In this document: positions 1-64,000 of the stretch, in pieces
Position numbering within the stretch: position 1 is the first letter of the stretch
Layout: every line of letters begins with the position of its first letter
IMG/VR virus record: IMGVR_UViG_3300028591_000124
Span: 48,403 to 112,402 of that record
Origin: a virus
Taxonomy: Duplodnaviria; Caudoviricetes
Length of the DNA stretch: 64,000 nucleotides
Strand: one strand, 5' to 3'
Translations under genes and position numbers: made by a program
The notes under the pieces: model-generated
Told to the model about the DNA's origin: nothing
Seen by the model: the letters and a program-made list of their open reading frames with translations, nothing else
Database searches by the model: none

Positions 1-1
1 C

Positions 2-439
2 ATTGATTTTGTGAAGGGATCCCAGATTACAACCGGGAATAAAGGAAAGCCATTTCTGATAGGTCAGCACATATTGTTTGATGTCGGTATGCTGGAGCAG
101 CTTTTGATGTATGCTGGTTTATGGGATGAGTTTTGTAAATCTGTTCAGGGTGACAAGGATTTCTTTGGGCACTTCCAGCCATTGATTCTTGACACAATGG
201 TAATGGGCTATCTTGCTTTCTGTAATACCAATTTGACAAGTTATGCTTTGGGAATGTTATGCGAGGCTCTTGGAATTGAGATCGATGATGCCCATGATGC
301 TGATTCAGACGTAACCGCAACAGAAGATATTGTTAGGATATTCACTACCAGAATGCGAAATGCAAATAGCGGCGACGAAGAAGGTACTGGGATGGTTGAA
401 AACAAACAAGAGAAAAAGCGTGTTCATTTTAAGATTTGA
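2..439 (+). CDS. DEDDh/DnaQ-like 3'-5' exonuclease, C-terminal part (runs off window start)
   Basis: GQHILFD (ExoII-like), LDTM and AHDADSDV (ExoIII HxAxxD) motifs; frame open to the window edge. Confidence 0.8.
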   Translation: MDFVKGSQITTGNKGKPFLIGQHILFDVGMLEQLLMYAGLWDEFCKSVQGDKDFFGHFQPLILDTMVMGYLAFCNTNLTSYALGMLCEALGIEIDDAHDADSDVTATEDIVRIFTTRMRNANSGDEEGTGMVENKQEKKRVHFKI

Positions 440-825
440 TAGTTATGGGGTACGTATTGGATAAAGAGACTGGGACTTTTGTTGAAGAGACTCCAAAAGA
501 AGTCCAGATTCAACAGAAAGAAAACATTATCGAAGACAAGAGTGATAATGTTGATATAGTAAATCAAGGAAAGCCGAATGTGGTTCCTGGTGGTGGTCTT
601 GAAAATGAGCCAACAGAAACCTTTAAGAGACTTACTGATTTGTCCGTTTTCCAGATTGTAGATCAACAGTCTGGAAAGATTATGGGAATCATCAGCGGAT
701 ATGCCCTTCAGATCAAGTTTAATCGTGAGGTTATAACATGTACAGCCGATGTAGAACAATGCGCTGAGGGTATCAAAAAATTATTCTACGGTATTATTAT
801 GGATCAATTATTGGAAAACAAATAA
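436..825 (+). CDS. hypothetical protein
   Basis: 129-aa ORF in tight (+) gene run; ATG at 445 is a plausible start. Confidence 0.7.
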   Translation: MIVMGYVLDKETGTFVEETPKEVQIQQKENIIEDKSDNVDIVNQGKPNVVPGGGLENEPTETFKRLTDLSVFQIVDQQSGKIMGIISGYALQIKFNREVITCTADVEQCAEGIKKLFYGIIMDQLLENK

Positions 826-880
826 TACTTTCAATCACCTGGGGTATCACTTGCCAGCTATTTTAAATAAAAGAATAGAT

Positions 881-1426
881 ATGGCAAGTGAATTCTATAC
901 ACGGCTAAAAGAAGTAGAGCAGGATTTCTGCATTTTGCTTGTTGAAGGAAGCAAGGATTATGCAGGCAATCCTGAGAAGTGCTACATGGAGACTATCGGC
1001 AAGGAAGAGAAGGTTGAAGAGACCGACCCCTTCATTGGCCATTATGTCAGAGAAACCTTAAGCCGTGAGGACATCCAGGGTTATATAAAAGAACTGAGAG
1101 AGTGTGTTAACAGTGAAGTTGACAACGAAATCTTGCGTTCTTATATAAAATCTCGTCTCATTGCAATTATCGATGAGTGTTCGACTGCAACATATAAGGA
1201 CCGGAGAGGCACCCCGCTTTCTCCGGCCCCTTTGCGTTCTGTTGCCAATCACTCTATCAAAACCCTGATCGACTTGACACCAGGATTAGTCAAAAACGAA
1301 GGTGGTGATGATAATGGCGATGAGGAAGACAAGGGTCTTACGTTCAATGTTGTGGTTCCAAAGAAACCAGAAAAAACAAAAGAACAGATCGCATTGGAGA
1401 AGTCCGTTGAATCAGAAAATAAATAA
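881..1426 (+). CDS. putative terminase small subunit
   Basis: Helical protein with a C-terminal 'TFNVVVP' strand, upstream of TerL; ATG 881 follows the CTATTT motif; function inferred from position and shape. Confidence 0.45.
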   Translation: MASEFYTRLKEVEQDFCILLVEGSKDYAGNPEKCYMETIGKEEKVEETDPFIGHYVRETLSREDIQGYIKELRECVNSEVDNEILRSYIKSRLIAIIDECSTATYKDRRGTPLSPAPLRSVANHSIKTLIDLTPGLVKNEGGDDNGDEEDKGLTFNVVVPKKPEKTKEQIALEKSVESENK

Positions 1427-1440
1427 TTAAAAATAAGAAA

Positions 1441-1689
1441 ATGAATAGTGGACTTCGTAACACCATTGTTGGTGCGCTCATCACGATTGTAATAACATTT
1501 GTGGGAGCATGGATTCAAGTAAACAACCGGATTGCAGTTCTGGAAGTACAAATGGATACCTATGTCAAGGCTCAGCAGAAGAGTGAGGCTGACATGGATA
1601 AGGTGTTGGATAAGTTAAGTGATGTCCAAAGTAAAGTAACCAGGTTAAGCACCGAATTTGAAATGGTGCATACTAAAGAAAATCAATGA
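1441..1689 (+). CDS. small membrane protein (holin-like)
   Basis: N-terminal transmembrane helix followed by coiled coil; lies near the spanin. Confidence 0.45.
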   Translation: MNSGLRNTIVGALITIVITFVGAWIQVNNRIAVLEVQMDTYVKAQQKSEADMDKVLDKLSDVQSKVTRLSTEFEMVHTKENQ

Positions 1690-1961
1690 TATACAATTAC
1701 GATCCACATCAACAAATCCAAGAAAAGGCCCACGTTATCATTGAAGATTCCAGTGAGCTTAAAGCCATGCATCTTGAAGGATTTATCGGGATGGAAGGTA
1801 TGGTCATATCTCTCGTAAAACGTTCAAAACGGAACAGTGGCGCATGGGTCAGGATGTTGGGCGGTGAGTACGATGGTGAGGAATGGTTTTTTCCGATCCT
1901 TGCTTTGCGTGATGTCAATGCAAAGTCGATGGAAGAGGAATTTGGTGAATTTGTAATATAA
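1686..1961 (+). CDS. hypothetical protein (small beta-barrel-like)
   Basis: 91-aa ORF with ATGA overlap to the previous gene. Confidence 0.65.
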   Translation: MIYNYDPHQQIQEKAHVIIEDSSELKAMHLEGFIGMEGMVISLVKRSKRNSGAWVRMLGGEYDGEEWFFPILALRDVNAKSMEEEFGEFVI

Positions 1962-1965
1962 GAAT

Positions 1966-2493
1966 ATGAAAAGAAAGACAATACTTGCTACGCTGTTATT
2001 GGTGTTGCTAATGATAGTGGCACCATGTTTCCTTGGCGGCTGTTCTCCGAGAGTTGTTGAAAAGATAGTCCGTGAGACAGATACTGTTAGAACGGTTGAT
2101 TCCATTATCGTAAAATCTCGCCCTGACACAGTTAAGGTTGAAATTCCAAGTTCTTCACAAAGTATTGTTACGAATGATACCACGTCACATTTGGAAGATG
2201 ATTTATATGAATCAGACGCATACTGGGATGGTCAGTTTCTGCACCATTCATTAAACAGCAAACCTGGTGCCCACTTGACCAAAGAGGTTGTAGTTCATGA
2301 CACAATCAAAGTCAAGGAAAAAGAAGAGTCACATAACAAGGAATCGAAGGAAAAAGAGACCATATACGTACAGCCAACTCTGAAAGACAAAATCGTATAT
2401 GTCGGATATGGCCTTGGTATCGGACTAATAATTTTGTTATTGTATGTGTTTAGAAAGAAAATCGTCAGAATTTATGAAGCGATTGGGCTCTAA
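1966..2493 (+). CDS. putative unimolecular spanin (lipoprotein with C-terminal TM)
   Basis: Signal peptide with lipobox LGGC, beta-rich middle, C-terminal TM followed by RKK. Confidence 0.65.
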   Translation: MKRKTILATLLLVLLMIVAPCFLGGCSPRVVEKIVRETDTVRTVDSIIVKSRPDTVKVEIPSSSQSIVTNDTTSHLEDDLYESDAYWDGQFLHHSLNSKPGAHLTKEVVVHDTIKVKEKEESHNKESKEKETIYVQPTLKDKIVYVGYGLGIGLIILLLYVFRKKIVRIYEAIGL

Positions 2494-2546
2494 CGTTCCC
2501 AGTCGTTTGAAGCAAGTCAAATATCAAACCCAAACATCAAACAGTT

Positions 2547-2894
2547 ATGAAAAGAAAATTGCACATCAAGGAAAGACTCTACCTGATGAACATTCTTCCT
2601 CAGGAGAATTCGCTGGTTAATTTCCAGTTGAAGAAAGCCCTCATGAAGAAGGTCGAACTGACCGATGCAGAGCGTGAGAAATTCGAAGTCAAAATTAATG
2701 AAGAGAGTCAGAATATGACATGGAATGCCCAGAAAGATTTTGATGATCCGACTGAGTTCGAATTCTCTGAAATGGAGTGCGAATATGTCCGTAATGCTAT
2801 AGAGGCACTGTCGGACGGTCAGCATCCAGACGAATACTGGCTAATAGTTACGTCATTGTACGACAAGCTCCAGAATACGGAGCAGACAAAGTAG
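2547..2894 (+). CDS. hypothetical protein
   Basis: 115-aa ORF with A-rich start context, followed by a terminator. Confidence 0.75.
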   Translation: MKRKLHIKERLYLMNILPQENSLVNFQLKKALMKKVELTDAEREKFEVKINEESQNMTWNAQKDFDDPTEFEFSEMECEYVRNAIEALSDGQHPDEYWLIVTSLYDKLQNTEQTK

Positions 2895-2919
2895 GTTTCA
2901 TAAAGTATTTGTTTAGTTT

Positions 2920-2953
2920 CCTCCTGGTTTAATCAGCCAGGAGGTTTTCTTTT
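2920..2953 (+). terminator. intrinsic terminator
   Basis: CCTCCTGGTT/AGCCAGGAGG stem followed by a T-rich tract. Confidence 0.75.
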
Positions 2954-2977
2954 GGCTATTTCTTATAAAAGAGTAAG

Positions 2978-4570
2978 ATGAGAAAACTGACACCTTGTAA
3001 GGGAAAGATCAATTTTGAGCCATCATACAAACAATTTCTTGTATGGGAGATGCTTGAACCGAAACGTTGTGATAAATGTGGCGGTGAAATCGAGATGCGT
3101 CCAGTTGGTTTTGACAATAACGGAAATGTCATTAAGAAACCGTTCTGTAAGAAATGTGGAACTTCTGATATTCCGCGATTGGTTCTGTATGGAGGCGCAG
3201 CGGGATCTGGAAAGTCATGGCTTGGTTGTGCCTGGGGTGTTAGCACATGCCTCAGGTTTCCAGGTGCCAGGTTTGCTCTTTGCCGTAAAATCCTTAAGGT
3301 ATTGAGAGGTACGACGTTTGTGACACTCCAGGGTGTGTTGAAAATGTTCGGCCTAAAAGAAGGTGTCAATTACCACGTTGATTACGTAAACCTCATTGTC
3401 ACATTCTGGAATGGCTCTAAGATTATTTGTCTTGGACTGGAAGACAAGCCAAGTGATCCTGAATTCTCTTGGTTGGGTTCTTACGAAATCACAGCTGGAT
3501 ACATTGATGAGGCATCTGAGGTTTCAGAAAAGGCTGTCGAGGTACTTCTTTCTCGTTGCCGTTGGATGATTGCTGAGACATTCCTGGTTCCAAAGGTTCT
3601 GATGGGTACGAACCCAGCTATATGTTGGTTGAGAGAGAAATTCGTTCAAGATGAAAACGGAAAGCCACTGGAAGCCCTGCCAGAAGGTTACAGGTTTGTG
3701 CCTGCTACAGTATTCGACAACAAGGATCCAGATTTCGTCGCAGTGTATGTCAACAACCTTCTCAATATTAAGGATGCATATACACGAAACCGTCTTTTAC
3801 ATGGCTTGTGGGACAATCCTTCTGGCAATGCCAATGCAGCATATCACTCATTCAATTCTATCGTACATACAAAGACAGGATTACGTGAAAGAGTGTACAA
3901 TAAGCTGCGTCCACTCATATTGAGCTTTGACTTCAATGTGGCACCTTATTCTACGTGTATTGTCTGTCAGATAGATTACGACCACAAAGTGTTCTATGTC
4001 CTGGAAGAAATACTTGGCAAAGTCAAGGAAAAGACAAACAACACCCCAGCACTGGCTAAATTGGTTTCAGAGACTTTGAGCGCAAGAGGGCATTTGGGTG
4101 GCGTTATTATTACTGGTGATCCGAGTGGGGCGAGTAGATCAACACAATCTGAGGATGGCGTTAATAATTTCACAATTATTCAAAAATTCATGAATGATGA
4201 TATTCTAAGGCCAAGGTTACAACTTCTGAATAAACAGCCGGCACACATCACCAGATTGGATTTTATCAACCAGTTATTCGAAGGGTATGACGGCTGGAGC
4301 ATCCAGATAGATTTCAGGTGCCACAAACTTACGGAGGACCTGTTGCGCCAAATGAAAAACGAGGATGGAACCAAATGCAAGCATGTCGGACTCAGCCCTG
4401 ACGGTATCAAATGCGAACTACTTGGCCACTGTAGCGATGCCTTTGATTATGCTGTTGTTACATTCCTTGGAAAGATGTACTCCAAGTTCAAGGCACATGT
4501 ATCATCACCAATTGTCACGATTCCAGATTACATGAATGCCTATGGAGTTGCATCAGAATGGGATTACTGA
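2978..4570 (+). CDS. terL: terminase large subunit
   Basis: Walker A GGAAGSGKS, Walker B YIDEASE, GTNP coupling motif, nuclease SFDFN ... GDPSG ... HCSDAFDY. Confidence 0.95.
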   Translation: MRKLTPCKGKINFEPSYKQFLVWEMLEPKRCDKCGGEIEMRPVGFDNNGNVIKKPFCKKCGTSDIPRLVLYGGAAGSGKSWLGCAWGVSTCLRFPGARFALCRKILKVLRGTTFVTLQGVLKMFGLKEGVNYHVDYVNLIVTFWNGSKIICLGLEDKPSDPEFSWLGSYEITAGYIDEASEVSEKAVEVLLSRCRWMIAETFLVPKVLMGTNPAICWLREKFVQDENGKPLEALPEGYRFVPATVFDNKDPDFVAVYVNNLLNIKDAYTRNRLLHGLWDNPSGNANAAYHSFNSIVHTKTGLRERVYNKLRPLILSFDFNVAPYSTCIVCQIDYDHKVFYVLEEILGKVKEKTNNTPALAKLVSETLSARGHLGGVIITGDPSGASRSTQSEDGVNNFTIIQKFMNDDILRPRLQLLNKQPAHITRLDFINQLFEGYDGWSIQIDFRCHKLTEDLLRQMKNEDGTKCKHVGLSPDGIKCELLGHCSDAFDYAVVTFLGKMYSKFKAHVSSPIVTIPDYMNAYGVASEWDY

Positions 4571-4595
4571 AGCTATTTAAAATAAAGAATGAATT

Positions 4596-5657
4596 ATGGC
4601 ATACAGACGATTTCTTAATGATACCGATTACCTCTCCACAATGACGGAGCAAGGTATGGCTCAACTGATCCGTGACCGTCATAATCGCGTGATTCAGGCA
4701 GAGCAAAGCGCGGAGCTGTCTATCATAGAGTATTTGAAGCAGCACTATATGATAGAAGAAGAGCTTCTGATAGGTAAAAAGATTGCCGAATATAACAACC
4801 AGATTACCTATCCACCAGATGTCTATTTTTTGTATCCAGATGCTGAAGATGACAACAGACTCCATGTGTTCAGGACTCTTACAAGCATAAACGCCATCAA
4901 ACGTCCTACAGATAAATTGTATTGGCGTGAAATGGATAGCTTTGAGGATATTGGCAATCTGGAAGAAATACCGATGTATTCCCAGATGGTTACCTGGAAG
5001 CCAGGTATGAAAGTCAAGTACAATAATTCTGTATGGTTGTGTGTCGCCGGTAATGGTATTGAATTTAAGAATATCCAAATACCAGGCGTGATTGCTTGGA
5101 AGAGGATTGAGACTTATGAGTGGCAACCGAACCTCTCATATAATTTCTATGATGTTGTTCGTTTTGAGGGTGAGTTTTTCATGCTTCTGGATACGGCTAA
5201 TCTGGAAACCCTTGACAAGACCCAGAATCCAGTGATTTCTGAAGCATGGGGGCAGATAGGTGACTACACTGAGGAATACAACTATGATGTCAATGAACAT
5301 GAGTATGTCGTATTCAAAGATGAGGTTTATTATCCGATCATGCCTGTAAATGCTGAGGAACCAGTCCCAAATGAGAACATCATACTGGATGATCCAAGAA
5401 ACCTCAATCTTGTCAAGCACATGACGCGCCTTGCTGTTTATGAGTTGCACAAATTGATTTCTCCTACCAATATTTCAAATGTGCGCATCAATGATTACAA
5501 TGATTCTATATTGTGGTTGAGGGATGCCCAGAAATTTAAACTCGATCCCCAGATTCCACGTAGGATTGACGAAAAGGAGAATTACCCATATACAGGTAGT
5601 GTTGTGGTTGATTTTGCGCGTGAGCTGGATCCTTGGAAGATGACGTGGTTTGTATAA
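4596..5657 (+). CDS. Mu gp36/DUF1320-like head-tail adaptor with a large aromatic-rich insertion
   Basis: N-terminal FLNDTDY..AEQSAELSIIEYL and C-terminal DPRN..LAVYELH..YNDSILWL match the two halves of the family. Confidence 0.65.
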   Translation: MAYRRFLNDTDYLSTMTEQGMAQLIRDRHNRVIQAEQSAELSIIEYLKQHYMIEEELLIGKKIAEYNNQITYPPDVYFLYPDAEDDNRLHVFRTLTSINAIKRPTDKLYWREMDSFEDIGNLEEIPMYSQMVTWKPGMKVKYNNSVWLCVAGNGIEFKNIQIPGVIAWKRIETYEWQPNLSYNFYDVVRFEGEFFMLLDTANLETLDKTQNPVISEAWGQIGDYTEEYNYDVNEHEYVVFKDEVYYPIMPVNAEEPVPNENIILDDPRNLNLVKHMTRLAVYELHKLISPTNISNVRINDYNDSILWLRDAQKFKLDPQIPRRIDEKENYPYTGSVVVDFARELDPWKMTWFV

Positions 5658-5746
5658 TATATAATAATGTACGTGCGCGAAAGGATGTTTTCTTGTTTCT
5701 CATAATTGATTGATTAATAAATAAATTGAAGTGTTTTCTTACTCTC

Positions 5747-5779
5747 TTAAGGCCCCATCCGTGAGGACAGGGCCTTTAA
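5747..5779. terminator. probable bidirectional terminator between convergent genes
   Basis: AAGGCCC...GGGCCTT stem with CCGTGAGG apex. Confidence 0.6.
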
Positions 5780-5784
5780 GTTTG

Positions 5785-7062
5785 TCAGAAGTCAGTTGCG
5801 CTTAATACCATGTCTCTGGAAGTCACGTCTCCTTGGTTGTTGTAATAGATAGCCTCGCAGTTCTTCACTGATGTGCCTGCCAGATTTGCTACATATATTA
5901 TCGGTATTCCTTTGCTGATATAGTGCGTGATCCCAGTATGTCTGAATACATAATTGTGAAGAGGGAAATTGACACCAATAATAGGCCCAACTTTTTTTAG
6001 CCATACATTGACTCTCTGGACGAATTTGTTAATGTCCTGGTTATTGTCTTTATAGTGCGCGACTCTCGCATTAGTACGAACAGGAAATATGTATCCATCC
6101 TTGGATTTTTTCTTCCACCTTTTCATTATATCTCTCATTCGTGGATTAATTGGTACAGAACAATCCGTAGACTGCTTTCCAGCTATCTTTCTTCTTTTAA
6201 ATACAAAATGATCAACACCATTAAGAGTCTGGATGTCATCATACTTTAGGCATAGCGCATCACATGGAGACTGACATGTATATAGTATGAAGGTACAAAA
6301 ATCGTGGTACAGTTGCGATTTCCAGGCCATCTGAGGAGATTTTGGATGTACTGGTAGCTGATTCTTCGTCATGTTAATAAAGGCATTACATTGGGCTTTT
6401 GTCAACGTCTCGTATTTATGGACCGATTCTTTGTTTTTCTTGGCCCAACGCACACCCTTCAGACTATTAATATCAAAATACCCCATTTTGTCACCCCAGT
6501 TTAATGTGGCATGAAGAGACTGGGAAACGTAGTATTTGCACCCTTCACCTCGTTCTGATTCCAGATAATCCAGAATATCATTGACAAGATCAACTGTTAT
6601 ATCGGACAATTGTATATCATTATAGTTCTGGTGATTGGACCTAAAATATTCTTTGATTCGCTTTTCTGCTTTCTCATAAGCACCATAAGTACCTTTCATA
6701 CTGCCATCTTTGTGTTTCTCCATCTTCTTTTCGACTATCATACGAGAAATAAGCCAGTGAAGGCTGGAGTGGTCTTCTTCTTTTTCCTGTGTTTTGACAG
6801 CAAGCAGGAGCCCTGACAGAGAACCTTCCCAGTTCTTTGCCAATTCATCGTAGGGCCTTCTGAAGTCTTCCAGGATCTTGTTGTTTTCCTCAGCGAGTGG
6901 GGCAGACTTAGTGAAACACTGGCGTTTCTGGTTCCATTGGCGTTTCTTGAAAGTGCCACGTAGAAGCCTTGTTACGCTTACATACCTGACTTCACCATTT
7001 TTGTAAAGTCTTAATCTCAAACCGAATGTTGAGCCGAATGACTGATAATTTACAGTTACCAT
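5785..7062 (-). CDS. int: tyrosine integrase (Bacteroidota type, arm-binding N-terminus)
   Basis: N-terminal LRLRLYKNG arm-type domain; LYTCQSPCD (Ser at the Arg-I position, as in IntDOT), RRK, YVFRHT and a C-terminal Tyr. Confidence 0.9.
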   Translation of the reverse strand: MVTVNYQSFGSTFGLRLRLYKNGEVRYVSVTRLLRGTFKKRQWNQKRQCFTKSAPLAEENNKILEDFRRPYDELAKNWEGSLSGLLLAVKTQEKEEDHSSLHWLISRMIVEKKMEKHKDGSMKGTYGAYEKAEKRIKEYFRSNHQNYNDIQLSDITVDLVNDILDYLESERGEGCKYYVSQSLHATLNWGDKMGYFDINSLKGVRWAKKNKESVHKYETLTKAQCNAFINMTKNQLPVHPKSPQMAWKSQLYHDFCTFILYTCQSPCDALCLKYDDIQTLNGVDHFVFKRRKIAGKQSTDCSVPINPRMRDIMKRWKKKSKDGYIFPVRTNARVAHYKDNNQDINKFVQRVNVWLKKVGPIIGVNFPLHNYVFRHTGITHYISKGIPIIYVANLAGTSVKNCEAIYYNNQGDVTSRDMVLSATDF

Positions 7063-7296
7063 AACTACAGAATTTTGCTGTTAATCAACTACTTACGCAC
7101 ATTTTTAGCACTCGATTTTTAGTCATTTGTGCATCAAATGTGCATTTTTCGTCGATTTCGCGCTGGAATTATGCCAAACTCTGTAGTTTTTGCAGCTAAT
7201 TTTTCAGAGACTGCCTTTGCGCGTAAGTGGCTGTTTTTCAGTGAATTGTGGGTACTTTTTCAGGTGATTTTTGTCATCTAAAATTTCCCCAAAGAG

Positions 7297-7386
7297 CGGA
7301 AGGTGAGGGATTCGAACCCCCGGAACGCTGTAAAAACGTTCACCTGATTTCGAGTCAGGCACATTCGACCACTCTGTCAACTCTCC
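7297..7386 (-). tRNA. tRNA-Ser(CGA)
   Basis: Cloverleaf with anticodon arm CCTGA-CTCGAAA-TCAGG, long variable arm, GTTCGAATC T-loop; one A-C mismatch in the acceptor stem; no encoded CCA. Confidence 0.92.
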
Positions 7387-7696
7387 AAACAGCCCTTTTC
7401 GAGTGTTAAAATGCACAAATCATGCACATGTGCATCCAATCGGGGGTGCTTTTGCGCCGCAAAGGTATTCATATTTTTTGATTTTTCCAAACCCTTTATA
7501 TATAATAATTCTTAAAAGGTTTCAAAAAATTATCTTGCAGCTACTTTTTCATGTAAAAATACCATATATAAATAATGTACGCGAATCAAATAAAAACCTC
7601 TCCAGATTTACACGCTTACTGGAGAGGTCGGTCTTGAAGTACAGTAAAAATGGCTGGTAGCTTCACCAGCTTGGTTGCGAACGGACTGCTACTGCG

Positions 7697-7773
7697 TGGT
7701 GATCCAGAGGAGTCTCGAACTCCTGACCTACCGCTTAGGAGGCGGTTGCTCTATCCAACTGAGCTACTGGACC
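7697..7773 (-). tRNA. tRNA-Arg(CCT)
   Basis: GGTCCAG..TAGCTCAGTTGGATAGAGCA, anticodon arm ACCGC-CTCCTAA-GCGGT, GTTCGAGA T-loop, encoded 3' CCA. Confidence 0.95.
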
Positions 7774-7986
7774 GAAAAAGACCTGGGAACTTTACAGTCA
7801 CCAGGCCCATGAGCTAAAGTAAGAATTTACCTTCAATTTCACATTATTAAATAGATAGAGTATTCCGTTATTCGGTTACAATATCTGGAGAAGGCTCAGT
7901 GATGTCTCTCCTATCAAAATGAATTTCCGGAACCTCTAAATAGTCTCTGACCCGAAGAGAGTCAAGTTCTTCTTTGCTTACCTTTT

Positions 7987-8175
7987 TCATGTCATTTCTA
8001 TTAGGTCCACAAAAAGATTGCAGTTGTCATGAGGCTGAAAGTATGGTACACTTGGATGCTTGTGTTTTGGAGCCTCCTTAGTGAGCCATGCCCGATAACA
8101 CTTATCGCGCTTCGGGCACGTCTCGTTAGTACAGTGGCACACATCAGCTATATAGACAGGCTTGATTTCAGACAT
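7987..8175 (-). CDS. small Cys-rich hypothetical protein
   Basis: C-x4-C-x5-C...C pattern; overlaps the ACP stop. Confidence 0.65.
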   Translation of the reverse strand: MSEIKPVYIADVCHCTNETCPKRDKCYRAWLTKEAPKHKHPSVPYFQPHDNCNLFVDLIEMT

Positions 8176-8407
8176 GACGTTCTACCAGGTCTACGATGTC
8201 CTTGACGGTCTCAACGTTCTCAGCGTCTTCATCTGGAATGCGAATAGGAAACTCATGTTCAAGTTCCATAATGATTTCGACACAATCAAGAGAATCTGCC
8301 CCAAAATCAGATTCGAGGTTCGACTCCATCTTTACACTTTCCTGATCAATGCCAAGTTTGTCAACCAGGATCTCAGTCACTTTTGATACAATTTCATTTC
8401 TTTCCAT
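8168..8407 (-). CDS. acpP: acyl carrier protein
   Basis: 79 aa, acidic, phosphopantetheine site DFGADSLD, IPDEDAE..TVKD. Confidence 0.95.
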   Translation of the reverse strand: MERNEIVSKVTEILVDKLGIDQESVKMESNLESDFGADSLDCVEIIMELEHEFPIRIPDEDAENVETVKDIVDLVERHV

Positions 8408-8720
8408 AATGTTTAAATTTTAATGATACGAATAGAGTTTTTGTCTTTACCGCGATTGTAGTTCTTTTGGAACTGTTCGGCATCTACACTGGATTGAGCG
8501 CGATACACCTCAATCCAATTGCCCCAAGGATCTTTCTTTTGAACTGCATACATAATTTATAGGGTTTAAAGTTTCATTTCTTTGATAACTGTCACAACAT
8601 GCTCCTGAAGGCACCCAGCTCTCATTGCCTCATGACGAATGAATCTGTTGATGTCTTTCTCGATCTCCTCTCGATTTATGTGTGGAGGAAGGATTACTGG
8701 CGGTTCTACGTGTCCCATAA

Positions 8721-9041
8721 TTATTGTTCTTTGATTACGTTTAAATCGATATAAGTGTCACCGGCAAATATGGTATAGACAATCCTGTTGTTTGGTTTAC
8801 TCTTATCGTCCTTGACACATTTTCGATGTTGGTTGTCGGCAACTTCAGCAAGCCTGTCGGCCAACTCATCAGAAGTAGTGTGTTCCTCTACCCAGGGCAT
8901 AGCCATAAGATCTAAATCATGAACTACAGAACCATGTATGCCAAGTGCCCAGCCACATTCAGCTGCCACTTTACGCAATTCTGGGAATCTGAATACCCAA
9001 AAGATTGCATTATTGTCTTTTAGTTTTTCCAAATTGAACAT
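8721..9041 (-). CDS. hypothetical protein with a nucleotidyltransferase-like motif
   Basis: HGS..HDLDL (GS..DxD). Confidence 0.5.
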   Translation of the reverse strand: MFNLEKLKDNNAIFWVFRFPELRKVAAECGWALGIHGSVVHDLDLMAMPWVEEHTTSDELADRLAEVADNQHRKCVKDDKSKPNNRIVYTIFAGDTYIDLNVIKEQ

Positions 9042-9044
9042 ATA

Positions 9045-9542
9045 TCAAACGATTAATTTATCAGACCCATCAGCAAATCTGTGTGACGGAAACTTTCCTT
9101 CCAGAATCCATTCTTGCACAATATCCATCAGTCTTCCAGTGATGAATCTGACACATTCCAAAATATATTCTGTAGCACAGTTTCCATTGTTGTCACGATG
9201 AACAAAATTTATGATTCTCTCACACGAATACGCCATTTTATAAAAACGTCCATCGTGTAGCAATGTGATGTATATCATTGGATAAGGTTCTTTTGTTTTG
9301 GAACCTACCAAGACTTCATAGAATCCACCGGCACATTCATTTTGACCAATAGTGAAAATGATGTTTTTGATTGCAGCAAATCGATAATTCTTCTGTAAAT
9401 TCCTTATGTAATCACATCGTATTTCGGAACCATTAATGCCACATATACCAATACAATTTTCTGGTGCATGGTCTGTCGCAATGAAGAATCCACGTTTTGA
9501 CAATTCATCATTCAGTGACTTATAAAAATACCTTTCGATCAT
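9045..9542 (-). CDS. hypothetical protein
   Basis: 165-aa ORF in tightly packed (-) run. Confidence 0.7.
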   Translation of the reverse strand: MIERYFYKSLNDELSKRGFFIATDHAPENCIGICGINGSEIRCDYIRNLQKNYRFAAIKNIIFTIGQNECAGGFYEVLVGSKTKEPYPMIYITLLHDGRFYKMAYSCERIINFVHRDNNGNCATEYILECVRFITGRLMDIVQEWILEGKFPSHRFADGSDKLIV

Positions 9543-10057
9543 AAGCTTTCCAGTATGTTTATCAGGTTTTGCACTGACGGAGCAACAACAGTCGTACCAG
9601 AGAAATTAAGATACGGAAGAGCCTGCGGGAACTGTTCCTTGACACGATTTTCGTATGCCAGTTCAGTTAAAACTGTCACGCAATCATTGTAAAAGCTTGA
9701 TGCTTTGCTTTCCAGCTCCCTCTTTTCACGCTGTATCTTTGTCAATTTCACATACTCCTTTGGATCAATGTTAATACAACGATAGAATGGATATGGGATA
9801 TTGCCAACGTAGATTTCAACATAGGATCCGCTACCGCCACCATCTGCATGAAAACTGATTCTATCACACTTTTGATAACAATCCCTGTGATTGTTGAAAG
9901 CATCACGTACCTCAGCAGGAATATATTTTTCAATAAGTTCATCTACATAAGAGAGAATGCTTTCTTGGATCTTCTTAATTTTTGGTTCAAACTTGTCTTG
10001 CTTCATTTCTCTGGCCGCTTTCTTGGCCATTTCCTTTGTAATTCTTTGGTTTGCCAT
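9539..10057 (-). CDS. hypothetical protein (Nmad5-like)
   Basis: RITKEM N-terminus and VKEQFPQA C-terminus; weak recognition. Confidence 0.45.
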   Translation of the reverse strand: MANQRITKEMAKKAAREMKQDKFEPKIKKIQESILSYVDELIEKYIPAEVRDAFNNHRDCYQKCDRISFHADGGGSGSYVEIYVGNIPYPFYRCINIDPKEYVKLTKIQREKRELESKASSFYNDCVTVLTELAYENRVKEQFPQALPYLNFSGTTVVAPSVQNLINILESL

Positions 10058-10244
10058 AACTATTTGAGATTAAATTTATTTTTTGTCTATATGGTGCTCA
10101 CAAGCAACATCCATCGGTTTGATGTATGCATTTGCCTGATAACCGCCACTCTTACTACGTTCTATCTGCAACTTCCATTGACAATAATATTGTTTCTTGT
10201 CGCCACGTATGCCTTTCCAGAAGAAATTGCAGAAGTCACAACTT

Positions 10245-10571
10245 TTACATCGCTTTGCTTTCATATTCTTTAATTGCTTCAAGTCCATGTTTGGTAATTT
10301 TGTATCCAGTGCCATGATACCCAGGATTGCGAGATTCCCAGCGTACCAATTTTCTTTTCTGTAGTTTGCTGAGATAAGAACCGGCACATAACCAAGCCTT
10401 TTTTCCAGCACAAGCACCATTACCGCTATTGGCTATAGCAGTAAACAAATACTTTTTATCTGGGTCATCGCCCCAGAACTTCATAGCGAAATTATTTGCT
10501 GACATAACCATGCAATAGTTCTTGGTGACTTCCAGAACCTTCAGAGCCTTATATGTTTTTGTTGTAATCAT
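10245..10571 (-). CDS. hypothetical winged-helix-like protein
   Basis: YLSKLQKRKLV...YKITKHG wing motif. Confidence 0.55.
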   Translation of the reverse strand: MITTKTYKALKVLEVTKNYCMVMSANNFAMKFWGDDPDKKYLFTAIANSGNGACAGKKAWLCAGSYLSKLQKRKLVRWESRNPGYHGTGYKITKHGLEAIKEYESKAM

Positions 10572-11371
10572 TGCAATAATTTGATTTGTGAATTGATAAC
10601 GAATTGGAGCTTATCCGGATCTTTAATAAAATCTTTGATTTGCTCATTCATCTTGCAGATGGCGATAAGAATATCATGGAAGAATTTAGCATTTTGCTCT
10701 GTATAATCTATTTCACGTTTACCATTCATACTAAACGCACCCCATTTATTACCTTCTTTATAAGCGTCCAGAATATCAAATGCTTTTAGTCCAAAATGGT
10801 TAAGTCTCATTCCATATTCCCCAAGTTTCTTGGAATCATCATAATTTATTACCCAGTAGAATGTCTTTACTTTTCCACTCTTGAATTTTATTACTTGTTT
10901 ATGATATACCTGAGCATAAACTCTAAATCCCCAACTTTCGCCTTCAGCTCTTTCAGTGCCTTCGTGCCAATTAGCACAACCATCTTTCAGTTCTTCATCC
11001 TTAACATAATATCCATTAGGAACAGGTATTCCCTCAGACATGCAATATGAACAGAATGTTTTGATTTGGTACAAAATAACATTTCGATCCTCCAAAATTT
11101 CCCCAGACACAGCTTCTTCAAGAATAGCTTCAAAATTCTTTTTCAATTCAGCGAGAGATGTGGCATAGAACGTTCCAGGCTTTCCAGTTCTTTTGTTAAT
11201 TGTTCCGCTCATATCAATGCCATAATCGAGTAGCATTTTTTGTTGTTCGTCATTCAGTGTGAAATAGAAATCACCATTTTTGGATACATTGATTTCCACC
11301 TCAACACCAATTTGTTCGTTATAATCAACAGAACTCCGAACAGATATTTTATGTTTGCCTAATTTTGCCAT
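10568..11371 (-). CDS. hypothetical protein
   Basis: 267-aa ORF in (-) run. Confidence 0.8.
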   Translation of the reverse strand: MAKLGKHKISVRSSVDYNEQIGVEVEINVSKNGDFYFTLNDEQQKMLLDYGIDMSGTINKRTGKPGTFYATSLAELKKNFEAILEEAVSGEILEDRNVILYQIKTFCSYCMSEGIPVPNGYYVKDEELKDGCANWHEGTERAEGESWGFRVYAQVYHKQVIKFKSGKVKTFYWVINYDDSKKLGEYGMRLNHFGLKAFDILDAYKEGNKWGAFSMNGKREIDYTEQNAKFFHDILIAICKMNEQIKDFIKDPDKLQFVINSQIKLLQ

Positions 11372-11383
11372 TGTTGTTGATTT

Positions 11384-11896
11384 TTAAATTAAATTTTGTT
11401 TTTTGAGCACACTCAATAATTCTACGCAAGCATCAATCAGATACTCATGAATATTCGTTTCAATGCAAATTTCAGTAGTATATGTGCTCCGGTATCCCAA
11501 CCAATACTGAGTGTCTGATTCCTTTGAGAATACAAATTCCGCTTCAGACTCATCATCAAAGACAACCATCTGCGGTAATTCATCCATAAGTGCCGTCAGA
11601 GACCAGGCTGGGATGTCTTGACCGTATAACCGGTCAAATTGCTCTTTAGCACTAATTTGCTCAGGCTCTTTACCAAGAAATCTTTGTACGAACGTATCTG
11701 AAACCTTAGCTATTTTTTCATACATCTTAATGGCTTCGCCTTCGAAGAAATGAGGTTTGAACGGCTTTAATTCCCATTCCAATGTTTTAGCCCTGGAATG
11801 GGTATGATGCCAAGTCATATCGGCTGTATGAGGATTAATCCCAATTTTCATGAGCTGCTGAGATTGTTCGCGCGAGGTGCAAATTCTCTGTTCCAT
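11384..11896 (-). CDS. conserved Bacteroidota-phage hypothetical protein
   Basis: TSREQS..TADM..PAWSL motifs. Confidence 0.75.
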   Translation of the reverse strand: MEQRICTSREQSQQLMKIGINPHTADMTWHHTHSRAKTLEWELKPFKPHFFEGEAIKMYEKIAKVSDTFVQRFLGKEPEQISAKEQFDRLYGQDIPAWSLTALMDELPQMVVFDDESEAEFVFSKESDTQYWLGYRSTYTTEICIETNIHEYLIDACVELLSVLKKQNLI

Positions 11897-11899
11897 ATA

Positions 11900-12502
11900 T
11901 TACCGATTCAAATGTTTGTTGAACATAAGTAAATCCATAGATTCAATCTGGTATCCAGAATATAGAGTTGTGTCGGCCCACCCAATTTGTATTTTTATTT
12001 TGTGGGCTTTGCAAATATCAGCGATGGCAAACTTCTGAGATTTAGTTGCTGCTCCATCACCAGCCAATACTTTCGTTGGGTCAAATTTTAAGTAATCCAA
12101 TTTCTCCAGATCCCATTCCTCGTTGAACGATTCTTTGCCAATTCTCTTGCAAATTTCGATTGCAAGAACATGGTGGTCATTTTTGTTGTTATATGACTGA
12201 TGACCAAATATCTCGCCATCCGGAGAAATCCACCCGCAAACCACATTTTCAGGTTTTGATGGCCTAATGATTCCATAGGGTTCGACTATTGTATTGTCAT
12301 CTTCCACATATACATCATTCATGCCTACCAGTTTCTTGTTGCCAAGAACAATTTCTGTAGCCAGATCAACCGGAAAATCAATAATTGCCTTAGTCAAGAA
12401 ACCAACGCCTTGCGACAGATCATTGGTTTCTTTATATTTTTCACGGGCCAGATTTGTAATAAACTCGCCCTCAACAGAAAAACAAATTCCAGCCATAATC
12501 AA
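11900..12502 (-). CDS. hypothetical protein
   Basis: 200-aa ORF with GWISPDG..H motif. Confidence 0.75.
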   Translation of the reverse strand: MIMAGICFSVEGEFITNLAREKYKETNDLSQGVGFLTKAIIDFPVDLATEIVLGNKKLVGMNDVYVEDDNTIVEPYGIIRPSKPENVVCGWISPDGEIFGHQSYNNKNDHHVLAIEICKRIGKESFNEEWDLEKLDYLKFDPTKVLAGDGAATKSQKFAIADICKAHKIKIQIGWADTTLYSGYQIESMDLLMFNKHLNR

Positions 12503-13053
12503 TATGATTTGCCATGAAGCATGGCGCGGTTCTCATTGTACTTCATCTTAGTCTCGATATGCCATACCAAGTCTATATTAAGGAACTTGGCCCAGCACTC
12601 AATAAACGAGAGAGTCATACCCAGCATTTTGTCATCTGGGATGTTGGGGAACGTAATCATGTTGCACAGAGAATAACCGGCATAGGTGAACGACTTGTCG
12701 CCAAAAATTCCAACCCATTCACTATAAATATCATCACTGATTGGATTAATCGGCATCAGATTGTATTCGCCTGCATAATCACACAAACGGATAAATGCAT
12801 CTGCCAGTTCCTCAGCAACGGACCCTTTTATATATTGTTCATATCGCTCATTGAAGTCTGGCCACACATTCGTGCGCTCTTCAAAATCCTCAATACCATT
12901 GTAATGATTACCTTTACGGTCAGCTTCAACGGCCTCTGAGACTTCACACATCACCAGCATCAGCCAGTGTTCCTTGCAGCGTTTTTCTTGATGAAAACCA
13001 TGCTGTGAGGCAATTCTATACGCCTCGTCAATGTAATGCTTGATATTTTCCAT
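12499..13053 (-). CDS. MazG-like nucleotide pyrophosphohydrolase
   Basis: EVSEAVEADRK and EELADAFIRLCD; C-terminal KMKYNENR..HGK. Confidence 0.8.
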   Translation of the reverse strand: MENIKHYIDEAYRIASQHGFHQEKRCKEHWLMLVMCEVSEAVEADRKGNHYNGIEDFEERTNVWPDFNERYEQYIKGSVAEELADAFIRLCDYAGEYNLMPINPISDDIYSEWVGIFGDKSFTYAGYSLCNMITFPNIPDDKMLGMTLSFIECWAKFLNIDLVWHIETKMKYNENRAMLHGKSY

Positions 13054-13314
13054 ATTAATCTGTTATTTCTTCAAATTCTTCTTCTGATACTTCTGATGAC
13101 ATACGTTCTTTCAAACCACGCTTGAATTCCAGGAACATTGCTTCCGGAACCTCTTGGAAGTTTACGACGTGAAAATCAACGACATTGTTTTCCAGCATAA
13201 CGCTGTTTTCAATATCGATGATGGGGCAAAAATCACAATCCGAACCAACAATGCCGTTTTTGTGGACTATCTGGCCGTCTTGTGTACCCATTCCAAAATA
13301 AAACCAGTATTTTT

Positions 13315-13878
13315 TCATTTTAGGTGTTCTTTGATATTCTCTTTAAATATTTTCTCTGCCTTATTGCAAAGCATCTTATACATGTTGTCACAGTGATCGC
13401 CCCACGCATTCAAATTCATAACATCCTCAGATTCCTGTAGGAACTTCAGCTTCTCTTTGGCTTTCTTGTTTGCCTCTTTCAGATCATCGAAAATCTCAAC
13501 AGAAAGCGTGGCATCAAATTTCTTTATTGCGTCATTCATATCCAAAACACAACTCTCCAGGAGATCAGCTGTCATGAAAGCTGCAATATACAAAATATTC
13601 ATTTTGTTTTTCAGCTCAATCGGGAGGTTCAACTGGTTTACATTGATTTTCTTTGCCTCTTCCTGAGCGTCCTTGATATATATTTCAAAAGCCCTTTGAT
13701 AGAGATTGTTCAGTTTCTCTTTCATTTGCATCGCCTGGACGAACTGACGTTTGGCTATGTATTCGTCATACTTCCTTTGAAGCTTCTGGATGTCACGGTC
13801 TTTGCCGACAACCTCATAAAACCTTTTCTCCAAATCTGGAGTTGAGAACTGTATGTTGTATTGATTTGCTAAATTCAT
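13315..13878 (-). CDS. hypothetical helical protein
   Basis: ORF track 13315-13911; the ATG overlapping the RNase H stop is the more plausible start. Confidence 0.7.
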   Translation of the reverse strand: MNLANQYNIQFSTPDLEKRFYEVVGKDRDIQKLQRKYDEYIAKRQFVQAMQMKEKLNNLYQRAFEIYIKDAQEEAKKINVNQLNLPIELKNKMNILYIAAFMTADLLESCVLDMNDAIKKFDATLSVEIFDDLKEANKKAKEKLKFLQESEDVMNLNAWGDHCDNMYKMLCNKAEKIFKENIKEHLK

Positions 13879-14270
13879 TTTCTTCCAAAATCTGCTGCTA
13901 TTTCTCCCCAATTCTTATTATCCCAATGAATTACCTTGATGTCTTTGATTTTTTCATCCATGATACGGATAAACGACTCGGCTTTCATTAGTTCCATATT
14001 ACGCTTGCCAGATGCCGTCTTACGGTTAATGAACCATGTGATAGCAACCATCGAATCAGAAAAAATAACCTTTGGTGTATATCCTGTTTCATAGATATGC
14101 TTCACACCTTCCACGATAGCAAGAAACTCACCGATGTTTACGGTCTGGTTGCCAAGTTTCTCATGGAAGATAACCTTGCCGGTCTTCAGGTCAACACCAC
14201 GATATTCAGTCATTCTATTCTTGGTCGAATGAGCTGCATCAACGGCTATGCCTTGTGTTCTGTCAATCAT
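13875..14270 (-). CDS. rnhA: ribonuclease HI
   Basis: AVDAA, EYRGVD, NIGEFLA, SDS and WGEIAADFGRK motifs of Bacteroides/Bacillus-type RNase HI. Confidence 0.92.
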   Translation of the reverse strand: MIDRTQGIAVDAAHSTKNRMTEYRGVDLKTGKVIFHEKLGNQTVNIGEFLAIVEGVKHIYETGYTPKVIFSDSMVAITWFINRKTASGKRNMELMKAESFIRIMDEKIKDIKVIHWDNKNWGEIAADFGRK

Positions 14271-14776
14271 AACTGGTGTTTTCTATAATCCTTATATATA
14301 GCACACACCATATTTGCAGAGCGCAGAAAAGCATCGATGACCTGTTCTTTGTCACGGATGTCGTTACGCTCATTCAAAGCCTTCAGTGCGCCTTCTACAG
14401 TCTTTCTGGAATCATCCAGACCATATTGGGGATCATATATTATAGATTTGTTTCCAAATTTGACGGTAACCTTGAAACGATTGCTGGTTACAACTGTGTC
14501 AACAACAGCTGGAAACAAACACAGATCAACTTCAACAGCAATAAACCCATTACCGTTTTTCATAGGTTTGAGGCCACAGTCATAAAGTGCATTTTCCACA
14601 ATACTATTGGCCAAAACCGAATCTGGGATTACAACTTTTTTCTTTACGGGAGCGTCTTCACGGCATCCCATATAGACTCCTTTTTCATTCTTTGTTACGT
14701 AGCCCACCAGGGTTACATTGTCTTTTGCGGACCGTTTGAATTTAATCTTGGTCCGAATCAATTCTGTCTGACTCAT
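14267..14776 (-). CDS. hypothetical protein
   Basis: 169-aa ORF with ATGA overlap to rnhA. Confidence 0.75.
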   Translation of the reverse strand: MSQTELIRTKIKFKRSAKDNVTLVGYVTKNEKGVYMGCREDAPVKKKVVIPDSVLANSIVENALYDCGLKPMKNGNGFIAVEVDLCLFPAVVDTVVTSNRFKVTVKFGNKSIIYDPQYGLDDSRKTVEGALKALNERNDIRDKEQVIDAFLRSANMVCAIYKDYRKHQL

Positions 14777-15191
14777 CTCCTATCAATTAAAATAATACAA
14801 CTAAAATTCTGGATGCCAGCATAAAACAACTGACATCCAGAAATAGCTGACCTGGAAAAAACCAGGTTTTTAGTTTAACTCCTATTAATTGGTTTTAACT
14901 TCGATTAGTAGTCTGCCATTTCGTACTCTTCAAGTTCACTGAGATCTGGGAGTTCGTATTCGCCATCGACATTGATATGAAGAACCAATCTGACCGACTT
15001 ACCTTGCTCATGCATATTTTGAACGAGTTCTTCCATCCTCCTTTCACCAATGAGAATCGGTTCACAATTTTCGGCAAGGTTCTTGGAGCCAATCACAAGC
15101 TTGTCTCCACATCGGAATATCACATAATCATAATACCCCTGCCCATAGTATTTGAACAGGTGGTAGAAATCGTCATTACTACACATAAGCC

Positions 15192-15584
15192 TTAAAATTG
15201 AGGTAAGGATTCAGCATTACACCGTGTACACACCCCACCAGTACGTTTTGCCATAGAGACGGATATTCGTACACCGCACATCTTACAGAAACACATCTTG
15301 CCTTTGTAGTTTTTGTACGCCATATTACGGACATCACGAAGGGAAAGATTGTACTCTTTTGACAGGGCCACCAGAATTTCGCTCTCACCGAATTTTCCCT
15401 TGCTTTTGGCGATATGCCTTTTGTAATTAAGAAAATCCTGTCTTATTACCATTCCCTTGATCCTGGGAACATTCAGTAGCCCCTGTTCATTCATCCTCCT
15501 AAGCAAATCAATAGGGATCTCATAAATAGCACTTGCCTTAAGAAGATCCTTTTCTCTTAGAATTTCCTTTATTTCCGCTTCCAT
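15192..15584 (-). CDS. hypothetical HTH plus Zn-finger protein
   Basis: LSKEYNLS helix-turn-helix-like segment and CxxC-x14-CxxC. Confidence 0.6.
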   Translation of the reverse strand: MEAEIKEILREKDLLKASAIYEIPIDLLRRMNEQGLLNVPRIKGMVIRQDFLNYKRHIAKSKGKFGESEILVALSKEYNLSLRDVRNMAYKNYKGKMCFCKMCGVRISVSMAKRTGGVCTRCNAESLPQF

Positions 15585-16879
15585 ACACTTTGAATTTTAC
15601 TTCGATTGTGACATTTGTAGCAACACGAATATCGTTCCAGGCATTGAAAAGCATATCCAATACGATAGTGTCTGTTTGCTGCGGAGTTATGGTGCTAAGG
15701 TTATACTTATCCATTTTGAGAATCTGAACCATATCATCATAGAATTCATTTTCCGGTGTTATATCCGTAAGCTCAAACGGTTTTCCAGTATCACTCAGAA
15801 ACGTTTTGCACATTCTGAGAAACCTCATATAGCTATCATACGCTTTCTCTGTCTCCTTTAGGTGCCCCATATATTGAATCGTAAAGTTTTACACCACACC
15901 TGGTAGAGAATATCACATCCCAGGCTATACACAAAAATAAAAAAGAAAGCCGGAGTATTAACGGCCCAAATAAAATAGCTGTCAATACTCCGGTCAAGAT
16001 GATTAACCTATTCATTTCTTATTCCTTAAATCCAAGATTTCTTAGAATTTCGTTCAACAATCCCAACAATATTCCACCAAGTTTGCCAAATGCGACAACC
16101 AAGAACAGAATAACAAGCATCCATGTCAACACCCAGTCCACCATATTACTTATTGATTATGTCCATATTTGGCATCCAGTTCACGGGCAAACCGCTCAGG
16201 ATTTTCTTCATACCTTCCAGTCTCAGAATTGTAATACAAACCAGCAGCATTCATTGATTTTTCCCTTTCTGTATCAGAACGTCCAGATTTTTCATGAAAC
16301 CACTCGCCTGCATCATGGAACCCATCATTCAACTGTTCGGTTCCAGATTTGTCAGTGGGGACCATCAAAGCACCCCACTCAAATATTCCTCCACCAATAA
16401 TAATGAATAATCTGATGGCCACATAAACACTTACAATTATGATTGCTGTTTTTATTATGCGATTCATTTTTGATTATCAATTACCGTTATTTCAAATTCC
16501 AACCTTGCCATGAGAAGACAGAATCGCTTAATGCCTATCGAAACAGACTTGTCCTTGACTGTGTGATAGTCTATGCCCTCATTAATCAAATCGCCATCAG
16601 ACAATTTGAAAAAATCCATACCTCTTTGAATGGCATAATGGACTTTTTCTGGGCCGTCCAGCACAACTCTTTCACCGAACACATTATTGGTGACAACAAG
16701 CAGCATCTTCCGCTCATGCAAATAATCAATGAGTGTACCAGTCCTGTAATTGCCGCCACTCTTTTTAGGGTGCTCAATGGTGGAAACAATGTGCTCCGAT
16801 AGTTTTTTGGGAACCAACTTATAACCCTTGCGGGTTTCAAGTATCCCCATGATCATTTTGCTGATTCCGAACCTGTCCG

Positions 16880-17119
16880 TCATAATGCAATTGCCTCTTG
16901 AACTTCGTCAATGGCGGTCTCCAAGTCTGATACGGCATCACGAATCTTATCCGCAATTTCCTCAAACTGGTCATGTTTTTCAGACATCTGCATGTTTTCA
17001 GGCATGTTATCTGCCTTTTCCTGCTCTTCGTCTGCTAACTGTTCCAGTGTATCCTTGTGTGCCTGGAGTTCATCAACGATTTCTTCTAACTGTTTTCTTG
17101 TTTTCTTATTCATTTGCAA
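16880..17119 (-). CDS. conserved phage helical-hairpin protein
   Basis: DEEQEKADNMPEN motif; TACTTTTG promoter-like element at the start. Confidence 0.7.
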   Translation of the reverse strand: MQMNKKTRKQLEEIVDELQAHKDTLEQLADEEQEKADNMPENMQMSEKHDQFEEIADKIRDAVSDLETAIDEVQEAIAL

Positions 17120-17722
17120 AAGTAATTAAAATATATGAAACTTGTCTATTCTATTAAGAAAAATTAAGCCAGCCATCTTCACAGACAGCTGGCCTCACGA
17201 TGAAACAAACCACTTTGTGTAAAATGATTAGCTTATAGTTCTTCAATCGCCGCTTTTATCTGAGTAATACGAGTTGCAACCAGCTCTTCAAAAAGGGCAA
17301 TTCCTTCAGGGTCATCCGTTCCAATATATGACATACCAGGAATCAATTGGTCAAGTCTGATCTTCACGGGGTAGTTCTGTTTACTCTGCAACATAAGCTG
17401 CATTCTCTCATAGGTACTAAGCAACTGAAAAAGTCGCTCTGCACTGGGAATTTTGTTTGTATCCATATTTCTTATATTTTAAAATGGTTTCTATAAAGAA
17501 ATAGCTGGAAATACCACAGCTATAATATTCTGCACCAATATTTCTCAATTTCCATTGTCAGGCCACCGTTCCGCTTATTATTCCAGTGGGATTCAAGTTC
17601 TTTCAGTGACATGGTGCCTGTACAATAGTCTGGGAAGTCACTTGGACGCATCAGTTCAACCTCCATTCTCGAATATCGGTTGACAGAAAAAAGATATACT
17701 ATTTTTTCATCCATACTCTTTA

Positions 17723-18310
17723 TTATGAGAATTCTTTGATAATTCGTTTGCAAAATTCGCTTTCTGTCAATTCAAAATACTCAGTCGGGCAATATGCATA
17801 GATAAGAGAGTCCTCTATTTCAGCAGAGCGATCAACCGGGTCACCATCATCACCTATAAGGATCTTTGACAATGAATTTTCAACGATAAGCCAATCACAG
17901 CCTTTATCCATTTCATCGGGACTTACAACGAGTGCGGATTTGTAGGCTTTGTTATCATAATAAGTGAGCTCGCAAGGCACAATCGGGTCCTCAGCATAGA
18001 AGTCCACGTATATGCGTTCAAATCCAGCTTGTAACCTTGCGTTTGCGCTCACATAAGGTCTTGTATTAGTTGCACAGTAGATGTCGTAAGGCTCACCCAG
18101 TATATTGCCGCTACCATCCATATATTCACCTTGATAAACCACCGCCTCTACAACTCTCTCGTCACCCATGAATTCCTTTACAATGTCCTGGGCAGCTTGA
18201 ATTGCAGCATCCATACTGTCATAAGGATTGGCGCACATCTTATGATTGATGCCTTCCTCATTGAGAATGTCGCTGAGGTCAATGGTCCATATTTCTTTTC
18301 GTTCTTTCAT
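17723..18310 (-). CDS. hypothetical acidic protein
   Basis: 195-aa ORF in (-) run. Confidence 0.7.
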   Translation of the reverse strand: MKERKEIWTIDLSDILNEEGINHKMCANPYDSMDAAIQAAQDIVKEFMGDERVVEAVVYQGEYMDGSGNILGEPYDIYCATNTRPYVSANARLQAGFERIYVDFYAEDPIVPCELTYYDNKAYKSALVVSPDEMDKGCDWLIVENSLSKILIGDDGDPVDRSAEIEDSLIYAYCPTEYFELTESEFCKRIIKEFS

Positions 18311-19157
18311 AATCGTGTCGTTTTTGTTGTTTTAGAATAGTTGTCCTATAATTCCTGGAAGCAGCTCTTTCAATCTCAGCACAGCTTCCTTGAACGTATC
18401 GAAACTCTCGCTGTCATCATTAATCTCCAGAAAATATTTTTCCAATTGTGGATTGTGATGAATCTCGATGATCGGACATGCCCAGTCATCGTTTGAAAAA
18501 TGTGGTTTAATCATCGTTTTTAAAATAGAATTCTTGAACTAAACAGCCGTCATGTTTCAGACGGTCCCAATACTCACAATATATACTTGTGCTGTCATCA
18601 GTAGAATCATACTCCTTTAACCTTTCCAGAAGTATGTTATATGTTTCCTGAACATCGCTCTCAGTGTATTGCTCAGGCATAATATTCCACCACAACGCAT
18701 TATTTTGAATACGTGCCAGAACAACACACTTATTAACAAAGCCGACATAGGATTTATCTTTGTGGCCTCCACAAATACAATTGTGGTCATCAAAGATCAT
18801 TTCTATCCAGTCGCTTGTCACGTTCTTTTCATCAATTGGTGCCGGAATCTTTTTCATGTGTATCTTGTATTTACAGTTACAGACTGAATATCAGAAATAA
18901 CATCGTCTTCCCAAGTGATAGCTTTGATAGGTTCGAGTGTTTTCTGTCTGTTCTCAATATCGAATTTCAGTTCAACTTCATAAATGACACCTGGATGATC
19001 AGGATGGCCTTCGAAGAACAGAGACCAATAACCGTCCTCATAGCACTCCATTGAAGTGTCGAATGCATCATTTTTCTTACTGTTACTCAGCTCATTCAGA
19101 GTCTCTTTAAGAATCGCCGTCTTCTTGATTGTCTGACCATTACTGAGAAACTGACAC

Positions 19158-19670
19158 TTAATTTGAATCATAGTGATGTTCTGTTTCAACGCCCTCTTCA
19201 AATACACACTTCAAGCCACGTTTCGCTGTATCACGAATCAAGCAGCCACTTCTATCAGTAATGTAGTTAGGCTCTCCAGTATCTTTATCCCAACAAGAAG
19301 GAACACCGATTTTATCTGGAATCAAAGCGCATAAAACACCATCGTCTTCAGAACTTTCATATCCATTATAACCATTGATGTAAGCACCTCTTCCAGAATA
19401 TAACTGGCCATTGAAATAATAAGAGCCAAGCACACCACCTCTTGCAACAAAGAGTTTCTTGAAGTCTGTTTCAACCTCAATTCCTTCCTCCACACAATCT
19501 TTGAGAAATTCTTCAACTTCCTCTCTGGTCATGTGAATCCATTCCTGATTCTTGCCCTCTATGCCGACAAATCCTTCCATGTGATAGTCGGTAGGGTCAA
19601 GTCTGTAATCGGATGCCTGGAGGCTCTTATAGAACTCCTCCAGGATCCATTTTGAAGTGTAACTAAGCAT
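19158..19670 (-). CDS. hypothetical protein
   Basis: 170-aa ORF starting 1 nt after the thyX stop. Confidence 0.7.
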   Translation of the reverse strand: MLSYTSKWILEEFYKSLQASDYRLDPTDYHMEGFVGIEGKNQEWIHMTREEVEEFLKDCVEEGIEVETDFKKLFVARGGVLGSYYFNGQLYSGRGAYINGYNGYESSEDDGVLCALIPDKIGVPSCWDKDTGEPNYITDRSGCLIRDTAKRGLKCVFEEGVETEHHYDSN

Positions 19671-19671
19671 C

Positions 19672-20571
19672 TTATTCAGGTTTTGTTATGTAACCACGCT
19701 CAATGAACATCTGTTCGAGTTGGACTGCCAGGAACTGAGCGTCTGGGTGTGGTTTACCGGTAGTTCCTCGGCTACGCAAATCGAAGAAATGATCCCAATC
19801 AGAAACAAATGCTGTGTGTACAAGAGTTGTGTTGGTATCCAGAGGGAGAATTGTTCGCGCTTGCTGTGCTGGCCATCCAAGCTTTGTCAATTCCAGATAC
19901 GCTTTCTCACAGAATACATTGGCCATAAGCCACCAATCAAGAGCACCCCATTCTTTGTGATGATCACCAAATTCAATCCCTCTCACAAGATCCTCAAATG
20001 TTGGCAATTCATTTGGGGTGTCAATCCATGTCGGAACATTGATGGCAATCTCGTTACCATACTTTTCCTTAGAGTAGTTACAGTAGCGAGTTGATTCTTC
20101 AGCAATTGAGTTGACACGATGGCGATTGAACTCACGGGTGATGGCAATCTGGGTGGTGAATCTTGCCGTAACACGTTTCTCGTGGTCCTCCGTCGGTTCA
20201 CACAGATATTTCAGGTCATCCAACCATCCATGCTCAATCAGCACCCTGTAATTGGTGGTGATGCAATAGTCGTTGTTCTTGTTGAGCCGAAGTATGCTAT
20301 ACGGATTCTCACCATAGTTGCTGATGACCCAATTCCCCATGATCAGATTCTCAGAATCCAGCCTGGGAATGAGCAAATAAACGGTGCCATGTTCCAGCAT
20401 CGCATAATGTTTTGATTCAATCATGCGGTCCACAAATGGCTTTGCAGTACCCTCACCAATGAGGTGTGAACTCTGGTAGCAGTTACGGCCTGCTGCCTCA
20501 ATAGCCTTGTACATTCCTTCGAGACCTGGGCCTTGCTCCAGAATCTCAACTTTTGGTTCGATAAATTTCAT
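19672..20571 (-). CDS. thyX: flavin-dependent thymidylate synthase
   Basis: HYAMLEH, REFNRHR-x7-STRY and ARTILP ThyX motifs. Confidence 0.95.
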   Translation of the reverse strand: MKFIEPKVEILEQGPGLEGMYKAIEAAGRNCYQSSHLIGEGTAKPFVDRMIESKHYAMLEHGTVYLLIPRLDSENLIMGNWVISNYGENPYSILRLNKNNDYCITTNYRVLIEHGWLDDLKYLCEPTEDHEKRVTARFTTQIAITREFNRHRVNSIAEESTRYCNYSKEKYGNEIAINVPTWIDTPNELPTFEDLVRGIEFGDHHKEWGALDWWLMANVFCEKAYLELTKLGWPAQQARTILPLDTNTTLVHTAFVSDWDHFFDLRSRGTTGKPHPDAQFLAVQLEQMFIERGYITKPE

Positions 20572-20838
20572 GTTTTAATTCTTTAATAGTTTAAAATATA
20601 TCTACTGATACACAATTCATAGTTACACGCAGTTCGATGGGTCTGTTCTCAGAATACACATGGTATTCAGTCTGCTCATAATCATACGTCGGCGCATTGA
20701 AATTACGTTCTTCTGCTTCAGAACGAATCTGCATCACTATGTCATTAAAACGCTTGCGGGCACCATCTTCTGTTGTGAAAAGATCAGCGTCCGAATATAA
20801 CTCATCTTCATAAGAAGAATAATTCACAACCCAGATAT

Positions 20839-21417
20839 TCATTTTTTCTCCCTTTCTGTTAAATAATCGAATGTTTCCATACACTCATGGATTATCCCCA
20901 ACTGAAGTCTGGCACGTTCCTCATATAATTCACACAGAGTCCAGTTTCCATTACCATATTCTTCAGCCGCGCAACTGTCTTCATCAGCTTCTCCGTCAAG
21001 AATTTTGTCGATGTCATCAACATACGATAACTCATCACTGGGAAGAGACACAAGCTGATGCTCTTCCATGAATATCGGATATAGAGTATCAAACACCTTG
21101 GCAATAAGGCTTTGTCGCTCATTCATCTTGATTCCAAGATGTTCTTTCAATATACTGGCCACATTGACCAGCCATTCATCAGGAAGCGATGCAACGCGAA
21201 TATCACCTTCCATATTTCCATCGGCACCATGAAATAACCACTCCTTGCAATCCTGAGAATTGTTTCCAAGAAATGCCGACTCAACCTCAAATCCATTTGG
21301 CAATGTTAATTTAATGTCGGCTGCAAAGAAATTGCGCTCTTCCAGTAATTCAAGAAGTGCAACCACGATGTCTTCAGAGCTGTCATTCCAATGAACTTTT
21401 ATATCTTTTCTTTCCAT
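20839..21417 (-). CDS. hypothetical acidic protein
   Basis: 192-aa ORF in (-) run. Confidence 0.7.
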   Translation of the reverse strand: MERKDIKVHWNDSSEDIVVALLELLEERNFFAADIKLTLPNGFEVESAFLGNNSQDCKEWLFHGADGNMEGDIRVASLPDEWLVNVASILKEHLGIKMNERQSLIAKVFDTLYPIFMEEHQLVSLPSDELSYVDDIDKILDGEADEDSCAAEEYGNGNWTLCELYEERARLQLGIIHECMETFDYLTEREKK

Positions 21418-21974
21418 AATTGTGTGATTTTTGATTGTTATAGAGATTTAAAATCCAACCGATAATCGTTACAAAACCGCTTCCATGAACGAATGCTCAT
21501 TTCATAAGAATCATACTCTTCGTCAAAGATAGCCTTGATTCTGGGATGGTCCTCCAGAAAGCACTTCAAGAACTGCCTGAAGAGACCACCATGAAATTCC
21601 ATATATACAACTTTACTCTTCATCTTCCGAATCCTCTTCTTCGTCTTCATTGATGTAATGCTTCCAGATTTCTGGATACTCATAGATATAAGATGCAGCA
21701 TCGTCGATTTCTTCAAGTGCTTCGCGCTCAGAAAGAGATTTGAGATTGCCATATCCATTATAGCGGATATATCCATCTTCCCAATCAACGTCGCCAAAAC
21801 AAATATGGCGAACAAGAGTCATTTTGTCTGAACCTGAGTAATTGTCCTCAAAGAACTGTTCGTCGAATGTTGAAATCATTTCATCAGGATTGTGCTCTAT
21901 GCAATACTCCTGATGACACTGAAGTTTCTGCTGGAACGTCAATTCGTCCCACAACTCCATAAATCTTTCTTCTG

Positions 21975-22553
21975 TCATGATGCTTTCTTTTTAGGTTTGA
22001 ACTCAACCTCATACTGGTCAAATGCATCGTCCCAGGCAACTTTCTTCATGGTGCCACCAAAGAACTCAGCAATACGATAGTAGCAATTCTCTCCGACACC
22101 ATAATCAAAGTGTGGGAACCAGCCGTTTAGAGTCATTCCATAAGGAACTTGTTTCTTGGTACGACGCATTCTCCAAGCCATTCCAGACATAAAATCATTG
22201 AAAATCTGGGAAAGCACAGTAGAAGCCTTGTCATAGCCACAACCGCTGCAAGTATAACCATCACGATACTCGCCAGTTCCGTCTTGATATGTGACCCAAA
22301 CGCGCCCATGAGGATTATAACCCCACACAGAAGAACGCTTCCAGCTCAACTTAATAGTCATAGACCGAATATCCTTACGATTGGCTTTCTGCTCATACTG
22401 GGCATTCAGTTTCTTAAGATGGTTCATGAAACCGCGCTCTGTCTTGTATTCACTCTGTTTCTTTTCAAAAGCAATTTTCTCTTTATGGAGATACGGAAAT
22501 TGCTTACACATTTCTCTTATAGTCATAGCTTTATTATTAACAGTTATTCCCAT
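21975..22553 (-). CDS. conserved phage hypothetical protein
   Basis: GCGYDKAS motif. Confidence 0.7.
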   Translation of the reverse strand: MGITVNNKAMTIREMCKQFPYLHKEKIAFEKKQSEYKTERGFMNHLKKLNAQYEQKANRKDIRSMTIKLSWKRSSVWGYNPHGRVWVTYQDGTGEYRDGYTCSGCGYDKASTVLSQIFNDFMSGMAWRMRRTKKQVPYGMTLNGWFPHFDYGVGENCYYRIAEFFGGTMKKVAWDDAFDQYEVEFKPKKKAS

Positions 22554-22956
22554 TCAGTCCAATAAAAATCAGTTCTGTTCATAGCAGTATCCAAATACTC
22601 GCTACGTTCATCATCAGTCAGTTCTTCATACTTTTTCTGGCAGTTATCCCATTCCATAGCCTGCTTGATAAAATTCTCATCACTCATTCTGTAACGAAAA
22701 TCTTCAATAGACTCGTTGAAGAACTTGGCAGCGCATTCATCAGAGCAAACAACAGTGGCATCCAACACCCAACCCTCAACCATGAGCTCACCGCAAATCT
22801 CACAGACGCGGCAGCACTCCAAGTCGTATTCGTCAATTACCTCTTGCTTTTCATCTGCATTACCTGTTAAAAGTTTTACGAATTCTTTATTGGCTTTCGC
22901 TTTGCTGCCAACTGCTTCAAGAATGCACTCATAGATATGATTATAATTCTTAGTCT

Positions 22957-23562
22957 TCATAATCCGCCATTATATACTGGAACATCGATTTCCTCCAAAT
23001 CAAATGCATCCACACTACCAAGATATGTGTAGAGCTCATCAGAACAACTGTTCTCAGAAGATGCGATACGGCCAACCAGTTTCACATTGCCGTTATCGTC
23101 CATACTGATTCTGTGAACATAGAAATAATGCACGTCGGTATCGGTGATATGAACTTCATCAACCTTACACTTAATGCATGGGCAGTTCTGGAATTCATCT
23201 TCGTCATTCTCGTCATTTACCATATCAGATGGCAAGAACTCCCAAGTCTTATCTTCCCAAGTGGCCAGACAATCCGAAATACGTCTTGTCTCTCGGTCAC
23301 GAATGATCCTCTCCAGATTGCGGGCTGGGAGCTTCTTGAATATCTCAAATGTAGCTGCCAACCCCTCAATATCCATCTGAGCCTCTTCCTCGGTCAAGTC
23401 ATTGGAAAACAACTCATCATTTACCAATGTCCGATAACGCTCATTCGGCCATTCAAAATCAGGATCAACCTCTATCCGAAGTCTTATGCCGTAGATACCA
23501 AGTTTTTCCTTGTATGGCTTGGCGAACTGCTCCAGACTCTTTAATATTTCACTTTTATCCAT
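22957..23562 (-). CDS. hypothetical protein
   Basis: 201-aa ORF in (-) run. Confidence 0.7.
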   Translation of the reverse strand: MDKSEILKSLEQFAKPYKEKLGIYGIRLRIEVDPDFEWPNERYRTLVNDELFSNDLTEEEAQMDIEGLAATFEIFKKLPARNLERIIRDRETRRISDCLATWEDKTWEFLPSDMVNDENDEDEFQNCPCIKCKVDEVHITDTDVHYFYVHRISMDDNGNVKLVGRIASSENSCSDELYTYLGSVDAFDLEEIDVPVYNGGL

Positions 23563-23739
23563 TTTACTTTGAAAAATAATGCTTACACTTTTCTTTACCG
23601 AAATATATTTTCTCAGGAATAACCGGATAACACTCTGGGCACCCAGTCAAAATACACTCGTCACGGGTAGGAGCGTAACAAATACATGTGGGACACTGAT
23701 ACGCAATATTAATCTGAATTAAGTTCCATTATAGTCTCG

Positions 23740-23890
23740 TCACGTTACTTTATTTGTTAGATTCAATCCTGATTATGAAGGATGCTGACCGGCGTTTACA
23801 GCCTACGTTGGAGGGTTTCAACGCCGGTCAGCATCGTATTAAGAATCAGGATGCATGAACCATGACTATCTCAAAGAACATTGGCCGTGA
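23740..23890. ncRNA. solitary eighth unit of the RT-associated hairpin array
   Basis: CTTTA-TTTGT-TAGAT (to 23762), hairpin 23766-23852 including a 16-bp perfect stem GATGCTGACCGGCGTT/AACGCCGGTCAGCATC, TGAAC 23856-60, arms TCACG/CGTGA. Confidence 0.75.
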
Positions 23891-23908
23891 TACCATTTCC
23901 GTCATGAT

Positions 23909-24988
23909 TTATGCAAGACCCATACGTTTCATACGTTTGGCCTCAGACCACTCGGCACGTTTCTTTTGGATGTTGATACCGTTGTCTGTGATAAGCTTCT
24001 TCATGAGTCCGAAGAGTCTCCAGCCCTCACCAGCATACTCTGTTGCCTTGGTCATGAGCAACTGGAGAGAAGCGTCCTTTGAGAGCATACGGCCACGCTT
24101 ATCCCTCATGACGCAGCGATGGAACAAGATCATGTTCTTCATCGTATAGAACGCACCAGCACCCTTGTATGCGTCAATCCAGCGGGCACTGCAAGGAGTC
24201 TGCCAATCCAGTCCGATTCTCTTTGTGTTGAACAGACGGAAAGCATGATACAACTTATCAGGGTCATTGTGAATCATCGAAATCTTGCAGCGGACAGACT
24301 TCAACGGATTGAGAACCTTGGCATCGATGTCAGATACGAAGACGTTCTTACCGCCAATGCAGATATACGGAACGCCCTTACACTTGTGGAGGTGTTTGCG
24401 CTGCTTCTCGTTGATGACTTTCTGGAGTTTCTTCAGATAATCATCGATCATGGCCAGCACAACCTCGCCATTAAACCAACGATTACGCTCACGGAAGTTC
24501 TCCATATCTTTCTTCCAGAGCTTAGCCTGAACACGCAACTCTTCTTCAGTCATCTGCCATGTGTACTTGAATCCCTTGGAGTGAACCCACGCAACGAATC
24601 CCTTACCATAGTATCCGTCATAAACGATTCCCTGGAATACCTGAGCCATCACCCAGCGACGAAAAAGGTCTCTGTTTGGAACTGTACCGGCATCGAAGAT
24701 AGCTCTCAGTACAGGGTCATCAGCAGTCACAGGAACTGGAGTATCGCCTTCCCACTTCATCATCTTCTCCTCACCACTTGGAGTCTTCATGGAGAAATAC
24801 TTGGTGATGTCGATACCAGCGGTCTTCAGCTGTTCCTGACGATCCTTCAGTTTCATGTAGATGGTTCCAAGACCAGAGTCAGCACCAATTACCGTCGCAT
24901 TCTTTACCTGGCACTCATGCTCATTGATTTCGAACTCTGCACCGCAATTGGGGCATACCAACTTTGTTTCGTTTTTCTTTGTTCCCAT
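23909..24988 (-). CDS. hypothetical protein, candidate RT-system partner (N-terminal CxxC)
   Basis: 359 aa, basic, CPNC, LFRRWVMAQ and WIDAYKGAGAFYT segments; lies between the array and the solitary unit. Confidence 0.85.
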   Translation of the reverse strand: MGTKKNETKLVCPNCGAEFEINEHECQVKNATVIGADSGLGTIYMKLKDRQEQLKTAGIDITKYFSMKTPSGEEKMMKWEGDTPVPVTADDPVLRAIFDAGTVPNRDLFRRWVMAQVFQGIVYDGYYGKGFVAWVHSKGFKYTWQMTEEELRVQAKLWKKDMENFRERNRWFNGEVVLAMIDDYLKKLQKVINEKQRKHLHKCKGVPYICIGGKNVFVSDIDAKVLNPLKSVRCKISMIHNDPDKLYHAFRLFNTKRIGLDWQTPCSARWIDAYKGAGAFYTMKNMILFHRCVMRDKRGRMLSKDASLQLLMTKATEYAGEGWRLFGLMKKLITDNGINIQKKRAEWSEAKRMKRMGLA

Positions 24989-25023
24989 AATTGTAACTTT
25001 TTAAATGTTAATGATGTTAATTG

Positions 25024-25476
25024 TTATTTTTTACCGTCAATCCACTCTCGCAGAATAACTAAATCTTTGTCGTTTTGTGATTGCCAGAACCACTTTCCCA
25101 TGTTGTCCTCGTCCCATACGAATAAACCAGACAGGACCCAACACAACAGATATGACTCCAGCCTAAATTGAGCAACTTCCCTGTCAATTCCGTACAACAT
25201 ATCGTCATCGCTCAATTCATTGATTTTGAGTGCTTTGAAATATCGCCTCTGTTTGTTGTCATTTCGTTCAGACGGTCTGGAATGTTTGTACTCTTGATAG
25301 AGATCTTCCAGAACCGATATACTGAAGCAATTCGTATCAGTCAATTGGCCGTCATACTCGCCATTCTTGACCAGATACTTCTTATCAATGCTCAGGTTTC
25401 TCTCTGTGAGATTGACCTTGAACTTCGCACCAGCTTCTATAGCCTCCAGTGCTTGTTGGATAATTGTTTGTTTCAT
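25024..25476 (-). CDS. hypothetical protein, candidate RT-system partner
   Basis: ~150 aa from ATG 25476 (ORF track gives 25506); YKHSRPSER and KWFWQS..DLVILREW segments. Confidence 0.8.
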   Translation of the reverse strand: MKQTIIQQALEAIEAGAKFKVNLTERNLSIDKKYLVKNGEYDGQLTDTNCFSISVLEDLYQEYKHSRPSERNDNKQRRYFKALKINELSDDDMLYGIDREVAQFRLESYLLCWVLSGLFVWDEDNMGKWFWQSQNDKDLVILREWIDGKK

Positions 25477-25489
25477 CTTTGTCTTGTTT

Positions 25490-26716
25490 TTAAAAGATAC
25501 ATTCAAGTCCTTGGCGTGTTACTGTATTTTTCAGATTGATTCCGGTGGGTACATCCGAACGGACCATCTCGGATTCTGAGATCGGTCCTCGGATGTGTCT
25601 AAACCGGATGAATGAAACAGTCGGACTGCTCATGTATCTACGTTCACGCTCCGCATCTGGATTCCTGTGATATGGTACATTATCTGTAAATTTCAGATCA
25701 GTACAGTTGTTAAGCTCATAAGATGACAGCCGGAGATCAAAGTGTTGATCGCCTGCTGTCATAAGATGAGCTATAGCAAACTGTAATATGAATTTGTCAC
25801 CCTTATCCAGATCCCATGTACTTGGTATGTTTTGCCAACAACCCAAATGGCTTGTCACATTTCTATATTCTTCAGATAACTCCAGCGTAAGAAGCACTTC
25901 TGAGGGTGACATAAGCTTTATGTAATGAAGCATGTCCTCCTCGTGAAGGGCTATTCTACGCTGGGATTTGAATTTGCCATCCCCTGTTGTAGGCTTCTGT
26001 GACAGATTATTTTTGCGATTCCTCAAATGCTCATGACACATTGCTGTATTTTTCAGATGTTGCGAGCCAGCGTCAACTGTCTTCTGGAAGCGGGTACGAC
26101 GGGATTGGTGTTTCCCGTCGCACCAGCTGTAAGAAGATGTGTAGACGCTGAACCTGAAAAAGAATCCTTGGAATCGCCCTCTGTGCTGAGAATATGTGGC
26201 ATCATGCAGACCCGCATCTTTCTTTATGTTACAGATACTTAGATGGCAGAGCCATTTGGAAAGATCGCGGCGGCTGTTGGATATAACAGTGCCGCGATCA
26301 TTCCGATACATTTGCCATCTCAGTTGAATCATCGTCTGCCAAATACCACCGTAGTTTATGCTAACGACTGAGAAGGACATCATGCAGACTGCACTTTTCT
26401 TTAGTCTCCAGATATTTAACCAGGACGAACTGGGAGGAATCCTGGAGTCATGCGGGTCATAGACCGGCCAATGACCCTGGATACCTCCCAGTATCCAATC
26501 CTGGTGCTTTGAATAAACTGCCATTTGTCCTATGCATTGTGCTATGCTGGAACACTCACCATCGTGGCGCATACCTTTACGATTCAGATTGAACTCTGTG
26601 GAACTGAAGGCTGAGATGCACGACTCACACACAGGATATTGTCCTGTCTGAGAGTCGAAATCTCGCCTTCTTGTCCCCAGAGGAATGAATGTGTGATGTC
26701 TTGTGTTCCGTTCCAT
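25490..26716 (-). CDS. 408-codon ORF running through the hairpin array (protein function doubtful, frame apparently selected)
   Basis: Uninterrupted frame; atypical S/R/H/C/W-rich composition; stop-avoiding substitutions in array motifs. Confidence 0.45.
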   Translation of the reverse strand: MERNTRHHTFIPLGTRRRDFDSQTGQYPVCESCISAFSSTEFNLNRKGMRHDGECSSIAQCIGQMAVYSKHQDWILGGIQGHWPVYDPHDSRIPPSSSWLNIWRLKKSAVCMMSFSVVSINYGGIWQTMIQLRWQMYRNDRGTVISNSRRDLSKWLCHLSICNIKKDAGLHDATYSQHRGRFQGFFFRFSVYTSSYSWCDGKHQSRRTRFQKTVDAGSQHLKNTAMCHEHLRNRKNNLSQKPTTGDGKFKSQRRIALHEEDMLHYIKLMSPSEVLLTLELSEEYRNVTSHLGCWQNIPSTWDLDKGDKFILQFAIAHLMTAGDQHFDLRLSSYELNNCTDLKFTDNVPYHRNPDAERERRYMSSPTVSFIRFRHIRGPISESEMVRSDVPTGINLKNTVTRQGLECIF

Positions 26717-26722
26717 GCGCTA
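25513..26722. repeat. array of seven structurally conserved, sequence-divergent hairpin units (putative ncRNA/cDNA templates)
   Basis: CAGAT at 25532, 25694, 25873, 26054, 26232, 26409 and 26585, each preceded by CTNTA-N5 and followed by a 68-89 nt hairpin and TGAAT/TGAAA. Confidence 0.9.
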
Positions 26723-26734
26723 TCTCTTCACAAA

Positions 26735-28009
26735 TTACAACTGAGCAACTAATGTGTTGTAGACTCCACGACGAGTCTTGATAGCGTTAGCCATACAAGA
26801 GATAGTCATGTATCCATCCAGTTTGTCACCAGTCTTAGTTCTGTTTGCCTTGACATTTCTACCGATACCGCGAGACACACAGCCGTCCTTGCCGTCACGA
26901 ATAAATCCAAGACCGCCAATTTTTGTCTTCCCAGTCTTGACAGCCCTGAGAGCATCCATCACGAACTTGTTCAATTCATCCAGGTCTTTCTTGACGTTGA
27001 CAATCGGAAGAACTTGTGTGGCCCACGAAAACTCGCCATTGCCTTTGTAGAGATACCGATTAACGGCATTCAAAGCTCTGGTGAATGTGGTGCCATGCTT
27101 TTTTATTGTCCTGTCCTCAATTTCTTTCTGGAATGATTTGATACGTGACTTGGCCAGTGTTATGTTGTCTTTGTTTCGGCTAAGATTCAACGCAAATCCC
27201 AGGAACTTGAACCACTTGCCACGCTCCAGATATTCAACCTTTTTGGGATTCAGCTTCATATCCATCTTATCAAGCTCCTGTGTCAATGCAGCCATAGAAC
27301 TGAGGTATTTATCACCAATGAACAGCATATCATCTGAATATCTCACATAATAGCCAAGTTCACTCAGTTTCTTGTCCGTCTCGTACAGGATCACATCTGC
27401 CAGCCAACTCGCTACCGAACATCCTTGTTTCAAAGACTGGTATGCAGACTGAAGCTTACCGTCCGTATCAAAGTAGAAATCCGAATGGTAATACTTTCTC
27501 AGGACATCGATTACAGCACTCTTTCCGTGTTTATCCTCAACCATATTAAAAGCTGCATCGATACACCAAATAGGCACAGAATCAAAATACTTGCTAAGGT
27601 CCGATTTCCATCCCAGCATATCGCCACTGACCTTGTGCGAGTGCTCAGCAATCTGTTGTACTACCATGCCACAGCCAATGCCCTTACGATAAGCCTTACA
27701 GCTATCATGGATACGCTCAGGAGTAAGTTCAAACAAAAGGTCGTTTGCAATACTCAGAATGATACGGTCAATCGGCTCATTTACATATACAGTCCGGAAC
27801 TCGCCAGGAGTATCTTTTGGTATCTGTGCTGTATGAGGAGGTGCAATCTCATACTTACCAGCTTTCATCAACTGGTATATCTGAGCTCTTGTCTCTTCTT
27901 TCGTCAATTGGTAAAGATACGCCCTATTGATGTCCTTACCGACACCCTTTTCAATTGCATACTCCCAACGCTGAGGTTCGAAGAACATTTCTAAAATCTT
28001 GTCATTCAT
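26735..28009 (-). CDS. reverse transcriptase (stand-alone, unclassified)
   Basis: IPK..GEFR..DRI, KSDLSKYFDSV (motif A), LKQGCSVAS (B), YVRYSDD (C), LNPKK, FKFLGF. Confidence 0.95.
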   Translation of the reverse strand: MNDKILEMFFEPQRWEYAIEKGVGKDINRAYLYQLTKEETRAQIYQLMKAGKYEIAPPHTAQIPKDTPGEFRTVYVNEPIDRIILSIANDLLFELTPERIHDSCKAYRKGIGCGMVVQQIAEHSHKVSGDMLGWKSDLSKYFDSVPIWCIDAAFNMVEDKHGKSAVIDVLRKYYHSDFYFDTDGKLQSAYQSLKQGCSVASWLADVILYETDKKLSELGYYVRYSDDMLFIGDKYLSSMAALTQELDKMDMKLNPKKVEYLERGKWFKFLGFALNLSRNKDNITLAKSRIKSFQKEIEDRTIKKHGTTFTRALNAVNRYLYKGNGEFSWATQVLPIVNVKKDLDELNKFVMDALRAVKTGKTKIGGLGFIRDGKDGCVSRGIGRNVKANRTKTGDKLDGYMTISCMANAIKTRRGVYNTLVAQL

Positions 28010-28395
28010 AACTGATAGAATTGGTCTTGTTGTACCAACCAGTTTCTGTTGTCCTTAAACAACTGGTCGATGATTGCTTTGTAAACAGCTATCTCAGTAA
28101 ACCCATAAACTTCGTCGAGATTTATCCAGCAGTCAAATTCAAGACCGCTGTCATCATCACTCTCCAGAAAGATTTCGATTTTGTCGCCATTTGACCCAAG
28201 ATTTACGGATGAGCACTGGACCTTATAATATCGCCTTGTGCTAACTGGGTCTTGAACAAAAACGAATGGCGCAATCTTCTCAGAGAAATCAAACAGATAC
28301 CCAGATCCGTTTTCACCAAACTTTTTATAATATGCCCTGAGAATGGAGAGAACCGATTTACGAATCTCTCCACTCATTTTCTTAATGTCTATCAT
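28006..28395 (-). CDS. hypothetical protein, stop overlaps the RT start
   Basis: 129 aa with ATGA overlaps at both ends. Confidence 0.7.
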   Translation of the reverse strand: MIDIKKMSGEIRKSVLSILRAYYKKFGENGSGYLFDFSEKIAPFVFVQDPVSTRRYYKVQCSSVNLGSNGDKIEIFLESDDDSGLEFDCWINLDEVYGFTEIAVYKAIIDQLFKDNRNWLVQQDQFYQL

Positions 28396-29408
28396 ACTGT
28401 TGGTGCCATTACGTACTGGTCGATGAAGCTTACCATAGCCTCATTCTGAGGAAACAGCTGGGTAGTATCCATGAGCTGAGGCTTGTACATGTCATTTGCG
28501 ATAGAGTAGAAGTCCCATGCCGTCACTTGCTGATTGTGAGCGTTACGAAGTAGCAGCTGCTCAGTCATAGAGTGAATCTGCCAGTCATTCAGTGGATACG
28601 TACCATTGAGCTTGATTTCCTTGTACTTTGTATCACAGGCAACACGGGTAGCATCCAGCATACCGATCAGCATGAAGATCTTGGCAGGAGGAATCACGGT
28701 TGCTTTCATGCGGGCAATCTTCTGGTCATCCTGGAATGTGATATTGTGAATGTTCTGCATCCACTCAACAACCTTATTGAGAACGTCCGTGTATGTAACT
28801 CTCTCCTTAACACGGCCCTGGCCTCTTGTATATGTCCTGATGATGCGGTCAGCACCAAGAATTGTCTGGTTGTGACAGATACGGACATTTCTACCGATTG
28901 CAACTTCCAGACCCTGCTGATTATAGCCGATTGCAAGAGACTGGTCGCTCTCGCCATCGTCAAAGCCATTGATATGGATAGTAGAATAGATACGGCGAAC
29001 CGTATATGCTGCAACATTCAGCTCAGCCTGCGGGTCGAATGTCAATGTCTTGGAAATATCCTTGTTGAGGGACACACCGGGATACTGTGAACCTCCAGCC
29101 TTTGCAGCGAACATGTCAAATACCTCAGGCTCCAAACCGGCATCCTTGACAATATCCATTACACGCTCAATCAACTCGAAGTGGTGAATACCGTGCATCG
29201 GTTGGCCACCATTCAACTCACGATTGGTCTTCTTGAGCTGTTCGAGAGTGATGTCCTGTGTCTTGAATTCTTCCCAGTTCTTGAAGTGGTCTGGGTCATA
29301 CACTGTAACAGCTGTCTCCTGAGCTGCCTCTGCCATAGATTCCTGTGCTACTGTTGGCATTTCAATGCCTTGATTGAAGTCAATACCTCCAAAAATTCCG
29401 TTGTTCAT
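28392..29408 (-). CDS. DUF932-like protein
   Basis: HFELI, RRIYSTIHI, GRNVRICHNQ and TAWDFY segments. Confidence 0.65.
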   Translation of the reverse strand: MNNGIFGGIDFNQGIEMPTVAQESMAEAAQETAVTVYDPDHFKNWEEFKTQDITLEQLKKTNRELNGGQPMHGIHHFELIERVMDIVKDAGLEPEVFDMFAAKAGGSQYPGVSLNKDISKTLTFDPQAELNVAAYTVRRIYSTIHINGFDDGESDQSLAIGYNQQGLEVAIGRNVRICHNQTILGADRIIRTYTRGQGRVKERVTYTDVLNKVVEWMQNIHNITFQDDQKIARMKATVIPPAKIFMLIGMLDATRVACDTKYKEIKLNGTYPLNDWQIHSMTEQLLLRNAHNQQVTAWDFYSIANDMYKPQLMDTTQLFPQNEAMVSFIDQYVMAPTV

Positions 29409-29446
29409 AATCGTAACTGTTTAATTGTGATTGTTGTTAATATTAT

Positions 29447-29935
29447 TTAGAAGTGGAACGACACAACTCCACCGATATAGAGTTTGTCACCAGGTTTTAA
29501 ATTCTTAAAGAGAGTCAACACAAAGTCACCAAGAGGATCTGGGCCATTGTCGCTCGGATAACCGCAAGTCCAGTTCGTCCATACATACCGGTCCCAATTC
29601 CTACAATGAGACTGCTGACAGATTTTCTGCAAATCCCAGAACGACAATGATTCAGATGGATTCAATTTTGCAGCTGCATCCTGAGCGGCTTTTATCCATT
29701 CATTGATGAAATCATTGCATCCTTTGAACGTGAGCTCACGGCCATTCCTTTCGAAGAAGAGTTCAAAAATCGGGTCGTTTGCTTCAATTTCTCGGATTTG
29801 CTCTTCTGGAGTCAGTTCATCGTCCATGTAGTCGCGCCAATCATTGTAGCACTCTTCTTCATAGTCAGAAGGGTGTATGTAGTCCTCTTCTGAGATTGGC
29901 TGAGTTGAAATCTGAAAAATCTTGTAGTATGACAT
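29447..29935 (-). CDS. hypothetical acidic protein
   Basis: IFQISTQPI...YIGGVVSFHF. Confidence 0.75.
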   Translation of the reverse strand: MSYYKIFQISTQPISEEDYIHPSDYEEECYNDWRDYMDDELTPEEQIREIEANDPIFELFFERNGRELTFKGCNDFINEWIKAAQDAAAKLNPSESLSFWDLQKICQQSHCRNWDRYVWTNWTCGYPSDNGPDPLGDFVLTLFKNLKPGDKLYIGGVVSFHF

Positions 29936-29939
29936 AGTT

Positions 29940-30752
29940 TTACCCTATTACTTTTACCATATTTTCCAATACGTACTCTGGAAGGGCTGCGAGATTAATT
30001 TCTTTGTAGAAGTCATCACGAACCCTGCCCTTGTTAGTAGTTGCCATTTCAATCATTGGCATTCCAAAGAGAGGTGTGGTGCCAACTCTGTATGTGTCAT
30101 TGCCATCCACAAATGTATTTCCAACCAAAATCAAGATATTTGCCTTGACCTTGGCAATTCGCTCTTCATGAAGTTTCTCAGCCTTTTCAATAAGGTTATC
30201 TGCAATACCCTTGGCTTCTTCGATAACCTCTTTCACGTACTCACTACCGAAATAACCCCAGCATGAATCAACTACATCGCCATCAGGGTCTTCCAGCTGG
30301 AATCCATAAACGTCTCCAGTGTAGTACATATCTAAGGTTTTAACCTCACCGCGAAGACAATTGAGAGCTTTTTCACGAACTTCCTTAGTACAGATTTTCT
30401 TGCCGTACTCCTTGATTGCGTCTGCTTTTGAGACCGCAATAATTCCAAAGAGTCCGCTGTCCCAAGGGTCGTTATATGGATAGCCGCCATCACAGCTAAT
30501 AGTCAGGCCACTGTGCTCATAACCACGAATCTTCAACCAAATATAATTCTTCTTGAATTCATCACTGAGACCAGTTCCTTCGTCATTCAGGATTTCATCA
30601 ATACTGTGTTTATCTGGGTCATAACTACGACTGTTTGAATAAATCGTACCCAAATTATCCCATTCTCGCGGAGACTGAGGATCTGTATCGTAGTACACAT
30701 TAATGGTGTAACCACGATATTCTTCCGTTTTGTAAAGATAATCGCTTAACAT
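29940..30752 (-). CDS. conserved mobile-element/phage hypothetical protein
   Basis: SPREWDNLG, YEHSG, WDSG and DSCWGYFG motifs. Confidence 0.75.
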   Translation of the reverse strand: MLSDYLYKTEEYRGYTINVYYDTDPQSPREWDNLGTIYSNSRSYDPDKHSIDEILNDEGTGLSDEFKKNYIWLKIRGYEHSGLTISCDGGYPYNDPWDSGLFGIIAVSKADAIKEYGKKICTKEVREKALNCLRGEVKTLDMYYTGDVYGFQLEDPDGDVVDSCWGYFGSEYVKEVIEEAKGIADNLIEKAEKLHEERIAKVKANILILVGNTFVDGNDTYRVGTTPLFGMPMIEMATTNKGRVRDDFYKEINLAALPEYVLENMVKVIG

Positions 30753-31454
30753 AATTGTGTGATTGTTGATTGTTGTTGTTTAATCCACCTCAAAGTTTCG
30801 ATGGTCGAATTCTTTTCCGTCAAAAATACAAGAAAACATTTCAGAAGAGTTTGCTGTGCAATAGTAATCCAAGTCTTCATTACTCAGACCATTGTCACGC
30901 TTCAATCTTGTAAGACCTCTATCAATCTGGTCAATTTGTTCTGGAGTGTAAAGGTCTTCCAAGTCAATAATCAAATTGTTTCTTACATCTGCTATTGTCA
31001 TGTCATTTTTCAAGTTTGAATCTATAACACCTACTTTCATCCATGTGCTTATGGCACCATTCCAGTTGTTTTGAATTCATTCCAAAACGATGCTCACAAC
31101 GCTTACATTTTTCTAAGTCCATGAGAGATTTTCGAGGCTTTTGTATTGGCATCCCATAATTAATAATTGGAAGCTCAATATCTGGCACTCTTATGTCGAT
31201 TGGTTCCGCATTCATTTTCATGCGCTCCAGTTCTTCTGCATCAATAGGCACAATCTGAACACCGGACTCCAATTCTTTTGTTTTAATAAATTCTTCATCA
31301 AGCTTATCAAATTGCTCTCGAAGAATAAATACTTTTGGAACTTCCTTTTTAGGTACATTTACAAGTTCATGTGATAATTCTTCCATTTCCTTATTATTAA
31401 ACCTGAAAGGCACTCCTATAAGGGGTAAATGTGGCATAATGAATTTTGTTTTAT

Positions 31455-31493
31455 TCTCTGTGCCTGCGCTCCAAGAGAGCCAGGCACAAGAGA
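31455..31493 (-). promoter_or_regulatory. GC-rich hairpin downstream of the putative DGR variable region
   Basis: TGTGCCTG/CAGGCACA stem ~25 nt past the stop codon. Confidence 0.6.
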
Positions 31494-31516
31494 TAATGGA
31501 CTAAAGAGATAAAGAG

Positions 31517-32161
31517 TTAAAATGCGGAGACAGGGCGAACCCTGCCCTCGGACGTCTTGCCGTTGGTGGTCAGATAGCCATTGAGGAAGTACACGTCCCA
31601 AGCGAGCGTGGCACTGCGAACTGTGCAAGACCAATACCATTCATCCGCAAATGGTTCCTGACCGATATATGTAAGGGCAGCGTCCAATTTTCGTCTCAGT
31701 AGATACATGAGGTAAAGCTCACCGGCAGTCGGGATCCAATAGTTTTCTTCGAGCTCAATCTGGAGTCCCAGCTCAATCAGTCGCTCAGTTGTCTCACGTC
31801 CCTTGAAATCCTCAACAGCCTTGTCATACCAATCAAAATACAGAGACGAATCCTCTTCGTTAGTTTCCATCGAGACATCCGTTATGTCGGACGAAGCCAG
31901 CCTTACATTGAGGTCACCGTACTTTGCGCCAACAGCTATGGCACCGTCCTTGCTATTCTCGCCGGTAAACAACTCATGATGTCCGTCCTTATAAATGAGG
32001 AATACACCACACTCGCCAATTGGACCGACCTTGGTTTCGACTATTGGCTTAGATTCACTACCAATAATAAAATCAAATGCTTTCTTTGCATTTTCCACAT
32101 TGTTACCAAACCCTTTAATAAGGTCGTAACGCAACTGCTGTAAATAATTCAATTGTTCCAT
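31517..32161 (-). CDS. DUF1566/C-type-lectin-fold protein with a DGR-type variable region
   Basis: WIPTAGEL and the C-terminus WYWSCT..SAT.AW.V.F.NG.....K....RVRPVSAF; variable positions use NNC/NNT codons. Confidence 0.85.
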   Translation of the reverse strand: MEQLNYLQQLRYDLIKGFGNNVENAKKAFDFIIGSESKPIVETKVGPIGECGVFLIYKDGHHELFTGENSKDGAIAVGAKYGDLNVRLASSDITDVSMETNEEDSSLYFDWYDKAVEDFKGRETTERLIELGLQIELEENYWIPTAGELYLMYLLRRKLDAALTYIGQEPFADEWYWSCTVRSATLAWDVYFLNGYLTTNGKTSEGRVRPVSAF

Positions 32162-32681
32162 TTCTGTAAAAAAATTAGAGTTTCATAAAAATATCGTCTG
32201 GAGTGCCGTATTCAAACCACCAGCCCTCTGGAAGATCATTGTCATCACCATATTCTTCCATAAGGTCACTAATCTCATCCGAAATAGTGGGACTGGCAAA
32301 ACTAATATCACAACGGTAATAATCTATGCGTTCAAGAGCTACCTGGGCCTCTGCATCTGACCATCTGTGATTGTCACGGACATACTGGATTGCTTCATTA
32401 AAATGATTCATGGCTCATCCTCCTCATGCATTTTGTTATTTACGGCAAAATAATAACCGGCACCATAATCATAATACAGATCCCAGTCATCGTCAATCAC
32501 ATCAACGAAATTGTGATATGTAGGCATATCCTGGAAACTGCCATCACCACCATAAATGACATTTTTGAACCATTCCTTAGCGGCTTGTTCTTCTGTCACA
32601 TTAATTCCGTGACTCTTGCTTTCTTCCTCAGCAATCTCAGAAGCCTGATAAGACTCTAATATGCCGTCATACAAATATCGC

Positions 32682-32987
32682 TTACTCATACCATAATCCG
32701 TATTCTTCCAATTTTGATTTAATTCCGTCAAAATGCACTCTCTCGTAATTATCATCTTCTGAGAAGTGCTTTGCAGTAGCATTCCATTTATCGAAACATT
32801 CCTTACAGAATACTTGATTCAAAACTGGAACATAGTAACACGTTTGCCCAGCAATCTGTTTATTACAATTGTCACAAACAAGAATGCGGCCAACAAATTG
32901 CACAGGCACACCGAATCCGATAGCCGCAAAATCTGTTTCGCTACCCTCGATTACCAGAAATTTTGATTCCTTAAATTGTTTTGCCAT
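32682..32987 (-). CDS. small Zn-finger hypothetical protein
   Basis: CDNC...YYVPVLN..FCKEC. Confidence 0.7.
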   Translation of the reverse strand: MAKQFKESKFLVIEGSETDFAAIGFGVPVQFVGRILVCDNCNKQIAGQTCYYVPVLNQVFCKECFDKWNATAKHFSEDDNYERVHFDGIKSKLEEYGLWYE

Positions 32988-33348
32988 AATTAAAAAATTA
33001 AATTCATTCTATTGAGAAGTGAAAAATATGGCCCGAACATTTCCTTGAAATCCTCAGACATTTGGCGATTCTTGATGTATTTCTGAACTGCATCATGACG
33101 TTCTTCGTCCGGCATATCAATGAATTCCATCAGTCGTTCTATCCAGTCTTTCTGAGCTGCAAGCTGTTCCTTTAACTTAGAGTTTTCTTCAGAGAGGCGG
33201 TCTACTTCTGTACGTGCCTTTACATAAGCATTCCAGTTGTCACTTGACCGCTTCTTCCAAGATTCCACGTCCCGCTTATATTTAGCAGCCATCTGTTTAC
33301 GTACTTCCTCACGAATTTCGTTCGGTTTCTTTGCCTTAGACATAATCG

Positions 33349-34026
33349 TTACGTATGAATTGACCAACGGTTTTCATTTACATAATCAGAATAGATGATG
33401 CCACCAACCAAACGCTGCTGACCATTGACCCATTCACAAAAACCAAAGCTGTTCTTTGCAAAGTCTCCGTAAATCTCAACATAGTGGTCGATAGCGCATC
33501 TTGTATAATGAGAGAGACGTTCGACACAATCTTCGAGGGAGTGGTCATTCAATTCAATGCCAAGCCCAACAGTTGCATCATAACGTTTTTTGATTTCATC
33601 GGTCATACGAATCTGAAGTGGTTCACGTCTCAAATCAAACTCGTCAGAATATTTTTCCATGAGCCGTTCATATTCTGGTCTCCAAATGTTCATAAAAATA
33701 TCTTCAATGTCTTCACGATGAACTTGGGTCAGTACAAATCCGTCCCAATAGAAGAATTTATAACTGGGATCTTTCCAGTATATGATAGACATCAGTGGAG
33801 CATTCTCTTCACGGAACCAGGCAAATCTGCAAGTTTGATTAGCCATGTATTCACCCATTCTTGTAGGACCTACATGAACAAGAGACGTACCACCCTCACG
33901 AACACACCAGAAAAACGGCTCCCACGAATCTTCCAGTTCCTTGATGTCGTACTTCTCAAAGTCCTGCTTGCACCAGTGAGTATCAAATAACTCACTTCTC
34001 ATTTGGTCAAGTATCTCTTTTGTCAT
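33349..34026 (-). CDS. DUF4120-domain protein
   Basis: C-terminal SLEDCVERL..DFAKNSFGF..GGIIY..WSIHT; ATG 34026 preferred as start. Confidence 0.65.
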   Translation of the reverse strand: MTKEILDQMRSELFDTHWCKQDFEKYDIKELEDSWEPFFWCVREGGTSLVHVGPTRMGEYMANQTCRFAWFREENAPLMSIIYWKDPSYKFFYWDGFVLTQVHREDIEDIFMNIWRPEYERLMEKYSDEFDLRREPLQIRMTDEIKKRYDATVGLGIELNDHSLEDCVERLSHYTRCAIDHYVEIYGDFAKNSFGFCEWVNGQQRLVGGIIYSDYVNENRWSIHT

Positions 34027-34266
34027 TTTGAATTTTCGGAAAAGTGAGGGCAGGCTTGTGACCATACCCTCGGTTTAACAATCAACACGCAATTACGAAA
34101 AACTAATTCCGCAATTATTTCTCACTATCAAATATGACAGTATCGCCTCGCTTGATCTCATGAAAGGCAAGTCCGTCACACTCCACAAAAGTCTTGGTAG
34201 ATTGTGGCTGATTTTCACGATACATCCACAAATCGCCATCTTCGTCTCTATGCAAACATATTTTCA

Positions 34267-36153
34267 TTATGCAGCCTCCTTTTCACACATTTCGTGATAC
34301 ATGCGTTCCATTTCACAGTAGGCAATCTCATGGCACCCAGCCTTAAGAATGTCATCCTTGTAATATTCAACAGAGTATCCTGCCATTGTTACTGGAACAA
34401 ACGGCTGACCATTATGCCAACCATTGATGATGTCCCAATATTTGTGGCACTCGTCAAATGTCATTCGGATACCCTTTGAGGTCTCGATGATTCCATTCTG
34501 AGAACCAAATCTCAAAAGCACATTACCACCATAGAACAGGTCACTCTTGGAGATATTAATTTCAGCAGGAATCGAACCAAGATGCTCTCTCCAGATACGT
34601 CGCACACCATCAATACCACCATTCTTGTAAGCCTCCAGCTTCTCCAGTTTGGCTTGGTACTCCTTACGTTTACGCTCAAATTCAGCACGTTCACGTCTCT
34701 CACGATCTGCATCCCAGCGGTCTTTACGAACCACAAATTCATTCATGATGTGGTGGTCTTCCGGAGTCAGAGACATATTGCCATTGAGTGCAACATAGAA
34801 CTCATACAATTTGTGACCGCGCTTGCGTCTCATACACAATTCAGCTTTCTGCCAGAAACGCATACGATACAGTTTTTTATCGCGGGCCTGGCAGAATCTT
34901 TCATATTCAGAACCTGTGAAACTAATTGTGTCACGATTGAAATATGCTGAAACATAATTCGGCCAAACAGATTCAGAAAGATGATACTCAGTACGAATCC
35001 ATGACTTCGGGTAGTCATTCAAATATATGAACTTTCCACCCTTATCTACGGTCTTGACCTCCAAATTTGTGCCCCATCGCATATCACTCTCACTAAGAGT
35101 ATTGATACCCATGAACTTTCTCGCACGATTGTACGATTCACGTTGACGCTTGATACGGTCAGACTGTTCCTTGTTGGTTGTAATCACTGCCAGACGGTCT
35201 TTCTTCATCTGCAACAACTCCAAACGCCCCTCATGGGATTTGAGCATCTTTCTCAGACCCTTATTTGTCAATTCGTTCTCGTTCTTCTTCTGGAAAGCGT
35301 TCTCATTGGTAGCTGGAAGAAACAAATACTCACGAATTGCATCCATTTTGGCAATTGTAGCCTGAGCCTTACCAATACCGGCAATACGCTTCTCCATAGA
35401 AGCCCAAGTACCCTCACCAAACATGGCATCAGAAATCTTCTGTCTCCAGTTCTCTTCACCAGTGGTAAAGTTGACATCCCAGTGACCATTGTATTTCTCA
35501 CAAGAGGTACTTACTTCGATGTGGAATTCGAGAATCAGACTAACCATTGTGCGGACTCTCCTGTAAACTTCTTTGCTGTCAACACCCTCTTCTACAAATT
35601 CGGTGGTGCCTGGAAGTTTCTCATACGGAGTGCGCAGCCACTTTTTCAGTGAACAATCATCACGATACAGAGAATTAAGAATACCGATTGCTTTCAGAGG
35701 ATAGAGATTGATATTTGGTGTCTCTTTGGTCTTTCCTACGGTCACATACTGGAAATCCCAATACAAATCCATGAGGAAATGATTCACCAGCCACATACGC
35801 TTCTCTTTGTTGAAAGAGTCACGGCTACCCAAGAATGCCACGTTGTTGTAACTGTGGTAGTAGTAATAAGAGGAATTTCGAGCATCCCAGTGTGTCTCGA
35901 TAACGTGCCAGTCACTCGGAATTGCATGTCTCAGATGACCAAGATGCTTTGCCGTCTCATTGGTCAAATGCTGGTCAATCATCAAGAATAAATGCTTGTC
36001 TCGGTCAAGACACTGGCAAATCGTTGTCCTGTAAGACAAACACGAACGTTCGTCAAAATGCATGTTACTGCTCTCATAAAAACGAGAGTCATCAGATTTC
36101 ATTCTCTGATTGTGTACCCATCTGTGGGCGCACTCTGAACTGTTATAACCCAT
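34267..36153 (-). CDS. large conserved phage hypothetical protein
   Basis: 628 aa; AHRW..SY..TAKH N-terminus and IETSKG..AGCH C-terminus. Confidence 0.85.
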   Translation of the reverse strand: MGYNSSECAHRWVHNQRMKSDDSRFYESSNMHFDERSCLSYRTTICQCLDRDKHLFLMIDQHLTNETAKHLGHLRHAIPSDWHVIETHWDARNSSYYYYHSYNNVAFLGSRDSFNKEKRMWLVNHFLMDLYWDFQYVTVGKTKETPNINLYPLKAIGILNSLYRDDCSLKKWLRTPYEKLPGTTEFVEEGVDSKEVYRRVRTMVSLILEFHIEVSTSCEKYNGHWDVNFTTGEENWRQKISDAMFGEGTWASMEKRIAGIGKAQATIAKMDAIREYLFLPATNENAFQKKNENELTNKGLRKMLKSHEGRLELLQMKKDRLAVITTNKEQSDRIKRQRESYNRARKFMGINTLSESDMRWGTNLEVKTVDKGGKFIYLNDYPKSWIRTEYHLSESVWPNYVSAYFNRDTISFTGSEYERFCQARDKKLYRMRFWQKAELCMRRKRGHKLYEFYVALNGNMSLTPEDHHIMNEFVVRKDRWDADRERRERAEFERKRKEYQAKLEKLEAYKNGGIDGVRRIWREHLGSIPAEINISKSDLFYGGNVLLRFGSQNGIIETSKGIRMTFDECHKYWDIINGWHNGQPFVPVTMAGYSVEYYKDDILKAGCHEIAYCEMERMYHEMCEKEAA

Positions 36154-36773
36154 AATGTTGGAAAATTAAGTTGTTAAAAAATAGTTTTATCTACCAAGTA
36201 TCCAGTGCTTCTCTTCTTTACTCCACACTTCTACTTTCCAGTGGTCTTCACCCTTACTGAAATCCTCTACAAGCCTCGCATGTTCTGGCAGCTTGTGTTC
36301 AATGGGACACGTAGGACCGAAGAAAATGACTTGATTCTTATCCGTATCGATGTATGCGCTATCTCCTGCTACTATTTTGTAACCAAAGAAATCGGAGAGC
36401 GCAACCATCTGTCCGTATGTCAGGTTTATATCCATAATACTTGGTTTCTGAGTTTTAGAAAAAGTGCGGGCTGCATAAGAAAATACGTTACCAAGAACAA
36501 TATCAAAATGCCTCCTCCGAAGAGTAAAGGACTTAGAACAAGAACCTCCAGACTGCTAACAAGAGCAAAATCATACCTCCGTCAATCAAGACTTCTCAGG
36601 TTTGGTAATTCGCAGTTCCTGGAGAAAGACATGCCGTATCCAATAATGGCAGTACGACACATCGGTTGTTATACTTAATTATTGTTCATGAATGTAAAAG
36701 AACGCATCTTCTCACACATGCACCCAGGTTTCCCGTCAACTGGTCAGTCCTGGGTTACCCGCACGGAATTCAA

Positions 36774-37685
36774 CTAATTCTTACCAAGCATATTTATCGC
36801 TTCGTATATCTTCGCAAGGTGGTCTGGAATGACGATTTTGAGGTCAGCAATCTTCTTGGATTCCTCAGACTTCCATGCCTCGAACTCTGCCAACTGTTTC
36901 TTGCCCTCTACATCCCACTCACGGACTTTCTCTGCATATTCAGAGTTTCGCTTCATGTTCTCAGCACGAACCTGTTCGTCAATATCATGGAGAATCGAAT
37001 TCAACTCTGCCTGCTTTGAACGATGCTCAGCCTGAAGATTGAAAAAGACCTCATTGACATCGTGTTCATCACACGTCGGCTTGTACTCATATACCAGAGC
37101 ATCACGTCCCTCACCCTTGACCTCAAATGGAGCACCACTGATTTTCAGAAGATTCTTGCGGGCATTCGAATATGTGCCGTCTGGATGTATGAACTTACCG
37201 AAGACCGCACATGTGGTCTGCAACTCATAAATCCGGTTGCGCTCCTTGATATTGAGACTGGCAATATATTCGTCCTTGGTTATGCTGTCTGGACGCTTGG
37301 GCTGTCCCCAGAAGTCCATACCGCGTTCCTTGAACCATTCTTCGATGTCCTTTTTGTTGATGGCATTCAGAAGATTCTCACGCGCCTTGATAGCCTCACG
37401 CAGCCATGCGATCAGAGACTTTGCCTCAGACACCTGTTTGAGATAATGCGGAATGTCTCTCAGTTCTTCTGGAGTCATGCCTACACTTGTCTGTGACTTG
37501 TCGGGACTTCCTATCAGACCCACATGAGTCGAATAGAAATCAAACTTATACAATATGCCCATTTCGATGTTCTGAGCAAACTCTTTCGCCATGTTAGCGA
37601 TGTGATTGGCAGAGGTCGATGTCAGACCGTTCTCGCCAAAGAAAACCATATTCTTATCCATGATTCTGTGATTTGTTTCATTCAA
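36774..37685 (-). CDS. conserved Bacteroidota-phage coiled-coil protein
   Basis: GLTSTSANHIAN, AWLREAIKA and GKFIHPDG segments. Confidence 0.85.
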   Translation of the reverse strand: MNETNHRIMDKNMVFFGENGLTSTSANHIANMAKEFAQNIEMGILYKFDFYSTHVGLIGSPDKSQTSVGMTPEELRDIPHYLKQVSEAKSLIAWLREAIKARENLLNAINKKDIEEWFKERGMDFWGQPKRPDSITKDEYIASLNIKERNRIYELQTTCAVFGKFIHPDGTYSNARKNLLKISGAPFEVKGEGRDALVYEYKPTCDEHDVNEVFFNLQAEHRSKQAELNSILHDIDEQVRAENMKRNSEYAEKVREWDVEGKKQLAEFEAWKSEESKKIADLKIVIPDHLAKIYEAINMLGKN

Positions 37686-38987
37686 ATTGAAATAGGGCAG
37701 AGGAATCCCCTGCCCGTTGTTACTTTAACTTAGGTTCTCAGAAATTAACGTCCTTTAAGTACGTGTTCCTCGAATCTTTCCATAGCATCCAGCCACCTGT
37801 TCAAGAGCCCCTGGTGAGACATGGCCCATGCGCACAGGAAGAAGAAATACACAATTCCGAAAATATTCGGCCACCATGACTTACCCTCATCCACAATCAA
37901 GAAACAAGGCGCAATGATAACCATCCAGCCGATGAATTTTGCCAAGTCGTTCATACCAGTATCATTCCTGTATTGCGACGGGCGAACAGACTGCGACGGA
38001 TTGCCTCAGCCTTTGCCTCGAACGGTGAACAACTACGCTGGAGGACCAGCACGACATTCTTTACGACGAGACCTAATCTGTAGTCATAAGTGGTCTCAAT
38101 CGCATTCTTGCGGAATCTCTGGCGATGTCCGCACTTATTTGGATTTTTAAGTGTTATCATATCAGTCGATGTTGTAATTGAATTCGTATATTACTCTGCG
38201 ACGTAGCATGGAGACTTCCAGATTCGAAAGTCCGCATTCCTTGATGATTTCAGCCATTCTGAACGGGGTGACATACATGGATACGCCAACTCGCGCCATC
38301 ATACGGAAGATACCCAGGATTTCCTCGTAGGCATCCAACTTGGTCATGATTTTGTGGTGTGTCATAATGGCCTCGCTTTCTCTATTTAATAGCCGACTGC
38401 CACCAGTACGATGACATTCAGGGTCCTCTTCACACAAGAGACGATCTCGACACGCGAATACGTATCCAGAAGACGGTCTCTCAAATCCTCTACGTGGCTC
38501 ATAGAGTCCACACTGTACTCCTTGGTCTTCATACGCGAACGCCCTCCTTAAGAATACGTGAATACCATTCAATATCTTCAGAACACCTGTTGATGTGCTG
38601 GATGATAGTGAACTTGTCGAACTCTGACACAGCATCGTTATAACGTGCCTGCCACTTCTTCTTTGCCTCATTTAGCCCTGCGATGAGGTTACGCAGCAAG
38701 GTCTGTCCCTTGGGTCCGAATTGATGTTTCATAATCTTGTGGATTAAATTAAACAATAAGAAAAAAGATTTGTGATTGCGCCTGCCCAGCCCTCGAAAAG
38801 CTGGGTGTCTGCCATATTGCTACTCAGAACAAGCATTCATTCGTTCGTTCACCATATCATTGAGCACACGAACCACCAGTTCGGTTGCTCTGCTTATTGA
38901 AACCCTCTCATGTCCTTCAAGGATTGCCCTTGCTTTGCATAGTAGGGTTATCCTATCATCGACTGTCATTTTGCGGTCCTCCGAAAT

Positions 38988-39446
38988 TTATGAGAAACAT
39001 CCACTAAGCTCTCTCTGAACCTGGGCAAGGCTCTTCTCCTTGGAGAACACATAGCTGCCACCACCACAGTTCTTCAGGCGACCATTCCATTTGCCACCCA
39101 GCTTCTTGAATGCCACCATGAGGCACTTTGTATCCGCATTTGTGCTCAGGACAAAGCACTTCTCAGAGTAGTCCACGAACTTGAACTTCATCTTCTTGAT
39201 AGCCTTTTTGTCAGCCAGGGAAATCTGCTCAATCTCCATTTTGTCGGCTCTCTTCTGCATACGATTAGCCTCTTTGTTACGAGATTTGAGCATCTTGACG
39301 TGACTGTCGTAAGCTGCCTTGATGTCCGAAAATGCGGTCTTTGCCTCATCCTCGCTCATGCCTGTGAATATACTTGCAAAATTGTTGTTTGCGGGCTTAG
39401 TCTCTTGCTTTGCAGTCTTTCCTGCGGTCTTCTTATCGTTTGCCAT
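38988..39446 (-). CDS. basic hypothetical protein
   Basis: VDYSEK..LGGKWN..YVFS small domain. Confidence 0.75.
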   Translation of the reverse strand: MANDKKTAGKTAKQETKPANNNFASIFTGMSEDEAKTAFSDIKAAYDSHVKMLKSRNKEANRMQKRADKMEIEQISLADKKAIKKMKFKFVDYSEKCFVLSTNADTKCLMVAFKKLGGKWNGRLKNCGGGSYVFSKEKSLAQVQRELSGCFS

Positions 39447-39497
39447 GATGATATAGTAGCCCCACTTGAAAGCGGCTACAACTGCTTTTGTTGATTG

Positions 39498-39962
39498 TTA
39501 AAAAGTTTTCTTCGATTTGCACACTATTGTGACTTTTGAATTTGCAAACCTTACGACATGGAGATAACTTCCAGTCTTGTCTCCTACGTGGTCTCGCACT
39601 CGCTTATTTGTGCGGGTGCCCTTGCCAGCATTGAACATTCCAAGACCACACTCCAAAGGACGCTTTGACTCCTTTGCTTCTTCAAGCTTTGCAAGCTTTT
39701 GTTCGTAGTTATGACAAGCCTCTTCCTGTGTCTTATACGAACGCTTTGATTTCCAAAGTCCGTCCTGCTTCTTGTGGCGTTCCCACTGTACACGCCCACG
39801 AATCTGAGCGATTTCTTCCTTTGCCAAAGCTTTCTCAGCTTCAGCCATTTTGCGCATTATCCGCAAAGGCAGTCCTTGACGCTGGTCTGCTTTGACTTGG
39901 TTCTCGATAGTGCGCAACTGTGCCTCGGTGAACATGTCACCCATAGTTGCTACTGTCCGCAT
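39498..39962 (-). CDS. basic hypothetical protein
   Basis: 154 aa, preceded by the conserved leader motif. Confidence 0.7.
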   Translation of the reverse strand: MRTVATMGDMFTEAQLRTIENQVKADQRQGLPLRIMRKMAEAEKALAKEEIAQIRGRVQWERHKKQDGLWKSKRSYKTQEEACHNYEQKLAKLEEAKESKRPLECGLGMFNAGKGTRTNKRVRDHVGDKTGSYLHVVRFANSKVTIVCKSKKTF

Positions 39963-40146
39963 AGTTATCCGCTTGCCGTGTTGCGGTAGGGCTTAGATTG
40001 TGATACTTTGCACTCCACCCAAAAGTCACCTTTGCAGTGTGTCGGAGTGTGGTCACTTGTGTTCCCAGACCACCCCACAAAGTGAGGCGGTTTCGTCGCA
40101 ATTTTCAGCGTACTCTTCAGTGGGACTCTCGATAACCCTATGAGGG

Positions 40147-40824
40147 TTATGCAGCCTTTTTGAGGGACTTCTTGGTGCTCTTCTTGGAGCCCTTCTTGGA
40201 AGATTTCTCTTCCAAGCCGGTGAAACTCCACACTCCGTTGCTCTTAGCAACATGGCACCAGTCTGGCTGCTGAGAAGTGCCGATGTTGACATAACCTTCG
40301 GTTATGCTTGCAGCCTTGGCAGCAGCCTTTTCGACCTTTGCCACCCATGTCGTAGACATGGCACACTGCTTCAGTCCGTCCACTACCACATCTGTGGTAG
40401 GAGCCAAGTTGACCTTGCGGTCAAATGCTTTCTCAGTTTCACTGAGAAGAGTGCGCTTTTCGTACACTCTCACAGCCTTGTACAGACCACCCTCTTCGAG
40501 GGTGTACAGGGTGAGGTCTTGACCGTCAACAGTCACTTTGTGACTGATGCTGCGGAACATCTGAGGGTTGCCAGCCTGGTCTTTCAGACCACCCCACCAA
40601 GCGGTGAAGAAGTCAGCAGCCTTAAGGCTGGAGAGTGTGGTCACATGAACACCAAGGGTGTTCATAGCAGCGAGAAGTTCACGTCCTAAAGCTCTTGCTT
40701 TAGACTCCTGAAATGCTCTTGCAGTGGCATTCCAAGTGTGGACTGACTGCTTTGCAGTCTTGGCAGCGTTATTCACACGGGTGTTGTTACTCTGCTTGCG
40801 GTTGTTACTTTTGCGTGTTGTCAT
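40147..40824 (-). CDS. basic hypothetical protein, first gene of the long leftward block
   Basis: 225 aa with Lys-rich tail, preceded by the conserved leader motif. Confidence 0.8.
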   Translation of the reverse strand: MTTRKSNNRKQSNNTRVNNAAKTAKQSVHTWNATARAFQESKARALGRELLAAMNTLGVHVTTLSSLKAADFFTAWWGGLKDQAGNPQMFRSISHKVTVDGQDLTLYTLEEGGLYKAVRVYEKRTLLSETEKAFDRKVNLAPTTDVVVDGLKQCAMSTTWVAKVEKAAAKAASITEGYVNIGTSQQPDWCHVAKSNGVWSFTGLEEKSSKKGSKKSTKKSLKKAA

Positions 40825-40889
40825 AAAATGCGGCTTGACCGTGATGCCGTAGGGCTGAATGAATGTTAAACAAAATTGAAAATTTTGTG

Positions 40890-41558
40890 CTCACAGAGGG
40901 AGTCGGTCAAACCCCATTTGGGGTTTCTCAGTCATACCCGTGAGGGCTCATACTGAGCCTCTGCAAGCAGTCCGTTCGCTCCGGAAGCCTATGCTTTCAC
41001 TCCTATGGAGTGGTCACGGCAATTTCTTCCGTCTTGTGACAACCAACACTCAGCATAGCTGAGTATGCAACGACTTCTTCGCTGGGACTGCTGCTACGTA
41101 GCAGATAACTCTACGAGTTATTCGGGTTGTTCCCCCGACTGGCACCCTTATAGGGTGTTGCTCAACCAGTGTTCGCTCCTCTTGCTTTCTAAAGCAAGAC
41201 TTGCCTGCCCTTGTGAGGCTACATTTGCAGAGCAAATGACTTGTGGTCGCTTTGCAAATGCAATTTTAGAACAAGTTCTAAAATTTGGTTGCTCTCTCTC
41301 GCGCCCGCTATGTGGGGCTGAGTGCATGTTGTCGGTCATCCGCTAAAGTTCCACAAGAACTTTAGTGCGCTTCTACGGGACTTGTTCTCTCTTCGAGAGA
41401 AGCGCATATAGCAGTTGGTGCTCTACTTTGTGACCCTAAAGGGTCAGTAGCGAGGGACGCTGCTCTTAGCTCCTAAAGGAGCCGTGTCGCAATACGTAAA
41501 GAACTCTATCATCGGGGTGCCATACGCTCTGTATCGCTGGGGACTTGTCCGATGACAC
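40890..41558 (-). ncRNA. putative large structured leader/ncRNA
   Basis: At least 12 perfect 6-11 bp hairpins in ~600 nt, no credible ORF, directly downstream of a TTTG-N20-TCTCTTTG promoter-like element. Confidence 0.55.
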
Positions 41559-41561
41559 CAA

Positions 41562-41593
41562 CAAAGAGAGTGGTAATTATCTTTTCTTCCAAA
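41562..41593 (-). promoter_or_regulatory. Bacteroidota sigma-A-like promoter (-33 TTTG / -7 TCTCTTTG)
   Basis: 20-nt spacing; one mismatch to TAnnTTTG. Confidence 0.55.
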
Positions 41594-42328
41594 TTTTTTT
41601 GCAAGTATTTTTTGAGAAAATCAAAATTAATTTTTTATATTTATATGAATATAAATATATTTTGAGTAAATTTTCGAGTATTTTGACAAAATTTGTTGGT
41701 AGGTAGCAAAGTGGGTGTTGAGAATTTTTACTGAAAGTTCGGAAATTGAAAAATTTTGACAGGATTGAAGAGTGGCGGTGGGACATCACAGTCAGGTAAA
41801 AGAAGCTGAAATGCCGACCTACAAAGGGAAACGACGATTTTCAATCCCAAATTTTTAATTGTTAAAAAGTCTTTCGAAAATCAAAACGAAATTTACTCCG
41901 CAGACAGTTATTCATATATTATATATAAGGTATATTGGTTCACTTATCATAAAAGTGAAACAAAAAAGATTTTACACCGATATTTTCGAAAACATCAGTA
42001 AATAAAGGCATTTCGAGACGTTTTGGCACTACCGAAAAAATAAAAAAACCGAACACCCCACCACCTTCGGACGGGGCACCCCACACAAAATTTTCCCGAA
42101 TTTTTGCAATCTCGTTTTCAGCCCTCAAAATCCCACCTTACACAACACTCATCCGTCTACTTAGACTAACTGAAAACTCTCTCATTATATTCTGGGTGCG
42201 CAGCACAGGCCGTCAGGCACACCAACACAACTCACCAAAACACCCCAAAAATTCACTAAATCTTTACAAAAATCGACTTTTACCATATCCCAAATTTTCT
42301 GGGAGCCCTATTTTTGCAGTCTCGTTTT

Positions 42329-42372
42329 TGACCACCACTTATGACCACCTTTTGACCACTACATTTGACCAC
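42329..42372 (+). repeat. four TGACCAC direct repeats
   Basis: Copies at 42329, 42342, 42353 and 42366. Confidence 0.8.
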
Positions 42373-42539
42373 CTGGGAACTTCGCAACAACTCAATAATA
42401 ACTTCGTAATAACTTAATAAAAGTTATCAAACCACAACTTAAATAAAAAACCAGGAAGCCTCAACAACCTCGCAATTTCCTGAAGCTATTTTTTAGAAAG
42501 CATCATTTTTATATCATTATTTATTTCAAAATTACACTC

Positions 42540-43052
42540 ATGATCAAAAACAGAAGCGAAAACCCCAAATTTGGTGAGGTTTACAAAGAAAAGATTACCA
42601 AAATGCCTGGTGGGTTTGGCATGATTCCTTGGGATTCTTTTAATTGCCTCAACCCAATTCAAACAGTTGTATGGCTTAAAATTTGTGAGACAGCTTACAA
42701 AACAGTTGCTAATAATTACATCACGATTAGTGAACCTTGGCTTAACAGAAATTTTGCTGATCGGTCAGAATGGAAAGATGTAATTAATACTGTACTTGAC
42801 TTGGAAGATATAGGATATATTTCATGTACCATATATAAAGCATCCATCACAATACGTATAGATTATGACAACTTAAACCTCATACTTCAAAAAGTTGGCC
42901 GTGAAAGGGGTGCTGGAATGAGAATCGCAAAGCTATCGACAAACATTTTGTCTTTAAGCAACGAAGAAATTGGTTCTGCATTAATACAACCAATTTATCA
43001 AGAAAGAGCTTGCGAAACCCTTAAAAATATCATTGATGAAATATGCGAATAA
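42540..43052 (+). CDS. hypothetical winged-helix-like protein
   Basis: VINTVLDLEDIGYI..ITIRIDYD. Confidence 0.6.
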   Translation: MIKNRSENPKFGEVYKEKITKMPGGFGMIPWDSFNCLNPIQTVVWLKICETAYKTVANNYITISEPWLNRNFADRSEWKDVINTVLDLEDIGYISCTIYKASITIRIDYDNLNLILQKVGRERGAGMRIAKLSTNILSLSNEEIGSALIQPIYQERACETLKNIIDEICE

Positions 43053-43073
43053 GTACATTAAATCGCCTACATC

Positions 43074-43580
43074 ATGAGAAAGGGTACATGGAAGCCTCTA
43101 AGCGACGCTTCTAAAAATCAAAATAGAAAACGAGTGAATGATTTATTTATGAGCAAAAAGAATGGATACGGACATGACAAACGACTAATTACTATCTTCT
43201 TCCAGAAAGAAGCAAAGGTATTTGACTATGTGCGCTCCACCATTCAAGCTTTTGGATCATGCATTCGTAATGACAGTAAAATTGCGAGAATGACTGCCTG
43301 CAACAGAATTGTCTGCAAAGAAATACTGGACGCTCTTGTGTACGATATGGAAATATTGCGTTACACAACTCCTCTGGATGATGATGTTGAACTGATCGAA
43401 ATAAACGACGATGTATTCAACAAACTCAATGATTTGCTTTATGAAGTCTCAGATGAAGGGGCTATTGAATTACGAAAACTTATAAAATATGGTTCGCTCA
43501 AAAATGATTATAGACACCTTTTGGAAAAAATTCCAGCAAAATATCTCAGGAGTCATGAAAATGAATGTGTCGATTTTTGA
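43074..43580 (+). CDS. hypothetical winged-helix-like protein (replication initiator-like)
   Basis: KIARMTACNRIVCKEILDALV HTH-like segment; ends inside the first iteron-like repeat. Confidence 0.55.
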   Translation: MRKGTWKPLSDASKNQNRKRVNDLFMSKKNGYGHDKRLITIFFQKEAKVFDYVRSTIQAFGSCIRNDSKIARMTACNRIVCKEILDALVYDMEILRYTTPLDDDVELIEINDDVFNKLNDLLYEVSDEGAIELRKLIKYGSLKNDYRHLLEKIPAKYLRSHENECVDF

Positions 43581-43646
43581 ACACATTATTTTCCGAATGT
43601 GTCGATTTTTCGACACACTTTTTTGGAATGTGTCGATTTTTCGACA
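43563..43646. repeat. three palindromic iteron-like repeats (putative replication origin)
   Basis: GAATGTGTCGATTTTT(C)GA at 43563, 43595 and 43626, followed by an AT-rich tract. Confidence 0.8.
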
Positions 43647-43921
43647 GGCTCAAACATATATAAGAGAGAATAATATAGAAGAGAATATTTTTAATAGAAG
43701 AGTCCGCGCACGTAAACTTCAGATAAAGAGCAAGGTGTTTTCTTATTCGAGTGAGTCATACTTCCAGTTATGCGTAAGCAATATAAATTATATTCCCAGG
43801 TCTTTTAATTATATTAATCGAAACAATTATTCAAGTATATCAAGACAATTTAAGACAGTTTATATATTAAGGGGTTCTTAGGGGAAATTTTTAATTTTCG
43901 AATTTAAAACAAAAATACGAT

Positions 43922-44401
43922 ATGGAACAACAACAAAAATCAAAGACCAAAAGCGGCAGGACCGAAACCCGCATGACGGAGACGGAGCTGGCCATCAGGC
44001 GAACGACGCTTCCACTGCATTCGTTCCTGACCGCCGACGAACTATCGCTCTACTATATTTTGGACCGGTTCCCAGTTCAGAGTCCAAACGGCATCGGCGA
44101 CCCGAAATTTGCCGGAGCCTTGTCATCCATCATGGGCCGTTCGCTGAAGGACACCAGGGCCGCTATCAGCTCTCTCGCAGCTCTTGGGGTGGTTCTTGCC
44201 CCAGGCACCGACACTCTTGGCATGGAATCGGTCATAGATTTCCCAGTTGTTTGTACTTTCTGCAAACAACTTGGAGACTATCCAATTGGATTCGGAAGAT
44301 ACCTCAGGAAGATTTCTGGAGACACCAGGGTTGATTCTATCACTCCGATGGAATATACAAAAGCATATCAGAAAATGACAAACGTAAAACATAAAAATTA
44401 A
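43922..44401 (+). CDS. hypothetical winged-helix-like protein
   Basis: LSSIMGRSLKDTRAAISSLAALGVV. Confidence 0.6.
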   Translation: MEQQQKSKTKSGRTETRMTETELAIRRTTLPLHSFLTADELSLYYILDRFPVQSPNGIGDPKFAGALSSIMGRSLKDTRAAISSLAALGVVLAPGTDTLGMESVIDFPVVCTFCKQLGDYPIGFGRYLRKISGDTRVDSITPMEYTKAYQKMTNVKHKN

Positions 44402-45332
44402 AATTATGGAGATTGATGAAATTTTAAAGAAGAAAATTGCTGAGCAACTGAAGTCCAGCAATGAAAAAGTGGAAGTACTTCGCAAGCACATCGTAAATGA
44501 TGCCGGTCAGCAAGGCAGGGTTTACACAGACAGTGAGGAATGGTTTCTTGAACGTCTCGAAAGGGCCAAATCATATATTGGAAAAGCCCTGTTTGAGATT
44601 CAGAGATCGGATTTTAATGTTGAACACGAAATTCCAGAACTAATTAAAGCATGATTATGAATACGACTGTGATTTTTATTTTGGTGTGGTTGGCTGGTGC
44701 CATCATTAACTCATGTGCCATCTTATATGTGGTCAAAAAGAAGAACTGTACTTTCCAGGATCGATTGGACTATATCATATCCACGATAGTCATTTCTGGA
44801 TCTTTTGTTATCGACATCATATTATGTGTCGCGTATGTGTGTTCATATATAGAGTGGTACTTAACTGACAGAAGAAAATGACACTGGATATTGGAATTTA
44901 TCTTTTGGGGTACATCACAATGGTGGCCTTGTTATTGGGTTCTTATTTTAGGAACAAACCAAAGAATACAAAACTATCCGATGATGCAGCGGCGATTACG
45001 TGGTCTGTCATGATAGGTATTGGTTCGTGGCTATTTGTTGCGATATTCTTTTATGAAGTGTGGAGTGATAAAAAATTCAAAAACCGCAATGAGAATTTAT
45101 GATTTACACTCTATTGGTTGTTTTGGGTTCTATTTTTCATTAGATTCATTAATTTAAAAATTTATCTCATGACAAAGAAAGAACTTTTAGAAAACAAGAT
45201 CTTCCAGATGATGTCTGAAGACTCTGAAATTATTCTGGATGCACTGGGACATCACAGGGTCCGCACAGTAAGACGTGGCCAGACTCCCAGGACAGGCGAC
45301 AAATATGTATTGATTTTATCTGTGAAATAGTT

Positions 45333-45605
45333 ATGATTGAAGACAAGGAGATTTTCGATAAGGAGGCAATGGAACCTTCTTATGGTGAATACAAAGAAGA
45401 TTTGGTATCCGAATACTTGTGGCTGGATTCCAAGACTGCCAAATTGTATCGGTATATCCACAGTGACGCATTTGAGAAGCTTCCAGATCTCGAAAAAGAC
45501 GATCTTGGGTCTCAATTGGCCACTTATAAGACTCTCCTGAAGATTGTGGGCGACAGGGCCAGGAGAAACGGACTCTGGGACCAGATTCAAAACATCATCC
45601 AGTAG
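45333..45605 (+). CDS. small helical protein (crAss001_48-like)
   Basis: E...L..K..KL..YIHSDAF..L...EK..L..Q...Y...L..R pattern. Confidence 0.5.
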   Translation: MIEDKEIFDKEAMEPSYGEYKEDLVSEYLWLDSKTAKLYRYIHSDAFEKLPDLEKDDLGSQLATYKTLLKIVGDRARRNGLWDQIQNIIQ

Positions 45606-45829
45606 TCATAAGCTATTTATGAGTGAGCAGCAGAGGCTGAGGATGTGTTTTTCATATTAAAATTGTTTTAGGTTAGTAGTAATATTTATAGTTTTAGGTT
45701 TTTAGTTATTAGTATCACCGTTCGAGTCTGGGAAGATTTGAACGGTTTTTCTTATTAATTAAGGTTAAGTTCTGCTAAAGAATCGGGAATATTTCGTATC
45801 TTTGCAGCCTAAATGATAATCCGCATAAT

Positions 45830-46606
45830 ATGGAGGCAGACAAAGTTATAAAAGACGGTGACGTTGTTGTTTTTGGAAATACAATTGGTCACGTAATGTA
45901 TGTACGAAACGGTTGGGTTGGTGTTGACGCATATTTTACGGACACGAATCACAACAATCTTTTAGTAAATCTGTTTGATATAGACGAATCAAACATAGAT
46001 GTCCGATTGGCCAACGAAGATGAATCCAAGGAGTTCAAGTCTGCTTTGATGAAATTTGGGTATCACATCAAGTCAGATACAGGGAAACTCGTCAAAAGTC
46101 ATTTGTGGTCAGCTGGAGAATGGGTTGAGGTCAAGTCTGGTGAATCCGTAGTAAAGGGGATTATCACTGAGTTTGACACACCAAAGTCTGTTGTCTTGTC
46201 GGCAAGTCTTGACAAGACTCTCATATATTATTCTTTTGATATTGTTTCGTCAGAAGTACGTGTCCTGAAGATCTCAGAAAAGAAAAAGGCCCTGTCTGAA
46301 TTTGAGGCGGCTGGCTGGCACTGGGATCCAAAAGAGCTAAGGCCCGTCAGAATCATGCCGAGGTCAAAACCTGGCCAGATGTATTGGAGCATCACGGATA
46401 AATTTACCGTTAGATGTGAGGCAGACAATATGACTGAGAAACACAACCAACGGTATAATTCAGGAAACTATTTTGTGACACCAGAAGAAGCAAATGCAGC
46501 TCTCCAGCATTTACTTACATATCTTGATGGTCTTCGTATTCATTGTCATGACGGTCACGATGATCGTGACGGGTGCGCTTCTTTGATTGGAAATAAGGCT
46601 CTATAA
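45830..46606 (+). CDS. hypothetical Bacteroidota-phage protein
   Basis: RLANEDE repeat-like segment, RYNSGNYF; TATCTTTG promoter-like element at 45797. Confidence 0.75.
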   Translation: MEADKVIKDGDVVVFGNTIGHVMYVRNGWVGVDAYFTDTNHNNLLVNLFDIDESNIDVRLANEDESKEFKSALMKFGYHIKSDTGKLVKSHLWSAGEWVEVKSGESVVKGIITEFDTPKSVVLSASLDKTLIYYSFDIVSSEVRVLKISEKKKALSEFEAAGWHWDPKELRPVRIMPRSKPGQMYWSITDKFTVRCEADNMTEKHNQRYNSGNYFVTPEEANAALQHLLTYLDGLRIHCHDGHDDRDGCASLIGNKAL

Positions 46607-46802
46607 TACCAATACCCATTAGTGACGCAGATACAATGACTATGACTTCTGTTATTTCTGGTGCTTCGGAATGTTCCAGTGTACAGTGAATCATAACCCA
46701 CAATGCACACACCCAGCCTGCAACACCACAGGCTCGTTTACTGCTTACACGTCCTTCAGAAGTCGTAAAAATCTGGCCTAATTTATTAAAAACCGCTTTC
46801 AT
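46515..46802 (-). CDS. small two-TM holin-like protein
   Basis: SSKR motif followed by two hydrophobic helices; CTATTT motif 18 nt upstream. Confidence 0.55.
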   Translation of the reverse strand: MKAVFNKLGQIFTTSEGRVSSKRACGVAGWVCALWVMIHCTLEHSEAPEITEVIVIVSASLMGIGIIEPYFQSKKRTRHDHRDRHDNEYEDHQDM

Positions 46803-47003
46803 ACCTTTTATTGTAAATAGGCAGAAAGCGGTTCTTGAAGTTAGGGTTTCTTCTCCCACCAGAGGCAGCATCCGTCTCTCCAGCTTTCTCTACATGTGAG
46901 AATCAGATCTACGCATTTCTTATGTTTTCTTGGTGCCGGTTGCTTGAACTTCGCACAATTCTTACAGGTCCTTTCCGTTGACAGTCTTGGGTCTCGTTTC
47001 ATA

Positions 47004-47879
47004 TCAGAAAAAACTTTTTAGTCCCTGAATATACCAATAGTCATCAGCTGATTTCTCGCTGATTCGGCTGACAACCGATGTCTGGCCGTTATCCTTAGCC
47101 CATTGTTCCATTTTTGTGGCTGAGAATTGCGTATCTATAGAAACCATAGCTGAATCATAATTACGTATCCAACAATCGGTGATCTCTTCCAGGGTAAATT
47201 CTCCGACATCCCTGTTGATACGTTCCAGTGCCTTTGCGACTGCATCAGCAACATCCTTGACATATTTTCCTTCATATTTAGCCATCTGGAGTGCCCATAC
47301 ATAGCAAGCAGCCTCTATATCAGTCAGTTTCTCCCAGCCGTCATCTGTTTTTTCGGTAAGCCATACAAGTTTCTTGAAGAAAATACGGCTTAGTCTGTTT
47401 TCTTCACCGATTTCTGACAGTTGACCATCCTGAAAGTGCTTGTCCTGAATCTCATGAATACATGCTTTAATGATTTTGACAGCATCCGGATCACCAGGTG
47501 CTTCAATATCTGGGAATTTGAATATTTCTTTTGTCAGGACATCCACAGATACGTTTTCGTTTTTGGGAACGCGGTATGGCTTATCGTTGATTTTGATGGT
47601 CAATCCATTGTTCATGGCCGATACAAAATCCTCAGCGGCAGATTGAAGCATGGTCTCCAGAATAGAACCAGGTATTACTTGGTTTTCTATGTCCCACTCT
47701 TCATAATCAGGCACAATCTCTGGATCTTCGTCTTCAAAATCCATCTGATACAGCTCTTCTTTCAATTTGTGCCAGAAGAACGCCGTAAACAGCCACCATG
47801 TGTTTTTTCTGGCAGTCTCTGGGTGCTTCAGGATTGAACTGAGCGTTTCCTTATCAAAATTTTTCGAAATCCACTCCAT
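47004..47879 (-). CDS. hypothetical protein
   Basis: 291-aa ORF. Confidence 0.8.
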   Translation of the reverse strand: MEWISKNFDKETLSSILKHPETARKNTWWLFTAFFWHKLKEELYQMDFEDEDPEIVPDYEEWDIENQVIPGSILETMLQSAAEDFVSAMNNGLTIKINDKPYRVPKNENVSVDVLTKEIFKFPDIEAPGDPDAVKIIKACIHEIQDKHFQDGQLSEIGEENRLSRIFFKKLVWLTEKTDDGWEKLTDIEAACYVWALQMAKYEGKYVKDVADAVAKALERINRDVGEFTLEEITDCWIRNYDSAMVSIDTQFSATKMEQWAKDNGQTSVVSRISEKSADDYWYIQGLKSFF

Positions 47880-48618
47880 ACATTACTGAATTAAATGTTG
47901 TGATGAACTTTGTTGCGAACGTTGGATTTGACTTGGCAAAAGATATGATAACGGATGAAAACAGGTCAATCATGTTTGATCCCATTTCCTCCTTGTTTTC
48001 CATGCATCCGCATATAGACGCAATCAGATTTCTTTTGTCCTGTGATAGCAATATTGTCCTTATTTGATTGTTTATCCCGTCATGATGAACCACCAATAGG
48101 GAGTCAAGATCACAGACACTATCGCCAAGCTCAGTCAATATCCGCTCTAATTCCTCAGTTCTTTTTTGCATAGTTTTCTATTGTAATAATGTTGTAGCGT
48201 CCAGTAATGAATTCTTTGGCCTCTTCTTCTTTGTCAAAGATAGCTGGAGCCGTTGTGTCTCTACCGTCAGAAGTTTTGAGTGGAATACGTGCAGTCATCC
48301 ATATTGGGAACCACCAGTAACACACAGAAACAATGTAGCCAGTAGATTGCCCCTTTGGATTGTAGATTTTGAGAATCCTAAACTTTGGTTTGAAAAAACT
48401 CTTGTTCATGACTTTTTAATTTTAAATGTGAATACTATGATGAACAAGGAATTCTGCCTTTAATCAATTTCATTTCTGGATGTACCAGATTTCTGTTTTG
48501 CCCTTTGTCATGACGCGCTTTCTGTTGTAGCCCATCATTTTAGCGAACCTTCCAAGAGCCTGGTCGCTTGGTGCCAGGATATTGTAATCCTTGTACAATT
48601 GCACCATTTCCTTTTTTG

Positions 48619-49203
48619 TCATTGCTTTTTTGTTCTCCATTCCATGATCTGTTTGTTTATTTTGTTAATATTGAGGTATGTATGGCATCTTTCGCCTCCA
48701 TCTTTCCAGTCTTTCGGAATATTGTTTGCTGGCCCATTTTTCTCCATTTTTTCCTTGAAATAGAATGCACATGTATATCTGTCAAGACATAATGTTCCGT
48801 GACACTCAAACGGACCTTCTTTTAGAGGTGTTGCGAATGATTTGTCTACGAATATTGCAGTATCTGGAGTCTTGAATGCCGGTGGCGGTGTTCCAACTTC
48901 CCATACGTCATTGGATTTGTAGACTTCCAGTGTTTTGAGATTCATTATTCCGACGGTCTTTCCTTTGCCACCAAGGAAATCACCGACTTCTTTTTCTTTG
49001 CAATATGGATAAACTTTATATACGACACCACCGATAACTTCTTCTTTGGCACATGGATCTATTTCGCGTGACATCCAGGCGGCACATGCTCCGCATACAC
49101 CTTCCTCAAACATGATTCTGCGTATCATGGATCTTTTAGTGAAGAAGAAACAGCTATATACTGCTCCACAGACCCTGCATGTACCTATGTTTTCGTGTCT
49201 CAT
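48619..49203 (-). CDS. Cys-rich hypothetical protein
   Basis: CRVC..CGAC and a second C-terminal Cys cluster. Confidence 0.7.
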   Translation of the reverse strand: MRHENIGTCRVCGAVYSCFFFTKRSMIRRIMFEEGVCGACAAWMSREIDPCAKEEVIGGVVYKVYPYCKEKEVGDFLGGKGKTVGIMNLKTLEVYKSNDVWEVGTPPPAFKTPDTAIFVDKSFATPLKEGPFECHGTLCLDRYTCAFYFKEKMEKNGPANNIPKDWKDGGERCHTYLNINKINKQIMEWRTKKQ

Positions 49204-49784
49204 ACTTCTATCATTTCATATACTTCCGAAAGCTCTTCATCACGGATTCCAAGATACCTTCTTGTGATAGATATGTCAGAGTGATTGTAAATCTCTGAAA
49301 GCAAAGTCAGGGCTTTATCTGTGCATCCGTTCTTATCCCAGTATTCTCTCCCGAATGATTTTCTGAATGAGTGGCTACTGAAGTTGCCAACTTGGATGTT
49401 GTATTTCTCCTTCCATTCTTTCATGAGGCGGTCTATGTACTGTTTTGTGTATGGCTTTCCTGAGCGCATATTCAAAAAGATATAAGTATGCATATCTGGA
49501 GAGCCATTCATGACATAGAGGTTCTGAAATGTGCTTTGTGTTTTTTCAGAAACGACTATTTTACGCATTTTTCCGGTCTTCTGTTCGTTTAGGACAAATT
49601 TTTCCTTAAGGAGTTTGTCCCATGTCAGTTTTAGAACATCGGATATACGGAGTGCTGTTCCCTTTGCCACACGCGAAAACGTTTCACCAAGTACATTGTT
49701 GTCATTGTGTAATCCAGTGACGAGCTTGTGGTATTCATCAACACTCAAATAGTCTGCCTTTGTTGATTGATTTTTCTTACTCAT
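49200..49784 (-). CDS. small tyrosine recombinase (catalytic domain only)
   Basis: TALRISD, EQKTGK, HSFRK and YNHS..ITRRYLG give the full R-K-H-R-H-Y set. Confidence 0.9.
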   Translation of the reverse strand: MSKKNQSTKADYLSVDEYHKLVTGLHNDNNVLGETFSRVAKGTALRISDVLKLTWDKLLKEKFVLNEQKTGKMRKIVVSEKTQSTFQNLYVMNGSPDMHTYIFLNMRSGKPYTKQYIDRLMKEWKEKYNIQVGNFSSHSFRKSFGREYWDKNGCTDKALTLLSEIYNHSDISITRRYLGIRDEELSEVYEMIEV

Positions 49785-49975
49785 TTTGTATTTGTTTTAT
49801 TTTGGGTGCAAATTTAGAAACAAAATAAAACAAAATCAAGCAAAATTGGCAAAACGAAACAAATAATTAGGTTTGTTTAGATTGTTTAACAAGAACTATT
49901 TTACACAAAAAGCCCCCGCACCTTGAACTCCAACACAAGAGGTAGCGGGGGCCGACGAACGAGAACAGGGTTTCG

Positions 49976-50293
49976 TCAGAGGTCTAACCAGTCGTTAGCG
50001 AAGATGTCTTCCCATGTCGGCTGATAGTATGTTGCTTTTGCTTTATCACCCATAGGAGTGATTTTCAGAACCTGATGGTGATAATACAAGCCTTTCTTCA
50101 GACTCAGGAGTTCCTTTGTCTTTTTGTTTAGGCTTGTCATGTTCGGAATCACATCTGGTTTGATATTGGTTGGTATTTGCATCGTTATGATGCTGCCGTC
50201 ATTCCATCTGGTGAACACTTTTCCCTTCTGAAGGCCATCAATGACCTCTGCGAAAGAGAAATACTTAACAGGTAGTGGTGCTTTCTGTTCCAT
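49976..50293 (-). CDS. DUF2829 / Tad2-like protein
   Basis: FSFAEVIDGLQKGKVFTRWN ... YQPTWEDIFANDW. Confidence 0.7.
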   Translation of the reverse strand: MEQKAPLPVKYFSFAEVIDGLQKGKVFTRWNDGSIITMQIPTNIKPDVIPNMTSLNKKTKELLSLKKGLYYHHQVLKITPMGDKAKATYYQPTWEDIFANDWLDL

Positions 50294-50313
50294 AATCTAT
50301 TATTGTTTAGTTG

Positions 50314-50757
50314 TTACTTAACTCCTGTGTGTCCGAATCCTCCATCGCCACGTTCAGAGTCATCCAGCTTCTCTACAGGAACAAATACGCCCTTTGTGTA
50401 TTCCGTGATAACCATCTGTGCAATACGTTCGCCAGGATTGATTGTGAATGACTCACCGGACAGATTGATAAGGATTACTCCAATATCTCCTCGATACGAT
50501 GCATCAATTGTTCCTGGAGTATTCAGGACCGTGATTCCATGTTTCAGTGCCAGTCCGCTACGTGGTCTGATCTGAGCCTCGTAACCTTCTGGAAGCTGAA
50601 TGTGTAATCCAGTTGGGATAAGAGCGCGAGATAATGGCTTCAATACTACAGGTTCGTCAATATTCGCTCTCAAATCCATTCCTGAGCTGTTAGGATCCGC
50701 ATACTCTGGAAGCTTCTGCTTGCCAGTGTTTACTGTTTTGATTTCAATTGCTTTCAT
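50314..50757 (-). CDS. dut: dUTPase (trimeric)
   Basis: [27 protein letters not shown] and [10 protein letters not shown] motifs. Confidence 0.97.
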
Positions 50758-50772
50758 AATGTTTCTTGTTTT

Positions 50773-51204
50773 TTACCAGGGGTCGTTACTTTCTTTGTAC
50801 TTGTGATATTTTTTCTTTGGAGGTTTTGGCTTCCTCACTTTTCGAGGTTTAACCTTGTTCGTAAAGGTGTAGTGTTTATATTTGCTGCCCTTGATTTTCT
50901 CAAATTCGCTTTCCAGAAGAATTCCTGTTTTCTTTTGAGATCTGGTTGCGTAGATGTATCTATCAACATTGCACTCTTTGTCGAATTCAAGAAGTTCATC
51001 ATTTCCTATATCATCAACATCAATCATGATGTCTTTTGGAATGTACCGAATATAAAACCCCTTGCAGCAAACCCTTTCTCCTCTGATTGCCCTACTGATT
51101 TCGCCGGTGCCGACATTCATCAATTTTGCCAATTGACTAACGCCGCTTGCGACTGCCACCAGTTTAAGTTGCGGGTCGAATATTGCTATTTTTTTTGCTG
51201 TCAT
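50773..51204 (-). CDS. NUMOD1-like DNA-binding protein
   Basis: SGVSQLAKLMNV..GEISRAIRG..CKGFY. Confidence 0.5.
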   Translation of the reverse strand: MTAKKIAIFDPQLKLVAVASGVSQLAKLMNVGTGEISRAIRGERVCCKGFYIRYIPKDIMIDVDDIGNDELLEFDKECNVDRYIYATRSQKKTGILLESEFEKIKGSKYKHYTFTNKVKPRKVRKPKPPKKKYHKYKESNDPW

Positions 51205-51637
51205 TTTTTAAGTTTTGAAAGAGTTCAGCGGGGAGCCTTGATTGTGCGAGTTCCATAACGAAACTATCACTGAAGGCTATTCCGTTTGTCATTACATCAT
51301 CAACAAGGTCATTGTAGTAAACCATGATGTTTGGGTCAACATACATCAGGAAAATATGAGTCAGTATTTCGTGATATAATTCGTCGCCATTTGGATTGGC
51401 ATAGAACAATTCTGCCGTACTTACCCCATATCCTTTTGCAAGTGACTCGATCCAGAACCTCATGGCCCTGGAGAACGTTCTGTAATCGTCTTGGCGTTCT
51501 AATGTCCTGAGGTATTCAGAGGCATTAAAGACGAGTTGCTTGTTCTCCAGGTGTCCGAACTTCAGCGCGGGCACGTCCGAGATTCCTACCTCATCGCATA
51601 TTAGTTCTTTTGCCAGTCGGTTTAGTTTGTAGTCCAT
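51164..51637 (-). CDS. KilA-N-like hypothetical protein
   Basis: FNASEYL ... HEILTHIFLMYVDP; weak recognition. Confidence 0.45.
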   Translation of the reverse strand: MDYKLNRLAKELICDEVGISDVPALKFGHLENKQLVFNASEYLRTLERQDDYRTFSRAMRFWIESLAKGYGVSTAELFYANPNGDELYHEILTHIFLMYVDPNIMVYYNDLVDDVMTNGIAFSDSFVMELAQSRLPAELFQNLKNDSKKNSNIRPAT

Positions 51638-51640
51638 ACC

Positions 51641-52165
51641 TTACATGTTAGCATACTCTCTTTGGATGGATTCCAATGTCGATGGGAGGATGAATGCAGA
51701 TGTGAAAGCCATAATCTTTGTTGCCGTAATAGTGGCATCAGGATACAGCTTTTTAGCATAAGACTCTGCTTCGCCAGTTGTTGCTGCTGGAATGAACATT
51801 GAGACCTTGTTCTTTTTCTCCTTGCCGTTTTCATCAGTGTACGGATCATCAAGATTTACCTGATAGAAATGAAAATCTTGAGATTCGAGATACATTTCTG
51901 CAAACCCATCGAAGAGGTCTGGTTCGGTAATAATGCAGTCGTTTGTGTGAAGGTCGTTAATCTTCAGGCGAACGATCTCTGGCTTAACGGGCATGTGCTT
52001 ATCCCATTGTTCGTCATGAATCAGGGCATAAGCCAATTTTTCAGCGTCTGTGTAGTTGGCACATTCAGCAAGAATTTCCTGCTTTTGCTTCTTCATGTCA
52101 CCAGTTTGGGCATCCTCAGCCTGATACTGGAATTTTAATACGTAAAAATCTGTTACTGTAACCAT
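51641..52165 (-). CDS. DUF4494-like protein
   Basis: GDMKK..LAEC.NYTDAE and FYQV..DENGKEKK..IPA. Confidence 0.65.
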   Translation of the reverse strand: MVTVTDFYVLKFQYQAEDAQTGDMKKQKQEILAECANYTDAEKLAYALIHDEQWDKHMPVKPEIVRLKINDLHTNDCIITEPDLFDGFAEMYLESQDFHFYQVNLDDPYTDENGKEKKNKVSMFIPAATTGEAESYAKKLYPDATITATKIMAFTSAFILPSTLESIQREYANM

Positions 52166-52406
52166 AATAATTAATGTTTGGTAAATTGTTTTTATTGAAA
52201 TAGATTATATGCCGCAAGGTACGTTGTTAATTTAACATACATTATTATTCTATCGGCATTTCCGAAAGTTACTATTTGTGAAAAACTATCTGCGTAAGTG
52301 TTTATTTTGGTATGTTTTGTGCCATCTGTTTTTACTGATAATTGGTGTTTTGCACCCAACATGGGAGTTTTTGGAACCCTATTTACAAGAAATAGGAATT
52401 ATTCTC

Positions 52407-53744
52407 ATGAGAAAAAGAACCGAGACAAATTCGCATGGTCAGTTTTTCAGCGATGACGCGCTTATTTCTGAATACAGGACCATTAAAAAGACCATCCAGG
52501 ATTATGTTTTCGAAATCATGAAACATAATCGTTTCAAGAGTACCGTCAGTTATACAAATGATGGCACCATACTTGATGACCGTTCAGGACTTATTGATTT
52601 GTATGAATCAATTGTGACTCAGGATGCCCATCTTGCAGGAGTCCGTGAAACACTGGAATCCCAGTTGACAGACGAAAGATATATGTTAGCAACTCCAGAT
52701 GGTAAGGGTGGTTGGATACGTGATGACGAAGAATCCAACAAAATCCAGGGGTCACAATTTGAAAAGATCATTCAGGGTGTTGTTGATTCGAGAGCATACG
52801 GTTACACTTGTCTGGAGATTATGCCACGATTTATAGAAATCAATGGCGTTAAGCAGTTAGCGGAAGTTAATAACATCGAAAGACGAAATGTGCTTCCAAA
52901 TCAGTCTCGTATTGTTCAGCGTCAGGGAATCTGGCTTCCAGGTTGGGATCTGGAGAACGAACAATATAGGGATAATTACATTTTGATAAATACTGGTGGT
53001 CTTGGTTATCTTGCAAGTCTTGTTGCTATTGTCTTGGCTAAGAAATTCACTCTTGGTAACTATATCGGATTTGGCCATACATACGGACAGCCGATCATTC
53101 ATGGCAAAACCCCATCAGAAAATGACAACGATAAGCGAAAGCTGGCATCAGATATTGCGAAGAGTTCAGAAAAGCGAGTTCTTGTGACTGGAATGGATGA
53201 CACCATTGATGTTAAGACATTCACGGTTTCAAATTCAGAGCGCGTCTTTATGGGACTTATAAACTATGTCGATCAGGATGTGTCGAACCTAATTTTAGGT
53301 TCAGAATCTGTTGCCGGTGAAGTACAGGCATACGCTGGTTCTGCAAAAACACATGAAGATGTATATCGTGCCCGTATTAAGAAAAACCGCCGTTATGTTG
53401 AAAATGTCATGAACGAACAGATAATTCCTCCGCTTCAGCGCATGGGATTTATCAAAAAAGGTGTTTATTTCAAGTATTCGAACCAGATTGAGATTTCCAC
53501 TGAGAATAAGATTAAGTTGTTCAATATGTTGACAGACAAATATGAGGTGGCTCCAGAAACCATCGATAAGGAATTTGGTGTCAAGGTTGGAGAACAATTT
53601 AATATTGGCATGTCTGGTGGCGGTCTTGGTGAAGGTGGCTGGGGTGACAATGATCATGGGATTATGTCCGACGAAGAGTACATAAAACGTTACGGCCATC
53701 CCAGAGGTACGAATGCCAGGATAAATTTTCTCGAAGGGAAGTAA
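52407..53744 (+). CDS. portal protein (Mu gp29/DUF935-like)
   Basis: LIDLYE..DAHL, YGYTCLEI, YGQP and ILGSES..HEDV; ATG 52407 preferred over GTG 52278. Confidence 0.85.
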   Translation: MRKRTETNSHGQFFSDDALISEYRTIKKTIQDYVFEIMKHNRFKSTVSYTNDGTILDDRSGLIDLYESIVTQDAHLAGVRETLESQLTDERYMLATPDGKGGWIRDDEESNKIQGSQFEKIIQGVVDSRAYGYTCLEIMPRFIEINGVKQLAEVNNIERRNVLPNQSRIVQRQGIWLPGWDLENEQYRDNYILINTGGLGYLASLVAIVLAKKFTLGNYIGFGHTYGQPIIHGKTPSENDNDKRKLASDIAKSSEKRVLVTGMDDTIDVKTFTVSNSERVFMGLINYVDQDVSNLILGSESVAGEVQAYAGSAKTHEDVYRARIKKNRRYVENVMNEQIIPPLQRMGFIKKGVYFKYSNQIEISTENKIKLFNMLTDKYEVAPETIDKEFGVKVGEQFNIGMSGGGLGEGGWGDNDHGIMSDEEYIKRYGHPRGTNARINFLEGK

Positions 53745-53839
53745 GGAACAGGGTCTGCTTCTCTGAAATATACAATTCCCTGAGCGATGATGAAAAGGTC
53801 AAACATGAATCAGAGGCTAAAAAGCTTCTGGCAGCATTT

Positions 53840-54622
53840 ATGGCCGTTGTCAAATGTATCAATCTTGATGCCGACGTTGACCAGGCACTTTATGAATTGA
53901 TGGAGCTTCGTGCAGAGTTATCTATCAATTATTTGTTGGCTGGACTGAATCTGGATGTCGATGATGCAATGATGCTTTTGGAGAATCTTGAAGATGACAG
54001 TCTTACTCAGCAAGAGAGAGATATTCGTGACAGGCTTGTTGCAGGCATAGATAATCTCATCGAGTTCTCAGTGTGTGCAGAATATCAGGCTTTCATGGAA
54101 CTTCCAGACGAAATTGATATGGATGACCCAGATAACATGGCCGAATATGAGGAATTGAGCAACAAATATCATTTGAGGTATGCCAGTGTAGAACATAGTG
54201 ATATTGAATACTCTGCTGGTATTGCATTAAAATGGGTTACATTCTATTCCGCTGCAACGGTTTTGACATACATGACAATGAATGATGACAGGGTTCGCCC
54301 TTGGCATCGTCAATTGGAAGGGTTCTCAGCACCAAGAGACCTGTTTCCGTCATGGATGATACCGCCAATTGAATGGGGGTGCCGCTGTTATCTCGAAGAT
54401 GTTTACGGAAATTCTGTGGAGAACAAATTGCCGTCTATATATAATAAGGTGCCTCATAAGCCGAAAGAGCTTGATAATGTATTCTCTGAGAGTCTTGCAA
54501 AGTGTGGCAGGATATTTGGGAAGAGCCATCCTTATTTCAATGTTCGTAAAGAGCATAAGGAGAAACTGGCTGGGTATGTTGAACGAATAAAGGAGAAATG
54601 GTATGCCAAGAAAGTTCTTTAA
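53840..54622 (+). CDS. Mu gpF / SPP1 gp7-like minor head protein (probably also expressed by frameshift from the portal gene)
   Basis: YMTMNDDRVRPWH, PPIEWGCRC and HPYF. Confidence 0.88.
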   Translation: MAVVKCINLDADVDQALYELMELRAELSINYLLAGLNLDVDDAMMLLENLEDDSLTQQERDIRDRLVAGIDNLIEFSVCAEYQAFMELPDEIDMDDPDNMAEYEELSNKYHLRYASVEHSDIEYSAGIALKWVTFYSAATVLTYMTMNDDRVRPWHRQLEGFSAPRDLFPSWMIPPIEWGCRCYLEDVYGNSVENKLPSIYNKVPHKPKELDNVFSESLAKCGRIFGKSHPYFNVRKEHKEKLAGYVERIKEKWYAKKVL

Positions 54623-55355
54623 TTTCAGACGAGGAAATGCTCCCAAAGGACATACCAAGCCTATCACCAGGCAATATTTTTCAGGCCCGTCGCATTTTGT
54701 AGATGCACAAGGTAATACGATTACCACCGCTTCCCATCCGCAATACATAAATCCGAATACTGGCCAACTTGATTTGTGGAGACTTAGAAATGCTCAGAAG
54801 ATGGGTAAAGTAAATGAGTTCCCGAATCAAGCTGGAAGCAGTATTGCTGTGACAATGGAACAGGCCGCAATGCATTTGAGAAATATCGCATCCAGAAAAA
54901 TCAAAGTGCAGGCCCTAACATTTGAAGTAAAATTGGCCAAAGAAGCTGTTGAAGTGTTTAAGCGTTCATTTTTGGAGAATAAATTTCGCAATTATGGCTC
55001 ACAGCCTTGGAAGAAGTTGTCTCCATACACAATAAAACAAAGACGTAAATTCGGTACAAATCCGAATCATATACTGAGGGATACAGGTACTATGATGAAG
55101 TCCATCCAGGTTGTAGATGGTAAAGGGCTTGTGCGTACAAACCCAAATGCTTATGGTACATCAAGAAGAAACCAAGGTGTCTGCTATGCCGGAATTCATA
55201 ATGACCCTCAATTTTTTGGCGCAACCAATATTGCTGCAAGAAATCACCATGTCCCACAACGACAGTTTATGGGTCATTCTTCCTATTTAAGAGAGGAGGG
55301 CTGGGTTCTCTCTGAGTTGTATTTGTTTGATGAACTGTTTACACCGATAGTATGA
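54603..55355 (+). CDS. Mu gpG-like virion morphogenesis protein
   Basis: WKKLS, ILRDTGTMMKSI, YAGIHN and PQRQFMG. Confidence 0.8.
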   Translation: MPRKFFNFRRGNAPKGHTKPITRQYFSGPSHFVDAQGNTITTASHPQYINPNTGQLDLWRLRNAQKMGKVNEFPNQAGSSIAVTMEQAAMHLRNIASRKIKVQALTFEVKLAKEAVEVFKRSFLENKFRNYGSQPWKKLSPYTIKQRRKFGTNPNHILRDTGTMMKSIQVVDGKGLVRTNPNAYGTSRRNQGVCYAGIHNDPQFFGATNIAARNHHVPQRQFMGHSSYLREEGWVLSELYLFDELFTPIV

Positions 55356-56227
55356 TTATACCTAAGAAAAAATTGCAGACCGATCCTCAGGAGATTCCTG
55401 TTCCTGAGAAACTTCAGATACCCAAAAATGGACTGATTGCCGTTTATCATGCCATTAAGGAGATTCTGGAACAGGTTCGTTGGGATTACTATGATCCCAA
55501 TAGCGAGAAGATTTTTAAGACCGTAATGATGAATCGCGGTCAGTTTGAGCGTATCATCAGAAAAGGTGGTAACTCAGAATATGCGCTTGGATTCCCAGCT
55601 GCATTTGTTGAATTCACGAATTGGAGGTATTTGGTACAACAGCAGCGTATTAATGAGGGTAGAGCTAATATGCAAATCAAATTTGTCATGAACCGACTTA
55701 ACAATCAGGATCCAGACACTTTTGATGCAGATGGCAATGTTGTTGAATATCGTGAAACTGAAGTCGAATATGTAGCTCAAATTATTAATCAGTTTATCCA
55801 AGAACTAAAATACAAATATCCAGCTCTTTCTGAGCGAGTCAATTTGACTTATGTGGACCCATTAGAAAGTTTTGATAATGGACTTCAGCCATGTTGGATT
55901 ACGTATGAGGTGTGGTTCCGAGAAGAAAGCATTTATGCTACAAGATGGCTCAGAAACACATATATCGTATTTCCACCATATACTAATCATAGTGACCAAA
56001 AAGAAGACTATAATCAGAACGGTCATGATAATTATGACCATCCTGAATTACATAAGGATCATTCAAAATTCATTGATGTTGATGGTGAACCACCAGTTGA
56101 TCCATACGAAGATTGGGAAATGCCTGAAGGTGGTGAGAAAGAGATTGAAGAAGACAATGGGGGTGAAACTCCAGACTCTTCTGAAAATTCAGAAAACACC
56201 TCTGACACTGTGCCTTCTGAGCCATAA
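55352..56227 (+). CDS. putative tail terminator/neck protein with an acidic tail
   Basis: FPAAFVEF motif; position in the module. Confidence 0.5.
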   Translation: MIIPKKKLQTDPQEIPVPEKLQIPKNGLIAVYHAIKEILEQVRWDYYDPNSEKIFKTVMMNRGQFERIIRKGGNSEYALGFPAAFVEFTNWRYLVQQQRINEGRANMQIKFVMNRLNNQDPDTFDADGNVVEYRETEVEYVAQIINQFIQELKYKYPALSERVNLTYVDPLESFDNGLQPCWITYEVWFREESIYATRWLRNTYIVFPPYTNHSDQKEDYNQNGHDNYDHPELHKDHSKFIDVDGEPPVDPYEDWEMPEGGEKEIEEDNGGETPDSSENSENTSDTVPSEP

Positions 56228-56274
56228 AACAACACAGGAAATCAAATACTCACTATTTAAAGAAAAACGAAATT

Positions 56275-57564
56275 ATGACAAAAGAAGAATTGAAATTTGT
56301 ACGCGGTAGCCTTAAACAGGGCGAACCAGCAGAGATTTTGTTCTTTGATGATGTGGAATGGTGGAGCTGTGACCGCTTCCTTGAAGAGTTGCAGTACATT
56401 ATTGACTGTATCAATCCTTCAGAGATCAATATTCTTATCAATTCTGCTGGTGGCAATGTTGTAGAGGGTATGAAAGTCTTTACGAAGATTCTCAATTGCC
56501 CGATTCCTACAAGGACAACCATTGCCGGTATTGCTGCATCAATGGGTTCTGTTATTTGGGCAGCTGGTCAAAAGCTCTATATGAGCGATTTTTCACTGTT
56601 GATGATTCACAATCCTTGGATGGGCGCAGACATGGATGATCCTAACAATCGCCAGATTATTGAAGCTTTTAAAAAACAGATAACGACTGTATATTGCAAA
56701 CGTTTCGGTTTCTCTGAGGACAAGGTTAAGGAAATCATGGACGGCCAGCCTGGTTGCAATGGAACATTCTTGACAGCTCAGGATGCGGTTGATCAGGGCT
56801 TCATTCCTGCTAACCATGTAATTGAAACACCACAAACCATTAAAGATAAGGTTGCAGCAGCGGTTAAGGGTAACACTAATTCTGCTTCTGTACAGGCAAT
56901 CATGTCTCTGGTTCTTGGCCAAAATTACCAACAGCAGCCACAATCGGCTATTTCTGATAAAGAGCCGAAAGGCAATGATAACATTAATTCACAAATAAAT
57001 CAAAAGAAAATGGAAGAACTGAAAGTAGTCGCTTCGCAGCTGGGTATCCAGGGCGAGGTTTCGCTTGAAAAGGTTTCCGATGCCATTCTTCAGTTGAAGC
57101 AGGGCAAGGCCGACCTGAAAAAGGCAAGCGATGAACTGGCAACAGTTAAGAATGAACTGAACGACCTGAAGATCAAGCATGAGGCTGAGAAGGCCACCAG
57201 TGCTTCCCTTCAGAAATCTCTCGACGAAGTGAAGTCTGAGCTTCAGACTTACAAGGACAAGGAAAAGGCTGAGCGCACTGCCGCTATCAATGCTATGGTT
57301 GACGAGGCAATTGCTACTGGCAAGATTTCTGCCGAGGCAAAGGCAAGTTGGGTAGCAATGGCTGAGCAGAACTTTGACATGGTGAAGAGCTCTTTGGAGT
57401 CAATCCCCGCACGTCAGCAGCTGTCTAAGCAGATTGCCGGTGCTCCTGAGAACCGTCAGGCCGCTCAGGATGGTGCCTTGACTGAGGAGCAGAAGATCCA
57501 GGCTCATGTTGAGTCTCTGCTGCCTGAGGGTTTTGCCTTCAAGAAGGTGTCTGACCTGAAGTAA
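56275..57564 (+). CDS. ClpP-type prohead protease fused to a scaffold
   Basis: INSAGGNV, GIAASMGS and LMIHNPW; C-terminal coiled coil. Confidence 0.9.
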   Translation: MTKEELKFVRGSLKQGEPAEILFFDDVEWWSCDRFLEELQYIIDCINPSEINILINSAGGNVVEGMKVFTKILNCPIPTRTTIAGIAASMGSVIWAAGQKLYMSDFSLLMIHNPWMGADMDDPNNRQIIEAFKKQITTVYCKRFGFSEDKVKEIMDGQPGCNGTFLTAQDAVDQGFIPANHVIETPQTIKDKVAAAVKGNTNSASVQAIMSLVLGQNYQQQPQSAISDKEPKGNDNINSQINQKKMEELKVVASQLGIQGEVSLEKVSDAILQLKQGKADLKKASDELATVKNELNDLKIKHEAEKATSASLQKSLDEVKSELQTYKDKEKAERTAAINAMVDEAIATGKISAEAKASWVAMAEQNFDMVKSSLESIPARQQLSKQIAGAPENRQAAQDGALTEEQKIQAHVESLLPEGFAFKKVSDLK

Positions 57565-57611
57565 GCGTGTGACCAAATAATAAAAGTAATCATTAAAAAA
57601 GTAAAGAGAAT

Positions 57612-58856
57612 ATGCCTAACACAGTAAACATGAGTGGTGTTCGCGCAGACGGTTCTTTCCAGTTTAAAGACAACCAGTATTCTGGTGAGTTCCTGGAGGA
57701 TCTTCTCGTTTACACTGCCTCCGAGAATGAGACCTACAAAGAGGGTCTGATTCACATTAAGACTGGTGTCCAGATGAAGTATAGCCTGCCTCTTGTGCAG
57801 TTGGGTAAGATCATCCAGGACCACGTTGCAACACCAAGCTCTGACCAGAGCGGCAACGACACGGGTAAGTACAAGTTCACCGAGCGTTACTTGGAGCCCC
57901 AGGATTTCATGGTGTACTTCGAGTTCAATCCCCGTGACTTCGAGAAGTATTACAAGTGGTTCCAGCCCGATGGCAACCTCGTTTTCCGCACCCTCGACCC
58001 GAAGATTCAGGCCGTGATGGTTCGTCTCCTGATGGAGAACAAGAACGAGTATATCGACAACAGTATCTGGATGTCTGCCAAGGGCGGTGCTTCTGCATCA
58101 AAGATCACCACTCCTACCGGTGACGATTATGAGGAGATTGGTGGTGATGTAGACGCTGGTCCAATGAAGTATTTCGACGGTGCCATCAAGCGCATCATCG
58201 ACAACAACATTGGTCTGGATGGTGACAAGGATCCTCGCAAGGCCGTTGTTGCCGGTACTACCGCTTTCTCTACTGGTGCAGACGTAGAGGCAGCTCTGCG
58301 TACCATGTGGCGTAAGACCCCGACCAAGATTCGCAAGAAGGCATCGTTTGTCTTCGTGATGGACCAGAACAGCTGGGATCTGTACGACCAGTACCTAACC
58401 GACAAGACCGTCAAGTACACGGACAACACCGAGATGAACCAGTACCGTTTCAAGGGAAAGCGCATCATTCCTCTGAACGCTATTCCTAAGGATACCATCG
58501 TAGGTGGTGTATTCACCAACGGTATGGATTCTAACCTCTGGATGGCCGTTGACTACGCTTCAGATGAGAACGTTCTTCAGATCGACAAGCTCCAGAACAA
58601 CTCTGAGCTGTACTTCTTCAAGATGCTCCTGAAGGTTGACGTGAACATCGTTCGTCCTGGTGAGATCGTTATCTGGACTCCTTACGTATCGAGCGCAACT
58701 GTGACCTATACAGCTGTTTCGAGCACGACTGGTAAGAATCCTGCCGACGAGGGTTGGTACGAGCGCAGCGGCTCTGAGGGCAGTTACGTTTACACACTGA
58801 CCAAGGACGTTGCTCCTGCCGCCGGTAAGACGTACTATCAGAAGGTTGTTTCTTAA
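57612..58856 (+). CDS. major capsid protein
   Basis: 414 aa after the protease/scaffold, strong high-expression codon bias, followed by a terminator. Confidence 0.75.
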   Translation: MPNTVNMSGVRADGSFQFKDNQYSGEFLEDLLVYTASENETYKEGLIHIKTGVQMKYSLPLVQLGKIIQDHVATPSSDQSGNDTGKYKFTERYLEPQDFMVYFEFNPRDFEKYYKWFQPDGNLVFRTLDPKIQAVMVRLLMENKNEYIDNSIWMSAKGGASASKITTPTGDDYEEIGGDVDAGPMKYFDGAIKRIIDNNIGLDGDKDPRKAVVAGTTAFSTGADVEAALRTMWRKTPTKIRKKASFVFVMDQNSWDLYDQYLTDKTVKYTDNTEMNQYRFKGKRIIPLNAIPKDTIVGGVFTNGMDSNLWMAVDYASDENVLQIDKLQNNSELYFFKMLLKVDVNIVRPGEIVIWTPYVSSATVTYTAVSSTTGKNPADEGWYERSGSEGSYVYTLTKDVAPAAGKTYYQKVVS

Positions 58857-58876
58857 ACACCTGAAGTCGCATAGGT

Positions 58877-58910
58877 AAAGCGGAGGGGACACGCTCTCCT
58901 CCGCTTTTTT
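58877..58910 (+). terminator. intrinsic terminator
   Basis: AAAGCGGAGG/CCTCCGCTTT stem followed by a T tract. Confidence 0.85.
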
Positions 58911-58938
58911 CTAAGTAAAACTCAAACATAAAGTAGTT

Positions 58939-59622
58939 ATGGCAAGAAAGAGTACAACAAAGGCCGTTAATGAAGAGGCCGAGAAGAAGGAAGAGCAGCA
59001 GCCCACTCCAGAAACTCAGCAGGAATCCGTACAGGGGCCATCTAATGAAGCCGAAACACCTACTGATGAAAACTCAGAAGGCACCGTAAAGGCACCAGAA
59101 GAGAATCCTGAGGAAAACCAAGAAGAGAATCCTGGTAAGGGTTCAGAAGGTGAGGTGAAAAGCCAAGCTCAGATAACTGGTGAGCAGTTTTCTTCAATGA
59201 TGGAAGCTCTTGTTGAAGCCAAGAAGATCGTTCCTGGTGACAACATAACCAAGAAAGTTTCAGACTCCCTGGAGCCACTTGATGAGGAAACATTGACCCC
59301 AGAAATTATCATCGACACGTTGAATGAGGCTGGTCTTACAGCTTTTGCAGATGCTTTCAAACGTGTTTGCAATGGTGAAGATGTGTCTTTGGTGGCATCT
59401 GAATTTGTTGTTCCTGATCCCAAGAAACCCGCTTCTAAGACTCAGAAAGTCGCAAAGGAGCCAGTTGACAAGGCAGAGCAAGAGCGTATCGACGGAATCC
59501 TGAAGATGTATCCTCAGTACGCTGAGCTTTACATTGATTCTAAGGGTGGCGTTTTCACAGTGAACACTCCAGAGTCTGTAAGGGGTAACGCCAAGCTCTA
59601 CACTAACAAGTATCACAAATAA
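58939..59622 (+). CDS. hypothetical protein with a low-complexity acidic N-terminus
   Basis: 227-aa ORF between capsid and sheath genes. Confidence 0.8.
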   Translation: MARKSTTKAVNEEAEKKEEQQPTPETQQESVQGPSNEAETPTDENSEGTVKAPEENPEENQEENPGKGSEGEVKSQAQITGEQFSSMMEALVEAKKIVPGDNITKKVSDSLEPLDEETLTPEIIIDTLNEAGLTAFADAFKRVCNGEDVSLVASEFVVPDPKKPASKTQKVAKEPVDKAEQERIDGILKMYPQYAELYIDSKGGVFTVNTPESVRGNAKLYTNKYHK

Positions 59623-59641
59623 TTAAAAAAAGAAGAACAAT

Positions 59642-61006
59642 ATGGCAAAACATGGTGGAGTCTTTATGACTAATGTTGATGGCTATACCGCCAGCAACAC
59701 CGTACCTTCCGAGAACATCGGTGGTCTTTTGTTCGATATTGGTAGGCGCGAGAATCCATTCTCAGGATACTCTGTTGCTCAGGCCAAGCTGGGTAATCGC
59801 CAGGTAGTTGAAATCAACTCTTTGGAAGATGCTATTCAGTTGGGTATTGAGGAAGGCGGTCTCCTTGGTGGTGTCGCATACTACCATATCGAGAAATTCT
59901 TCGCCCTTGCGGGATCTGGCCAGCGTCTATTTATCATGTTCGCTGACTGTACCTCGAACTTCAATGCTATCGAGGACATGCAGACTGCCGCCAAGGGTCT
60001 GTGCTTCCACATCGGTCTTTGGACTGAGCAGGAGCTGTTCACTAAGGTGAATGATGACTATCGCCTCAATTCATGGGTATCCTCTGTAGAGACTGTCTGT
60101 GAAAAGCTGGGCGGTCGCATCAAGAAGCAGGGTGAGAACTATGTCAACTATGACGGAAACGCACAGGTTGTCGTAGTGATCAATGCTAACCCAGGCTACA
60201 TCACCGATGGCCAGTCAGCTATCAAAGAGATTGACCTTACGAAGCTTCCGAATGCTATCAGCTCTTGTCCTTATGTGGCTATTTCACTTGGTCAGGAGAG
60301 TTCTGATGATGTTCACACGATGCAGCTTCACAACCACAACCAGTGCCCCGTTGGTAACATCGGTATGGCTCTTGGCGTTTTGGCTGTTGCTCCTGTGCAG
60401 CACTCTATCGGTTATGTGGCTAATTACAACTTGTTCGCTGCCTGCCAGTCTGCTGAGCTTGGTTTCGGTAACCTCTCTACTACTGGTGAAGGTGCTCAGA
60501 TTGCCTGGGCTGCAAATGCATCGTTCACTCACATCGACACTCTCACATACACAAAGCGTAACACCCAGATCATTCAGAAGGGTTTCATTATGCTGACCAA
60601 CTACGATGGCTATGAGAATGGCATCTATTTCAGCGGTGACACCACCCTGAGCGACGGTGACTTCCGTACTATCGCCCGTTGCCGCACAATGGCCAAGGCC
60701 CGCCGTCTGGTCCGTATGGCTCTGTTGCCTTATGTGAATGCCCCTGTACAGGTGAACGCATCCACCGGACTGCTTTCAGCGTCTCAGATCACTACGTTCA
60801 AGAACCTCATCGCCAGTGCTCTTGACACTGGAATGGTGAATCCTGGAAGCTCTGTCTCTCAGATCAGTGGGCGTACTGTCAACATTGACGCTAACCAGAA
60901 TGTGTTGAAGAATGACGAGCTCATTATTGACTTTGGTATCGTTCCTGTAGGTACGACAACCATCATCAATGTGACTGAGCACTTCACCACCAGCACACAA
61001 GCGTAA
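59642..61006 (+). CDS. tail sheath protein (DUF2586-like)
   Basis: YYHIEKFF, GMALG..SIGYV, DFRTIARCRTMAKARR and IDANQNVL. Confidence 0.8.
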   Translation: MAKHGGVFMTNVDGYTASNTVPSENIGGLLFDIGRRENPFSGYSVAQAKLGNRQVVEINSLEDAIQLGIEEGGLLGGVAYYHIEKFFALAGSGQRLFIMFADCTSNFNAIEDMQTAAKGLCFHIGLWTEQELFTKVNDDYRLNSWVSSVETVCEKLGGRIKKQGENYVNYDGNAQVVVVINANPGYITDGQSAIKEIDLTKLPNAISSCPYVAISLGQESSDDVHTMQLHNHNQCPVGNIGMALGVLAVAPVQHSIGYVANYNLFAACQSAELGFGNLSTTGEGAQIAWAANASFTHIDTLTYTKRNTQIIQKGFIMLTNYDGYENGIYFSGDTTLSDGDFRTIARCRTMAKARRLVRMALLPYVNAPVQVNASTGLLSASQITTFKNLIASALDTGMVNPGSSVSQISGRTVNIDANQNVLKNDELIIDFGIVPVGTTTIINVTEHFTTSTQA

Positions 61007-61029
61007 TCAATTAAAAAAGTAGAAAGAAT

Positions 61030-61512
61030 ATGGCACAGATTAATCATGTTGCATGTAGCTGGAGTATGATAGAGCTCCAGGCTCCTGCTTTGGGTGAAGA
61101 CATCTTCGTGAACTGTACCGCAATCAACTGGAATGCGGCCCGTACCGTTGAGACCAATTACGGTCTTGGCGGTCAGCCACGTTCTCGCGGTTTCGGTAAC
61201 AATGAGCTGAGTGCGTCTATCACTCTTGACGTGGCAACGATGATCATGCTCCGCAATCTCGACAGCAACACAGGAAAGACCCTGATGTCGCTTGGAGAAT
61301 TCGACCTCATCGTCAGCTGGATCAGTGACATCATGCAGAACACTCCTGAAGAGGCCGTTACGTTGGCTGGATGCTTCTTCTCTGAAGACGGCATGGAGGC
61401 CAATCAGAATGATACGAACATCACCAAGCAGTACGACTTGCATCCGTTCCGTATCTTCACGGATTCTTCAGCACAGACTGACCGCTCTGCCGAGCTTTAT
61501 GCTGGCAACTAA
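61030..61512 (+). CDS. tail tube protein
   Basis: SWSMI, YGLGGQPRSRGFGN and FDLIVS; follows the sheath gene. Confidence 0.8.
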   Translation: MAQINHVACSWSMIELQAPALGEDIFVNCTAINWNAARTVETNYGLGGQPRSRGFGNNELSASITLDVATMIMLRNLDSNTGKTLMSLGEFDLIVSWISDIMQNTPEEAVTLAGCFFSEDGMEANQNDTNITKQYDLHPFRIFTDSSAQTDRSAELYAGN

Positions 61513-61543
61513 CCACGACGGTTTATGTTTGGTAGTTTGGACG

Positions 61544-61577
61544 GAAGGCACTCAAATCGGGTGCCTTCTTTTATTTT
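61544..61577 (+). terminator. intrinsic terminator
   Basis: GAAGGCACTC/GGGTGCCTTC stem followed by a T tract. Confidence 0.8.
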
Positions 61578-61666
61578 GTACCCCATTTAATCAACCTCCA
61601 TATTTTCACCTATTCTATTTATAAACGACAACAAACATCAAACCGTTTTTAAAAAATTGTACAATT

Positions 61667-62044
61667 ATGGCAGAAAACAATGAGTTGATTCTCACTCCAG
61701 AACTGGAGGAGACCATTAAGGCAAAGTGTGAGGCAATTAAGGCTAAGCAGCCCAGTATCAAACGTGTTATCCCCGTCGTTGTGGAAGGTAATGTAGATGA
61801 TGGCGAGAAGCCATTCTATGTAGCCTACATGAAACACCCTGACATGAAGGCATTCTCGAAGTTCATGATGACCAACAGTGCCAACAGTATCATCGCCCAG
61901 AAGAATCTGGCCAAGGACTGTTTTATTGACGGTGACAAGGAGCTTCTGGATGACGATGACCTGTTCCTGATGGGCCTGATGCCAAACCTCAATGTGCTTA
62001 TTGAGGCACGTAATACGAAGATCGTAAATTTATCGAAAGCCTAA
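61667..62044 (+). CDS. tail assembly chaperone (G-like)
   Basis: CFIDGDKELLDDD; slippery A AAT TTA near its end. Confidence 0.75.
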   Translation: MAENNELILTPELEETIKAKCEAIKAKQPSIKRVIPVVVEGNVDDGEKPFYVAYMKHPDMKAFSKFMMTNSANSIIAQKNLAKDCFIDGDKELLDDDDLFLMGLMPNLNVLIEARNTKIVNLSKA

Positions 62045-62280
62045 AGGTCGGCGATGGCGACATCGATGCTTTTAGGCAAAGGTACATTTTGATCGCGCAT
62101 TACTTTCCAGGTATCAATCTTGACGAATTGGATGAATGGGGGTTTGCATTCTGGAGCGAAAATGCCCAGTGGATGCACTCTCAGCAAATTCTGATTCAAC
62201 AAGCAAACATGATGGGAATGTTGGGAGGAGGTGGTGGAGCACCGAAACAGCAATCGGCACCGAGACCTCCTGGACGATGA
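62026..62280 (+). CDS. tail assembly chaperone -1 frameshift extension (T-like)
   Basis: -1 frame is open from the heptamer 62026-62032 to the stop at 62280. Confidence 0.75.
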   Translation, partial: KFIESLKVGDGDIDAFRQRYILIAHYFPGINLDELDEWGFAFWSENAQWMHSQQILIQQANMMGMLGGGGGAPKQQSAPRPPGR

Positions 62281-62340
62281 AAAAGGCCCACTGCATTAAC
62301 TTGTAGTGGGTCATTTTTATCTATTTAATAGAAAACGATT

Positions 62341-63723
62341 ATGGCTGGTATTAATAGATTCACGATAGATTCTCAGAAGAGTAATCAGATTACCGGGATT
62401 TTTAACGAAACCGTGTGTGGGCTTGTGTTCGATATTTCAAAACGGAGCAATGTGTTTGGAAATTTCCCATTGGCACGTCAGCATTACGAAAGCGGAAGGA
62501 TTTGTGAGCTAACAAGTATGGACGATGTGATTGCGTCTGGAATTACCGAGAACGGAATCATGAATGGTGTTCCATATTATCATCTGAAGCATTTCTTTAC
62601 GATGGCTTCAAAAGATACATCCCCACACTCAATATATGTTGTTTTTGAGAATTGTAGTTCGAATTTCCAGGTGTTCAATCGGATGATGCAAGTTACAAAT
62701 AAGAAAATATATCAGTTTGGCCTTTGGACTGAGAAAGATATATTTGCATATTATGGTGACGAGCTGATTTCGCCATTATTGACACAATTGGATGAAGATT
62801 TGTTCTCATATAAAAGTGAGACTCCAGAATCAGAAGACTATGATCTGGATATTCCGTTTAATGTATTTGTGTGTGCAAATCCAACAAGAACACAATTGAT
62901 TGATACTTTTGTGTATTTAACAGATAAACAAGGCGCAAGACTTAAAAAGGAAGACGGTGGGTATCTTCTTGCAAATATATTGCCTAATAATCAGACATTT
63001 GATTACAGAACGCTCCCAGACATTACCAAATACAATATACCAGGTTTATCTGTATTGCTTGGCCAGGAAAGGAGTGATGCTGTACATGTCATGCAGAACA
63101 AAAACGTCAACCAGACTCCAGTAGGTTGTATTGGTGCAGCTCTTGGTGTAATGACATTGTGCCCAGTAGAATATTGCTTGGCAGACAACTATCTATTTAG
63201 TTTGCGAGATATTATTCCTGAAGCAGAACTTGGTTTTGGAAATGATTATACTCCAATACAAAAATTAGGGTATATCCGAAGAAATGCCTTGGATGCATCT
63301 GGATACATATTTTTGACTGATAAGGACGGATATATCGGAGAAACATTTTTTTCGAGTGACAAGACTCTTGGGAACCGCGATTATTGTACTTTGGTTAGGT
63401 GCCGCACTATCAATAAAGTACAGAGAATTGTACGGAATATATTGATAAGCTATGCCAACGGAGCAGTAAAAGTCAATCCAGAAACAGGTACTATATCACA
63501 GACACTCGCAAAGGCAATTCAGAATGACATTTATAAGGAAATTGACGCATATATGGGAATCAGCAGTAGTCTGAAAGGTGCAGCCCAACTTGATTTCAGA
63601 TATGTGAATATACCACTTGAACAGGATCTCCAGAACAACACTTTGTTAAAAGTAGAGGTTGAAATAAAACCTGGAAATCATGTTGAAAGTATTAAATTCG
63701 TAGCTGAAACAACAACTTCTTGA
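62341..63723 (+). CDS. second tail-sheath paralogue
   Basis: Collinear similarity to 59642-61006 (GLVFDI, YYHLKHFF, GLWTE, LGQE, PVGCIG, AELGFG, RCRT). Confidence 0.8.
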   Translation: MAGINRFTIDSQKSNQITGIFNETVCGLVFDISKRSNVFGNFPLARQHYESGRICELTSMDDVIASGITENGIMNGVPYYHLKHFFTMASKDTSPHSIYVVFENCSSNFQVFNRMMQVTNKKIYQFGLWTEKDIFAYYGDELISPLLTQLDEDLFSYKSETPESEDYDLDIPFNVFVCANPTRTQLIDTFVYLTDKQGARLKKEDGGYLLANILPNNQTFDYRTLPDITKYNIPGLSVLLGQERSDAVHVMQNKNVNQTPVGCIGAALGVMTLCPVEYCLADNYLFSLRDIIPEAELGFGNDYTPIQKLGYIRRNALDASGYIFLTDKDGYIGETFFSSDKTLGNRDYCTLVRCRTINKVQRIVRNILISYANGAVKVNPETGTISQTLAKAIQNDIYKEIDAYMGISSSLKGAAQLDFRYVNIPLEQDLQNNTLLKVEVEIKPGNHVESIKFVAETTTS

Positions 63724-63831
63724 CATTTTTTGATATAGATTATTGATTTTTGTGCAGGCGTAATTGTGAAATTGCGCCTGTTTTAGTTGACGCGCTGCCT
63801 TCTTAGTGGCTATTTAAAATAAAAGTAAGTT

Positions 63832-64000
63832 ATGGCAGATGTAAAGCAATATATTGTTGAGTATCTTGTACAAGCGAACGTCCAGAATGCAGTTCAGAAC
63901 CTGAGTGGTCTGACTGGAATGATGGAAGAGTTCCAGGCCAAATATGGTGCTGGTCTAAGACAGTCAAGCGTAGCAGCTGACCGAATTCTAAATCGGCAAA
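63832..64000 (+). CDS. start of a probable tape measure protein (partial)
   Basis: ATG after a terminator and CTATTT motif; open to the window end; identity from position only. Confidence 0.45.
   Translation, partial: MADVKQYIVEYLVQANVQNAVQNLSGLTGMMEEFQAKYGAGLRQSSVAADRILNRQ

What the first reader, a model, noticed from the sequence alone, without database searches (positions are those of the whole stretch)
25490..26716. The hairpin array is kept as a 408-codon open frame, with motif changes exactly where stops would arise
Seen: the whole array is one ORF on the RT strand; (61/64)^408 is about 3e-9 under uniform composition. Unit spacings are not all multiples of 3, so the motif is read in all three frames and is not a protein repeat. 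The minus-strand consensus is ATCTGA in units 1-4 and 7. Only units 5 and 6, where the frame would read ATC-TGA, carry ATC-TGT and ATC-TGG instead. Likewise TAAAG occurs in units 5-7, where TAA is out of frame, while unit 3, where it would be in frame, has TAT. The ORF stops 13 nt before the next ATG. Inference: ribosome passage through the array is selected (protection from Rho or decay, coupling to partner genes, or unfolding templates) rather than the peptide itself.
Basis: partly seen in the sequence, partly recalled or inferred. Interest (0 to 1): 0.85.

Follow-up and report, generated by a model that had tools for sequence, protein, structure and literature searches.

The report
Phage RT template array kept translatable
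In one lineage of large gut or rumen phages, the array of folded RNA templates that a known reverse-transcriptase system (UG27) copies into DNA is also kept as a single 408-codon reading frame, and selection appears to protect the open frame rather than the protein it would encode.

Summary
Window 25490-26716 (-) is a 408-codon frame with no stop. The other five frames carry 14-26 stops (P about 3e-9).

The region is the ncRNA array of a UG27 reverse-transcriptase system (RT, seven template units, two accessory genes). That system is already published: Mestre 2022, and the Minerva preprint 2026, which showed short cDNA hairpins.

What I did not find in that literature is the frame laid over the array. 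In five-plus close relatives (83% nt identity) the frame stays open:
- There are no fixed stops.
- The only indels are two compensating +1/-1 pairs, one at the extreme 3' end, and one in-frame 42-nt deletion.
- Other UG27 arrays at similar divergence carry 7-23 indels and are mostly out of register.

The peptide itself shows no constraint:
- Substitutions are spread evenly over codon positions.
- There is no codon-usage signal.
- Replacements are as radical as in the off-frames.
- AlphaFold pLDDT is 25, and there are no homologues outside the clade.

About 100 other UG27 arrays lack such a frame, so it is lineage-specific. A second, unrelated clade has an independent 328-codon array frame.

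The purpose remains inferred. Other notes of this scan flagged the same stretch.

The parts
26735..28009 (-). UG27-class reverse transcriptase, 424 aa, YSDD active site
   Evidence: PADLOC RT_UG27 E 6.8e-206 over the full length. Pfam RVT_1 5.4e-16. Y224-S225-D226-D227 are invariant in alignment A3.
26717..26734 (-). 18-nt spacer between the RT stop (TAA) and the ATG of the array frame. It is in frame with the RT. It holds a second in-frame TAG in the window's subclade only.
25490..26716 (-). 408-codon open frame that covers the whole seven-unit ncRNA array (97.5% of the RT-to-sORF gap)
   Evidence: Retained in L026, L027, L028, L036, L083, L087 and L091.
26575..26689 (-). template unit 1 core: TTCA, central hairpin, ATCTGAATCGTAAAG
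   Evidence: Motif and TTCA distance. Consensus hairpin of 32 pairs.
26399..26513 (-). template unit 2 core. The motif is ATCTGGAGACTAAAG and ATC is in frame, hence TGG rather than TGA.
26222..26328 (-). template unit 3 core. The motif is ATCTGTAACATAAAG and ATC is in frame. It reads TGT here and TGC in subclade B.
26044..26158 (-). template unit 4 core (ATCTGAAAAATACAG)
25863..25972 (-). template unit 5 core. The motif is ATCTGAAGAATATAG. TAT is in frame at the place where TAA would be a stop.
25684..25792 (-). template unit 6 core (ATCTGAAATTTACAG)
25522..25616 (-). template unit 7 core (ATCTGAAAAATACAG)
25477..25489 (-). 13-nt A-rich spacer between the stop of the array frame and the sORF ATG
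25024..25476 (-). small accessory protein (sORF, PADLOC RTas346), 150 aa counted from the ATG
   Evidence: PADLOC E 2e-56. Omega is 0.05 against L028.
23909..24988 (-). large accessory protein (bORF, PADLOC RTas337), 359 aa
   Evidence: PADLOC E 5e-117
23748..23859 (-). solitary eighth template unit after bORF (TTCA, hairpin, ATCTAACAAATAAAG). It lies outside any long frame and carries TAA directly after ATC.
   Evidence: Equivalent motif hits lie after bORF in L027, L028 and L036.

Best explanation
The stretch is the multi-template ncRNA array of a phage UG27 reverse-transcriptase system. It holds seven units, each TTCA, a hairpin, then ATC-N7-TANAG, and each is copied into a short cDNA hairpin in the published systems.

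In this phage lineage the same RNA is also kept as one translatable frame that fills the RT-to-sORF gap. It starts at the first ATG, 18 nt after the RT stop. It ends 13 nt before the sORF ATG (26 nt in the sister subclade).

**Shown**
- The frame is far beyond chance.
- It is preserved against stops and frameshifts.
- The nucleotides are constrained as RNA hairpins.
- The encoded amino-acid sequence carries no detectable constraint.

**Inferred**
- Ribosomes that finish the RT re-initiate and travel through the array.
- Selection acts on that passage, not on the peptide. Passage would keep a 1.2-kb structured spacer from causing polarity or decay, deliver ribosomes to the two accessory genes, and/or set when the template hairpins can fold.
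- The peptide is a by-product.
- This is an optional, lineage-specific add-on to UG27, not part of its core mechanism.
For: **1. Identity of the system**
- RT_UG27, RTas346 and RTas337 all match.
- The published motifs AUC-N7-UANAG and UUYA are present in all seven units on the RT strand.

**2. The frame is not chance**
- It has 0 stops against 14-26 in the other five frames, P 2.6e-9.

**3. Retention**
- Subclades A and B have 87% identical RTs. They differ in the array by 132 fixed and 109 segregating sites, with no fixed stop.
- Placing the 201 observed substitutions at random keeps the frame open in only 2e-4 of trials.
- The control frames show 4 and 11 fixed stop/non-stop differences. 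Frame 0 shows none, while nonsense variants occur only as polymorphisms.

**4. Indels**
- A versus B has five 1-nt indels. Four form two compensating pairs 27-30 nt apart, and one sits 3 codons before the stop.
- L091 has a 42-nt in-frame deletion.
- Thirteen control pairs of other UG27 arrays at 76-92% identity have 7-23 indels, and 26-80% of their columns are out of register.

**5. No peptide constraint**
- Codon-position differences are 68/61/72, against 47/32/185 for the RT.
- Omega is 0.54, against 0.72 and 0.98 in the off-frames and 0.06 and 0.05 for the RT and sORF.
- Mean BLOSUM62 score of replacements is -0.54, against -0.47 and -0.64 in the off-frames.
- Codon-usage log-likelihood ratio (LLR) is 0.005, against 0.12-0.40 for real genes.
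- AlphaFold pLDDT is 25.
- There are no Pfam, PHROG or PADLOC hits.
- Only clade members appear among 1.8 billion representatives.

**6. RNA-level constraint**
- The array's pseudo-dS is 0.25, against 1.55 for the RT.
- Variable columns make up 7.6% of paired positions and 29% of unpaired ones.
- 14 of 21 variable pairs keep pairing.

**7. Recurrence**
- An unrelated 328-codon array frame starts 6 nt after the RT stop in a separate clade (L167, L175, L176).
- Its product has no similarity to this one.
- The sister lineage L093 reads homologous units in the same frame.
Against: - No direct evidence of translation could be obtained.
- About 100 other distinct UG27 arrays have no long frame. By the preprint's account, the five systems shown to make cDNA needed only the three proteins, so passage is not needed for the core reaction.
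- Natural nonsense variants circulate. They sit at codon 15 (7 contigs), codon 26 and codon 332. Their polymorphic-versus-fixed contrast is only suggestive (about p 0.09 by my hand calculation; p 0.01-0.03 from the control frames).
- The second clade's frame ends about 370 nt before its sORF and is often broken near codon 90-100. This weakens the coupling version.
- Omega of 0.54 is slightly lower than in the off-frames, so a weak peptide constraint is not excluded.
Confidence: 0.55

Rival explanations
1. A young overprinted (de novo) gene. The 408-aa basic, probably disordered protein is itself functional, for example as a fourth lineage-specific component that binds the RNA or cDNA. RNA-level constraint on the same nucleotides would mask the usual coding signatures.
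For: - The frame is under selection.
- Omega in frame 0 (0.54) is somewhat below the off-frames (0.72, 0.98), with 30 synonymous codon changes against 24 and 17.
- The predicted pI is 9.3.
- Dual constraint can flatten codon-position patterns.
Against: - Two compensated frameshifts rewrite 9-10 residues each, and a 14-residue deletion is tolerated.
- Replacements are as radical as in the off-frames.
- There is no codon adaptation and the amino-acid composition looks random.
- AlphaFold pLDDT is 25 with pTM 0.18.
- The second clade's array frame encodes an unrelated sequence.
- There are no homologues outside the clade.
Confidence: 0.2
2. A relic. The frame was selected or assembled in an ancestor but is now neutral. 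It persists only because the nucleotides evolve slowly under RNA constraint, and it is beginning to decay.
For: - Nonsense variants at codons 15, 26 and 332 and a 3' frameshift exist in several samples.
- The sister lineage L093 has only 234 codons, then 73 more after one stop.
- The second clade is often broken.
- The retention statistic from the control frames is moderate, p about 0.01-0.03.
Against: - It still needs past selection to explain an origin with P about 3e-9.
- Frame-compensating indel pairs and the shortage of indels relative to 13 control pairs point to continuing selection.
- No stop is fixed in either subclade, despite 132 fixed differences.
Confidence: 0.17
3. Chance or compositional artefact. 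A stop-poor sequence happens to be open in one frame.
For: Many arrays were scanned, so some long frames are expected. Frames of 150-190 codons do occur on both strands of other arrays.
Against: - The other five frames of the same DNA carry 14-26 stops.
- The shuffle maximum is 241 codons in 5000 trials and P is 2.6e-9.
- Even 14,000 known loci would give an expectation of about 1e-4.
- The frame is reproduced in independent assemblies from several samples.
Confidence: 0.01

Closest known systems
UG27 reverse-transcriptase systems with variable ncRNA arrays (Mestre et al. 2022, bioRxiv 10.1101/2021.12.02.470933 / PMC9226505; Minerva preprint, bioRxiv 10.64898/2026.09.22.753630)
   Same: - RT, sORF and bORF are all present.
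- The context is a phage.
- The array consists of sequence-diverse units of about 150-180 nt.
- Each unit has a central hairpin bracketed by UUYA and AUC-N7-UANAG.
- An extra solitary unit lies in a neighbouring gap.

The window is a member of this family.
   Different: The papers treat the array as intergenic and non-coding. The only mention of coding is that one annotated CDS overlapping three units was removed. An array-spanning frame under frame-only selection is not described in the text I could search.
DRT2 (UG2) ncRNA and the neo gene (as summarised in the Minerva preprint; Tang et al. and Wilkinson et al. 2024, from my own knowledge)
   Same: An RT-associated ncRNA template that carries a hidden stop-free frame.
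   Different: In DRT2 the frame exists only on concatemeric cDNA made by rolling-circle copying, and the Neo protein is the effector. Here the frame lies on the genomic sense strand. It runs through non-templated linkers as well as templates and is readable directly from the operon mRNA. Its peptide shows no conservation.
Overprinted or de novo genes in viruses and phages (established knowledge)
   Same: A taxonomically restricted frame laid over a pre-existing functional sequence, with unusual composition and no homologues.
   Different: Overprinted genes normally overlap another protein frame and show some protein-level constraint. Here the partner constraint is RNA structure, and no protein-level constraint is detectable.
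Translation-dependent protection of polycistronic mRNA from Rho polarity, and translational coupling (established knowledge of bacterial operons)
   Same: The gene junctions are tight: 4-nt overlaps upstream of the RT, 18 nt between the RT stop and the array ATG, and 13 nt between the array stop and the sORF ATG. Such junctions would let ribosomes pass along the whole operon.
   Different: I know of no described case in which a long structured ncRNA array is itself kept open for this purpose. The link to Rho or coupling is inferred, not shown.

Membership tests
UG27 RT system | Reverse transcriptase of the UG27 group with an intact YxDD site | tested here: met
   PADLOC RT_UG27 E 6.8e-206, residues 1-424 against profile 1-420 of 420. 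YSDD at 224-227 is invariant.
UG27 RT system | Two co-oriented accessory proteins (clusters 346 and 337, i.e. sORF and bORF) | tested here: met
   RTas346 E 2e-56 and RTas337 E 5e-117, directly downstream.
UG27 RT system | Array of units with a central hairpin flanked by UUYA (5') and AUC-N7-UANAG (3') on the RT strand | tested here: met
   Seven motif hits in the array plus one after bORF. Only one other hit lies on that strand in the 64 kb. TTCA sits 76-100 nt upstream of every ATC. Consensus hairpins have 21-36 pairs. The published covariance model itself was not available to run.
UG27 RT system | Phage or prophage context | tested here: met
   The window lies in a 112,402-bp IMG/VR virus record rated complete. 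Relatives sit on viral contigs of 100-170 kb.
UG27 RT system | Short RT-dependent cDNA hairpins made from each unit | not testable with these tools
   Shown for five other systems in the preprint, not for this phage.
Conventional protein-coding gene | Excess of third-position and synonymous change between relatives | tested here: not met
   Codon-position differences are 68/61/72, against 47/32/185 for the RT. Omega is 0.54, against 0.06.
Conventional protein-coding gene | Codon usage and positional composition like the genome's genes | tested here: not met
   LLR is 0.005 in frame 0, against 0.12-0.40 for ten other genes. Base composition is flat across the three codon positions.
Conventional protein-coding gene | Family membership or a predicted fold | tested here: not met
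   No Pfam, PHROG or PADLOC hit. pLDDT is 25.2 (the alignment is shallow, so this is weak evidence).
DRT2-neo type hidden ORF | The stop-free frame is created only on head-to-tail cDNA concatemers of one template | tested here: not met
   The frame is continuous on genomic DNA across seven different units and their linkers.
Frame kept open by selection (frame-only constraint) | Stops and net frameshifts are excluded among relatives while amino acids drift | tested here: met
Frame kept open by selection (frame-only constraint) | Actual ribosome occupancy | not testable with these tools
No ribosome profiling data were available to me.

The most novel reading that the evidence does not exclude
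Some phage UG27 retroelements have evolved, at least twice, a 'frame-only' ORF over their multi-template RNA array. What is selected is ribosome passage, which couples translation to the availability, stability or folding of reverse-transcription templates. The product is a throw-away peptide. This would be a new way for a retroelement to tie cDNA production to the translational state of the infected cell.
Probability: 0.4. Interest if true: 0.75.

Novelty: new variant of a known kind. Interest (0 to 1): 0.6.

Why it matters
UG27 is a recently characterised phage retroelement whose biological role is unknown. If some lineages keep the template array translatable without regard to the peptide, that points to an interplay between ribosomes and the template RNA on a single transcript. 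The interplay could involve polarity, coupling to the accessory genes, or timing of hairpin folding.

The data also supply ready-made natural experiments. These are the nonsense variants at codons 15, 26 and 332, an in-frame deletion that removes one hairpin arm, and sister lineages with and without the frame.

There is a practical point as well. Gene callers annotate this array as a hypothetical protein, which hides the ncRNA. Conversely, ncRNA pipelines that delete such CDS calls would miss the frame.

Tried and rejected
- **Family and homology searches of the 408-aa product.** Pfam, PHROGs and PADLOC gave nothing.
- **Rfam scan of 20000-32000.** Only sub-threshold noise.
- **GenBank phage collection, blastn 'distant'.** No match.
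- **Exact-pattern scans for conserved array 23- and 29-mers.** Nothing in viral contigs or genome contigs.
- **Strand assignment by folding energy.** Uninformative: -453 against -472 kcal/mol summed over the seven units. The strand was set by the orientation of the published motifs instead.
- **The 'motif changes where stops would arise' argument.** Rejected as independent evidence, because the N7 part of the motif is variable in the family.
- **Shorter database proteins taken as broken frames.** P0023, P0031, P0006 and P0017 turned out to be start-site choices by gene callers on fully open frames.
- **Stop-codon readthrough fusing the RT to the array frame.** Considered, because the two are in frame in both clades. 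The window's subclade has a second in-frame TAG, so I did not pursue it.
- **Leading-open-length statistic from the RT stop.** Too sensitive to that TAG and to redundancy to be useful.
- **L081** (171-aa relative, stop in a replaced third unit). It is a 1.35-kb contig with a non-RT gene upstream, possibly chimeric or rearranged, so it is not used as evidence.

Full report
**What is there.**
Window 25490-26716 on the minus strand is an ATG-to-TAA frame of 408 codons.
- Directly upstream lies a 424-aa reverse transcriptase (26735-28009, minus). It matches the PADLOC RT_UG27 profile end to end (E 6.8e-206).
- Directly downstream lie a 150-aa and a 359-aa gene. They match the two UG27-associated families RTas346 and RTas337.
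- The window is part of a 112,402-bp IMG/VR virus record rated complete.

The frame contains seven copies of ATC-N7-TANAG on the RT strand. Each has TTCA 76-100 nt upstream and a long hairpin in between. An eighth unit lies after the 359-aa gene.

This is the architecture published for UG27.
- Mestre et al. 2022 predicted an ncRNA between the RT and the accessory genes.
- The Minerva preprint (bioRxiv 10.64898/2026.09.22.753630) described arrays of sequence-diverse units.
- That preprint also showed in five systems that reverse transcription starts at the AUC of AUC-N7-UANAG, ends after UUYA, needs all three proteins, and yields 50-100-nt cDNA hairpins.

So the hairpin array and its RT are a member of a known system. 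The motif orientation places the ncRNA on the same strand as the RT and the frame.

**The observation.**
- Frame 0 has no stop. The other two minus frames have 22 and 26, and the plus frames have 14, 19 and 19.
- Dinucleotide-preserving shuffles give a stop density of 0.047 per codon, which means 2.6e-9 for 408 open codons. The longest frame in 5000 shuffles averaged 93 codons and never exceeded 241.
- Unit spacings are 176, 177, 178, 181, 179 and 162 nt, so the motif is read in all three phases (offsets 1, 0, 0, 1, 2, 1, 1).
- The two units whose ATC is in phase read TGG and TGT where the other five read TGA.
- The one unit whose TANAG is in phase reads TAT.
- The frame begins at the first ATG, 18 nt after the RT stop, and ends 13 nt before the next ATG.

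One correction is needed. In 135 distinct motif instances from relatives, the three bases after ATC are variable: AAA is the commonest and TGA is found essentially only in this clade. The motif adjustments therefore follow from the frame being open and are not separate evidence.

**Is the frame maintained?**
The protein databases hold this product only in two 90% clusters (25 and 52 distinct sequences, 408 and 404 aa) plus one 171-aa fragment. I fetched DNA for 13 further loci.

They form two groups whose RTs are 87% identical:
- Subclade A: the window, L027, L087, L088, L089, L090, L091.
- Subclade B: L026, L028, L036, L083, L084-L086, L092.

*Substitutions.*
- The arrays differ at 132 fixed and 109 segregating sites.
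- No stop is fixed in either subclade.
- If the 201 substitutions between the window and L026 are placed at random on matching bases, the frame survives in 2e-4 of 20,000 trials.
- A stricter control uses the real substitutions. In the co-linear 334 codons, the two off-frames show 4 and 11 fixed stop/non-stop differences between A and B, and frame 0 shows none.
- Polymorphic stop differences number 4 and 7 in the off-frames and 2 in frame 0, with a third at codon 15 just outside that segment.
- This contrast points to purifying selection against stops, at roughly p 0.01-0.03.

*Indels.* These give the clearest signal.
- A and B differ by five 1-nt indels.
- Four of them form two +1/-1 pairs 30 and 27 nt apart. 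Each pair rewrites 9-10 residues and then restores the frame.
- The fifth lies three codons before the stop.
- L091 has a 42-nt in-frame deletion that removes the TTCA and the 5' arm of unit 7.
- In 13 independent pairs of other UG27 arrays at 76-92% identity there are 7-23 indels of mixed length, and 26-80% of the columns are out of register.

**Is the peptide maintained?** No sign of it.
- Differences between the window and L026 fall 68/61/72 on codon positions 1/2/3, against 47/32/185 in the adjacent RT.
- Nei-Gojobori omega is 0.54 in frame 0. It is 0.72 and 0.98 in the off-frames, 0.06 for the RT and 0.05 for the sORF.
- Replacements have a mean BLOSUM62 score of -0.54, against -0.47 and -0.64 in the off-frames.
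- The codon-usage score is 0.005 per codon, against 0.12-0.40 for ten other genes of this phage. Base composition is flat across codon positions, and the amino-acid composition resembles a translated random sequence.
- AlphaFold2 with the 31-sequence alignment gives pLDDT 25 and pTM 0.18. The alignment is shallow, so this is weak evidence.

The nucleotides themselves are strongly constrained.
- The array's pseudo-synonymous distance is 0.25, where the RT's is 1.55.
- Only 7.6% of the paired columns in the seven consensus hairpins vary, against 29% of unpaired ones.
- 14 of 21 variable pairs keep pairing.

The region therefore evolves as structured RNA on which an open frame is superimposed.

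**How general is it?**
I measured the RT-to-sORF gap in about 100 further distinct UG27 loci (RT 47-68% identical).
- The longest RT-strand frames are mostly 26-190 codons, with 3-36 stops in every frame.
- The reverse strand reaches 172 codons.
- The frame is therefore not a property of UG27 arrays.

Two exceptions stand out.
- **L093.** On the RT tree it is the sister of the window's clade (RT 82%). It has 234 open codons followed, after a single stop, by 73 more in the same frame. It reads homologous units in the same frame as the window (32% aa identity over 122 residues, E 2e-12).
- **A separate clade (L167, L175, L176).**
  - It has a 328-codon frame beginning at an ATG 6 nt after the RT stop, with 7 stops in that frame against 28 and 30 in the others.
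  - It covers about 72% of the gap and stops some 370 nt before the sORF.
  - Its relatives L160 and L173 carry a nonsense codon near codon 98 and a -1 frameshift near codon 89. The databases hold 40 full-length and more than 40 shortened variants.
  - Its product has no similarity to the window's product, and the arrays share no detectable nucleotide similarity.

Array-spanning frames have therefore arisen at least twice.

**Interpretation.**
Chance is excluded. A conventional protein gene is contradicted by every coding test I could apply.

On mechanism, I think the most likely picture is this. Ribosomes terminating at the RT stop re-initiate at the nearby ATG and traverse the array. This keeps the long structured spacer of the RT-array-sORF-bORF operon translated up to the accessory genes. 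This step is inferred, and several points count against it as a necessity:
- Most UG27 systems do without the frame.
- Nonsense variants at codons 15 (seven contigs), 26 and 332 exist in nature.
- The second clade's frame does not reach its sORF.

A young overprinted gene with a functional disordered peptide remains possible, and so does a formerly selected frame now decaying slowly.

**Novelty.**
The RT, its partners, the array and its cDNA products are already known. The only reference to coding sequence over a UG27 array that I could find is a methods note: an annotated CDS overlapping three units was removed. A frame-only ORF laid over the template array is, as far as I could search, undescribed. 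I class it as a new variant of a known kind. Other notes of this scan flagged the same stretch as a candidate new RT-plus-array system. None had identified it as UG27.

Noticed in passing
L167:1829-2815 (also L175:1837-2823, L176:1832-2818): A second, phylogenetically separate UG27 clade has its own 328-codon frame over the array. It starts at an ATG 6 nt after the RT stop and is in frame with the RT. That frame has 7 stops against 28 and 30 in the others. It ends about 370 nt before the sORF, and its product is unrelated to the window's. Relatives L160 (nonsense near codon 98) and L173 (-1 frameshift near codon 89, plus a +3 insertion) are broken.
   Followed up: partly
L093:5382-6308: The sister lineage of the window's clade (RT 82% identical) has an extra unit at the 5' end of the array. 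Its frame is 234 codons and continues for 73 more after a single stop. It reads units homologous to the window's units 1-2 in the same frame. The last roughly 350 nt of its array has several stops.
   Followed up: partly
L091, alignment columns 1110-1152 of the 14-locus array alignment (corresponds to about window 25585-25626): A 42-nt deletion removes the TTCA and the 5' arm of the unit-7 hairpin. It probably kills that template, yet it is exactly 14 codons long and leaves the frame open.
   Followed up: partly
L084/L085/L086 (codon 15), L092 (codon 26 plus a 1-nt deletion near codon 388), L089/L090 (codon 332): Natural nonsense and frameshift variants of the array frame, found on contigs from several samples. 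All lie near the ends of the frame. They are ready-made material for testing whether the frame matters.
   Followed up: partly
L081:1-1352: A short contig carries the last 155 nt of the RT gene and array units 1-2 (89% identical to the window), joined upstream to an unrelated 226-aa gene and downstream to a different third unit (ATCTAAGGTATAAAG). It is either a rearranged locus, an example of unit replacement, or an assembly chimera.
   Followed up: partly
window 26714-26737 and L167:1820-1831: In both clades with array frames, the ATG of the frame lies within 6-18 nt of the RT stop and in the same reading frame as the RT. In subclade B only a single TAA separates the two. The window's subclade has an additional in-frame TAG.
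   Followed up: no
window 23748-23859 (-): The solitary eighth unit after the large accessory gene reads ATC-TAA, a stop if it were in phase, and lies in a stretch with no long frame. This is consistent with stop avoidance being confined to the main array.
   Followed up: partly
window 26735-29408 (-): The RT start overlaps the upstream 129-aa gene by 4 nt, and that gene overlaps a 338-aa gene by 4 nt. This suggests a tightly coupled operon of at least six cistrons, counting the array frame. The two upstream genes have no family hits.
   Followed up: no
P0006, P0017, P0023, P0031 (database proteins): Gene callers gave several relatives shorter products (283-376 aa) by choosing internal ATG or GTG starts, although the frame is open from the conserved ATG. 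Database lengths understate how often the full frame is intact.
   Followed up: yes
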